DNA from: Hemiscyllium ocellatum
Taxonomy: Eukaryota
DNA: 64,000 bases
Reading direction: 5' to 3'
NCBI RefSeq assembly: GCF_020745735.1
Contig: NW_026867487.1
Span: 3,596,001 to 3,660,000, forward strand
Shown: piece by piece, positions 1 to 64,000 of the stretch
How the letters are laid out: the number at the start of each line of letters is the position of its first letter
Numbering within the stretch: position 1 is the first letter of the stretch
Program-made: the position numbers and the translations under genes
Notes under the pieces: model-generated
Told to the model about the DNA's origin: nothing
The model's input: the letters and a program-made list of their open reading frames with translations, nothing else
The model's database searches: none

Positions 1-59
1 GAACAACCCGATCAAACTGGTTGGTAACTTTGAGGCATTTATGGGTAAGGATCCCAAGA

Positions 60-370
60 TGCCACTATTGCTCCACACTGCCAAGAATATTGCCTTTCAC
101 CCTGTAATCTGCATTCAAATTTTACCTTGCGAAGTGAATGACTTCACATATTTCCAGTTTGAACTTCATTTGCCACTTCTCAGCCCTGTTCTGTATCTTG
201 TCAATATCTTGTTTCAACCAACAACAGTTGGTTGCACTCTCTCCAACATGACCAACCTTCGTATCATTGGCAAAATTACTAAGCCACCCTTCTACTCCTT
301 CATCCAAGTCATTTGTAAAGTTCACAAAGTAAAGATGTCATAGAACTGATCGCTGCAAAGCATCACTGGC
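60..370 (-). mobile_element. CR1-type LINE reverse transcriptase fragment
   Basis: Minus ORF FANDTKVG...LKQDIDKIQNRAEKWQMKFKLEICEVIHF matches the CR1 RT FADDTK...WQMxFNxxKCEVxHF region. Confidence 0.8.
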
Positions 371-398
371 CATCGAGCTCCAGTCTGAATAGTTTGAA

Positions 399-640
399 TT
401 ATTTAGTGTGGGAACAGGCCCTCCGATCCAACAAGTCCACACCAACCCATTCCACTACGGGCAAATTATTATGGCCAATTCACCAAACCTGTACATCTTT
501 AGAAGGAAATTGGAGCACACGCACCCACGCACGGGCAGAATGTGCAAACTCCACACAGACAGTCGCCTGAGGCGGGAATTGAACCCAGCTCTTTAATGCT
601 GCGAAACAGCAGTTCGAACCATTGTGCCACCATGCCGCCC
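399..640 (-). mobile_element. tRNA-derived SINE (HE1-like shark SINE), internally deleted
   Basis: Starts GGGCGGCATGGTGGCAC with A box and GGTTCAATTCC B box on minus; similar to the copies at 3449, 19419 and 33971. Confidence 0.85.
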
Positions 641-2479
641 CACAGCTAGTGCCTCGCTCTGTCTTTTATGGGCCAGCCAATTCTTTATCTAGACAGAAAT
701 GTTTCCATGTATTGCATGTCCTCCTTAGTTTCTGAATGAGCCTACTATGCGAAACTTAATCGGCCTCGAAATACAGATACGAAAAAAAAGCCCAAAATGG
801 ACTGACCTTGTGTACTAGCCTGTACCGTGGTCATAAATTCTCAACTGCATTGCATCAACGTTGGAAAGATGTGCTTGAAATATTAATCTGCCTGTGTGTG
901 AATGTCATGCTTGGATTTTCATATACATTGTGTGTTTGTTGAATGAATGTTCGTGTGGGGAATCGTTGAAGTTGTTTCTCAACGCTAGAAAACACAATGA
1001 AAAGTCATCGCTTTGCTATTAGATTTGGATTCACTGTAGTTTTAGACTTTATACTATGGTCAGCAATCATCCAAGTTACCGATAGTTGCAGCTGATGGGA
1101 ACTCCAGGAACACAGAAAAAAAATGGTGTTACTTTAATTTGGCAGCCTTCACTTACTAATAAGAAATAAAAAAAAAGCATGCCATGTGGCTTCTAATGCT
1201 GAACAGCTGAAGACATCTGGTCTAATATCAAGTACAAATTATTCTGGGCGATGGTGGCATTAAATTTAACTACGAATTTAATGTTTTCTGCTTCTTCTTG
1301 AAAACAAAAATGCAAGCAATTGTTCAGACGAATGATAATGAAATCTTATAAATTATTTTTCTATCAGTTAGTACACATGGGTCACCACTGTGTAATTTTC
1401 TCTCTAAAGGATAATCAGATAGTGTGTACCATCATAACAATTAGAAAGATAGAGTGATTTATTTCTCATGAGACGTTTCGGGCGGTCTGTGCAATCCCAC
1501 CACATCTATACCTATCGAAATTAACCTCCGCCTTCTATGCAATATCCTCATTTCACTGAGATGCAATCGCATCCTAATTCTGTGCCGCTTGCTTTAAAGC
1601 TACAATTGTGCCTGAATTTCATGTTGAAATTAAATGGTAGCATGTTCAAACATCTCATAAAAATGCCATCGGTCTCATGTGACAATTATCATCAATGTTG
1701 TTTTCAATGTAACTTCTTTACAACAAACATAGGTCAACGGTGGGGAAAAAAATGCCGAATGACTTGCAGTTGCCCCACGCTCTTCGCACTTTATTCGCAT
1801 ATAAAAGCTTTTGACATTCAGTTAAGCATTCTTGAACAATAATGCCCCGTCGTGCAGTGAAATGCATCTGTCGGTTTCCACTATGCAAAATGCAACAACC
1901 CAATGTTAGAGTCAACCATTCATATGTTTAATTACTACTGTAGAAGGATATATATTGTCCTAGAAACTGGGTAAATCTCTCTTCTTTTTCTCTGCTATGA
2001 TTCAAGGAAACACTTTAAATGTTTTTGAATCGGATAAGATCATGAGCATCAATGGGATAGTTACTGAAATTTAAGGAGTCGCCTTGATTCTATATTCAAT
2101 TAAGTATGTATTGAAGAGGTGCTGCACAATCTCTGAAAAATCCTAAAGACAACCAAAGTCAAGGAAATTTTGTAAGAAACACAGATTATTAATAATCATC
2201 TATGCAGCTGCAGTCAGCAAAGAAACAGAGGTGGAGATAGGCTGATACCCGAAAAATATGAGACCTCCCAATTTCTAGGTCTCATAAATTTTATGCCAAC
2301 CACTATAGATATATTTTAGTTCCAAATCCATAAGCGTTTATATGGAGTTCTTTCTATAAAATGCAGATTATTCAAAGATTTCAGTTTCTGTGATAACTAG
2401 CCTGGCAACACCTATTTTTGCAAGTTTTACAGACAATTGGAAATATTAAAATAAAGAACAGTTCCTCGGAGGGAAAGAC

Positions 2480-3130
2480 GCTTTTGCCCACTATGTCAGA
2501 ACAGAACACGACACCTTTCTAAACTAATCCCACCTGCCTCCACATGGTTAGTGTTCCTCAATTCCATGCCTGCTCATGTATCTGTCTTAATAATTATCAA
2601 TACTTGTTATCGTCCCCTCATCTCCCAATTCCCCTGGGAGCACTTTCCAGGCACCCAACACTCTTTCTTAAAAAGAAAGTTTGCCTCACGCAATTCATTT
2701 AAACTTTCCTCCCCAAATCTGATACCCAAGCCATTGAGTATTTGAGTTTTGCACTTTGGGAAAAATACTCAAAAATATGCATTGTATGACTGACTATCCT
2801 CCTGTCACATCTCTTCACCTGGGATACAACGATCCAGTGAAAACAATGTGAGTTAGTTTTTCGAACCTCTTCTAATACCAAATAATCCAGACAGCATTTT
2901 AGTAAAACACTTTTGCACTTCACTTACATCTGACATTGTGCCGACCAGAACTGCACACACACCTCCAAATGTTGCCAAATTGAATTTTTATACATTTGCA
3001 ACATGATCTGCCAACTTCTGCTCACAGTGCTCCATCAGATAATGGTAAGTATGCCATTTGCAATCTTTTCTGTCTTCTAGAGCTTTGGTTTGCACCCGTA
3101 TCCATATTCCTAATGATCCTAACATTTGCT
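2480..3130 (-). mobile_element. Degenerate CR1 LINE 3' fragment
   Basis: Similar to the younger CR1 copies at 17350 and 62795 (gaactgcacaca..., ttgcaacatgatct...). Confidence 0.65.
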
Positions 3131-3448
3131 GTGTTCTCTTCATCTAATATCTTATTGTCTTATTAGTTTCTTATTTGGTTGGGGATCCAGGTAAACGGAG
3201 AAAGGCAGGAGAATAGCGTTCAGCACTCTCTCACATTCTATCGAATGGAAGAGCACTCTCAATTAATAGAAAGGCATAATTTTGATTTTATACCTGAAGA
3301 GAATGTGTTCATTGGCAAATGATCATTTCAAACTTTAAGTTTTACGCGACTGCTTTATCCAATGCTGTTGGAATCAAATTATTATGTTTTAAATATTCAA
3401 GATAATCATATTGAGAAATCACATGAATCTTACAAGTTCGCTTTTTTT

Positions 3449-3759
3449 TTAGATTAGACTTACAGTGTGGAAACAGGCCCTTCGGCCCAACAAGTCCACA
3501 CCGACCCGCCGAAGCGCAACCCACCCATACCCCTACATTTACCCCTTACCTAACACTACGGGCAATTTAGCACAGCCAATTCACCTGACCCGCACATCTT
3601 TGTGACTGTGGGAGGAAACCGGATCACCCGGAGGAAACCCACGCAGACACGGGGAGAACGTGCAAACTCCACACAGTCAGTCGCCTGAGTCGGGAATTGA
3701 ACCCGGGTCCACAGGCGCTGTGAGGCAGCAGTGCTAACCACTGTGCCACCGTGCCGCCC
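3449..3759 (-). mobile_element. Full-length HE1-like SINE with (TCTAA)n tail
   Basis: Pol III A/B boxes, central conserved body and tagattag tail; near-identical to 33971-34289. Confidence 0.92.
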
Positions 3760-4442
3760 ACTAATTTGTTCCAAATGTATGAACGTTGTTAATGAATAAA
3801 GTTTCTCGGTCTCAATGAATGCTAGTGTCCTCTCGCTATACTTCTCATCTTTTTTTTCACTTTGTTCTCTCTACTCATTTGAAGACATTGGCAGTTTAAA
3901 GTTCATGTGCTCTATTATCAAATTAACGATTAGGTGTTGCAAGCATTTTGTTCTTTGCTCACAATTATTTAGTGTTCTCTGCAAAGTTATATCTGTGAAA
4001 TTCCGAATAAATCTTGAATGATAATTGGATCAGAGCGCGCTCTGTTGAGTTATGACTCCTCCATTTTCTTCATTGTGTAGCTTGATACTTTTCTGGACAC
4101 AGTTTTGCACTTATCTCCATGGCATGTCAGGGGTTCTATTTTATTTGAATTATTCAACAACGTACCTCCTGCTCCATCTAGTGTCTCCTTAAAATAAAGT
4201 CAGGTCGAACATTGAGTTCGTCTTGAATCATGAGACGATTATGAATGGATAGCAACAAGATATATCAACAGCAGCGCACAAAATTCTCTCAAATGTTCGA
4301 CGCCTCTTGCCATATGCCAGATTCTGTTAAGTTGCCGCACAGTTCTTTATCCCAAATTTACGTGATGAAGTATTTTGTTAATGCACACTCGTTTACACTG
4401 TGCGATCTATTTTTGGGCATAATCCATTCATCAAGATTGCTC

Positions 4443-4541
4443 ATTCTTGAATGAGGGCTTTTGCCAGAATGGTCGATTCTCCTGCTCCTCAGATGCTCCC
4501 TGAATGGCCGTGCTTTTCAAGTACAACACTCTCGACTCTGA
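4443..4541 (+). repeat. Degenerate Penelope terminal-repeat fragment
   Basis: gagggcttttgccagaatggtcgattctcctgctcctcagatgct...; same family as 25540, 33050, 54990 and 63950. Confidence 0.6.
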
Positions 4542-4829
4542 ATCATGGTAAAGTTGCATATGTTCAGATCATCTACACCTCAAAGGTGCAGCAGGGATTC
4601 AGAAACGAACATCACTGGCTGTTTCATTAGGAGCATTTAAGCTAAAAATTAGCACCATCATAGATTGAAATTTCTGCCCTTTTTCCTCTTTCTCATTTGA
4701 AGGACTACTGATGATGCCAAATACAGAAATGGCATAGCTGACAGTTAAAATAAGCTGGTGGTAACATACTCGTTTAGCGATAATGTAGTGAATGCAAATA
4801 CTCACAGATTCTAAGGCCTAGCTTCTCAT

Positions 4830-6910
4830 GACCAGTTGTAACGAGTTCATGACCAATATATTCCAGGAAGGAGAAAGTTAAATGATAGAAAATAAAGGGA
4901 CGGGGGAAATTATGAATTCAGTCAAAAGGAAAGAAAAAGTGTACATTAGATTTAGGAAATTAAAATCGGTCTGGCACCATGAGGAATCCCAGAATAGCCG
5001 GAAAATACAAAAGCAGGAAATATGAGAGTAAGGAAAGGACATGAAATGATCTTAGCAAGAAATGTTAAGAAGAAACGCACGGCATTTCAGGAATTCATTA
5101 TAAACGAGTGGAGAACGAGGGAGATGGTAGGAATGTAAATTAGGGGACTTATTCTTGAAGACGAGGCAATGTGGGTAAGATCCTAAATGAGTGCTTTGTA
5201 TCGTATTCACCCAGGTAAACTATATTGAGGTTAACAATATTTCTGTGGAGAATGCGAGGACGCTTGGGCATGTTGAGATCAAGAAAGAAGTGATATTGAA
5301 TCTCATGGAGAGCATAAAGGTGGATAGACCGCCAGGGCTCGACTGGATCTACCCCAGGGTATCTACCTCAGAAGATTGCTTGGACCTTGTTCAAGGTCTT
5401 TGTACCCTCGTTAACCACTGGAGAGTTCCAAGAAAACACAACTTAGCGAATGCTATTCCTCTATTCATGAAGGCAAGGAGGTATAATCCAGTAAACTAAA
5501 GGCAGCTGATTCACATAATTATGGTTGGGAAGATGTTGGAGAGATTTGGAAATCCATGCCTAATTAGGGAGTGTGAGCATAGTTGTTTGCAGGACAGGTC
5601 ATGCCGTACTGACTTGACTGAATTTTTTCACGAGGTGGCAAAGCGGTTTGATTATAGTAAAGCAGTGGATGTTGTTTAAATGGATTTTAGTCTGGCTTTC
5701 AACAAGTCCCTCATGGTCGACTAATCGAGAAGACTGAGATACATGGGTTCCCTGGTGACTTGGTTGTGTGTATTCCGAATTGGCTTGCACATAGAAATTA
5801 AAAATCACACAACACCAGGTTATAATCCAACAGTTTTATTTGGAAGTACAAGCTTTAGCCGCCAAATAAAACTGTTGGACCATAACCTATCATTATGTGA
5901 CTATTAACTCTGTTCACCCGAGTCCAACACCGTATTTTCACATCATTTCCCATCGTGGACAAAGTGTATCGGTGGAATGGCATTTTTCAGGTTGGAGGTT
6001 CATGACTAATGGTGTTCTCCAGGTTGCAGTTTGCAGATGACGCACAGATCAGTGGAATTATGGATAGTATTGAAGTTGTCAAAAGATACAACAGGATATA
6101 AAGTCGTTGCAGGTATGGGCATAGAAATGGCAGTTAGTGCTTAATCCAGCGAAGTGAGACTGCTACATTTTGAGAACTTAAATGCTACGAAAAATTGTAC
6201 AGTTCATGATGGAATTCTGAAGAACATTGCTGTACAGAATGATATTGGGGTTCAAGTCCATAACTCTGTGGAAGTGGTCATACAAGTAGGTGGGTTGGCA
6301 GAGAAGACACATGGCGTGCTTGACTTTATTATTTGAGGACTTCAGTACAAGAGTCAGGATGACATGCTGCAGCTGTATAAGACTTTGGTGAGGCTATCCG
6401 TTGCGTATTACATTCAAGAGTGGTCGCCGCACCACAGGAAGGATGTGGAGGCATGGGAGAAGGTCCAGAAGAGATTTGTCAGGATGCTTCCTCGATTGGC
6501 AGTATGAATTCTGGGGAGACATTTTCAAATCTCAAGGTATTTTGTCTTGAGTGGCGATGGTTGAGGGGAGCATTGATAGAAATCTATAAAATTATGAGAT
6601 ACCGAGATAAGATTAATGATCACAATTCTTTGCCATGAATTGAAATGTGTAATACAACAGGACATCCATTTAAGAAGAGAAGGGGAAAGTTCAAAGGAGA
6701 CGTGAAGGCAGTTTTACTTACACGGAGAGTGTTCTGACAGCGTCTGCCTGCAACAGCGCCTCTGGTCAGAGATGTTATTGCAGGCAGATGCTGTCAGAAC
6801 ACTTAAGGGTCATTTAGGTTTGCACGTAAATATGCAAGGAATGGAAGGAATGAAACAAGGGCAGGCAAAAATGATAAAATTTCATTTGGAATCATGTTTG
6901 ACACAACATC
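4830..6910 (+). mobile_element. Long degenerate CR1 LINE (RT region to 3' end), interrupted by a fold-back insert at about 5800-5945
   Basis: Translatable remnants IKVDRPPGLDWIYPRV, LANAIPLFMK, YNPVN, FADD-like and KRFxRML-like segments. Confidence 0.8.
5800..5945. repeat. Fold-back (inverted repeat) insert derived from a Penelope terminal repeat
   Basis: Arms 5817-5843 and 5862-5888 are reverse complements at 25/27 positions around an 18-nt loop. Confidence 0.75.
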
Positions 6911-7364
6911 TTGGCCCAAATGGCATATTCTTGTGCGGTACTCTTCTACCTGCTCTCTTCTATTCAAAGTTCCAATGGACATATTTTCGATAAGTGTATC
7001 GAGGTTTATGTGAAAAGGCAGCAATGTGATTTTGATGAGGATTAGATCATTCATCTTGTTGATTGATAGTTGGATTCGAAGACCTGAATGGAAACTTCCA
7101 CTCCTATGTTTTTAGTCGATGCTCTTACAGTATCGACTCTTACAGCAAACTACATGAAACCATTGATATGACATTCACCCAAGAGATTTCAGGTGTCTTT
7201 AAAAAAATGAAACTGCAGAATCCAATTGGACACACACGCCATATACCATATGATCGTGGACCTTTAAACCACCCACATCTAGCCAGATATGAATTCACGG
7301 AAAGTCCATACTAATCATACAGATCAATGTTAGCAGCGAGGCCCCCAGCCTCCGGTCCTGGTCG

Positions 7365-7432
7365 AGAGGCGTCACGCTGGTTCAGAGCGATGCTACACTT
7401 GCTGAATTATAAGGTCACGTGACAGGAAGCCC
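7365..7432 (+). promoter_or_regulatory. Putative V-segment promoter: CRE half-site, palindromic E-box GTCACGTGAC and adjacent ETS core AGGAAG
   Basis: CGTCA 7370-7374, TATAA 7408-7412, GTCACGTGAC 7414-7423, AGGAAG 7424-7429, about 220 nt upstream of the leader ATG in a locally CpG-richer patch. Confidence 0.5.
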
Positions 7433-7642
7433 TGACACACTCGCACTCCGCCATCACCACTCACATGCTGCCCTCTCTCAGAACTTTACTTTGTGTTTAC
7501 ATGTACAGGTTACCCACGTCCAGAGGTTGCACAATACGGCGTGTCGAGCAGAGTTGGATTTTAACCAGTGCTGATTTCTCAAGGAGCCTTTCCTGGTCAA
7601 AATCTACAGATAGTTGCATCACAGAAGTAAAGAAGATTCGAT

Positions 7643-7700
7643 ATGAAGCTGGGCTTAACTTTTCTGCTCGTCTCCCTAAATTCTTTACTATTCTCTTTTG
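7643..7700 (+). CDS. TRAV: Leader (signal peptide) exon of a TCR V gene segment, MKLGLTFLLVSLNSLLFSF(G/A)
   Basis: ATG at 7643, 19 hydrophobic codons plus 1 nt, then GTGAGT donor at 7701 (phase 1). It splices in frame to the V exon across a 177-nt intron. Confidence 0.88.
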
Positions 7701-7877
7701 GTGAGTGTGACTGTTGCTTATGTTGGAAACATGTATATGATATGATGATATGTTGTGTTTGACAGATTTTGCTGCTGCATGATTTTATATCATCGGATTT
7801 TGAACTCTATTGCATTGTATTAAAATATGTTATACACTACTGTATGTTATTTCTGTTTATCTTTCCATTCTCCTCAG

Positions 7878-8150
7878 CTGTTGCAGGTAGCAACGAGGTG
7901 TCACAGTCATCAGAATTAGTGATCGTTATCGAGGGAAACACTGCAATATTGACCTGTACCACCACAGTAGCAGGGCGGATCCTACAGTGGTACATTCAAT
8001 ACACGGACGGAACCATGAAGCATCTGGTGAGCGGTACCAGCAATCGGGACAGGATTGCTGCTCAGTTCAGTTCAGTGGAGAAGAGAAGCACTCTGAATGT
8101 TCATGACATTCGAGTGACAGACATTGCCACCTATTTCTGCGCAGTAGAGA
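7878..8150 (+). CDS. TRAV: T-cell receptor V gene segment exon (V-alpha/delta locus type), open frame, apparently functional
   Basis: Pyrimidine tract and CAG acceptor at 7875-7877. Translates AVAGSNEVSQSSELVIVIEGNTAILTC...LQWYIQY...TLNVHDIRVTDIATYFCAVE, with both canonical Cys, the Trp and the DxxxYxC motif. Ends directly at an RSS heptamer. Confidence 0.92.
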
Positions 8151-8189
8151 CACAATGAAGCCAAGATCAGTGAGGACCGTACAAAAACC
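8151..8189 (+). other. Recombination signal sequence, 23-bp spacer (CACAATG-23-ACAAAAACC)
   Basis: Heptamer 8151-8157 (6/7 match to CACAGTG), exactly 23-nt spacer 8158-8180, perfect nonamer 8181-8189. Confidence 0.95.
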
Positions 8190-9654
8190 TGCTCAGTGGA
8201 TGCCTTACAGTTTTCACTCCGTGCAGTTGTCAGATCCAACAGCATTCCTCATTATGCGCAAAAGACCAGGCTGACCTGATGTGGGTTTACTTGTTAACAT
8301 CAGACATGAAATGTCAACGTTCAAAAAATCAATTATATCCTGTTATAGTAGAAAACTGATATGACTTGGCCTCAATGAACTTTCCTATGGGTTGCTGTGC
8401 TGTTGCTGCGATTTTATATTTCAATAATTGCATGCAATCCTCGTATATATAAGAGTTCAAAGCTCTGGAAATACAGTGTATGCATTCATACATTATCTGG
8501 GAGTTTTCTCTGCCTCTGTCATCACGTCAACATTATTGGTCAGTTATTTGACAAAGTTACATATTCGAGACATTCAGGTAAGTGGCTAAACTTGTGAGCT
8601 TTTATTGATTGGAAAAAAGGTCGGAACCGCAATATAAAAGTTTAATGTATAAACCTGCTAACATTAAATTTTCTAAACTTCTCGTGAATCTATCCCCTCC
8701 AACTGAAGTTCTAAAATTTATAAGAAACAAATGTTTGTGTTATTTTGGATAGGGTCTTGAGTTCTATTAAATTCTAAGATTGTGTATCAGCAGAAATGAA
8801 GGAATTCACTAAAGACAATCGCTGCCAGAAAATGTTTGTTTTCTGGTAACAAAACAACTAATATTTACCTGAAAACAGGTAACTTACTTGACGGTGATGC
8901 TACAAAGATAAGTGGCATGCGAAAATGGTATGTTATGGTTTCCACCAACATTCGAACAAATAACAAAAAGAAAACCGATAGGAACTACCATTTCGACATG
9001 TTTTGTCTTTTAATATGAAAACTGTCTTTACATACAAAACAGTATCCAGATCACAAGTATGAAACAGAAAAAAATGCAAGAAATGTTACCTGTATTATTT
9101 AAATTGCAGATTTAAAGAACTGAGAAATAAGGGAAGAAGAAGATTAAATAATTATTATTTAATACGTGCAAAGGGGGCATCATTAAAAAAAAACGAATGT
9201 TGGGCAAGTTATGATATTAAATAACTCTTACAAAGACCCAAAGATAGGAAAATCGCTCCTTCCATCGTCGGAGACTTCATGACTGTATCTTTTTGAAGCT
9301 TCTTCGACTTTGTTTTTTCATTATGCTAGTCTCATTGAATCATGAGCAGGTGCAGTATGGTCACAGACTTCAGAAAATGTGACCGTTGCTACTTCTGAAC
9401 CACCAGTTCTGAGTGCAACTGAGAATCAACACTCACTTCACTTAAATTAAACCTGCAGTTTCCCCGGTTTCCGTCGATTCTGTTTGTTTCTCTCCTCTGA
9501 CCCAGTTACTGACATGTGTAACTGCAGCATTAAAATCAGCATGTCTTGACAATAACATATATGACAAGAATTTAACAACTGTCATACCCTTTACTGAGGA
9601 ATTATAAACCTGATGGCAAGGAGTTGCGAGAGCACCACTCATTTGATTCCACAT

Positions 9655-10030
9655 ATGCAGGGTTTGTTTTTCACGAGGAGAGATTTAATGGATTGGGCTG
9701 ATATTCAATGGTGGTAAAAGAATGAGAGACGACCTCATTGTCACAAAAACGTTTGTCAGAAACTGGATAGGGTTGATGCCAAAAATATATATTTTTATTG
9801 TGACGGAATGAAGGACCAGAAATCATTATAGTAAAGCAAAGCCTCAAGGTAGAGACGAGGATCTACATTTTCTCTGACAGTGTAGTGTATCTATGGAATT
9901 ATTCAATGCAGAGAATTATTGGGGTAGAATCATTAACTTTACTCACTGCTGAGATGTGCAGATTTTTATTCAGTATGTGTTTCAAGTGTTATTCGAACTG
10001 GCAGGAAACTGGAGCTGAATATGGTCAGAA
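9655..10030 (+). mobile_element. Degenerate CR1 3' fragment
   Basis: Resembles the CR1 C-terminal region (LYSMxxKRMRDDLI..., gtggtgtatctatggaatt). Confidence 0.55.
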
Positions 10031-10429
10031 TTAACTATGACTTCCTCGCAGCGAAGTCTAATTTCATGAATGCTTATTTATCTTCCTACATCTTGTGGCC
10101 TAATGGCGGCATTTATTCCCCTGGAGAAGATGATAGTGAAATGGTCTCTTGGACTGCTGCCAATATCAATGTGCTGCTCAAGTGCCAATACTGATATCAA
10201 CAAAAGTGTTTCGAAGATCTTCCATAAATGACAGTGGTGCCATGTTTCAACTTCAACGTTGCCTGTTGCTTTAAAGCGAGTTTGGAATCATTGTAGTAAA
10301 ATGCCTCATCTTCACAAAGAAAAGCATAAATGTCGTTGCTTGTAAGGTACTGTAATTGCATTTGACCTCTCGACCCACTTAAAACACTAAAGGTTGGCAG
10401 AAAAAAAAGTAAATGCGTATGATATACAG

Positions 10430-10790
10430 TTATTAAGAAGGAGGATCACTGTGTGATTTGAATACCGTTAAGGTAGATCAGTCCCCCTTGCCCAGATAGA
10501 ATCTATCTGAAGATACAAAGGATGCAAGGAAGTCGGCCATGGGAACTTGGCAGATATTTTTGAATCTGCTTTCACCATAGTCGTGGTCCAAGAAAATTAG
10601 ATAATAGCCAACGTTGTTCCTATTTTTAAGAAGGGTAACGGGGATAATTTACTGAATAAAAGGCCACCGAGTGTTACACCACAGATAGGGTCATGATCGG
10701 AGAGGATTCTTAGAGACAAGAACAATGTAACATTTGGAAATATTTGTGAACAAGGTAGAGAATGGAAGAGACTTTTATTTCCCTTCCATC
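10430..10790 (+). mobile_element. Degenerate CR1 RT N-terminal fragment
   Basis: KVDQSPLPDRIY..., ANVVPIFKKG...N.Y...RP motifs on +. Confidence 0.65.
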
Positions 10791-10987
10791 TCGGATCTCA
10801 ATATTGTATCTATCTTCAGTGGTTTTCGCTACACTGAAACATAGGATCATGGCTAATGAAGTTTGGAAAATGACAGCGTTTGCAACCTGCACGTCATACA
10901 CATGTAAAACAAAAACATTCGCTTCGTCAAAACTTTAGAAACAAATCATATGGCATGAAAAAAAACTTTTGTTTATTTTTACAATCT

Positions 10988-11040
10988 GAGTTCATGTCCC
11001 AACTGAATTATTCCTCTTGAGACTAGCATCTGGCATAAAA
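10988..11040 (+). promoter_or_regulatory. Conserved proximal promoter block of GPCR gene 1 (AATTA + CCTCTTGAGA + ATAAAA)
   Basis: Aligns by eye with 30743-30790 (minus), upstream of the paralog, at nearly the same distance from the ATG. Confidence 0.6.
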
Positions 11041-11110
11041 CAGGAAAGCATCGACTATTTGACAGTCGCAGGGCCACAGTTATTGAGATTCCTCCAGGTT
11101 CCCCAAGTCG

Positions 11111-11180
11111 ATGCATGGGCCAGCAAAAGGCATCTTTTATGCCATTTGTTATCCAGTTCTCGCTGCTATTGGTGTTCCGG
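11111..11180 (+). CDS. GPR139-like: GPR139-like GPCR gene 1, exon 1 (MHGPAKGIFYAICYPVLAAIGVP)
   Basis: 70-nt coding exon ending at GTAATT donor (11181, phase 1). Homologous to exon 1 of gene 2 and completes TM1. Confidence 0.88.
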
Positions 11181-12129
11181 GTAATTATTGATGCGCAAAA
11201 ACCATTATTGAATTCGTGTGTTTATTTTTTAAAACGCCCCAGAAAATGTTGCATCTTCTCTTTACAGATTCATTTTCATTTTGGCTAAATATTCATTGCT
11301 ACCTGAGTGTAAGTGACCTGAACCAGAAACCTATTACTTTTGAGTGTATTATCTTGTTAATCAGTAAATTAAAATCCATTTTTCATACTGATATTATGGA
11401 GTGTCTCAAGATATTCCCTATCATGCTGAATGTCCTTTGTAAGAAAAAAGCTATTTGAATTGCTGAAATATGCATCGCAAAGTATGAAAATCCATCAGCA
11501 TTGGGCTTTACTATAAGTGATTACAATGCATTCAAATCTATTTAATTTGCAGGGAAAAGGCAAACCTTTATGCAGCAAGAGAACGTGCTGGTTGCACACT
11601 GGAGATGTCACTGACAGCTTTAACTTACAATTTCAATATGCCAACTTGTGCGGTGTAAATTTAGGTAAGCTGCAGTGGAGGTCACGGCATGCATTGGAAG
11701 CTATGAAGCAAAATCTTACCTAGTTTAGTTATGTCCTGCAGGGACGGAAATCTATCGTCTTTGCCTGTTCTGTCCTTCGTGGAACTCAAAACACACAAAA
11801 ATATTGGTGACTCTTAATTGCATCCCGAAATGGCCGAGAAAGAAATTTTATAGGCAATTAATGACGATCTTGCCACAGAATGCATTGCAATGTTTCTAAC
11901 TGATGATGCACTATTGCTTGCTCTAATAGACTTTAAACATTCGATTTTATTTTCAGAAAATAGATTGTTGTCATTAGCAGGCTATTGCTGTCTCTGGAAA
12001 AAAAAAAGGTATTGTTGCTAATTTCCAATTAACAATTTACAAAGTATATTTCTTCAGCGATTGCATTACGCCATGGAGAATCTTGTTTAGGAACTTTATC
12101 ACACACATTTTATCACAGCACAAAGTGGA

Positions 12130-12420
12130 CATTTCGCATGAGACAACCAGAGGTTTGACCAAAGATATAGATTAGAAGAATGTTCTGAAGAAGAAAGGGG
12201 GAAACAATGTAAATTCAGACTGGGAATTCACGAGATTGGAGTTCAATAGGTGAAGGCACAACTGCCACGGATGGATCATTAATACCAGGGATGCATAGCA
12301 CGGAGGCATTGCTGGTGCACGGATATTTCAAGTAACTTATAGCAGTTGCCAGAGCTGGATTGGTATAGAGTTGGATGATTTGACCTTAAATGGACGAGAT
12401 TATTAAAGCCAGACAATTGC
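12130..12420 (-). mobile_element. Old L2-like LINE 3' fragment in the GPCR gene 1 intron
   Basis: By-eye similarity to a recalled shark L2 3' consensus (gggaattc...gtgaaggcac...cagggatgca). Confidence 0.4.
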
Positions 12421-12763
12421 TGGGAAGGGCGAAAATGCCAAACAGCGAGAATAGTTTTGTTGATTGGGTGGAAATTGTTGTGCTTAAAAGCTTCGACAAC
12501 AATTGTTTCCACTGAGCTGAATTGGAATGGCATGGATGGACTTCGTGGCCAGAACTCAGACTTTGTAATGGGTTGTATTAGAGTCGTGGATTAGCAAATG
12601 CTTAAATTAACATTGGGTGGTATCCAGTTTATGTTTATTTTCTACTGAACCGAGACAAAGCAAACAGGTCAAGAGTTTTATTCCATGTCAAATATTGGAT
12701 AAGAGAGTACTTTATGTTTCAAGTCCTGCACTCAATATTTCCCTTTTTGTTTCACTCTCATAG

Positions 12764-13734
12764 CCAACTTTGTGGCCATCGTAATTCTGTCCCGGGGACA
12801 GTGTGGACTTTCTCGGTGTGTGACTTATTATTTGATGGCAATTGCAGTGAGCGATTTCCTTGTGATTATCACTGGGTGCATTCTCAACCGAATTGCTCGC
12901 ATCTATTTTACCTACAGTGCATTGTCCACAACCACCGGCTGTTCTCTCAGCGCTGTGCTGGTTTACTTTAGCCGAGATGGTTCAGTATGGCTAACAGTGG
13001 CTTTCACCATTGACCGTTTTGTGTCTATCTGCTGCCAAAACCTGAAGACCAGATATTGCATCAAGAAAACAGCGTCGCTGGTAATAGGAATTGTCTGCCT
13101 GCTGAATGCTGTAAAGAACGTGCCTTTTTACTTTGTCTACAAACCTTTGTATATCGTGGATGGTGTGGCCTGGTTTTGTGATATCAAGTCTACGTATTAC
13201 AGCTCACTCGCTTGGCGGGTCTATGATTGGCTGGATCACATTTTAATTCCGTTTCTTCCTTTCTTCCTCATTCTACTGCTCAACATCCTGACAATTCGAC
13301 ACATCTTGGCAGGCAACCAAGTCCGCACAGACAATGAAAGAGACCCGGAGTTGGCCAGCCGCAAGAGGTCCATCACCCTGCTGTTCACCATCTCTCTCAG
13401 CTTCCTCATCCTATGGATCATACAAGTCATACATTTCCTCTATGTGCGTATTCCTGGAAAAGCGTACTTCGCTGGCTTGGATTTCAATGACCCTGATTAC
13501 ATCCTTCAAGAGGCGACTAACTTACTTCAGATAATCAGTTCCTGCAATAATGTCTTCATCTACACAATAGTCCAAAGGAAGTTTCGAAGGGAGTTGAAGA
13601 AGCTACTGATTTATCCGATTGACACTGTCACCAGTTTCGAGAAGTATCTCTCAAATCACTCGAAACGCCTTTTTGACATATTTCAGGCTGCCATCCCCAC
13701 CCATGCTATTTTGAACGTACTATATAGAAACTGA
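12764..13734 (+). CDS. GPR139-like: GPR139-like class A GPCR gene 1, exon 2; join(11111..11180,12764..13734) = 346 aa
   Basis: Acceptor ...ctctcatAG at 12762-12763. Open frame with seven hydrophobic segments, ANFVAIVIL (TM1), LMAIAVSD (TM2), SVWLTVAFTIDRF (TM3; cf. GPR139 SIWITVPLTIDRY) and ECL2 WFC. Joined length is 1041 nt = 347 codons including the stop. Confidence 0.93.
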
Positions 13735-16123
13735 AAGAAGGAAGTCACTGTCTTCCCGAATGAGATGCCCAACGTCTGAGGTTAAAAAAAACTTTCATTG
13801 TCTCAAAATGAAACAAGAGTCGACCCAGGGTTATTGGCCAATATTTAATTTTCGCTTACTTGATTGACTAATTTTATGGTATTCTGTGCTTGGCACTTTA
13901 TGTGTACGTTTACTGCAACGCAACAGAAAATCATTTAATTGTTTGCAAATGCTTTGAGATGCCATGACCACTTAAAACAGACAGAATTTTTTTTCCTTTC
14001 TTAGAGTTCCCCATTCCAAATTGCTCTTAAAAGGGCAATATTGCACGGTCTTCATAGAGCAATTTTAAGGTCTTATGACATTGTTGTGCATATGTTGACA
14101 AGACATGGTTAGTCTTGAACATGAGATTCCCGAAGCGGCATTCGAAAATCATATGGTGATTGTGCGGTTAACATTCCAGTGACTATTCCAATTCAACATT
14201 TACTGATTGGAAATCAAATTCTACAGCTGTCATATTGGAATTCTAGGTAATGTCTCCCCAAAATAAGTGGTATCATCGCTGCACCAAATTGTACCCTATT
14301 CCACTTTTCCCTCCGGAAAATAAATGTAATTTGACTAATGTCTCCTCAGCATAGTTTGACCTGATTACTTTTTAGGAGGTGTTCTTTAATGCACTCCCCT
14401 GGTTTAATATATCATAATCATTCAGATCCGGTTACTGTTCAATGTTGACCTGCCGTTTCCAGTCCCGCTGTACGTCTCGATTTTTCATACTGTGGCTCTT
14501 TGCATTTCATTCGTCTGTCAACTTGTTTCAAACCATGTCAGTTTTTACATTAATACAAATTACAATCGTTTAGTGGCAGCAATCATCTCTCACTCTTCCA
14601 GGGAAGCAGATGTTGTTTTCACTCCAAATGCCATAATTGTGAGGTTCACAAAAGTGGCATAGGAAAAATTCAGTTTGACCACAGCGGCACTTCCAGAGAA
14701 ATTGAGATCGAGACTTTACACAAGAAATCAGCAACGTGTAACAACAATTCTGGTGAATATGAATCTCAATCGATTGAAACTGAGATTACGAGACTGAAAG
14801 ACTAAAATTTAGCGAGCTTGTTTTAGTAAATGCAAAGTTAGAATCGCAGAGAGAAATAAATGTTTGAATTCAGCGGCAGACTATAAATTAGGTCCCAAAC
14901 TGGCAGGCCCCGGCGCTCTCTGTTCAATCAAAGCCAGTATCCATAGCTTCTACTTCTTTCCTTGATTCCTCACCAACATTGCCTTACATTTCCCTCCACA
15001 TTTTCTGCTAAATTGTTTTATCAGCCTGCTCTCATAAACCCATTTTCAAAAGTGATTCCCTTTAATATTGAAGAGGATTATAATTACAAACGGGACAAAT
15101 AAACAGATTATTTTCTAACACAAATGCCACCTTGCTCAATTTGTTGTTTCGAATTCAATTTTTTTGTAATCAAATGAGCGAATTACGTTGGGACAAAAAT
15201 TGCAAAAGCGAAATTCATTTATCATACTCACAAATGTTGTTCCTGGCTGGATGCCAGAGATGGATACCGTCATTACTCGGAGGCTGAAGTGAATATAGAA
15301 TGTGCCTTGGAAGTATCAAAACATTTTATAAGAAGAATCTTATTGAAATCAAAATGTTAACTCTGTTTGTCTCTCCGCGAATACTATGATAAATACAATG
15401 TCTCTCTGTCATTGTTTGTTTCTGTTTCTGATTTCCAGCATCCAAGCTAATTTTCTTTTGAATTAACATTCACATTGAACCTTAAAGTGACGTTTGGTAC
15501 ATTTTAAAAATGTGTGTTGCTCGTTCACAATTCTGTTGCAAATATTAACACTTTCTGTTCGCTTCACGTCCAATCTAACTTGACCTTTCTTAAGAACATC
15601 TTTTCGCAAAAATAGTTGCTTTCGTAAATAGTCTGTTAATTTAATATTCATGCCTTACACATTCCCTCATTTGCTCAGAACGCTGTCATGTTAGAAGAAA
15701 GCCTGCTGTGATGTGAGATTTCAATTTTGCCACCTGAGTTTAAGCATCAAACTGAAGTGTGGTAATAAATTGATCCTGGAGTCTGTAGTCCCGAATGCTG
15801 CCAACACTGTATTTTTTTTAAAAATTATTTGATTCTAACTCCGACATTTCTGTTTTTGTAGGAGTAATTAGACGTACCACAAATCAAGCAGTCATGGCTC
15901 GGGTAGAATGGGGTGACCACGGTATTTTGCTTTCGTGGCAGATGCATCATTTGCTGAACCAAAATGTGTGCGCATGTCGGCATTAAAATTGTGACCAAGT
16001 GGTGGAATATATTTGATTGACCCCACACATGTATGAATCCTGCCAAATGTGCTCAAATACATACCTTTTATGTTTTTAAAAGATGTGCTTATGCATAGTT
16101 GGCACGTGCAAAAATGTCCTCAG

Positions 16124-16124
<1 letters not shown>

Positions 16125-16159
<35 letters not shown>
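16125..16159. repeat. (AC)n microsatellite
   Basis: Pure AC run read directly. Confidence 0.97.
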
Positions 16160-16161
<2 letters not shown>

Positions 16162-17349
16162 CATGCCCGCGTGCGCACACACGCAGTTTTTATGATTAAC
16201 TTCTATTGATCAAGCATTAAACAGATCGTCTGAGAGAACAGAACATTTCACCGACTTAGAATGCATGTTTGCATCCTTCTGCAGATACCAATTTACTTTG
16301 GTTTCATCGAGATGAAGATCTTTCTTCCATTGCAAAATATTTATGCTATTTGAACAACTCCCGACTGACCAGATCAAACTTCCTTAAAATATAGTAAAAG
16401 AATAGCTTACACAGGAACATTATCTTATTTTAAAGGCTAGTAAGACGAGTTGCTTTACAGGCGTAACTCGATTTATAAAGCTGCCAGCTTTGATACAAAG
16501 CACACCCTATTAAGACACGATAGTTGAAAAACCTCAAAATAAAGAAGAAATCCGAATCTTTTTAAACTCGATTAAAACTTAACAGAATAATAGATTATTT
16601 TAAGGAAAAACCAGCTCTTCCAATATAGTAACACCCAATCAACTCACTCTTGGCTCAGGGAAATTCAGTTAAATAGTTTGTCTCACATGCAGTTTTACAG
16701 TCCAGGAGGAAAGTACACCAAGATACATTTCTGAGACTTAGAGCGTAGCAGGGAGAGAAGCACTCCAATGTCCAAGCGCAGCTTCAATGACGCAGCTATT
16801 GCTTAGCAAAAACTAACAATCCTGGCTCTGTGGGAGGTTGCCACTCCCCGTTCAGGCTGGTTGTATTGTTCAAAATTTAAGAAAAAGAAGTAATGTTCTG
16901 TGACTGAATGGTTAGGCATCTCTATCACAACCGTTCTACATAAAAAGAGCAGAACAAAATACGCAATTTAAAGCCACACGATCACCACAACTAGCTCTTT
17001 AAAACATGAAACGTCATTCAGTGGAGATGGCTTCAGTTTTAAAAGTCTTTTGTGTTACTTTATCAGTACATTATAATACATTTCCATCAGGTTGACTCTA
17101 AACGTGCAAACATTCACTACCATGATTCATTTAGGGCCATTTTGTTTCTTGCCACTAATAGACTCCCACTTCCTTCGTCAAAATTATGACAAGGTGTCTG
17201 CAATTACGTTCGCTTCTAATGCCACATGCATAAGTTTCAAACTGAATGGTATCAGTAATAAGTTCCATCTAGACAGTTAGGAATTTCTGCTCCTAATTTT
17301 CTTTCCAAAGTCTTTAATTGGTTATGCAACTATCTCGTAAACATTACTT

Positions 17350-18440
17350 AGGGTCATACAGTCATAGAGATGTACAGCAGGGAAAAGGATCTCGGTCCAA
17401 CTTCTCCATGCCGGCCAGATATCCCATCCAACCTAGTCCCACCTGCCAGCACCTGGCTCATATCCCTCGAAACCCTTCCTGTTCATATACAGGCCCAGTT
17501 TTGCTTTCAATGTTGCAAACGTACTGGCCTCCACCACTTCCTCTGGCATCTCATTCCATACACATGCTACCCTCTACGTGAAAAGGTTGTCCCTTAGGAC
17601 TCTTTTATATCTTTGCCCTCTCACCCTAAACTTCCAGGTGTGGATTCCCTCACCTCAACAAAAACAAAGTCTACTTATCCTATCCATGGTCCCCATGATT
17701 TAGTAAACCTTTATTAGGTCACCCTCAGCCTCCAACGCACCAGGGAAAACAGCCCTAGCGTATTCAACCTCTCCCTGTAACTCAGATCCTCCAATCCTGG
17801 CAACCACCTTATAAATCTTTTCTGAACCCTTTCAAGATTCACAACATCATTCTGTTAAGAAGGAAACGAGAATTGCACGCAATATTCCAACAGTGGTCTA
17901 ACCAAGTCTGTACAGCCGCAACATGATTTCCCAACTCCTATTCTGAATACTCTGACCAATAAAGGAAATCATAGCAAATGCCTTCTTCATTATCCTATCC
18001 ACCTGTCAATTCACTTTCAAGGAGATATGAACCTACGCTCTCAGGCCTCTTTGTTGAGCAACACTTCCTAGGACTTTATCATGAAGTGTTTCAGTCCTGC
18101 TTAGATTTGCTTTTCCAAAATGCAGCACCTCACATTTATCGAAATTAAACTCTATCTGCCATTTCTCAGCCCATTGGCCGACCTGATCAAGATTCGGTTG
18201 TAAGCTGAGACAACTTTCTTCGCTGTCCACTACACCTCCAATTTTGGTGCCATTTGCCAACTTACTAACCATTTCTCTTAAGCTCACATCCAAATCATTG
18301 ATATAAATGATGAAAATTAGGGGACAGAGCACCGATCTTTGTGGCACTCCACTGGTCACAGGACTCCAGTCTGAAAAACAACCCTCCACCCCCACCCTCT
18401 GTCTTCTATCTTTGAGCCAGTTCTGTACCCAAATGCTAGT
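17350..18440 (-). mobile_element. 5'-truncated younger CR1 LINE with 3' terminal (TCTATGAC)-type repeat
   Basis: Minus ORF WSPVTSGVPQRSVLCPLIFIIYINDLD...KLANGTKIGG...KWQIEFNFDKCEVLHFG; gtcatacagtcatagaga tail on +. Confidence 0.92.
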
Positions 18441-18479
18441 TCACCCTGTATTTCATGAAATCTAACCTTGCAATACAAT

Positions 18480-20100
18480 TTTTTTTATGCTGCAATGTGA
18501 ACACTATACTAAAGGTCTTCTTCTAAATCGTGTAATATTTCTGTTGATGGTTCTTGGAATTTTCCAGAGAAGTACCCAATAGGTCTTCTGTCTTCCTATC
18601 ATCATCTTGCAGGTGTGCAGCACCGGCACGCACATCAGTCTGACCGCAAGCCACCTTTAAAGGATTTGCATAATTAGTTGTGGCGATCTGGCTCTGTAGT
18701 TAACACAGATTTCAGGTTATTAAATGCCTTCTGACATCTCTCTGACCATTAAAATTTCTTCACTTCTTCAAAAAGTTAATCAGGTGTGCAGCCACTCTCC
18801 TAAAATTTATTATGCACTTCTGATAGAGTTCCATTTAGTCCCAGGAATAGGTGTACTTCCATCTTGGACAAAGGGTTATCAAATCACATGGGGCCATCAT
18901 CCAATGTCAAATGACATGGTCCACTAACGCGACATACGCTTTGAGTAATTAATATTAGCCAGGCTTAGCATCGAGTGAGCCTTCAAAAGTTGATCAATCA
19001 CCACATTGGCGATGTCGGCCACACAATTGGGTAATCCCGAAATGATTTTATTATGCAATCTTTATAATATAGCTGGCGTACTTTCCAAACCAAATGGCAT
19101 AACTTTAAACTGGTAGACCCATTTTGATGTCATAAAAAACAAAATTGCTTTTGCTATTTTGGATAAAGGTACTAGCCAATATTCTCTGAACAAGTCTATC
19201 TTCGAAATATAAATTGGCTTGTGTCATCTTCTTCAAACAATCCTCCAAACGTGGAAAAATGATATTAATTAGATTTTGTAACTACATCTACCTTTGAATA
19301 ATTCACGCATGATTGTTTTGTACTATATGGTTTTTTCATCAAACCCATACGTGAGCTCCATTCACTGCAGCTACCTTCTATTATATTGTCTTTGAGCATA
19401 CGTTCAATCGTTTTTACAGACGTCACCATGGCTCAGTGGTTAGCACAGTTGCCTCACAGCACCAGGGTTCTGGGTTAATTTCCCGATTATCTGCGTGGAG
19501 TTTGCACATTCTCCCTGTGTTAGCGTGGGTTTCCTCCGAGTGCTCCGGTTTCCACCCACAATCCAAGCATGTGCAGGTCAGGTGAATTGGCCATGATAGC
19601 GTTAGGTGCATTAGTCAGGGGTAAATATAGGGTAGGGGAATGGGTTTGCTTGGGTTTCTCTTTGGAGGGGCGTTGCGGACCTGTTGGTCCGAAGGGGCTG
19701 TTTCCACACTGTAGAGAATCTAATCTAATCTGTGCCAACTTTAGAGGATTAAGTCTATAAGTATCTTACTTAACTGGAACAACATTCCCTACATCTGCAT
19801 CAAGCAGAATTTTTTTGTTTTCTTGCTTGTTACTATCATCTTCCCACGTGATTGTAATGTCTTTTTCAGATCATTTCGATTTTCTTCTGGAAGGTAACAC
19901 AATTATTTGCCAAACATTTGAGACTTTCCTCTTTATGCAATTAAATCTGAGGAATGCCCAACTCAGAAACTTCTGAACTTTTTCTTCACTGTATTTAACA
20001 CCAATACAACACACTCTTCTTACTTTCCAGACGCATCAAAATACCTTTTGAGCATATTCACATGGCAAATACTGAGATTTCTTCCTATCTGGCCTACTGG
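18480..20100 (-). mobile_element. Ty3/Gypsy pol remnant (RT-RNase H), split by a SINE
   Basis: Minus 19212-19075 reads YISKIDLFREYWLVPLSKIAKAILFFMTSKWVYQFKVMPFGLESTP (Gypsy RT), followed by a decayed YIDD context (NCVADIANVVI) and RPIGYFS (RNase H). Confidence 0.8.
19419..19731 (+). mobile_element. HE1-like SINE inserted in the Gypsy remnant
   Basis: tggctcagtggttagc A box, conserved body and tctaatctaatc tail. Confidence 0.9.
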
Positions 20101-20269
20101 CTAAATTTTGGAGCTCAGTCTATTCCATTTCAATTTTAATCGTTGATTTTAAAGGTTTACATAGGACTGGAAGTGGCCCTAGCTCTTTGTATTGCTATGG
20201 ACTAGATCAAAATATTCAAATCATTTTTAAGCAGGCAGCCAGAGAATTAACTCTGCAATTTATTTTGGT

Positions 20270-20843
20270 AAGTGTACTGCGAAAATTTCCCAGAGTAAAA
20301 TAGCTCTGTTATCTGCTACATTGCAAAACAGACTGCAGTTTTAATCACAAAAATACACAATGAAACGGGAAGAACAGAATAAAGAACCCCTGCAGAACCC
20401 AACCTATCCCGCTCGACTTAATTATGCTGTTTTGTAGATACACAACAGTTCCAATAAGCAAACTCCCTTTAAAAAGCAGAATAAATGGAACACATGTTTA
20501 CACGTTCACGTTGAAGGGCAGAAAAGGCAAAGAGTTTTCACACAGCTCCCTGTTGAACTTCTCAGTTCAAGACTGAACTGAAAACTGCTCAGCTCAGGTC
20601 AGCTCAGCTAACTAGAGAGCTGAACACTCCCGTCTCTTTATACACGTCACTTATAAAGCATGACCAATTTGGCCTAAAGTTTCATCTGTTTACATATAAG
20701 TGAAATCCTTTTCATCTCTGTCCCAAACTAGAGTAATCAGAGTCTGGCACGGTTTATTGCCCCTCTGAAAACTTCAAGGACAACGTCTCCTTGAGCCAAG
20801 GAAGAGCTTTTAAGAAAAAAAAAATGGGACAAGCTTTGTGACA
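20270..20843 (-). mobile_element. Probable 5' LTR of the Gypsy remnant
   Basis: Begins TGTCACA on minus at 20843, has a TATAAA-like site and lies 5' of pol in the same orientation. The inner boundary, PBS and TSD were not resolved. Confidence 0.45.
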
Positions 20844-21802
20844 GTCTCCATCAGCCAAAGTGCAAAGTTTTGATGGCTGATCAGCTTCCTATTTTATCCC
20901 ATGCTGTGCTACTTCCAAATGTGGTGTGACGTACTCACTCAGTCTACTTTATATTTCGGTTAAATTTCAAACTTCGTCCAGATATGTGGTCCCTGAACTC
21001 TGACTCACTATTTTCTCCTTAATTAGTTTCAGTTTGCCTCTCATCTCATGCCCCACACCTAATACAAATGAACTGAATTAACGTGATTCTGTCGGTTCTT
21101 GCCTAATTGTAAGAAGTACAAATCGGATTCCATACCTCTAGTTCACTTTAACGTTTTGACTAAAGGCCCTCATCATTGTCTTCAACGTTTTATGCCACCG
21201 TTCCTCTGTTCCAAACTAATCTGGATGCTATGCAGTGGATTTCTTGCTTTATTCCTAAGCTTTTCATAAATTCCTTGACAGAAACTGAGTGGAACATTTG
21301 ACCCTCTGTCTGCTTCCAACTGTGTGGGTTGTCTGGACCTAGTAAAGAAATTGAGTAACTGTTCGACAATTCAGAAAGCCATAATACTTTGTAATAGACT
21401 TACCTCTGAAAATCTAATATTCATTATGTTCAACAAATACCGGTTCGCACATTTTATTTCTGATAGACATCCAATGCAATCGGTTCAGATTCTTCTAAAA
21501 TGTTACTGAAATGGGAGGGCATTGGAGTTAACAATGTCTGCGGTTTTCTAATGATCTGAATAGCCAGCGAGATTCAGCCATACTTTTTTTTGTAGCACAG
21601 GGGAATAAAAACGATTTTTTTTTGCATTTTGGCTTGAGGTTTTCTCCTCACAACTGGACTCTGCTTGTTAATTCATGTACTACATGAAATAAAATCCTTT
21701 TGAAATCCTGTCAGTGATGGATGAATGCCTGCCCAACTCTAATCCCCCTGAACATGTGATCGTCTCAATTTCCTCATCAAAACTGTATTTTTGAATAGTA
21801 AC

Positions 21803-22032
21803 TGAAATGCCTCTATGAAAGCTCACGTCACCAAACCACGTTTTATTCGCATGTGCACAGTATATGACACTGATCCAATTAAGACAGAGCCGGCTCTTGG
21901 AGTGAACAGGATCTCTTAAATGACTGTATATATCTGCCAGGCAAGTTTCCTTGATTAAATCAGATTGCCAGCCGATTCACGGAACTCATATTCTACGGAA
22001 TCCATCTGACTGACCTCGTTCCAATCACCACA
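21803..22032 (-). mobile_element. Solo LTR, 230 bp
   Basis: TG...CA termini flanked by GTAAC (21798-21802) and GTAAG (22033-22037). On minus, TATATA at 21927-21933 precedes AATAAA at 21847-21842. Confidence 0.75.
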
Positions 22033-23274
22033 GTAAGTTTCAGGGATTGTATCAGATTCCTTTTCTATCTTTGCTTTTGAGACGACTGTTTAAGTTTTTC
22101 ATTTCTTCCGGTGTATTTCAGCTAATTTCTCCGAAACAGATATGTCCATTTGTCTTCTGCAAACTTTGGTTCTCTTCTTCTCTCATGCATTTGATCCAAC
22201 AATGTTCCTGATAACCGACCTTCAATTTTCTTATGTTTATTTCTTTTTTTCTCCTCTTGTTTCAATCTGTGGCTTTGTGACTTTGTAACCACGCAGCCAG
22301 AAGAAATCCCAAAATATACCTCCTGTACACATCAGTTGCCTAACCTCTCAATGGCTTTTCAACCGTAGTAGACATCACTCCCATTTGTGATCCAACTATA
22401 TTGTCAAGGATAAGCAGTGTTTCGGGAAAAGAGAACTGCTCTATCATTCCTGCAAACACTTCAGCACTTTTCACCAGAATCTCCAAATACAATATTCCAT
22501 GCATTACCACCTTATTCAGCAATGCTTTGTCTGAGTTACAAATCGCCTCATCTTTCACCATCAAAGAGTGACTTGATACTTTTTAAAAAAGTATGTCCTT
22601 TACCTGCTGCTCCTGGTATATGCGAGTAAACCTTACCCAGAAAAATAACTTAATTAAAGAGATCTCGCACTTTCTTCTCAAATCAACTATTGTCACGTCG
22701 TACATTCTCTTGCAGCTTTTTAGCTTCCACTGTATGTACATTTCATATTTCAACAGAAATCACTGGCTTATCTTGTTTTCACACATCCGTCTTCCTGGTG
22801 GTTTTTCTAAACCACGAACACTGAAAACAACTGATTTTTAAAAAAATCTCTGTCCTTTCAACGGTTTTCATTTTATCCCTGTATTTAAATTCACCTACTG
22901 TGTGCAATGAGATCTGATTTTCGTTTATCACCTGATGTTTTTACCTTTGACTCAAGGTTTCACTCACAAATTGTATGTGATGTCAGAAGGCAAACTTTGA
23001 TATATGAACTAACTTTTTATCACTTGCTATCTCTGCATTTCCATAACTATACTTACAATTCTCATCCTCCACCACTCTGTCTGATGTGTCGCTACTTCTG
23101 GAAGTGATTTCTCAAGGTCCTCCAAAATAGTTGCCTCCAGAAAAACGTCTTATGCTTAATTTATTTTTAATATCTTTATCGAAATGTCAATTTTTGTTTT
23201 CGGTGGAACCCTTCAAACTCAATGTACTTTTTACCAAGCTCCCGCCATAGATTCCTAAAACATGCTTGCTCGAG

Positions 23275-23510
23275 CACAGCACAGTAGATCAGTGTTTTTC
23301 ACTGCTGCATTCACAGCACCGGGGTCTTGGCTTGATTCCACTTTCATGCGACTGTCTGTCCGTCGTTTGTGCATTATTTGAATCCTTGCATGGATTTCTG
23401 CTGCGTTTCCTGGTTTAGTCTCTGAGTCCAAAGATGTGTAAGTTAGGTAAATTAGATATGTTAAATAGCCTTCAGTCTACAGTGATGTGCAGGCTCGGTA
23501 ATTTAGTTAT
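23275..23510 (+). mobile_element. Old, diverged HE1-like SINE
   Basis: gcacagtagatcagtg...cacagcaccggggtc...gcgactgtctgt...tccaaagatgtg matches the SINE body with many substitutions. Confidence 0.6.
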
Positions 23511-23519
23511 GAAGTATAG

Positions 23520-24060
23520 GAGCTGGAACATCATTTTGAGATGTACTGTATGTTGGTGAGACTTCATTTCGAGAAATGTATTCAGTTCTTGTCACTCTAC
23601 GACAGAAAGGATGCTATTAACTTGGAAAGGATTCCGAAAATATTTACCAGGCTGCTGCCTGGACTGAAGTGTTTGATTGGTAAGGCGAGGCTGGATAGAC
23701 TGGGGCATTTTCCAGTTTAGAATAGGGGGATTAGGTGCATAAAATCTTGAGGGGTGTTGATTAATTGAATACCAGAAGTATTTCCCGAGGGTGTGCGAGT
23801 TTAAAACTAATGTGCATAATTTTAAGATAAGAGGAGGTAGCTTGCAAAGGGACCTGAGGGAATGCTGTCATGGAGAAAATGGGGCACATGAGGAATTCAC
23901 TGCCAGAGGGAGAGGTCGATGCAGGTATAAACGCAGTATAAGAAAGAATACATAGGCTCATTATAGGAAAGCTGCAGGGGATATGGGTCAAATGCAAGTA
24001 AGTGGCAGTCGTATACTTTGAGAAGCCTGTTTGGCATGGATGATTTCGACGAAAGGATCT
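23520..24060 (+). mobile_element. Degenerate CR1 3' fragment
   Basis: LVRLHFEKCIQFLS...RKDAINLERIPKIFTRLLPGL, matching the CR1 C-terminus. Confidence 0.75.
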
Positions 24061-24094
24061 TTCTCAAAGTTCAGTACCTGCATTGCTGTATGAC

Positions 24095-24520
24095 TCCATT
24101 ATGCCACTACAAAGTGACTCGCTTGATCACTCAATCCAGAAATTCTCACTCCATCCACAATGACATTCAGACGTTCATTATCAGCAGTATCCCATGTGCA
24201 ACAAGCACTGCAGAAGTTCTGCAATTATCCTGAGACTGCGTCTTCCCAAGCAATGGTCACCATGATCAGAAAGACAAGGGCATCAATTAGACGCTAACGT
24301 CATCACTTAAAAATTCTCTTCGAAACCTCTCACCAACCTGACTTGGAAACATATTGTCATTTGTTCAGTGTCCCTGGGTCAATGGCGTAAAATCTCTCCC
24401 TGACAGCAAAGAGACTCTACCTACACCATATGACCGGCAGAGCCTGAAGAATGTAACTCCTAACCACGTTCTTAAACTCAAGTACGTATGCGTAACAAAT
24501 TGTCACCTCAGCATCAATTC
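24095..24520 (+). mobile_element. CR1/L2-clade LINE 3' fragment (second family)
   Basis: ctcaccaacctgacttggaaacatattg...ctgggtcaa...ctccctgacagc; same family as the minus copies near 32200 and 44150. Confidence 0.55.
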
Positions 24521-25299
24521 TGGCATCTTACAAAATACACAGCGAGCATGGTGGTCTTTTAAGCAATTGGCAATGGTTCTTGGATTATAGTTCAATGAAA
24601 TTTGACTTTCGTTTTTTGCTTTCATTGAATTCTAATCAATAAAATCTGAGCATTAGTTTGGCTGTCTGTATTATTGGAGTAGTGTTGGTAAAAGAGTTCC
24701 GATTTTGTAATAGTCAATCCTTCTTTGGGAGACAGACTGCCGTCACAGCACAATAATATATTTGGTGTACCCGTCCGAATCAGTCAAACGTAAGATTATC
24801 CTCTGTCGTCCCGTTTTCATCAGAGGTAATCTTCAATACAGCAGGAAGTCCTCGTCTTGGAAGCAAACACCGATTGATCAATTTGCTGGCCATCTGGAAT
24901 TGAAACTCTTTCAATGAAGTCTATCCAGTGGCAGCCTAAATTTTGTTGAGATTATTAAATGTTTTACCTGTTCGAAGCCATCCGTTTATTAAGAAAACAT
25001 TGAAAGGAAGCGGGTACTGTTAGAGCATCTAACTGACTTTCGAAATTGAAATAAAACAATTGTCTTATTCTTGTGTCACTGTACTCCTTCTCCTTATGGA
25101 CAGTGAGGGGTTTGGATAGGGGGAGGTTAGCGAGAGAGAGAGATAGGGAGACTGACACATTATTTTATCGTGCCTTTCAAGATGGAAAAAAACAATTAAT
25201 TCTCCTCGCACAAATTATTAAACAAAAACCGTAAAAGCTGGCAGGAGAAGGTAATGCAATGCATAAGTCTACTCAACAATATGCTCATGATTCACTTCA

Positions 25300-25660
25300 G
25301 ATAGGCCTCTAGATCAATCTCATTTCCCCTACCTCACTTTATCTCAGTTCCAACCTTCCAACTTAGTACTGTCCTCATGACCTGTCCTACCTGCCAATCT
25401 CCCTTCCCACCTATTTGCTACACCCTCTCCTCTGACCTATCACCTCAATCCCCACCCCCATTCACCTATGTGACTCTTTGCTACCTTCTCGCCAGCCCCC
25501 TCCACCCCTTTACCTCTCCACCCTGAGGCTTCCTGTCTCTATTCCTAACGAAGGACTTTTGTTAAAACATCGATTTTCCTGCTCCTTGGGTGCTGTGCTT
25601 TTCCAGCACCGCTCTGATCTAAACTCTGGTTTCCAGCATCTGCAGTCCTCTGTTTTGCCT
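25300..25660 (+). mobile_element. Penelope-like element 3' end and terminal repeat
   Basis: Pyrimidine-rich tract followed by attcctaacgaaggacttttgttaaaacatcgattttcctgctcc...ttccagcatctgcagtcc. Confidence 0.65.
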
Positions 25661-27839
25661 CAAGTTCACTCTTCTGCGCGTTGTTCATAACTCTTCAACT
25701 CATTATTAAATATTTGTCTAGCTCCTCAAATTTATTTAATCAAGGCATCCATTGCACTCGGGATTCATACATTCCCGAGATTCACGTCCCTTTGAGAGAA
25801 CTGATAGTTCCACTCCGCTTTAAATGTGACTCCCCAAGGCCTAAAACTACCACCTGTTGTTCTACTTTATTCCACAACGTGAAACATCCACTCTGCCTTC
25901 ACGTGGTTAGTCCCAACTGGTGTCTTCCAGATCTCAGTTACATCTGTTTTGATTCTACTAAATTATATTGAATAGAGGTCGAAACTGCGCACTTTATCAT
26001 ATACGTATATTTAATCACTGAATTAATCTGATTATAACATCTTTGAATTGTTTACAAAGCAAATACAGTTTTCCTGATGTAAGTGTATCATATCTGTACG
26101 CAGTACTCCACATTTGGTCTCACCAGAGTCGTGCACCTTGGCTGGAAAACGTTTTGACATTCCGACTCCATTCTTTTCGAAATAAATGAAATCAATTCTA
26201 TCCGATCTCCTTAGTAGCTGCTGTATGTGCACACTGGTTTCCTGCCACTGATGCGCGAGGGTTAATATGTTCACCGTTTTGTTACTGAAAATCTTTTACG
26301 CGATAGTGTGACATTTCGAATGAAGAGCTGAAGCACAGACCAATCTGTTTTCGCTGCAGATTTGCTTACGTTTTTGATATGAACATTTCACCGTTCGAGT
26401 TTCCAACATATAATCCGACATTCTGAATCAAAAAATGTTTGAGGAAAGTTTCATGGATCCATGGAGCAAGGGAAACATTTAACTACTCGCACGACTAAAT
26501 CTGTTTGACTGTCAGATGCTGCCGCCTGTCATTGTACAATAAGACAGAGAGAAACAAACACTTGGGAATCCAGGAGCAGACATTATTAACCTTGGACTGT
26601 GAAGTGTACAATCCCATCGTTTTTTGGAATTTCAGAGAGACACAAGGGAAATTAATATTTTTAGCGAAAAAATGCAAGGCTTTTCTTCCATACAATTGCA
26701 CCAAATGACATTTTTCTCTTGCGACAAATGAAAATGGTTTATGATTCACTGCACATTCAAACCACACCAAATCCAAAATGTTTTGCATTTGGTTCTGTTG
26801 TGCTTTCCTTGTGCCTTCTTATAAAAATTCACTTGAATGAAGTCCACATGATAACATTGTCTGTCCTCTCTACCCTGGCAACGTTTATTACGAGTCCTAG
26901 TTACAGGATATAGAGAAACTTATTTACACCTGAGATACGAAGGAATTTCTTCTGGAAGACCACAGTGTAGGTCTGGAATTCTTCATCCTGAGACCTATGG
27001 AGGGAAGTTACTTGAAACATTTAACAAGAGGCAAGTGATTTTTTGAAGTATGATGGAATTGATGGGTTAGACAAAATAGTAGAAAACAGGAATTAGATGA
27101 CGCTCAGATGTGAATCATAAATTGCGAAACAAGGAAGGCTAAATTGTCGGAATGGTCCATCTGTGTTTTTATTTATTATGATCTGAACTTGTACTGAATG
27201 ACATGAACTCAGGAAATCAGCGATTACTCAATGAAGGGATCGATTTGATTTGCTCACATAATTAAATTCTGGTGATGTTCCGTATTTCATGATTATGTAC
27301 ATTACAAATCTTCAATTCCTATGGACACCAGTGTACAACTATATAAATATCGATATGTAAAAGTGAATGTAATCAGTGGAAATAAATAGATTGTAACGTG
27401 TATGCATAATAAAACTGTGTTGAATAATTTCAGAGATGCTGTTGTACAGATTAGAAGGAAAGGAAAGCAAGTTTATGAGGGACTGCAAATTTTATCAGCT
27501 CTGTATACCAGGGCAATATGATTAGGGGAAGCAATACACTGTGTTTCGGTGGACTGAAGGAATTCAGGGCTATCTTAAGTAATGACAACATTGTCGAGAA
27601 TGCCAAAATGTCTCATTATGTGATGATGGCGCAATGTGACAGAGTGTGGTCGGTCTGTACAGACGTATTCACGCCGTTATGTGACACATTTGCAAAGGAC
27701 TAGATTTTCCCAGACAAACTGACAGAAATGTTTAAACATTCATTTGGCTGAGTTTCAGAATCTTACAACTGTTACTACAGGTGAAGTGCACAGAAGCATG
27801 TTAAACGTGATTTTCTCTCATCAGTTGAGCAGCACACAA

Positions 27840-28210
27840 AGAAAGAAAATATTGAGAAAGAAAGAAACGAATAAATAANNNNNNNNNNNNNNNNNNNNNN
27901 NNNNNNNNNNNNNNNNNNNNNNNNNNNNNNNNNNNNNNNNNNNNNNNNNNNNNNNNNNNNNNNNNNNNNNNNNNNNNNNNNNNNNNNNNNNNNNNNNNNN
28001 NNNNNNNNNNNNNNNNNNNNNNNNNNNNNNNNNNNNNNNNNNNNNNNNNNNNNNNNNNNNNNNNNNNNNNNNNNNNNNNNNNNNNNNNNNNNNNNNNNNN
28101 NNNNNNNGAAGGAAGGTAGGAAGAAACAAAGGAATGTAGAAAGGAAGGAAGCAATAAAGGAAGGAAGGAAGAAAAGAAGAAAGGAAGAAAAGAAGGAAGG
28201 CCGGAAGAAA
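27840..28210. repeat. (GAAA)n/(GGAA)n purine microsatellite containing an assembly gap (N 27879-28107)
   Basis: Purine repeats on both sides of 229 Ns. Confidence 0.9.
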
Positions 28211-28364
28211 GAATACCCTCATCTCCCCATCTCCGGGAATTAAACACAATTAGCCTTCTATTTCTGACAACTTCAGGATCTTAAATGCAGAACTTCCTCA
28301 TTCCGGTGAGTGAAAAAGAGAGTTGCACACAGAGCAATTGTAATGCAAGAAGAATGAGGTTTTT

Positions 28365-29266
28365 TTATGTATTAAAGAAACGACTTGCAATGGTGAAGGG
28401 ACACATTAGCGCATTCTTCATCTGCTCTCTGAACTTGGACTGAGACACAGCGTAAATGAAAACGTTGTTACAAGAACTTAGTAATTGGAGCACTTTCGTA
28501 GTCTCTTGAAGGATGTATTGAGGGTCATTAAAATTCAAACTGTTGAAATAGGCATCACCTTTAATTCGCACATATAGAAAATAAATGACATACGTGATCC
28601 AAAGAAGAAGAAAGCTGAGAGAGATGGCGAAAAGCAGGACAATGGACTTCTTTCGGTTGGCTATTTCTTGGTCTTCACCCTGCTGAGTTCGTTGGAGTCT
28701 CTTGCGGGCTTGGCTGGCTGCAAGGATGTGTCTTACCGTCAAGGCGTTGAGTAGTAGAATGAGTACAAAGGGTGAAAAAGGAGTTAATATCCGGTCCAAC
28801 CAATCGTAGGCCTGCCAGGCGGGCGAGGAATAGTAGATAGATTTAATGTCACAGAACCAGGGAACCTCGTCCAGAACGTATAAAGGCTGGTATATGAAGT
28901 AATAAGGAATATTCTTTATGAGGCTTAGTGCACAGATAATTCCCATGACTTGCAAAGCGGTTTTGTCAGTGCAGTATCTTGTTTTCAGGCTGTGGGAGCA
29001 GATGGCCACAAAACGGTCGATGGTAAAAGCCACTGTCAACCAAACGGAGCCATCCCGTGTGACATAGACGAGCACGGCACTCAGGCTGCACGCCGGGGTT
29101 GTAGACAGTACACTGTACCTGAAGTAGATTCTGGGGATCCGGTTGAGTAAGCAACCTGTGGCGATGACAAGGAAATCAGCCACCGCTATGGCCACCAAAT
29201 AGAAAGTGATACACCGGGAGAGTCCACACCGCCCTCGGGATAGAATTATGATTGCTATGAGGTTGG
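28365..29266 (-). CDS. GPR139-like: GPR139-like class A GPCR gene 2, exon 2; complement(join(28365..29266,30601..30670)) = 323 aa
   Basis: Acceptor ...ctctcacAG at 29268-29267. Open frame ANLIAIIILSRGRCGLSRC...SVWLTVAFTIDRF...SSCNNVFIY...FFNT*. Collinear with gene 1 apart from a 5-aa ICL3 indel and the C-tail. Confidence 0.93.
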
Positions 29267-30600
29267 CTGTGAGAGATAAAGAGAGACATTACCAAAGATT
29301 CTCGAAACATCAGTTACTGCTTCCTCCAATCTGTTCCCATGGCATCCTTGCTGCGCCAAGAGGCACAAAACTTTACTTCATACCAATTTTACCACTGCAC
29401 TGAGTTATTTCTTCTCCCACTCAATCAGATTCTCAATTCTAATACTCACAGCCTTCACTGCAAATTTATCAGCTCTTGCCAACCAAAGAATAAACTACAA
29501 TTATCAGAAATCGAAAAGTGCCTCCAATGCAGTGCTTTTGTGCATGCATGTTGACGATTGCCTCAATGATGTTTCCGATGTTGTTTTTGAACTGGTTAAA
29601 ACCGTTGAATCCATTCCCCCCACTTCTCCCCATTCCAACTGACTACTGCCTCAGTTGCTCAAATTCTCCATCTCCTTCTCACCATTGGTGTTGCTGCATT
29701 CAACCTAATTCCATTATCATTGAATTCACTTTCTTTTCTAATTTTTTCTAATGTCATCGTATGTCATGCTTGTCTTTCTTTAGAAAACAAATCTCTCGAA
29801 ATGTTCCTACTGCAGGCATAATTCGTGGTTGAGGAAAGTAATGCAACTCTATTGATGATGAAAACAATTGATGGACAATAGATATTGACATTTCCAGAAA
29901 CAGCAAAAATCCCGGCTTTTACCAAAATAGTGTTGTCCGAAATAATATCCAAATCCATAAGGTTTCCACACAAAAGCAAGACAAATGCGAGATCATGTAA
30001 TCCACCTCAAACATTTTCATAGTTGATTCTTGATATCATATTATAAATTGTTAATATATCATATTAACAATTCAATACTCTCCAACTAACATTTTCTCAT
30101 ATGTATGTGTATACACACACACATACATTAATTGATCTGGAATGCAGTCTCTGAAATTGCAATTAAAGAAAAATGATTCTTACACCAGGATACCTTATAA
30201 CTCAACAGACCACACGCACGAACAAATGAAAACACGGCACTGGCGTTTCCTGCAATATTATTGAATGTAATGTTCAGTATTCACACCGATGAAGTCATGC
30301 AATTGTACAAATTGCTCTTTGTCTTTCCATTACCAAATAGACTATTTAACCATAATTTAGCGCGGTAAAGCGTATTATAATCATACATTGCTTCATAGTT
30401 CATTTTGAGTCAATATAATGTAATTTACTAGAGTGTAACGGCATGTGGATATAATTCATATAAATATCAGAATCAGCCGAAATATCTTACTTTCAGACAG
30501 AGCTGGGGGTTTCCTTAAGTAAAGTCGTGTTCTAAAAGGGATTCTTTTTTTTCCTTTTGACAGAAACAAAATCAAAATATGATTTAAATCCATCACCTAC

Positions 30601-30670
30601 CTGGCATACCAATGACAGCGAGAAGTATGTAGTATATAGCATAGAGAGAACCATTTGCTGGACCATGCAT
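30601..30670 (-). CDS. GPR139-like: GPR139-like GPCR gene 2, exon 1 (MHGPANGSLYAIYYILLAVIGMP)
   Basis: ATG at 30670, 70 nt long, GTAGGT donor at 30600 (phase 1). Same length and phase as gene 1 exon 1. Confidence 0.88.
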
Positions 30671-30742
30671 CGTCTTTTTGGAAAATAATGGCGTTATCCA
30701 AGTTGTGCCGCTTGTTTCTGAGACACTTTCTGAAGATCTCTC

Positions 30743-30790
30743 ATTTATTCTGCATGAGTATCTCCAGAGGGGTTAATTATGACAGAACTC
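30743..30790 (-). promoter_or_regulatory. Conserved proximal promoter block of GPCR gene 2 (TAATTA + CCTCTGGAGA + ATAAA)
   Basis: Reverse complement gagttctgtcataattaacccctctggagatactcatgcagaataaat aligns with 10988-11040. Confidence 0.6.
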
Positions 30791-31047
30791 TTTACATCCA
30801 TTCAACAAACAAACAAATTAGCTTACAGTTTCATGCCTTTAATGTCTAACATTGCAAAGGGATACACAGCAGTTCTTTTTTTTGTTTGTGGCTGAAGAAC
30901 TGATAATACATTCAGCAGCCACATTTACGTCCGCTGTCGACAATGATTTGAGGTCGATCTCAAGTAAAAAAAAATCATGTTTTCTCATCTCTGACCAGTT
31001 CAAAATTATTTTGTATCTTTTAGCTATCATATTAGTTATATTGTTCT

Positions 31048-31203
31048 NNNNNNNNNNNNNNNNNNNNNNNNNNNNNNNNNNNNNNNNNNNNNNNNNNNNN
31101 NNNNNNNNNNNNNNNNNNNNNNNNNNNNNNNNNNNNNNNNNNNNNNNNNNNNNNNNNNNNNNNNNNNNNNNNNNNNNNNNNNNNNNNNNNNNNNNNNNNN
31201 NNN
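31048..31203. other. Assembly gap (156 N)
   Basis: Run of N. Confidence 0.99.
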
Positions 31204-32199
31204 TTGCATGCACACACATAATCTGTTTCAATATATAAGAATTTTGCCTAGTTTGCCAGGTTTGAGCTACAGTGAGAGGCAGAATAGGGAATAGACTATG
31301 GCTATTTTACCAGGAACATTGGAGTCCAAGAGGTGTCTTTACAGAAGTTGAGAAAATCAAGAGGGCTTGGAGAGGGTTTTGTTCCCAATTTAGGGATGTC
31401 CCAAACTAGAAGCCACAGGTTAAATGTGAGAGGGGAAAGATTTAAAAGAGACATGAAAGGCAACTCATCCACATAAAGCCTGCTTCAGAAATATAGCGGC
31501 AAACAACTCTTTCTCCTAATTTCCTATCTCCTACCTGTCATTTAAATCGCATACGTCGGGAGTGTAATAGAATAATCTCCAATTTGTTTGTAGATACAGG
31601 GCCAGCAAACCTCTCAGGTGATGCAACCAGGTTCATTTACAAAAGGTGGGCTGTGGAAGTTTAAGGAGGATGCTCAGTAGAACTATCTCAGGCGACGCAA
31701 CCCGCTTGATTTCCAACATGTGGACTGCAGAAGTTCTGGAAGGATGCTCAGTAGTATCATCTCCACATCGAACATCATCTGCCAGCTACCGGTTCATTCC
31801 ACCAGCTTGCTTTCTGTCGGTGTCTTCACAATGTCACATTTTAGTGAACATTGCTCTTAATTTTTTTTTGTTGTCTGTATCATTGGAAATGTTTCCTTGT
31901 GCATCAAGTTCTAGATCATGAGCATATTTTAAGGAAATGGAGGGGGGCTATGCATTTTCCCCACGAATTCCACAGTAGACGCACCCCCAATTATGAAAGT
32001 CACTGTTAATAAAATCATTTTACTGTGAAAGTTAGCCAGTGATCCTAACGAAACCACACAAAACTCCGAACAGCAACCAACCCCGAGTCATCCCCTTACC
32101 CTGTCCATGTACTCCTGCATTTCACATGGTGAACATATCCAACGTGCACATCACTGAACACTATGAGTAATTTGGCATGTGCAATCCAGTAATGTCCCG

Positions 32200-32500
32200 C
32201 AGTGATGATTTGTTTATATCCCTTTCGAGATTTTCATTTCCTGATACTTCGTTGGAGGAATGGTACCCGTTCCAGCTCCAGCCAAACCTGAGTGTGATGT
32301 GCTATTGCTACATTTAAGCTCAATTTGCTATAGTACCTAAAGATTCATGTGAGGCAAACATTGCGCAATGATGAGTGAAGTTCTGCATCTGACATTACGA
32401 TGGAGGAAAGGCCTTTGATGAATTTGCTGAAGGGTTATCTTGAGAAATCTACAACAAAGAACTCTGCACTGATACACTCTGGCTGAGACCGCTGATTTCT
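32200..32500 (-). mobile_element. Old CR1/L2-clade LINE RT fragment
   Basis: ctgacattacgatggaggaaaggcctttgatgaatttgctgaag is the antisense of an RT FINDLxSxIxS..FADD segment and is homologous to 59365-59430. Confidence 0.55.
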
Positions 32501-32670
32501 GTGTGCAAAACATCAAAATTCACCAAAGCATTTTCCAAAACGAATGTATTCATATTATTACGAGAACTTGAATGTGTTGGCAACTTTTGGACTTTGAAGA
32601 AAGAGCCTTAAATTATCTGACACGGTTTAAGATTATGGTTGCCTCATTTCAGGTCGAGATAGGGCGGGAT

Positions 32671-32746
32671 TTCTCTCTCTCTCTCCATGTCCTTGTCTCT
32701 CAAACACACACTCTGTAACTCTCTCTCTCTCACACACACACACACG
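32671..32746. repeat. Compound (CT)n/(CA)n microsatellite
   Basis: Read directly. Confidence 0.9.
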
Positions 32747-32789
32747 TGGGGAAGATATCAAAGTGGTGTTTTGAGTTCCGTCTTCATCA

Positions 32790-32895
32790 CTGAACGAATG
32801 GGTTGGATAAGGTCAGAGGATACATCACTGCAGGTTATAGTTTTGGAGATATATTTGAAATCACACGTTTTCACAGCGCTAGTCCTTCATCGGGT
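32790..32895 (-). repeat. Degenerate Penelope terminal repeat (family of the 5800 fold-back)
   Basis: Minus strand cccgatgaaggactagcgctgtgaaaacgtgtgatttcaaata...actataacctg resembles the arm sequence at 5862-5890. Confidence 0.6.
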
Positions 32896-33049
32896 GAAGT
32901 GAAGATAAACACACGGGCACAGAATTTATGGCAGAAAGATCAAAACAGTATAGAAATGTTGCAAGTCAGGAATCGAAAAGCTGTAAAGTAAGACCTCCTG
33001 GTGATGAAAAACATCAGATGATGAGTTAAATGTCGGCTAAAGTGCGTAC

Positions 33050-33165
33050 TAAGATGCTGGAGATGAGAGTCAACATTGGAGTGGTGCTGGAAAAACACAC
33101 CAGATCAGGCAGCATCAGAGGAGCAGGAAAATCGACGTATCAGGCAAAAGCCCTTCATCAGGATG
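33050..33165 (-). repeat. Penelope terminal repeat with mutated hammerhead core
   Basis: Minus strand tcCTGATGAagggcttttgcctGATACgtcgattttcctgctcctc; GAAA is replaced by GATA. Confidence 0.75.
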
Positions 33166-33779
33166 CATATAAAGTGTCAACATTTAACAATTGAAGGGAT
33201 GATCAATAATCCTATTTATTGAGGCAAGAGCTAATTTTTAAAAATCATAACAATGAGGTAGTTCTGGAGACAAACTGAATGTCTGAAATAACATGATAGG
33301 TATGAGTCGAATGTTGATAGTTGTACCAACTTAACCAGAGATTCAAAATTGTATAACTTAGTTAAAGTAGAGGGATTGTGATAAGTTATTAAGGTCATTG
33401 TTTCCAAACAAAACAGTAAAAAAAAAGATAGAGAGGAAGATGGTTAGGTTACATGTCATATGGTATGCAACGAAGGTCAAAGTTGAGGCTCTCTTAATAG
33501 GTATGGATCTGTCAGTTTCTCCTTGGTTGTTCTGCATTGCAAGGAAACTGTCACAAAGATTGAAGACTAAATGTCCATGACGACTGAATTGCTCCAGAAT
33601 GTGTGGGGAGCCGGGGTAGCTTTTGTGTCTGCCAATTGTTATGTGGTATCAATTCATCCATAGTCGTTGCATCTGCATGGTCTTTCCAATCTACCATGTC
33701 TCGTGGCATCATTGTCTACAGGGTATGAAGTAGAGAACAGTGGCCTTGGAACAAGAATATCTGCCGACAAGATCGTGGG

Positions 33780-34520
33780 TGACGTTCCCACATATGATGC
33801 CAATATCTATAACAAAGACCTAAGTGTTTGACCAAAGAACACACCTGTCGACTCAACAGACTAATCAACAACTTAAATCCAGATTTTCATATTGTCCTAA
33901 TCACTCTCATCCCGTGCATAGAAGACGACAACTGCTTTCTCTAGATACACAAAGCCTACACACCTGGACATTTAGATTAGATTACTTACAGTGTGGAAAC
34001 AGTCTCTTAGGCCCAACAAGTCCACAGCGACCCACCGAAGCTCAGCCCACCCAGACCCACTCCCCCACATTTACCCGGCCCCGAACACTATGGGCAATTT
34101 AGCATGGCCAATTCACCTAACTTGCACATTTTTGGACTGTGGGAGGAAACCGGAGCACCCGGAGGAAACCCATGCAGAGACGGGGAGAACGTGCAAACTC
34201 CAGACAGTCAGTCGCCTGAGGCGGAAATTGAACCCGGGTCTCTGGCGCTGTGAGGCAGCAGTGCTAAACACTGTGCCACCGTGCCGCCCACGACATGTTA
34301 TCGTATCAGCCCAAAGACCTGCGTGAGAGCTTCTCTGGCTATATCGAGACCATCTTTTAACACATTCCAAGAGGAACCCCCACTTTCCATCGAGACACTA
34401 CAGACCTATTGCAGAAACTCAGCCCCCACGGAGCAGTCGAAGCTGGAATATTCCTCATCATAATGAACGCTTCGGCACTCTACACCAGTTCCCACTGCCA
34501 ACCACTCCCTTCACCAGGAC
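33780..34520 (+). mobile_element. Penelope RT fragment split by a SINE
   Basis: IHKAYTPG (to 33968), then after the SINE VIVS...ESFSGYIE...RDTTDLLQKL...IFLIIMNASALYTS, matching PLE RT KIHK..PGRPIVS...DTTDFL...MDVSALYT. Confidence 0.7.
33971..34289 (-). mobile_element. Full-length HE1-like SINE
   Basis: Near-identical to 3449-3759; ttagattagatt tail. Confidence 0.92.
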
Positions 34521-37500
34521 GACAACACTTTATGTGAAAATAAACCAGTCAGTGTGTTATGCTGTCTTTTATCTTTGATGCTGTGCATATAACATTAGCA
34601 TGCACTGCGAGATAGTATGACTAAATTCTGTTTCGGTTCAGATTAACCAACAACATTGATTTATGCTACTGTTTGACTTGCACAGTTATTGCAAGACTGC
34701 ACTGTGTTACATAAACCCCTTGTAAAAACTTTTTTCAACGGTAATTTCGAACTACATTAATTAATCATGTCATTTTTCTGTACTACACTGTTTCTATCAC
34801 ATTTGTCATTTCACTAGTTCACTGATATTGCAGCCTGATCACATTAAACGCTCCATTCATTCCAGAAGGCGATATGCTTGTCCTTTTGTTTCACGAAACC
34901 ATGTGCAAATTGTTTCAGACTGAGACCCTAATTCGTTTTAAATGACATTATACATGACACTGTCATATCAGCTGTTATACTAAGCATTTACTTTAGCAAT
35001 TTGCAATTTGGATTTCACCACTGCCAGTCACCTTGATGCTAATTTTCCAAGGCATGTTTCTGTCGTTACTTCACTCCACCCTATTATCAAAAGCATGATT
35101 TCAAATGTTTAAGATTGAAACATTTTAAGATTTAGGTCATATTGAATTATTGAACTCAAAATCAGCGAGTCATGAGGATAATGCATGAGCTGATCTGTCA
35201 GCTGAAAGAAGGAAGTATTTTGGAAGGTTGAAGAGATGAGAGATACAGATTGAAGGTTGAGATGAGACTTCAACTCAAATCTCCCATTAACGCTTACAGT
35301 GATGAAAATTTAAAAGTATAGTTTCTGACATGGGGAGAGGCAAACAATTTGTATCTATCCATTCTCACAAAAATACAATCGTAATGCCAATGATTTAATG
35401 GGAAATAAATTAGTCTCTTTGTTCACTGAGTTGTAAGGTGCAGGTTTCAAATTAATTTCTGCTCTGGAGACTCTCGCTTTAAATAAACGGTGGATGATTT
35501 CAACGTGTCACAATGTAACGGCCTAAAACTTCAGGAATATTTTTTTTCAAAAAGGATACACGCGACCGCGAACGGACCGGTCTTTGCAATTTGTTATCCC
35601 ATTCTCGTCGTGATTGGTGCCCCTGGTAAGAAACAAATGCTGTACAGTGTATGAAGTTGCTAAATTCCAGGGGTTTGATCTCTTTCATTTCCTGATCACG
35701 ATTTTTTAAAGAATCAGTATGATTGTACATAAATAAATACAGTTAGAATAGTGCAGCAAATTAATGTGATACTCAATGCAATATCATGCTATGATCAATT
35801 TCGCACATTCATTGGAATTACTTCAGTGGGAGCAAAAGACGTTGCTCCATTTATAATGCCACACATTTATTGGATTATCGTTTATTAGATAGGTGAAGTA
35901 TGTCACTTCTCTAAAAATGATAGCGATCTGGGCACCAGAAAAAAAACATAAAAGGACTTCACTAAAACAGTAAAAATAATATTAAGAATAGACTCTAAAT
36001 TCAGGAAGTGAGCCAGTCTGTAATTTCATACTTGACTGATGGTAAAGGAATTTTTAAACAAGTCTTTCATGAGGGAGCTTGGCGTTCGCATTAAAATCAA
36101 CAATGTTATTTGTTTAGTGAAATGGTAGGGTGATTCCATTGAGGGAGATAATCATTTCAATAGGCAGTTTGAACGTAATGGACAGAATGTCCATCTTAAT
36201 AGATGCAGCTATAATGCGATTAAATGCATGTCAGCGCAGGAACATTAATTTACTTTACTGGTCAGCACTCAGTGTCGTTATAATATACTTAATTGTCATC
36301 CAATGTGTTTCACACAACTGTGTTCCACTGAGCAAAAAGCAGTATTTTCATTTCGTAATGATGTTGAAGGACAAAATAATGCACAATGTCATCCTTATGA
36401 TAATTGCGCTTTAGTATGAAATGCACATAGCAATTTCGCATAGTTACAATGTGATCTCTGGAAGGATGTATCCGTTCCAATCTTGTGAATTCTCACTGGG
36501 CAGTCTCCTTTGTTAATATGATATTGAGAATTAAATATGGAAATATTCGAAGGAGGTACATTGAGAGAAAAGTGTTTTTTTTTCCAGTTGTTGTCTATTT
36601 CATCCTGTGCAGTTACGATTTGATCTTGATTTGTTCTTATGGAAAGTATTGGTTGGAATTTCAGTATATTGTGATTGCCTCTGACAAGGTCAATAGTTCT
36701 TGGTATTGCTTAGCTTCTATTTGTGCAATTCGAATTCCTCTCTTTAATCAGCTACTGCAAAGAGTTTACCAGACATGTTTCACAAAATGTTTATTTTTAG
36801 ATCAAGACTAAAAGGCAAAATCGATTAATGGATATAGCAGCTTCATAAAGTCAGGAGAGAGAGAAAGCAAAGTGAACTGCTTCGCAAACTACCTGAAAGC
36901 AGGTCAGCAACATTATAAAGGACCGAGTAGAGGAGAGTGACTACGGGAGAGAAAAAATGTCAGCGTCAGAAAGTCATTCCAATTTGTAAATTCCTGAAAG
37001 AGCCACAATGTGACATCACACGCAAGTTGTTAGGTGATTGCTCGACATTTCTTCGTTACCTTTCGATTGACTAACTGGTTTAATTCAGGAGACATTAACT
37101 TATCTGAAGAATACAATCAGGACATTCACCATTCAATTATTTAAAATCAAATTTAATGAAATGGAAAGATCCCTGAGCAAGTCATGTTCTGCTGCGACAC
37201 CATATGAGAGTTGTTGGACACCAATACAGCAAATGTTAGCTGACTGAAAATTTTCGGATCGGATTTGATTAGTTGGAGTCTGAGCTGTACACACTGAACT
37301 ACTTTACGGAGGAGATACTTTAACGATGTTTCGCAATCAATCACGCTCAGACAAGGGAGGGTGTGACAGCGAATGAAGCAGCCGCTAAGTTGCATAATTC
37401 AGCTTTACAGTAGCATCATATAAAGAGGTGTAAAAATTGGAAACAAAAGTGAATAATTTGCGATGAGAATGATGCTCTGACAAGCAATTGAAATGTCTTG

Positions 37501-38314
37501 AAAACAGTCACAAGTTCACAGGAAGAAATATCATTGAATGGTCTCACCTAGGAAAATAGATGATCTGAGAGTGATCATACATTTTGTCGTATGTTGGCAA
37601 AACAAAAGCTCTCTCGAATAAGAATAAATAAAGGCCACCATTGGCTACAAAGGCAAAGCCAATACTTATCCATAATGCACGGAAGTCAGGTACATAATCA
37701 GAAGAACAGTCAGAAGAATTTCAAAAATCAAAATGCAGGACATACACGCTGTCAGTCAAAATTTGCAAGATGACGAGTGCAGCGGCTGATACAATGCCTT
37801 TTAAAAAAAGCATTTTAGGTGCACCCTGATTGTGACAAAAATAGATAAAGACATAAAATATCCTCATACTCTGCTTGCTCCAGTAACTACCCAATACTAA
37901 AATAAAAAAAAGTTTCTTTCCAAGGTAGTCCAGAAAACAAAAAAATTACATCCTTGAGGAACTAAAACATGTGCACATGTGCTAGTCCCAATAAGAATCA
38001 GTGGGTAATGGTCTTACAGTCAAAGTTGAATTTAACATTCCCACAGTCACAATTGAGCAATGAGACTGTTAAAATCAAAGCATCACTGCATTTCATTGAG
38101 TGTGCGCTTGACGAATGAATGGGATGTTTAAGAAAGAGGGCTATGGGCGGTTATTTGTTTGGATGTCTCTAAGTTTGGGAACTACCTACATTGCTTACCA
38201 TCATGAACAGAGGATGGAGTGTGCGCTCGGGACAGATTGCAAAGAATTCTGTATTAGCAAGCATCTACGTCAGATGCCATATCATTTGCCCTTCACTCCT
38301 CCCTAGAACATCTT

Positions 38315-38779
38315 GACACCAAGAACAGTAACGTAAAAATCCTACTCAATGATTCCAGTTCAACATTCAACACTATTGTCCCCTCTCGACTGATTACCAT
38401 ACTTAGTGATCTCAAATTAAGCCCGACTCTCTGAACCTCTGTGTCTTGACCTGCAACCCACAGTCAGTGAAGACTGAGGACAATATTTCATTCTCACTAA
38501 CACTCAACATTGCACCCACCGGGGGTGCGTACTCAGCCTCTTTCTGTACTCACTGTATATCCATGACTGCATCCCCAAATACCAGACTAATTCCATTTAC
38601 AAGTACGCTGATGATGCCACTATGTTTGGTCGACTCTTAGATGACGACAAAACTGACTACAGATGGGAGGTGGAAGATCTGGATAAATGGTGCACTCACA
38701 TCGATCGTTCTCTCAATGTTGGCAAAACCAAGGAGTCATTACTGACTTTCAGCGGGGTTTACTCATGCTCTTCCCCGCC

Positions 38780-38819
<40 letters not shown>

Positions 38820-39130
38820 TAACAGCACAGAGTTGGAAAGATTCGAAAGTTTCAAGCTCCTGGGAATGGTCATTCACAACAAGTTTTCTTGGTCTCTTCA
38901 TGTGGACTCACTGGTTACAAAGGCTCAACAACGTCTCTTCCTCATCAGGATGCTGAGGAAATTTGGCATGAATGTCAGTACCCTTATCAACATTGAGATG
39001 TGCACCATCGAGAGCATTCTGTCTGGATGTCATCACTACCCGGTATGGCAACTGTACCATTCAGGATCAGACACGGTTACAGAGAGTGATGAACTTGGCC
39101 TGGACAATCACAAAGGCCAACCTCCCATCT
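38315..39130 (+). mobile_element. Rex1/Babar-type LINE RT fragment
   Basis: SSTFNTIVPSRLI..., LTLNxAP.GCVLS.FLYSLY.HDC, IYKYADD, LNVGKTKE, ESFKLLG, KAQQRLFLIRMLRKFG. Confidence 0.8.
38779..38818. repeat. (CA)n microsatellite within the Rex1 fragment
   Basis: Read directly. Confidence 0.95.
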
Positions 39131-41074
39131 ACAGAATCCAAGAAACATATTCTTTGATCAAACTCGTCCATGCTAATTTATTTTGACAAAGTGAACCTGT
39201 TCCAATTGCCTTAATTTGGCCCACATTCCTGGAAATCTTTCCAAAGCATTTAACTGTCCAAATACACCTGAATCAAGCCATCACTACACATGCTCTCAAA
39301 CTCTATCACAATACAGGCTACTTTGCGATCATTCTTCTTAATGTCTTCTTCAGCTGCATGTGCACCTTCAGTTACTTTTAGAAAAAGAATCCATGTCCTA
39401 TTAGACATTTTTGCTATCCAACCCCTTGCAATTAAAGTCCACGCATGCGGTTCGTCTGCCAAATTGACTATATAATCACACGTTTCCACATTATTCTTCA
39501 TATGTATACAGTGAGTGAATAGTTGACACTGCGTAATGGGATAAGAGATGAAGACATGGTGCATTACTACAAGACACGTCTTAGAAATAACAGCAGCAAG
39601 TATGATGCAAAAGGTGGCACAGTCAATAAAACATTCATTTATGCCTAATGTTGTGCAGTAATAATTGAGACAGAATTGACTGTAATCAAATCAGAAACAG
39701 TGAATAGTGTCATTAGCAATAACAGTAGTAATTACGTCCGGTCCCCGTATTGTTAGTTCATTTACTCTCGAGTGTTTTCCAATTCAATTGGATCAAAGGC
39801 ATCGCTCAATAAAACGCCATGAAGGTAAGACCTATGGTGTCATATATATAACAATATGGCCATGTCAAGTAATTTTGCGAGGCATGGCGACAGGTTTAGC
39901 TCTAATCTGGGAGATTTATGCAATATAATCATTTGCTGTCGTGTCACAAACTGCGACAAAGTACGTACAGCCATGACACAATAGGAATGGAAACAAGAAA
40001 ATGGGCAATATTTGTAGAGAAATTATGTAAAGTATTGCAAAAACAAGGAGACATTGTCTATCACAGTGAAAACAAATATGACCTGTATTCTAATAGAAAT
40101 AGTACCAAATGTCGTGTGGACTGCAGAAAGTGCATGTCCTAGTGTTCTATGACATGTTACAGAGGGCAGTGCAATCGAAACTAGGCAGGATGTGCTAAGT
40201 ATCAACTGAGAATATGTGAAGTATAATCTAAATAGAAACAGGTCCAGTGTAATTTCACAAACAAAAGATCTCGTTTAAAAATAAGAACGCTAGCAATAAA
40301 TGCAATCAAAACGAATTGGTTTAACACAAATGCAGAAACCAGTATGATATTCATGAGACCAATTCAGAAATAACCAGGGACGGACTAACCGTCAAAAGTA
40401 GAGCTCTGTGTGGTGCAAAAGAAGGCGACAGAATGAATACAATCCAAATCAGAGTTTTAAGATGTTAACTGCGAGCAAACTATCATTTTCCACCTGTTTC
40501 GTGCCTGATTCAAGTATTAAATTGATGTTTCCCCACGCATTCTGATGATATCAGAAGCATTTGATAATTACACGTCCACGGAGCTTAATTTAGTGTGTTG
40601 TCGTTTCAGAAACAATTTGCATGATAGTGAGGATGCTCCACTTCATACTTACCATGCTTTTTACAGGAACCCTCGAACTAAATGATCTACAGAAATGAAG
40701 AATGCAACTCAAGACCATGCAATCAAGGAGAGGTAGGAATGAGTACCGTGACATTCACGTACTCATAATGAATTTTTTGAAAGAATGTGTTACCTAATAC
40801 CGATTGACAGTCGTCGTGGCAATTCATTTTCGGTCACTGTATCTCTGAAGTGTGTATGATATGGAAGGGAAAATCAATCATTCCTCAAAATCGAAATCAT
40901 GGTTTTGATGCAAATTTGCACTGGGAAAGTATTCTCAAAACACTTTCTAAAGTAACAGTCAAAATTTATTCTTAATGTGTTTTTTTTTCATTTATATTTA
41001 CATGGAAAATATCACAGAACCAATGCGGGATCTGTCCATTAAGCATTGGATCAGCAGTCCTCCAGTGTATTCAA

Positions 41075-41890
41075 TAAGAACGTAAGACCATAAGGCATAG
41101 CAACAGAAATTTGTACATTCAGCAAATCGAGTCTACTCCAAGCATCAATCATGGCTGACTAGTTTTTTAAGCTTCTGCTTTCACCCCGTAACCCTTGACC
41201 CCCTTCATACTCAAGAACCCAGTTATCTCAATCTTAAACATATCCCACGAACAGACCTCCACAGCCTTGTGTGGTAATGAATTCCATAGACTTACAACTC
41301 CAGCTGAAGAAGTTTGTCCTTGCTTCTGCTCTAAAATATCTTACTTTTATTCTAAGACTATGCACTCCAGCCCTCGTCTCTCATTCCAATGGAAATATCT
41401 TCCATCAACTACTCTGTCCAGACATTCAACATTCTGTAACTTTCAGTTAGATCCGCTCTCACATTCTCAATTGCATCGAGTATAAACTTAGAGTCCTCAA
41501 ACGTTCCTCCTATGTTAAAACTTTCATTCCTGTCACAAATCTTGTGAACCTCCTCTGAAAATGCGCCAGGGCCAGAACATCCATCCTCCGACCAAGGGGC
41601 ACAAAACTACGCACAGTCCAGCAAATATGGTCTGTACAGAGACTTATACCGAGCCTCAGAAGTTCATCTCTGCTTTTATATTCAAGTCCTCTCAAAATAA
41701 ATACCATAGTCGCAAATGCTTTCCTAATGATTGATGCAGTCTGCAAGTCTACCTTGAGAGAGTTATGGACTCGATCTCTGAAGTGTCTTTGCATTTCAGA
41801 CTTCTGAATATTCTCCCCAGTTTGAAAATAGTCCATGCCTCTATTCTTCTTACCAAATTGCACCTTCCACTTTCCCACATTGTACTCCAC
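41075..41890 (-). mobile_element. CR1 LINE 3' fragment
   Basis: Minus ORF MEYNVGKWKV.FGKKN...RGLEYKSRDELLRL...RRFTRFVTGMK; gaccataag-type tail. Confidence 0.85.
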
Positions 41891-42539
41891 GTGCTAATGT
41901 TTTGAAAATACCAAAGAATTCCTTTTGCCGTCGGAAGAAGAACGAATGTGGTATCCTCCCAGTCGCCTGGGCCAAGCATTTACCCTCAACGTGTTTTATT
42001 CTTGGCTCTACAAAGTAACCCTTCTCTGTTTTTTGAGTGACACAAACTCCCGAAACTGTTAAGTGTAAGAAGTGTCAATCTCTCAGATACACTGTACTCA
42101 ACTAATGTCATCCTCTCCAAGAATTGCATCGCCTTCAGAAGATCCATACTTGTAGAGAAAGCAGATCTCCAGCACATGGTGATATGCTATCCAAAGGAAT
42201 AAAGTAGAAAAGCATATTTCACCCTGGCTTCGAGAGTTGAGCATTGCAGATCTGCCTTAAAAGCCTGTGCCACCATTGGAACCATGATCGATTTTCGATG
42301 GGCCTGAGATTACAATAATTGCCATGGAGGCGAAGCGACTCCAAAAGCACCGATTTACTGACTGTCGCACTGAATAATTATTGCTTTTTTTGCCTCGATT
42401 CTTCATTATTTAAATCTTATTGCGGGAGGTGAAGTGGTCATTTCGAAGTTGAGATGTATTATCACACAGGCTGGTGTGGATTGAGGTCAGAACTCACAGT
42501 GAGCTGAGCAAAACATTGACTTTCTCGTTGGCTACAGGG

Positions 42540-43560
42540 AAGTTATCAGTTGACGAGAGAAAAGAAATTGTGACTCAATTTTTCAGAAGGATGATCGGGA
42601 TGAACTAGAAAATTACGGTGTAGTGTTTACAAAATCAATGTTAGAGAAATCATTGGGGAATATACTGAAATGCAGTATTAATCTCGATGAGAAGAGATTT
42701 GGTTTCAACAGAGATAATCAGTGAGGCTTTGTCTGAAGGAAGCAATTTCTAACACATTAATTGAATTTGTTGACGAGGAGACATTTATGTAATGAAGTCC
42801 GTTGCGCAGATGCTGTTTCCTTCATTTTTATGCATTTCAGCAAAGCCCACATAGGAGATTGAAAAAGATTCTAAACTCAGATGGGATCAACGGTAATATG
42901 ACAATTTGGATTTTGAACTGGCTTACTGGTATAAGAGTCGGAATGATAGTCAATGCCTCTTTCTATAAATGGAACTCAGTGTGCAGTGGTGTAACGAAGA
43001 TAAATGATGAGTCCTTTATTGTTTTTGACGTATATGTAAACGGTATAGGTTAGGTTTTGGGACGAGTGTACGTACATTTACAAAGGGCACAGGGGGCAGT
43101 TTGGTTAGTAGAGTTTAAGAACGTCTTAATTTGCAGGAATATTTCAAAAGATTGGTCAGATGGGTAGATGGATGGCAGATGGAGTTTTACTCCAGCAATG
43201 CCCTTTACTAAAGGAAATCTATGATCCTCACTTGGTGTGTGCTACATGTGATGCCAGATGCATACCAATATGGTCAAATTTTAACTGATAACTGGGCAAT
43301 AAATATTGGACTAGGAAGCAACTCTCACATGCCGAAAATATTTTTTCAAATATTTTAAAATGATGCACATTGTAGGTCAACAAGACAATGGAGTATGATG
43401 ATAGTGCAATACAAGACTGGTTCAGCCTGCAGCTAAGTACTCTGTACACTTTTAATTACCACACTATTGTAGTGGCATGATCGCACTGGAGGGCGTGAAC
43501 AAGAGGTTCACCAGGATATTGCCTGAATAGAAGCAATTTAGTTTGGAAGACAGGCTGACT
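42540..43560 (+). mobile_element. Old CR1 RT fragment
   Basis: Remnants of ANVT.IFxK, HGFxKGxS, DFxKAF, WIxNWL and DGWQMEF. Confidence 0.65.
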
Positions 43561-43589
43561 TACACATATAGATTAGTCATAGATTCCAC

Positions 43590-43830
43590 GTAGTGCAGAC
43601 GCAGGAAATTTGGCCTATCAGTCCATATTGATCGTCTGAACAGCATCGCACCCACACCCATCCTATCAATCTCATCCCACAATTTCCATGGGTAATCCCC
43701 TTAGCCTGTACGTCTTTGGATAGTAAAAGAAACGGCAGCACTCAAAGGAAACACAGGCAGTAAGTAAGAATATGCAAACTCCACACAGATGGACATCCAA
43801 GTGTGGAATTGAGCTGTGACATGGTTTGTT
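43590..43830 (-). mobile_element. Old HE1-like SINE remnant
   Basis: tgcaaactccacacag...ggaattgagc matches the SINE body. Confidence 0.5.
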
Positions 43831-44149
43831 GGGACATTCAAAATGAAATTGGATGATAATATTCCGGGGTTGTGGTTTGAAATTGAACATGTTATTCTTT
43901 GAGTTGCTCCTTAAGAGAAACGGCAGATCGAATATTCTTTAATCATGCTTTCATATTGTTCAATGATTATTGAATCGGGGGCAGGATGCATTCTGTTCCA
44001 GAACAGCAGCATTCCTTTAAGCCTGCTTACCAGTCTAAAGTGAATATTTGCAGTCTTTGAATATTGCAGTCTTGATAGTGTTTCTTGAAGCTGCACTCAG
44101 TTTAATGTTGCCTTAACATCTCGCCTGACCACTGAAGGCCACCTCTTCT

Positions 44150-44600
44150 GACTCGTTGAAACGAGACTGAATTCAAGTCGGAATTGGTGTGACTTTCGGA
44201 TCAAGAAAACTGCGAGCAATTTATCAGGTTGTTTCTACATAAACATATGTTTTTTGCACTGTCGATGATTTCTCAATTCTCTTTAACAGTCCTCAAGGAT
44301 GGGCTAGCAGGCTGGCAATTGTTTAGTCTGGATTTGCCGCGACTCTTTCAGGTAATGAACACAGCTGTGCAGACTTCAACATTGCTGGTTCGATACCAGC
44401 ATTGTTGCTGTACTAGGACAGTTTGGCTTGAGCTCAGATTTTCTGGAAGAGTATTTCATGAACGTTGTCAGCGCTGTCGCTTTCTTTTCAAAGAGTGCAG
44501 CCAACCATTACTATAGAAAATTAGCGTTAATCAAATTGGGGAAGATGAACATCTGCTATCTGGGACCAGAGGGGGATGCAGCAATGGAACATTCATTCCG
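44150..44600 (-). mobile_element. CR1/L2-clade LINE fragment (second family)
   Basis: By-eye similarity to the antisense of the 24095 family and to the 32200 fragment. Confidence 0.4.
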
Positions 44601-45579
44601 TATTTCTAATTGATGATTAATGTAATCATTTTGTTTATGCTTTAGTGCAGGACTTCCCATAATTCAACTAAGAACACGTGGCATGCAGCAGTTCAACAAT
44701 GCAACGCACCATTCTTTCAAAAGCTATTCGGGGCAGGAAACACATCAGCCTGAGATATGCATGAGTGAATAGAAAAATAGAATGAGAGGGTTGGTGATAT
44801 TTGTGGCCCCTCAACTTAGTTGCTGATTTCTTCATCGTTTCCGTCTGGTGCACCATTTGTGTTGATCATATATTTTATAAATTGATTGCTACACCAAATA
44901 GATAGACTTATCACACACAACATTCACTGCTGGGTATGCTTATGGAAGATATTGCTCATGACTATCATAATTGATACATATTAGTATTTATCTGCGTGCT
45001 TGATGAGATATTCTGTGCGTCTGTTAAGATTGTATGTGTATCTATGGCTGTTGGTATCTGGCTTTGTTTCTATTGGTGTGTTACGTCATACCCAGGCCCA
45101 TGTTTCAGTGTTTTGTTTTCAATGACAACGGTTCCCTCATGGTGTTTACAGCTCTCTCTGCAGACTGTCTTATTTCAGATTTAATGGGCTTCTCCTGACC
45201 ATGAAAAGTCTTTGCATATCAATATTCAAATCACTTATTTCATAACCATCTCAACCAAATTGACGCTGTTTTCAAACATGGTGATTTTTCTGCTTGCATT
45301 TATTGGCACATCTCCGTGTTCATGTCTGTCGGTTATTGTACACAGGTGAACGTGTCCGAATCTTTGCACTGAAAACAAAAATGCCAGGAATGACAGTGGA
45401 TGGGCAGCAGACGTGGAGAGAGGGAATGCAAATATTTTGACTCGAGACGACTCTTCAAGAGAATTTTGTTTTTACCATTGGATGATGCTTTCAGAAAAAG
45501 CTTCCTTTCTGCAAAAAAAAAGTAATCAGTTATAGATTCTATGACATGCTCTCCCAATTGCAATATCTCCACATAAGAT

Positions 45580-46117
45580 TTCACAGTTATTTGTCACTGC
45601 CTTTGTATCTTGGCTTTAGCATGGAGTAACGAGGTTAAATCTCTGCCTATCTCTGATTATTTACCTTACTAGCATTTTTTGGAGAGGTACCTTCTGAAAA
45701 ATATGTCGCAATATTTTATGCAATTTGATATGATCGACTCTGAGTAAATGGTCTTCCAAATCACTATGCAATCGTTCTTGAATTTTTAGTGATGCTTCAA
45801 GGACACTGCGTATCCCAGTCAATAACGACGTGGGCACAGAAGCAGGTGAAGGTTCAGCATTATGCTGTATCTATTGCAATAAATATGTATGCTCTATTCT
45901 GGCACCACCATTATACATGCCAGGTTCTTCACTGTCTGTTCAACGCCGATTGGCCTGGCAAGAAGGAGAAAACTTTGAGCACTTCAAGCGGAAATTCAAG
46001 TTGGCAGAGGGCAGATTCCGAACGCCCATGTAAGATATGAAGATGACAGACAGATCATGTATGATCATGTTCTAAGACCCACAATGGATGGGGGTCCCTT
46101 GGCCTCATATAAAATTT
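45580..46117 (+). pseudogene. TRAV: Decayed TCR V-alpha-type gene segment (candidate leader remnant, V exon 45790-46079, degenerate RSS 46080-46117)
   Basis: Phase-1 AG acceptor at 45788-45789. Composite reading across frameshifts: QGHCVSQSITT/VGTEAGEGSALCCIY...ALFWHHHY...DMKMTD..MYDHVLRP, matching DSVSQ..EG..L.C.Y..LFWY.QY..TDSAMYYCxLRP. CACAATG at 46080-46086, 22-nt spacer, ATAAAATTT. Candidate donor GTAAC at 45626 gives a 164-nt intron. Has frameshifts, a stop, and loss of the second Cys. Confidence 0.75.
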
Positions 46118-46439
46118 AACATACTTCGAATAAAAAAAGGCCTTTACCAGAAAAACATGTGAGGATGACGCACAGTTAATTTCAAGTGGGAATGAATTTG
46201 ACAGTGCAGATTGTTACGAAAGCATCGCTATCACTGAGATGAATAATCATCAGATTTATGTTATTTGACATGTTTGATGAATGCTTAAATCTAACATCTA
46301 TTTCAAATACTTCCGACCACTTCAATATGAACAACGTAAGAAGTTTAGACTGTCATTCGTAAACATGCATGCTGCGAAGCAGATTGTCAAACAGATAGTT
46401 TTGGGTCCACGAGGTGGATGACACGTTTGACATCACTAA

Positions 46440-47475
46440 ATAAAACAAATTAGAAGAAACCTTCAAGATCATCTTAATGGCATAACATGCACCAAAAGAG
46501 AAGGGTTACAAGAAGAAACTGCCATTCATAGATATCGCTGTAGAACGAAAAGCCAATGAGGAACTTCAAACCTGCGTCTACAGGAAAGCAACACATACAG
46601 ACCAAATATTCAACTACAGAGCAATCATCCCAACATCCACAAACTAAGCTGCATTAGAACATTATTTCAACGAGCCACCACAAACTACAGCACTCAGGAA
46701 CGACACAGACCTGAGGAAAATCACCTATACAATGTATTCAAAAAGAATGGGTACCCATTAAACACAGTCCGCTAGTTTCTGAGCACCACCCGAAACAAGC
46801 AGACAAAACATGCTCAGAAACCCAAGCCACTCTCCCCTATATCAAAGTCATCTCGGAAATAACTGCCAGACTACTCAGACCTCTTGGTATCATGGTAGCC
46901 CACAAATCCACCAACACCTTAAAACAGCAGCTAATGAAATTGCTGGACCCTAAACAGACAACAAGCAAAACTAATCTTATTTGCAAAATACCTTGCAATA
47001 ACTGTAACAAGCACTGCATTGGACAAACAGGCATAAAACTAACCACCAGGTTTTAAGAACATCAACTAGCCACAAACCAACATGACCCACTCTGACTAGT
47101 ATCATTAAATATGGATGAGGAAGGACGCCACTTCCACTGTGACAACACATCCATCCTTGGATAAGCCAAACAGAGACACGCACGAGAATTCCTAGAGACA
47201 TGGAATTCCAACCAGAAGTCTTTCAACAAACGCATTGACTTAGATCCCATTTAACACCGCCTGAGAAAAAGAACTGGAAGTGACACCAACACAGTAAATG
47301 GTGTCACCCGATGAAATGCCACCACCAACACAAGGAAACTCAAACATATAAACAGAAAGCGGGCTACATCACTAGTGCTTAATTCGGACGCTCACTGAAG
47401 ATGTTAGTCAGTATGGTGACAAAACGCCTGAAAACGAACTTTGCAGCTCAGCGAGCAAACCGACATCTCGTCTTT
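46440..47475 (+). mobile_element. Penelope-like element, RT C-terminus + GIY-YIG endonuclease + 3' terminal repeat
   Basis: LPFIDIAVER...VYRKATHTDQ..NY..NHP...NGYP, then LPYIK.ISE..ARLLRPLGI...KIPCNNCNKHCIGQTG.KL.TR..EH; ends ctgaagatg...aaaacg...cagctcagcgagcaaac. Confidence 0.88.
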
Positions 47476-48289
47476 CCACAATTGCAAAGAAAAAAGTCCA
47501 GTTAACCGTTATCCTTCACTTTATTCGAGAAAGGTTACCAAGAGCACATATTATGCTCAGTTTTGTGTCCCTTCATTCTTCATGTAAGGCTGAGACCATA
47601 ATTATCTGCAGTAATCCAACTGTGGTATAATTTAATTGCGGATACTTACCTAATGTGAGTCCTTGCTTTCTCAAATATTTGTCTCCGAACATTACGAGTT
47701 ATTTGAAAGTTGAACTTCTTACCAACGATGAAAAACGCACCACACAGAGAGAAGGGAGAGCCAAAATTATGGCAATCCGCTTTTAGAGGGCTGTTTCTGT
47801 ACATGGAATACTTGCAAGTCATTCGATAAAAAGAAATTTGAGCGCACTGAACAATTTTAATTTGATATCACTTACTGTAGAACATACGAATGGATGAACT
47901 GGATGTGATTGCTTGCTGACGTAAATAACCACAAGTGTATGTTTCTGTCAGAGCGGAGACTCCTGACCGGTGCAGTATGTTGATTAAAAAATATGATTGG
48001 CATAGACAAGTAGTAATTTATGCATCTGAGAAGCAGGTTGAACTCACACTGAATGTAGAAACCACTTGATCAAGAACAAAATCGAAAGGCAGTTTTGTTC
48101 GAAGTGGCCTGACATATATCTTGATGTTTAACTAATATGGCAGACAGATTGATTTCAAATCGACTTGCCAGATAGCTAGATGTCCCATCAGAGAGTTTCA
48201 TAGTTTCGTGGAACGAAACAAGTATCTCCACTAAAATAAGTGCAAGTCTTAGAGAGCATAAAACAGAGCAGCAGAGATTAGAATATTCA

Positions 48290-48780
48290 GCACATCGAGT
48301 CCGTTCAGCCATTCAATGATGGCTGAAAAGTTTCTCAAACCCATTCTCCCGCTTTCTCTCTGTAACCCTTCATCCCCTTGGCAATTACAAACATTTACAC
48401 TTGGTCTACAAGATTTCTGTGACAATGAATTCTGCAGACTCACCATTCTGCGGGCTGAAGGAGTTTCCCATAACTCGTATCTAAAATGTCTTCCTTTCAC
48501 TCTAAATTTGTGCATTTCGGTCCACATCTGTCCAACCACTGGAAACATTTTCGCAACATTCACATTTTCCAGGACAATCGATATTCTGTAATTTTCATTT
48601 AGAAGTGCCCTCATTCTTATAAATGCCATCGAGTGTAGACCCAGTATTCTCAAATCTTCTTCATATCTTCAGCTTTTCATTCCTGGGATTACTCTCGTAA
48701 ACCTCTGTGCCAGATCCAGTACTAGTACATCATTCATGAGATATGGAGCTCAAAACTGCGCTCAAAATTCCTATTAAATT
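48290..48780 (-). mobile_element. CR1 LINE 3' fragment
   Basis: Minus ORF VAKMFPVVGQ...HKFRVKGR.FR.E.....ARRMVSLQNSL.Q, matching the CR1 C-terminus. Confidence 0.75.
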
Positions 48781-49654
48781 ATAATGCGAAGAACTTTTGC
48801 CCACTCACTGTTACTCATCAGTCAAAGTGTGCAGAGTGGTGAGTTCTGATACAATCTTCCCTCGATACACAAGGAAAAGGTTTTCACTTGTTATTCTGTG
48901 TTGGCAGCAACCAAACAACGAGGGGCAAAAAAGGCCAACAACTAGAATTACCGTCCGTTTTGCGTGCATTAAAAAAGGTTTAATATCATTACTCCCCTTG
49001 TTAACTCCTCATCACGAAGAAAACGAAATTGGAAATTCACTCTTCTGTTTGAACTGATGGTTGCTGAATGGAGACGTTCTGTCATGAGAACTGCTGGTGA
49101 TCAATGCATCACACACGTTACGCCCCGTGGCTCTGACTGATTTCAATCAGCATCTCATGGACCGGAATATGGCGCAGCATATTTGGATAGCAAGTGTTCA
49201 GGAATGGAAAAATTATACTTACTTTCCTATATGAGAAAAAGAGTAGAGGCTCCATGCCCCATAATCTGATAACATACCCATCATTAGGGATATAGACCTG
49301 GAACGTTGCGTAATTGTAACAGTCCTGACAATGCTTTGCAAAGAATATCTATTAGCAATCGTCGAATAATTGGAATTAATGCTCACCATGACTTTACTCA
49401 ACCTCATCACTGAAATCACTCCTGGTAGACTGAGTCTGCACCACTAATACGTTTTGAAATTTCAAAATACAGAACTTAACTGTTTATCATTATGTTATGA
49501 TACCTAATATCATCTGATGACTTGACACATTCTAAGCAAAAAGAAAGTACATTCCGAAGTTTGTCTGTGGGGCCGGCATATGGAAGAGGATGTAGTTTTA
49601 AAATTAGTTTTATGTTCAGGATGCTTCATTTGTGAAGACAATTATGAGGTAATG

Positions 49655-50120
49655 TCGTCAGGGTTGGTGGATCTGAGCTACAGGAAGAGGCTGAACAGGC
49701 TGGGGTTGTTTTCCCTGGAGGTTCGGAGGCTAAGGGGAGACCTTATAGAGGTTTACAAAATTATGAGGGGCATGGATAGGATAAATAGACAAAGTCTTTT
49801 CCCTGGGGTCGGGGAATCCAGAACTAGAGGGCATAGGTTTAGGGTGAGAGGGAAAAGATATAAAAGAGACCAAAGGGGCAACTTTTTCACGCAGAGGATA
49901 GTATGTGTATGGAATGAGCTGCCAGAGGATGTTGTGGAGGCTGGTACAATTGCAACATTTAAGAGGCATGTGTATGGGTATATGTAGAGGACGGGTTTGG
50001 AGGGATATGGGCCGGATGCTAACAGGTAGGACTAGATTGGGTTGGGATATTTGGTCGGCATGGACGGGTTGGATCGAAGGGTCTGTTTCCATGCTGTACA
50101 TCTCTATGACTCTATGACTC
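49655..50120 (+). mobile_element. Young 5'-truncated CR1 LINE
   Basis: GLVDLSYRKRLNRLGLFSLEVRRLRGDLIEVYKIMRG...WNELP; ends ctctatgactctatgact. Confidence 0.93.
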
Positions 50121-50534
50121 CAATTAACAAACATGTTTGTAAACAGATAATGCGGATTTACACAAAGTGACTGATGGTGAAATTATTAAACCCTCGTATC
50201 CTGTTAATATTGAGATTCATCCTGAATCTCTCTGATTGGCGCAATGTTGACAGAATCAGTGATGAACCCCTGACGCTCATTTTGCCTTTATTCTCCATTT
50301 CTACGATTCAGAAGGGCAAAAAGAAGGTCTTCTTAACATTGCCATGTGAGAACTGAATCGGTTAATGGGAGACAGCTCATACCATGCAAGTATTGTTGGA
50401 GAATTCCCCCATTAATGAATCTCCATCATTAAATTTAGAATTTACGATCGCTAAAATAAAGCAGAGTGCGGGTAACGATTGTCATTGCATGAATTTAAAT
50501 GTAGCGGTGCGATTGTTCGACGTGGAGGACAGGC

Positions 50535-50800
50535 GGTCAGTGGTGATAGCGTTTTAGTCTTAGAACGAGACTGTTAATCTAGTGACCCAGGCAATGATCT
50601 AGGGACTGAGGTTCGAATCTAACCACCATATAATACGGATCTGCAGTTAAGAAGCTAATGATGAACATGAAACATTGCTGACTGCCAGGCAAAAAAGACC
50701 TGGCTTCGTAAAGTTGTTGCTTGGAGGGAACTGTTGTTCTAACTTGGTCAGACGTAAACGTGACTTCCAGCAGCAACAACGTGGTCGGAGAATGATAGCC
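50535..50800 (+). mobile_element. Degenerate tRNA-headed SINE, probably DeuSINE/SacSINE1-like
   Basis: B box ggttcgaatct, then aagctaatgatgaacatgaaacattgctg...cttggtcagacg...gtgacttccag, resembling a recalled Deu domain. Confidence 0.5.
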
Positions 50801-50849
50801 ACGTACGCTGAATGAATTTTGTTTTTAAAAAGCAAATACCTCCGACAGC

Positions 50850-51770
50850 ATAAATGAAGTTGTATCAGACAGAGTAGCTGGAGAAGACTGGCAGTTTGTG
50901 AGCAGCAGATCAAAGAAGATACCTATTTGGAGAGCTGACGTTGAAACAAAAGTGCATTTTGATGTTGAAGAAGCTTATAAACTGGTAATTAGTGCTAGTA
51001 ATTGAGGTGGGTGTCTAGTTTGTTGGGTGCATCCAAGAACTTTTTTTTGATAATATACTTAAATAGTCCAAACAGAGAAGTGGTCATATTGGACCTATTT
51101 TGGGGATTAAAGTCGAACAAGGTTTGGACGATTCAGTGGGTGAGCACTTCAGGAACAAATACCATAATTCTGTTTTTAATTAGTTTGAATTTTCTGACTA
51201 TTAAAGATAAGAAAGCTTTCGGGTGCAGCTCCTAAACGGTGGAAACTAACAATCACACGATAAGGCAAGATCAGGGGAATTTAGGTTCAGTCATTTGTTT
51301 TGAACATAAATGCATATCTGGCATTCAGCAATATTGGAAATGCCTGTTAATTAGGCCAGCATGTTCCTATGAAAATGAAAGCTTAGGGTGGGAAAAGTAA
51401 GGAACCTTGGACGGACCAGGTGAAATTGAGAGCTATATGCAAAAAGGCAAAAAAAGGCATACGTAAGGTTGAATAAACTAAAGAAGTACATGTTTCTTTT
51501 AGAATACAAACAGAAAAGAAAAGAATTCAAGTAAGGACAGAGAAGGGAGGAGATGGTCGACAAAATGTAGCAGTCAGACAGAATTAAGAAAAGTCACATG
51601 GCGTGTGAAACATATATAAGGGTGACGAGTCCAACTATGGTAAGGGTATGTACAATCAGGGATAATGGAGGGAAATTTTGCACTGCGCAAGAGGGGGGTG
51701 GGGAAGTGCTTAATTAAAACCTTACTTCAGTATTCATAAAAAAAGAAGGAAATTATTATGCAAAAAACAG
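50850..51770 (+). mobile_element. Old CR1 APE-endonuclease region fragment
   Basis: ..NSPNREVVILDLFWG...SVGEHF...HNS.. matches the CR1 APE PTRxxAILDL...GEH.G.SDHN segment. Confidence 0.7.
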
Positions 51771-54099
51771 TGATTCGAACGTTTACATAGGTAGTCATCT
51801 CATGTGTGGCCTGACAAAGGGAACTGACTCAGACTTTACTGAAATAAACCGTTGCTCATTTTGACTCCTTAGTATAATACTCAACATAAAACGCGTATTC
51901 TTTGCAATACTTGTGTCTCCCTTCATCTAACTTAATTTCAACTTTACGTCATTTCTTATAACGGCACTTCACATTAATGAATTCACATTTAACTCTATCT
52001 CTTACTTTAACTCCAAAAGTTTCATTTGAATCAAATGCCGTCCCCATGTGAGTGATGTGTCCAACTGTGCTTTCATGGTATGTTCTGAATCTTTGCTCTT
52101 TTCCCCTTCTGAAATTATGTACAGGGCATGTGCTTCTCAAATGTCGGCTTGAAGCCTGTTCCCCACAATTCTTTGTTCCATGAGTTTTATCTCAAAATTT
52201 GACTCGGTCTTCAGAGTTTTCTATGTTGATGACCCTATGAACTGATTAGTACTCAATCACATTGTTTCATCGCAGCAATTGGAGTTGTTCTGGGAAACAG
52301 CTCTCTAGCGTTTACAGAAACTCATAAACAGCCACATTCCGTGCTCTTTCTAAGGTAATATGGTGTCAGTCATTGTAGCGTGCACCATGTGACCTGCCTT
52401 GTTGGGTCAAAACAGGAAATTACCCGTCCTAGCTGCAGTGCAAACGAACATCAAAAATTTATATTGCTTGTGCAAAATTCTCAGCATTCCTAAATTTAGC
52501 GCAGAGCCATTCCTTCTGTAGGTGGCTAACACATCATGGGAGTTCACGAGTTTCGGCAGAGTGTAGGCTGAGAGTCAAGGGCATGCCAATGTGAAAAAGG
52601 GGGAGGTGTTGCACGCATCTAGACAATCAATAAGTTCTAAAATGATCTACGCCAGAAGTCAGTGGGAGACATATATGGAAATGACTGAGACATTTGCCAA
52701 ATTGGGAGAGATTAGAATCTTGACTAACTGCAGCTAGAAAACAGAGAAAGTTTGTTCTCAAAGTGAGCACGTTGCTAAACAACTTGCTGTCTGAAAATTA
52801 TAATCACCATGCAATTGATTTCATTTTCTCACTGTTGGCATATGTTGATCCAGAATGTTATTGGGTAATTCATTTCATTGGTATTGCATTTGGTAGATAA
52901 TTGAAAATGACTTTCATGGAAGGTATCTTTACCCAGAGTAAGGGAACAATCCAAGGTGTTTCCACCTTCGCAACAACACCAGATGTGCAGACAGATTCCT
53001 TGCATTCTCTCTTTAGGTGAAGAAAAGGCTCAGGTCTCTGATGAACATTGTGAAATATTGGGCGTGAGGAAGCCACAAAGCAATATTCATGTTTATTAGC
53101 CTGAGGTCATTCCCAGTTGTCGGCAGAAAGCGTGAAGATCTCCTTTCACTATGATTGATATCTGGCAAGTTTTGTAACTGCCCGTGATTCAGTTGGTAAG
53201 ATGGCCGCTTGGGGCTTTTTAAGCTAACACAAAGTGCCCGATGAGATCTCACAGTTATATGCAACAGATGTTCACAGCGACACTTGTGGTCTAAATATAA
53301 ATATATTCGACAAGGGCAGATTCTTTGCAGAAAGAAACGTGAGGGAAGTTATCAGGTTTCTGTAAATCTAAACATGCTTCTAGACCATTTTTGTAAATTA
53401 TCCGTTCACAGCAGTCCCAAGTTGTTTTCTTTTGTAAACAAAAAGAAGAAAAAGACTGGTGGTACATTATTTGAACTACTTAGGTAATTTTAGAATTTGA
53501 AATGCAAACAATAAAATTGAGAATGTACTCGTTGCATTCTTTGATCAAATGTCCCTCGACAATGAAACGTCCAAATATAATGTTAGAGAAGATAAAGTAA
53601 TGGTCTAACGCAGCCTTAAAAAAAAAATCATTGACCTAATTGTAAAAAGAGAGGACACGACTTGGAGCGATAAAGAATTGAGAGTTAAATGTAGGTGTAG
53701 ATATTTCAAACAAATTACGATGTTCAATGATCAAGGGAAGGGGCACAAAGCCAAATTAGCTTTACAACATGAAGATGTGGTCATGTAGAATGTAAACAGG
53801 CTTAATGGTTTGGTAACAGTGTCCTTGTATTTCACCTTTATCAGTGGAATTCAAAGGATGCTTTTCATTAAAGTAAGGTGATTGTAATGAATTTTCTTTA
53901 GAGTCGTAACGGTAGATATATATTTAGAAATAAAATTTCAATTTAATATATGCTTACAGCATGTAAATAACAGCTGCAATAAACTCCAGTTGCAGGTCAG
54001 AAAGAACGTTGTTTATTTCTATCTGAGAAAATTTTATCAACTGCTTCGTTTTAGAAGGATTTTGCCAGTGTTGGTGAGGTTCAGTTATAGGCTGAAGCG

Positions 54100-54500
54100 A
54101 AAATGCTGAAGCTATTTTCGTTGTAACGTCAAAGGTTCAAGGGTGTCCATACAGTGGCTTGTAAAATCATGACTGGCATGAACAGGGGGAATAATCAAGG
54201 TTGTTTTGCTCATTAACAGAGTGCAAAAAAAAGCTAATAGCTTTAAGGTCAGATGATAAATTCTGTAAATGGCCCTTAGGGCCATTCGTTTCACGCAGAG
54301 GGTGGTGCATGTTTCGAATGAATTGCCAGAGGAAATGGTGGAGGCTGTTGGAATTACCATATCTAAAATCATCTGGATGGATATACAGCATGAAGGCTTT
54401 ACAGGGGTGTGGATCAAGTCCTTGCAGATGGAAACATATTAATTTTGGATAGTTGTTCGATTTTGGAAGTTTGGACATAAGGAAGTGTTCCCATGCTGTG
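54100..54500 (+). mobile_element. CR1 LINE 3' fragment
   Basis: Similar to 49655-50120 (gaatgaattgccagaggaaatggtggagg...). Confidence 0.75.
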
Positions 54501-54986
54501 CATCTATAACATGGTGGCTACCTGAGGTAAGGCCTGGCACCTGCGACCCTTGCATGAAATGTTGATTTCAGAAAAATTAATGTATCCTTCCATATCTCAG
54601 GTGCAGAAATTACGCCCAAATTCATAATTTCGCGCTGAGGGACGAAATTTACAAGTAATCATTAATAATGCAAAATGGGAAACATTGAGAGTAATTGTTG
54701 ATGTGTGACTGGTGATATGAGAATTGACATCAGTGCAAATGTCGCCAAAGCTAATTAGAACGCATGCTGTAGACCGTAAATAAGAGGAAATGTTCCCATG
54801 TGAGCATAGGCAACTGTATGCATCACAGACAAATTGACATATGCTCGTACAGTAGCAATTAAATCTGTGCCAACTATCATGGTACACATACATGGGAGAC
54901 TGTTGTACTTGGCACCGAGATTAGTTGAAAGAAATGATTCGTTTGTGCATTGTCAGCTAGGAGAAAATGAAAAGTGCAAATACTGG

Positions 54987-55155
54987 AGAGTCAGAGTCGA
55001 AAAGTATTGTGCTGGAAAGCGCACAGCTGGTCAGGCAGCAAACGAGGAGCAGGAGAGAAATGAAGGAGTCATGACTCAAGCATTGATTCTCTTGCTCCTC
55101 GGATGCTGCTTGACTTGTTGTGCATTTTCACATGACCGACTTTTTGACTTTTGCA
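54987..55155. repeat. Fold-back of Penelope terminal-repeat sequence with a palindromic centre
   Basis: A minus copy (54987-55056) faces a plus copy (55088-55155); perfect palindrome GAGTCATGACTC at 55066-55077. Confidence 0.72.
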
Positions 55156-55589
55156 TTGTCAAAGAAGTGAGGCCTCTTACCATAACTGATAAATAATATA
55201 CTCAAGTTAAATAATTAGTGCATACATTTCATAAGTATAGCATCAAGTTCAGCGTTTACAAAACATGTGTCAAATTAATGTACAATGGTAAATGTCTCAA
55301 TGCTGTAAAATCTGAGACAAGTAGAGTGAATAACAACAATTGAAATTCAATATACACAAGAACGGTATTCAGTGTGATATCATTACGGATCGGATCTTTT
55401 GTAATATATGCAGAAATGGGGTCCAGGCTTGTACATAAACAAGCACAAGGTAATTGCCATAGAAGCAGTGAACAAATCAAGTCGAATCTATGCTTTGATG
55501 TGATCCCATACCGTGTGAATTTAAAAAATCGCAAAAGAAACACTCACTATAATGCCAATAGTGAGTGTACAGTGCTCACACTACAATGA

Positions 55590-57297
55590 CCTCTTCCTCT
55601 GACAAGCGTTTTGCATCAGTGCTTACTGTGGAGAAGGACATGGAAGGTTTAGAATGTGTGGAAAGAGACGGTGACATCTTGAAAAATGTCCATATTACAG
55701 AGGCAGAAGTGCTGGATGTCTTAAGACGCATAAAGTTGGATAAATACTCAGCACCTGATCAGGTGTACCCTAGAACTCTGAGGGAAGCTCGAGAAGTGAT
55801 GATGGGCCCCTTGCTGAGATATTTGCATCATTGATAGTCACAGCTGAGGTGCCAGAAGATTAGAAATTGGCGATCGTGGTATAACCATTTAAAAAAGCGA
55901 GGAGCGAAAAGCCAAGGATGTACAGACCAGTGAGCCTGACGTCGGTGGTGGCATGTTGCCGGAAGGAATCCTGATGGAAATGACTTACACATATTTGGAT
56001 TGGCAAGGACGGAATGGAGGTAGTGAACATCGCTTTGTGTGTGGCAAATCGTGCCTCCCGAACATGGCACAGGTTTTGAAAATGTAATAAAGAGGATTGA
56101 TGAGGGCATAGTGGTAGACGTGATCTAAACGGACTTCAGCAAGGTTTTCGACAAGATTCCCCAAGGTACACTGGTCAGCAAGATTAGATTTCATGGAATA
56201 CAGGGAAAACTAGCAATTTTGACACAGAACTGGATCGAAGGTGGTGGTGGAGGGTTGTTATTCAGACTGGAGGACTGTGACCAGTGGAGTGCCACAAGGA
56301 TCAGTCTGGGTCCACTAGTTTATTGTAATTTATACCAATGATTTGGATATGAACATATGAGGTATAATTAATAGGTTTGTAGCTGACACCAACATTGGAG
56401 ATGTAATGGAAAGCGAAAATGTTAACTCAGAACACAACGGGATCTTGGTCAGATGGGCCAATGGGCTGAGGAGTAACAGATGGCGTTTAATTTAGATAAA
56501 TACAAGGCGTTGCATTTTGGGAAAGGCAAAAGTTTGCAGGACTTATGCACGTAATAGTCAGATTCCAGGGACTGTTGCTGAACAAACTGACCTTGGAATG
56601 CCGGTTCATAACTCCTTGAAAGTAAAGTCGCAGGCAGATAGGATTGTGATGAAGGCGTTTGGAATGTTTGCATTTCTTAGTCAGTGCATTGAGTACATGA
56701 GTTGGGATGTAATGTTGAGGCTATACAGGACGTTGGGAAGTCCGCTTTTGGAATATTGCGTGCAAGTTTGGTCTTCCTCCTATCGGAAGGATGTTGTGAA
56801 ATTTGAAAGGTGCAGAAACGATTTACAAGGTTGTTGTCAGGGTATAAGAGTTTGGGCTATAGGGAGAGCTTGAATAGGCTGGGGCTGTATACCGTGGAGC
56901 GTCGAGGGCTGAGGTATGACCACATTGAGGTTTGTAAAATCATGAGGGACCTGAATAGGATAAAGAGATAAAACATTTTCCCTGGGATGGGGGAGTCCAA
57001 AACGGGAGGGCATAGGTTTAGGGTGAGAAGAGAAAGATGTAAAACGACCTAAGTTGCAACGTTTTTATACAGATGGCGGCGCCTGTATGGAAAGAGCTGC
57101 TCGAGGAAGGGGTGGAGGCTGGAACAATTGAAACATTTAAAAAAAAATCTGGATGGGTATATTAAAAAGAGCGGTTTAGAGTTATGTGGGCCAAGTGCTG
57201 GGAAACGGGACTAAATTAGGTTGGGATATCTGGTCGGCATGGACAAGTTGGACAGCAAGGCCCGTTTTCGTTCTGTACATCTCTGTGACTCTATGAC
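55590..57297 (+). mobile_element. CR1 LINE, about 1.7 kb 3' portion (RT), disrupted
   Basis: IKLDKYSAPDQVYPRTLREARE, YRPVSLTS, DFSKVFDK, VTSGVPQGS, LEYCVQVWS; ends ctctgtgactctatgact. Confidence 0.92.
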
Positions 57298-58279
57298 TTC
57301 ATTTAACAAAACGTTGTGTCTATGTGGATAAGTTTCTGGATCGTTCGAACCAACGCAAGATGTATCGTCAAATTATGAAGCAAACGAACAATGATCAGTT
57401 ACCGATGAAGTCCTCAAACAGATAGAGGCTGACGTGAATTTCAAGAATCCAGGGATTTGAAATCGTACAAGCATAGACCCATATATCATAGGCTTATTCT
57501 GACATACTGAATGTTTTTTTAGGCAAATAATTAATAAAATGTTTAATTTGTGTGATGCATTCCATGCTCACAGGTCATGAGAAAGAAGCTATAAAAATGT
57601 GAGGACTGCAGCTTTAAATTGATTGGAGCTGACACATGTTCCAAAGTGTTCTAAAAATGGACGAAGTTAAGATTGAGCAGCACTAAAAAAAGTGACAATT
57701 GTCATCATGCACCTAGATGAATTAATGCTGGACTGAAATATAGCACGTGAGTTGCAGCATTTCAAGACGGTGGCTCAGTTGTGCCTTCTCAATAACGCCC
57801 ACGATCCAAGAGTGAATATTTTTAAAAGTAAAGCTCAAATTTGCACAATTCTGCAAATCTGCGCCTGTGCTGAATAATATCAGAAATGTTCAATTAATTT
57901 CCAATCGATCTAACTGTCTTTTTACTCACATTAATAGAACCTCCTTGCGTTATATTGGAACTGCACCCATCCAGACAGAGTGGTTGCGTTCCTTAACACA
58001 CGTGCGTGTACCTTTAAAATGACAAATCGAAATTGAGGAGGAAAGAGGTGAGTTATTGACAGATATCCTAGTCGCTAGTCTGTTCTTCGAATTACAGTAT
58101 GTCCATGGCTGGTCCCATTGTCTTCCGTTCTGACTGCCAGGACGTAAGCAAATAAGAATTGATCAGTTGAATTGTTTTTGATGACCATAGTATTATTAAC
58201 TTCCTGGACGCGATTGACTTTCGAAATTAGCATTACGTCTTGTTGTTGAAGTGTTTTTTTTTTCCTTCTTGGTAATCTT

Positions 58280-58975
58280 TAATATTGTTTCCATTAAAAA
58301 AAGTACCGAATGCCCTGTTGACTGCCTCTGTTGAGCCTCCCCTTACCAAGCTTCCTGGCAATGAATTTCAGATCCGAGCTATTTTCTGTGAGAAAATAAA
58401 CTTTTCTTGTCATAACTCATTGAAAAAGTTACAAAATTTCTCGAAACTGAGCTATTTATTTCTTGACGCTATTAAATGCGAGAACAGTTTATCTCTGTCT
58501 GCATTGTCCAGACACCCTTCTGATCTTGAAGACAATCAAATTTCCCATCAGTCGTCCACCCAGTAAAATGCAAGGCACAAATTTCTCCAATCTGTTTGCT
58601 TTAATGACGCCTCTCATCACTGCAAGTATGCCGCATACACTGTTCTGAACGCTGCAATGTGTTCACATATTTCCCAGTGCGTGGCACCTAAAACTGTGCA
58701 GAAAGATCTTGCTGATGTCTCAGCAGTTTCTTTAACGTCTTCAGCCAAACATTCTTGCCTCCACACTCCTTTATCCATTAAATACTCCGATATCCTTTCC
58801 TTGAAAGACTTCTATTGATCCTACCATATTTACTGACTTACACACACCGACAGCCCGATCTCTCTGCTCCTTCAATTTAGAGCTACTTATGTTGTTTTGT
58901 ATCATGATATGCCATGTCTGAAAATGCATCACCTCAAACATTCTCCAATTGAACTTCATCTGCCATCTGGCCGAC
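58280..58975 (-). mobile_element. Degenerate CR1 3' fragment
   Basis: Minus ARWQMKFNWRMFEVMHF. Confidence 0.7.
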
Positions 58976-58977
58976 TT

Positions 58978-60570
58978 GCATTATTTTTTCTGGTTCTCAG
59001 CAGTGTCACATTTCCAATATACAATGTTCCCAAATTGATTTAATCTACAACACTGGACGTTCTCAGTGTACACCAGGATGTAGATTAATATGTTTCAGGA
59101 ACTGTAGGGGAACCATAAAGGAACTCCAGAAATTTCACTATAATCCAATTTCCAATCAAAATTGTGTCTGCCAATGTCACGGAGCGATGTTTTGATGATC
59201 CCCTCTTGGTAATTTCCATTTTCTCGAGCTGCTGTGGTGTGAATGCTACCTGTCACAGATCCAAACGAAACATCTTGCTGACTGGTGTTGCTGCAGTTAG
59301 GCTCAGATGTCTTCACTATATGAAGAATCCTAATGTGTAAACATTGGGAAATCGTCTGGGAATTTCTCTACCTGACCTTATGATAGATGAAACGCAGTTA
59401 CTGAATCTGCTGAACAGTTGAGCTGAGGAATCCAGAGTGAGGAATGGGAAAGAAATCAACTTTAGGTGCCACTGTTGATTTCTTTAAACAAAACAGATCT
59501 AACTTCATAAAACTGTCTTCAGAGCTGAAACCTGTTATCTTATGAGGAGACATTGAATACGTTAGTCATGGTATAATGTTAAAGAAACGCACACACCGCA
59601 TTGAATGGCTGAATTCTGTTTCCGAGGGTGAAGGCAAATTCACGTGTAACTTTGGGTGAGATGCAATCGTGACAGCATGTGAGACAGATTATTTTTGGGT
59701 AGCCAGGATGGAGAGTGAATCTCCGTAGCATCTGCGATTTTGTCCAGTTGTGGTGCATGTTTGAACCTGCCAAATGGCCGACTTCTCCTGCTAATTTCTA
59801 TGTGCAGAGTTCTCTTTAACTTAAGAGAACAAGACGTTGGAAATAGTGTATACGGGATGGGCTTATATTTCAAACTAAGAAGAAACCATATACGGATCTT
59901 GAGGGAATGATTTCTGGACTGAGCAAGCTACAATCTGACTTGGTAGTTGTGGGTGAGGAATAAAAAGTTAAGTGCATTGATGTACTATGCATTCGAATGA
60001 AATGCACTTGTCTTTGTGACCTAATTTGAATAATTATTTGCCAATTTCTGAAAGAAAGCAGCACGTGTTTTTGGACTGACTCCATTTTAACTCTGCAATT
60101 CTATGAAGAGTAAGGCTTTCCCTGTGACGATTACACTTATTTACTTAAAAGGCACACGATTATTCAGGGAAGAAAATTTTAGGATTATTGCGACGATGCC
60201 AAGTCTGGAAAATCTGGATCACAGTGTTTACACTCACACTTGGTGTTTGCCATTTACAAATGTAGACCAGAGAGCTTTCTTTACGAAATAGATGTGAGTC
60301 TGACAAAGTTCACAAGTGAGATAGGTTTGAGTCATTGATGCGTAAATCTACTTTACATAAAAATTAATATGTTTGCATGGCTAAAATAATGACAAAACAG
60401 GAAACAATGCAGGAAGCTGATGTTGGGATGGATCTAATGTGATCTGAATGAATGACAGAAGAACTCGAATTTTGCTCTGCCAACACGTGAACCTAGCTTG
60501 AATACTCTGACTTTGATTTTGTACAATCATTAGAAAAGTAATTATTAGTAACCCACGTCTATTGTTCAAC
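58978..60570 (-). mobile_element. Ancient LINE RT remnant, tandem copy A
   Basis: Minus remnants NGVSP (DGISP), NV.FS..KE..N (ANVxPxFKKG..NY), HKI, LFSRFSNCVSSIIRS/VEKFPDD (FINDL..I.S..FADD). Confidence 0.6.
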
Positions 60571-61079
60571 TGTCTGGGTTCTCTTCTCGAGAAAATGAAG
60601 TGTCACTGAATGAGGCATCTGTCCATTACATTGGGTGATATGACATATCAGTTTGTATGACGCAAATTCAGACAATTAATGTGATATAACATTAGATCAT
60701 GTACTGCCATAGAGTCAGCTAGATATTATTTTTCTCGACAATAACTTAGATCTGTACTTATCATGCTATATTTGGCAATATCTCTATATTGCTCTAAATG
60801 GTGATCAATAACCAGTTCAAGTGACTATGTTAATTTTCTATGCTACACTTGGTGCTGTCCCTATTGTAATTACTGCAGGTGGCACATATTGCGTGCCGGT
60901 CACATTAGTTTCCCTTTCCTTACAGAGTAGACGTTCCAGTACATATTTTGCACTAAGTCTTGTCTTAATTGTTCCAGCACGAGACCATGTTTCATTGTAA
61001 TTGCCCTTTTTTACGGCTCTGTCTCAGTATTTGTTGACGAGAGCATTTACCTCTTCATATTGCAATTACAGTTTTATTG

Positions 61080-62780
61080 CTGCCATTACTCTGTTTCTGG
61101 TTCTTTACAATGTTACATTTTCAACATACCATACTTTGCAATTGATGTTATCTACAACACCAGAACCTTTCAGTGTACACCAGGATGTAGATTAATATGT
61201 TTCAAGAACTGCAGTGGTTCCATAAATGAACTCCAGCAATTGCACTATAAACCTCGCTCAATCGAAGATGTTGTCAATGTCCTGGAGTGATGATTTGATG
61301 ATCCCATTTTGGAGATTTTCATTTCCGAGATTTTCTGTGGAGTGAATGTTACCTGTTAGAGATTAAACCGAAACTTAATGCTGTCTTGTGTTTCTGCATT
61401 TCCAGTCTGATTGTGTCAGTATCGGAAAAAAAAACGTGTAGTAGGTAAACATTGTGCAACCATCTGTGAATTTCCCCATTTGACCTTATGTTAGAGGGAA
61501 TGCAGTTACTGAATATGCTGAGGAGTCGAGCTGAGGAATCTACCTATATTAACGTGACAACGTTTTTCATAGGCTGAGACTGCTGATTTGTATGAACGAA
61601 ACAAATGCAACTTCACGAAAGGTCTTCAGAACCGAAACTCCTTATCTTATGAAGAAACGTTGAATATGTTAGTCCCGTTAGAATTTGAAAGGAATCACCT
61701 TAAATTATCAGATATAATTAAAAATTGTGACTGCCTCTTTTCAGATTGACATAAGACAGACTCTCTGTCTCTTTCTCTCACTCTGTCCATGACGTGCGTC
61801 CACACACACAGACACACACATACACACGCACACACGCGCGAGCACACACGCATATATACACTCACACACACATCGTCCCATTCACACTCACAACACATCA
61901 TCTCACTTTCTTAAATACACTCATACACATTCACAAAGGCACGCACATTCTCCCTTAGTCGTCGAATCACTCAATTCTCTTTCCCAGGTAGCAGTGAAGT
62001 CAAGATCATTTTTAATTTTGCGTGTGATAGAAACGTGACAGCATCTGGGCCAAAGTATATTTGTGTAAAAAGGAAAAAAAAATCTAATCACAGTGTATGG
62101 TTGAAAAGACAGAATGCCAACTCGTACTGCGAATTTGTACGTTCAGAGTTCTCTTTCATAGAAGAGAATGAGACATTGGAAGTGGTGCATGGTCGCTGAG
62201 CTGTCATTGTGAACCATGAATAGACGGTACACGTAATTTGAGGTAATCATTTCTGGGCTATGCAAACTATGCGTGTTTTGGGGACTGATTCCATAATAAC
62301 TTGACAATTCTATGCAGAGAGTTTTAGCAAAGTCTTTCCCGTGATGATTGGGTTTATTTCTTTAAAAGACACAACATTCTTCAGATCAAAACAATATTGG
62401 CATCATCACCGTTATTTCAAGTCTAGGGAATCTAGATTAAAGCGTTTACACTCAGAATTCGTGCTTAACATTTACAAATGTAGATCACAGAGTTTTCTCG
62501 ATGAAATGGGTGTGAATCTATGGAAGTTCACGTGTTAGACAAATTTGAGAGAGCGATGCCTAAAGCGATTTGACGTAACGATGAATATATTTGCAATACC
62601 AAATGGAGAACTACAAAAAGTGAAACAATGCAGGAAGCTGATGTTGAGCTGGATCTAACGTGCTCTGAATCAATGACAGTCGAAGTTCGAATGTTGCTCT
62701 GCTTACTCTTCAACCCAGTTTTACTACGATGACTTTAATTTTGTATAGTCATTAGAGAAGCCATCACCTGTAATCCACGT
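61080..62780 (-). mobile_element. Ancient LINE RT remnant, tandem copy B, with internal CA/CT-rich repeat at about 61735-61960
   Basis: Collinear with 58978-60570 at an offset of about 2.1 kb; reads LHKIRSFG and YGISP on minus. Confidence 0.6.
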
Positions 62781-62794
62781 CAATCTGGAATTAA

Positions 62795-63562
62795 AGTCAT
62801 ACAGTCATAGAGATGTACAGCATGGAACAAGATCCAACCTGTCCATGCCGACAGATATCCCAATCCAATATAGTCCCACCTGCCAGCACCCAGCCTATAG
62901 TCCTCCAAACCCTTCCTATTCGTATACCTATACAAATGTCTCTTAAATGCTGCAATTGTACCATCCTCCACCACATCTTCTGGCAGCTCATTCCATACAC
63001 GTATCACCCTCTGCATGAAAACGTTGCCCCTGAGGTCTCTTCTACATCTTTCCCCTCTCATCCCAAACCTCTGCCCTCTAGTTCTGGACTCCCGGACCCC
63101 AGGGAAAAGACTTTGCCTATTTATCCGATCCATGCCCCTCATAATTTTGTAAACATCTATTAGGTCACCCTTCAGCCTCTGATGCCACAGGGAAAACAGC
63201 CCCAGCCTGTTCAGCCTCTCCCTGTCGGTCAAATCCTCCAACCCTGGCAACATCCTTGTAAATCTTTTCTGAACCCTTTCAAGTTCCACAATATCTTTCC
63301 GATAGGAAAGAGACCATAATTGCACGCAACATTCCAACATGGCCTCACCAATGTCCTGTACAGCCGCAACATGACTTCCCAACTACTCAATACTCTGACC
63401 AATAAAGGAAAGCATACCAAACGCCTTCTTCACTATCCTATCTACCTGTGACTCCACTTTCAAGGAGCTGTGAACCTGCACTCCAAGGTCTCTTTGTTCA
63501 GCAACACTTCCTCAGACCTTACCGTTAAGTGTATAAATCCTGCTAAGATTTTCCTTTCCAGG
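62795..63562 (-). mobile_element. Young 5'-truncated CR1 LINE
   Basis: Minus ORF LECCVQLWSLSYRKDIVELERVQKRFTRMLPGLE...WNELP; gtcatacagtcatagaga tail. Confidence 0.93.
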
Positions 63563-63689
63563 GCCCTGTTCCCTAGAAAATAATCAGGCCCAGAATGAAC
63601 CATATTTCCATGACACTGGGTGATGTGTGAGTTTGTACGACACAAGACCAGACAATTGGTGAGGCACATAACATTAGGTCATGCACTTC

Positions 63690-63935
63690 CATGAATTGTG
63701 GGACAGTGGCTTGCTGTTCAGTTCTGCTGGCACACAGCGCCAGATTTCCGCGTTCGATCACAGCCTTGAGTGACTGATAATGTGGGTTTCCTCCGGGCTT
63801 TCTCTCGAAGGCGTGCAGGTATGACCATTTGCCACATTGCTCAGAAGAGTGTAGATTAGGTGCATGAGTCGATGGTAAATGTAGGGTTGGGGTGGATGTC
63901 TTTTCGGAGTTTCAGTGTAGGCTAGTTGGTCTGAA
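63690..63935 (+). mobile_element. Old HE1-like SINE remnant
   Basis: cacacagcgccag...gttcgat...gtgggtttcctccggg...ggtaaatgtagggttggggtggat. Confidence 0.6.
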
Positions 63936-63949
63936 GAGATGAAACATAT

Positions 63950-64000
63950 ATTGCTGGAAAAGCGCAGTAGGTCAGGCAGCATCCAAGGAGCAGGAGAATC
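63950..64000 (-). repeat. Penelope terminal-repeat fragment truncated by the window edge
   Basis: gctggaaaagcgcagtaggtcaggcagcatccaaggagcaggagaatc. Confidence 0.7.

Follow-up and report, generated by a model that had tools for sequence, protein, structure and literature searches.

The question raised by this locus is whether a short block of sequence shared upstream of two G protein-coupled receptor (GPCR) genes is a promoter, and whether it is a promoter of the type described for olfactory receptor (OR) genes. The genes, referred to as gene 1 and gene 2, are located in a stretch of 64,000 nucleotides from Hemiscyllium ocellatum, which was analysed as a whole and is called the window here. 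Cartilaginous fish possess very few classical odorant receptors, and the original prediction had described the two genes as members of a GPR139-like group with an OR-style promoter, composed of a homeodomain core, an O/E-like site and a TATA-like element. Both genes are intact and consist of two exons, with a 70-nt first exon that ends at a GT donor and the same phase-1 intron, and they are oriented tail to tail. The spliced products of gene 1 and gene 2 are free of stops and comprise 346 and 323 amino acids, respectively, both match the Pfam family 7tm_1 (E 2e-18 and 3e-21), and the proteins encoded by exon 2 share 67% identity. The C-terminal tail of gene 1 (13639-13734, + strand) runs about 23 residues beyond the end of the 92%-identical Chiloscyllium plagiosum orthologue and of most relatives (346 versus 323 aa), apparently through loss or displacement of the usual stop.

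A protein search returned 312 matches below E 1e-20, and the best 120 of these all come from sharks, skates or rays or carry no species name. The top matches within the best 120 of the 312 are from Chiloscyllium plagiosum (92%, 'probable GPR139') and Rhincodon typus (82%), dozens of members are present per species, and nearly all of them were automatically labelled 'probable GPR139'. GPR139 and GPR142 are mammalian receptors for aromatic amino acids. The shark genes share the class-A 7TM fold with these receptors, and their relatives bear the automatic name; however, they belong to a lineage-expanded family, and the dozens of paralogues per species (best 120 of 312 matches) argue against a simple one-to-one orthology with vertebrate GPR139. 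No description of this receptor family or of its promoter was found in the literature. An open reading frame resembling a TCR V-alpha/delta segment (7769-8158, + strand), which reads …LTCTTT…WYIQ…ATYFCAVETQ, lies about 3 kb upstream of gene 1, and the GPCR genes thus sit inside a V-gene array. V-set genes also flank a whale-shark paralogue. No functional link between the GPCR genes and the V segments was found.

Re-reading of the sequence confirmed the motif coordinates that had been proposed for gene 1 and gene 2, and the 10-mers containing the putative O/E-like sites end 89 nt (gene 1) and 91 nt (gene 2) before the ATG, as had been claimed. The flanks of the two genes had been called otherwise hard to align; this does not hold for gene 2, in which homology to the family extends from -167 to -63. 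The fit of both 10-mers to YYYCARRRR, which had been taken as a sign of an O/E site, carries no information, as 108 matches to this pattern are present in the window and 107.7 are expected. The sequence CCTCTNGAGA is found twice in the 64 kb, both times at the two promoters, with 0.30 occurrences expected. Taken alone, the two upstream regions do not reach significance: agreement at 9 of 10 positions with an offset of at most 3 was obtained in 204 of 2000 dinucleotide shuffles in an ATG-anchored comparison.

Further copies of the gene family were compared for this reason in related species. The loci fetched were the syntenic whale-shark locus and nine others, namely five more from the whale shark, two from the zebra shark, one from the thorny skate and one from the little skate; exon 1 was located in each of them by tblastn and by pattern, and the upstream sequences were aligned on the ATG. 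In this ATG-anchored alignment, nearly all copies showed the block. In the syntenic whale-shark locus, the two orthologues converge as they do in the window, and the gene-2 copy is frameshifted. This gene-2 counterpart (L001 19671-21273, - strand, NC_063373.1) is broken into three frames, and the donor of its exon 1 is GTGTAG-like. It has lost the TATA block through an 11-nt deletion and also lacks the TAAT core; in this copy, promoter and gene appear to be decaying together. Two whale-shark RefSeq models (L001 10828 and L010 9593) omit the true 70-nt first exon, one of them beginning in unrelated upstream sequence (386 aa) and the other being a single-exon model (350 aa). The true start of both is recovered by the promoter profile in combination with the MHGPxxG exon pattern. 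In the thorny skate (L004), three copies of exon 1 (3808 -, 4852 -, 10001 +) lie inside 7 kb together with only two exon-2 bodies, and the promoter block precedes two of the exon-1 copies, but not the one at 3808.

A profile HMM was built from positions -170 to -55 of 11 promoters from whale shark, zebra shark, thorny skate and little skate, and the training set excluded the window sequence as well as the orthologues of the window genes. Within the window, this held-out HMM matches only three sites, which are a third copy, gene 2 and gene 1 (Table 1). In the fetched loci, it matches a further 13 copies of exon 1. All 16 significant matches in the roughly 300 kb searched are located 50-70 nt upstream of the start of an exon 1; all promoters used for training and testing are homologous to each other, and these counts do not represent independent events. 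The best unrelated match in the window and the loci (about 300 kb) has an E value of 1.6, and the HMM misses two exon-1 copies, that of the whale-shark gene 2 with its frameshift and one of the three in the thorny skate. Control HMMs of equal size were derived from the same 11 genes, covering -300 to -185, -420 to -305, the introns at +80 to +195 and +200 to +315, and the 5'UTR. None of them gave a significant match in the window; the nearest were found in the gene 1 intron (E 0.009), in the gene 2 5'UTR (E 0.14) and upstream of the third copy (E 0.5), and the flanks score 5-12 orders of magnitude below the block. The block is therefore kept far better than its non-coding surroundings, which speaks in favour of selection and against mere leftover similarity. 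Between the window and the whale-shark orthologues, the block is 73% and 62% identical and the introns are 66-73% identical, a comparison without power; constraint is seen between paralogues only and not between orthologues. A loose search of the window for the composite pattern brought up no extra enhancer-like copies. A loose pattern search returned two near-identical 18-mers, AATTCCCGCCTCAGGCGA and AATTTCCGCCTCAGGCGA, at 563-580 (-) and 34212-34229 (-), which probably belong to a dispersed repeat.

Table 1. Positions in the window of the two receptor genes, the third copy and the elements of their putative promoters.
Feature	Position	Strand	Remarks
Gene 1, upstream T/G-rich block CTTTTGTTTATTTT	10966..10979	+	weak copy of family TTTGTTTGTTCA; forkhead-like TGTTT core
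Gene 1, putative family promoter block	10990..11054	+	nhmmer E 4.8e-6, 24.5 bits, HMM positions 50-114
Gene 1, homeodomain-type core AATTA	11006..11010	+	GAATTA compared with family TAATTG
Gene 1, dyad CCTC-TT-GAGA, 10-mer CCTCTTGAGA	11013..11022	+	2 nt past homeodomain-type core
Gene 1, putative TATA block GCATAAAACAGGAAA	11033..11047	+	homologous to family GAATAAATGAGGGA and skate TATAAG
Gene 1, predicted transcription start	11064	+	A of conserved CA, 29 nt past start of TATA block
Gene 1, exon 1 (MHGPAKGIFYAICYPVLAAIGVP + 1 nt)	11111..11180	+	ATG 11111; donor GT at 11181
Gene 1, exon 2 (remaining 7TM receptor including stop)	12764..13734	+	
Gene 2, putative family promoter block	30734..30837	-	nhmmer E 9.9e-10, 36.4 bits, HMM positions 2-109
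Gene 2, homeodomain-type site TAATTA	30774..30779	-	
Gene 2, dyad CCTC-TG-GAGA, 10-mer CCTCTGGAGA	30761..30770	-	3-nt spacer from TAATTA
Gene 2, TATA-like ATAAAT within GAATAAATGAGAGA	30743..30748	-	ATAAA = 30748-30744
Gene 2, predicted transcription start	30719	-	conserved CA 29 nt past TATA start
Gene 2, exon 1 (MHGPANGSLYAIYYILLAVIGMP + 1 nt)	30601..30670	-	ATG 30670
Gene 2, exon 2	28365..29266	-	
Third putative family promoter copy	35406..35504	+	nhmmer E 2.9e-13, 47.8 bits; best match of the window
Pseudo-exon 1 behind third copy (IHATANGPVFAICYPILVVIGAP)	35556..35625	+	start codon is ATA, otherwise in frame; donor GT 35626

The module is located about 60-170 nt before the start codon, and approximately 110 nt of it can be aligned across the family; its conservation, anatomy and spacing are read directly from this alignment. 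In 5' to 3' direction, it consists of a T/G block rich in TGTTTGTT, the motif TAATT(G/A), 2 nt, the dyad CCTC-NN-GAGA, about 12 nt and GAATAAATGA, which is replaced by TATAAG in skates; a conserved CA follows the TATA element after 29 nt, and another 48 nt or so lead to the ATG. The consensus of the 5' part reads GCATGAAAC, about 10 nt, TTTGTTTGTTCA..GAACTGTAA, about 6 nt, GCATG, about 7 nt, CTTAATTG and 2 nt, and the 3' part continues with CCTC-YK-GAGA-CT, about 10 nt, GAATAAATGAGGGA, about 20 nt, CAGA, about 47 nt and the ATG. The composite of homeodomain-type site and dyad can also be written TAATTG-NN-CCTCTGGAGAC. Positions -8 to -3 from the dyad, which hold TAATT, carry the consensus base in 10-12 of 15 independent copies, and the base following TAATT is G in seven and A in five of them. 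Both halves of the dyad, CCTC and GAGA, are preserved in 12-14 of the 15 copies, and the central two bases are variable (T in 10, G in 9). Invariant half-sites around a free 2-nt centre have the look of a palindrome for a dimer, and the conserved register is thus that of the 10-mer chosen in the original prediction. The homeodomain-type site and the dyad are separated by 2 nt in nearly all shark copies and by 3 nt in gene 2, and the dyad starts at -95 to -103 in 13 of 14 shark copies. The shark TATA block GAATAAAT aligns with TATAAG in Amblyraja (TATTAA in the second Amblyraja copy); in Leucoraja, TAATTT is followed by 2 nt, TCAC-CT-GGGA and a TATAAG just past the dyad. ATAAA(T/A) in sharks and TATAAG or TATTAA in skates, each 29 nt before the conserved CA, form a layout of TATA and initiator, and the A/T block would accordingly be read as a TATA box, with transcription predicted to start near the positions given in Table 1.

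The three copies in the window differ in their state of preservation. That of gene 1 is the weakest of all, at 24.5 bits, and is among the most degenerate of the family, and the coding sequence behind it is intact. Its block reaches an E value of 1e-6 when the window alone is used as the search target. The T/G block of gene 1 corresponds to HMM columns 21-31 (-143 to -133) and falls outside the local nhmmer match, the TAAT core can be read on the opposite strand only (TAATTC), and ATAAAA is found at 11035-11040 (+). Its dyad has no mismatch to the family dyad CCTCNNGAGA and three mismatches to the EBF consensus TCCCNNGGGA. The gene 2 block is near full length and contains GGCATGAAAC and TTTGTTTGTTTGTTG (30816-30802); in a register 2 nt upstream of its dyad, CCCCTCTGGA has two mismatches to the EBF consensus. 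The sequence upstream of gene 2 is readable for 377 nt and then runs into an assembly gap (31048-31203). The third copy comprises CTCTTTGTTCA, TAATTT at 35453-35458, the dyad GCTC-TG-GAGA at 35461-35470 and ATAAA at 35483-35487. No exon 2 belonging to this copy was found within the 64-kb window, and the fact that the best-scoring promoter of the window belongs to a dead gene copy counts against the view that the block is a promoter under selection.

We nevertheless consider it probable, at roughly 0.78, that a large GPCR family of cartilaginous fish has its proximal promoter in this block, which is copied together with exon 1 and serves one cell type with one set of factors. The block would have been duplicated along with exon 1 at each gene duplication and retained by selection. 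Its core would be formed by the TATA box and a CA start 29 nt further on, about 48 nt before the ATG, and three elements of activator type would be held at fixed positions upstream, namely the TGTTTGTT block, TAATT(G/A) and the dyad exactly 2 nt later. A homeodomain protein and a dimeric factor may be bound side by side at TAATT(G/A) and the dyad. Since the same module is found in nearly every copy, transcription of all family members most likely takes place in a single cell type. Promoter function, start site, factor class and the common cell type are what we infer from the sequence.

It is very improbable that the block is non-functional and merely represents similarity that has persisted since duplication or gene conversion in a genome that evolves slowly. 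Neutral rates in sharks are slow and some residual homology is therefore to be expected, and the weak near-matches of the control HMMs do lie in the right places outside the block; yet the flanks of the very same genes are those that fall so many orders of magnitude behind it. The block can be recognized between sharks and skates, although the proteins are only 50-57% identical, and its conservation is patterned, with invariant half-sites, a free centre, a fixed spacing and TATA variants that are still TATA boxes. On the other hand, the identity of the block between orthologues equals that of the introns, and the best-preserved block of the window precedes the dead exon 1. Improbable as well is a transcribed block, in which case the true promoter would be located further upstream and the elements would belong to a 5'UTR, an intron or an alternative promoter. 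Non-coding 5' exons are present in many chemoreceptor genes, for instance in mouse V1Rs (PMC3247230), and the position of the start site is a prediction from sequence here. However, core promoters are recognized by just such an arrangement, in which a TATA element precedes a conserved CA by 29 nt and the distance to the ATG is fixed; conservation further upstream is undetectable with the control HMMs, and no conserved splice acceptor was seen by eye in the alignment between the block and the ATG. If the block is the proximal promoter of the family, the cell type remains to be considered. In the olfactory interpretation, an Lhx2/Emx2-type homeodomain protein would bind TAATTG, an Olf/EBF (COE) dimer would bind the dyad, and the family would consist of olfactory chemoreceptors; this is plausible, but less likely than not. 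OR promoters are AT-rich, carry O/E and homeodomain sites near the TSS and in some cases a TATA box (PMC12547500, PMC3247230, PMC5318403), and the layout of the shark module matches these descriptions (PMC12547500, PMC3247230). In mouse OR enhancers, juxtaposed Lhx2 and Ebf sites with rigid spacing are bound cooperatively (Monahan et al. 2017, PMC5608512). The gel-shift probe for Sfaktiria, TAATTGA-TCTCCAAGGA (supplement of PMC5608512), contains a TCTC half-site resembling the CCTC of the sharks, but the shark spacing is 1 nt off this sole mouse composite compared, and the Lhx2/Ebf composite is enriched in intergenic enhancers and depleted from promoters in the mouse, and thus marks enhancers rather than promoters (PMC5608512). 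TAATTG is moreover a target of many homeodomain classes. The dyad shows the geometry of an EBF site, with 4-nt half-sites and a free 2-nt spacer, and the motif CNTCTGG, which a study of mouse V1R and OR genes reports close to their TSS (PMC3247230), is compatible with the shark CCTCTGG. Measured against the EBF consensus TCCCNNGGGA (PMC4312928), 8 of 18 promoters contain a site with at most two mismatches, compared with 11% of background windows (any register, 55-nt region), and two of the 18 contain one with at most one mismatch (background 0.9%); whale-shark Rty_g2 and Rty_L6 and also Leucoraja TCACCTGGGA are one mismatch away from EBF. A perfect EBF site is present in none of the 18 promoters, however, and in the conserved register the dyad deviates from EBF at three of eight positions. 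These deviations are symmetric (CTC/GAG for CCC/GGG) and therefore look like the preference of another factor rather than random decay of an EBF site. When the register is shifted 2 nt upstream, (T/C)CCC-TC-TGGA is found in about half of the copies, with one or two EBF mismatches; this register misfits the pattern of conservation. Of the OR-style promoter originally proposed, the conserved module with its homeodomain-type TAATT(G/A), dyad and TATA element is supported; the dyad, which is 3/8 off the EBF consensus in the conserved register, stays a candidate O/E site, and Y3CAR4 is uninformative.

The size of the family and the small number of ORs in cartilaginous fish also fit the olfactory interpretation. 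Ten clusters of family proteins contained no transcript-derived member, all of them being genome-annotation models. The text of a multi-organ study in the catshark (PMC11979771) does not mention the family, and no GPCR is found among the 50 most specific genes of the brain and olfactory library in the catshark atlas (PMC11979771), which would be expected if the receptors are confined to few cells. The architecture of the module is OR-like, and olfactory expression is plausible but unproven. The farther-reaching proposal, according to which the family is the main odorant-receptor repertoire of sharks and rays, with a rigid homeodomain/COE-type composite in each promoter, similar to the one by which OR enhancers of mammals would select a single receptor per neuron, and a choice logic that predates and is independent of the OR family, appears unlikely. 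The same module might instead act in another cell type, such as another sensory or chemosensory epithelium (taste, solitary chemosensory cells, ampullary organs), CNS neurons or lymphoid cells, which is a real possibility, though one that falls short of an even chance. It would agree with a dyad that is not a canonical EBF site, and factors of the COE and LIM-homeodomain classes are combined in other neurons as well, and B cells use EBF1 (PMC4312928). The CNS neurons in question would be of the kind that expresses true GPR139, and lymphoid cells are brought into play by the V-like segment near gene 1 and the V-set genes beside the whale-shark paralogue; however, no link between the GPCR promoter and V-gene promoters was found, and no immune-type motif was recognized in the block. 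To our knowledge, large, fast-evolving families of vertebrate class-A GPCRs are almost always chemosensory, which also speaks against this alternative. Other factors were compared with the dyad by eye and were set aside: a match to CTCF needs a gap, the central CGCG of the TCTCGCGAGA element of CpG-island promoters is missing, the GG required by AP-2 (GCCN3GGC) falls on a variable position, the CA of the RP58 site CATCTGG is absent and TCTGG is not found in all paralogues, and the half-sites are wrong for HSF and STAT. A STAT-like TTCNNNGAA in the upstream block is present in some copies only.

A promoter shared by the whole family would predict expression in a single, common cell type under the control of a few factors, and the module of about 110 nt represents a ready reporter element and gel-shift probe. 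It can also be used as an annotation signature for family members and for their 70-nt first exons, which are often missed. Despite the scarcity of classical odorant receptors in cartilaginous fish, a large receptor family has remained unstudied in these animals, and if the cell type should be the olfactory neuron, the module would bear on the sense of smell of sharks and on the origin of the logic of receptor choice.

Three known systems of the mouse come closest to the shark module. Like the proximal promoters of mouse OR genes, it is AT-rich and has a TATA element, and no more than about 70 nt separate the predicted start from a TAAT site and a palindromic element of the O/E type. However, mouse OR families cannot be aligned in their promoters and share motif content only, whereas about 110 nt can be aligned family-wide at a fixed distance from the ATG in the shark family, and the shark dyad is CCTC-NN-GAGA and not TCCC-NN-GGGA. 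With the Greek Island Lhx2/Ebf composite of mouse OR enhancers, it has in common that a homeodomain site adjoins a weak EBF-type dyad at rigid spacing, and both the Sfaktiria probe and the shark TAATTG-NN-CCTC-NN-GAGA contain TAATTG and a TCTC-type half-site; the mouse composites are located in intergenic enhancers and the shark copies in putative promoters, with a spacing 1 nt off that of the one mouse sequence. The subfamilies of mouse V1R genes likewise represent a receptor multigene family in which an alignable promoter is copied with the gene and motifs are concentrated near the TSS (PMC3247230). V1R genes differ in that they usually possess a 5' non-coding exon, and their promoters are homologous within a subfamily or cluster only (PMC3247230), whereas the shark block spans paralogues with 50-65% protein identity and is shared by sharks and skates.
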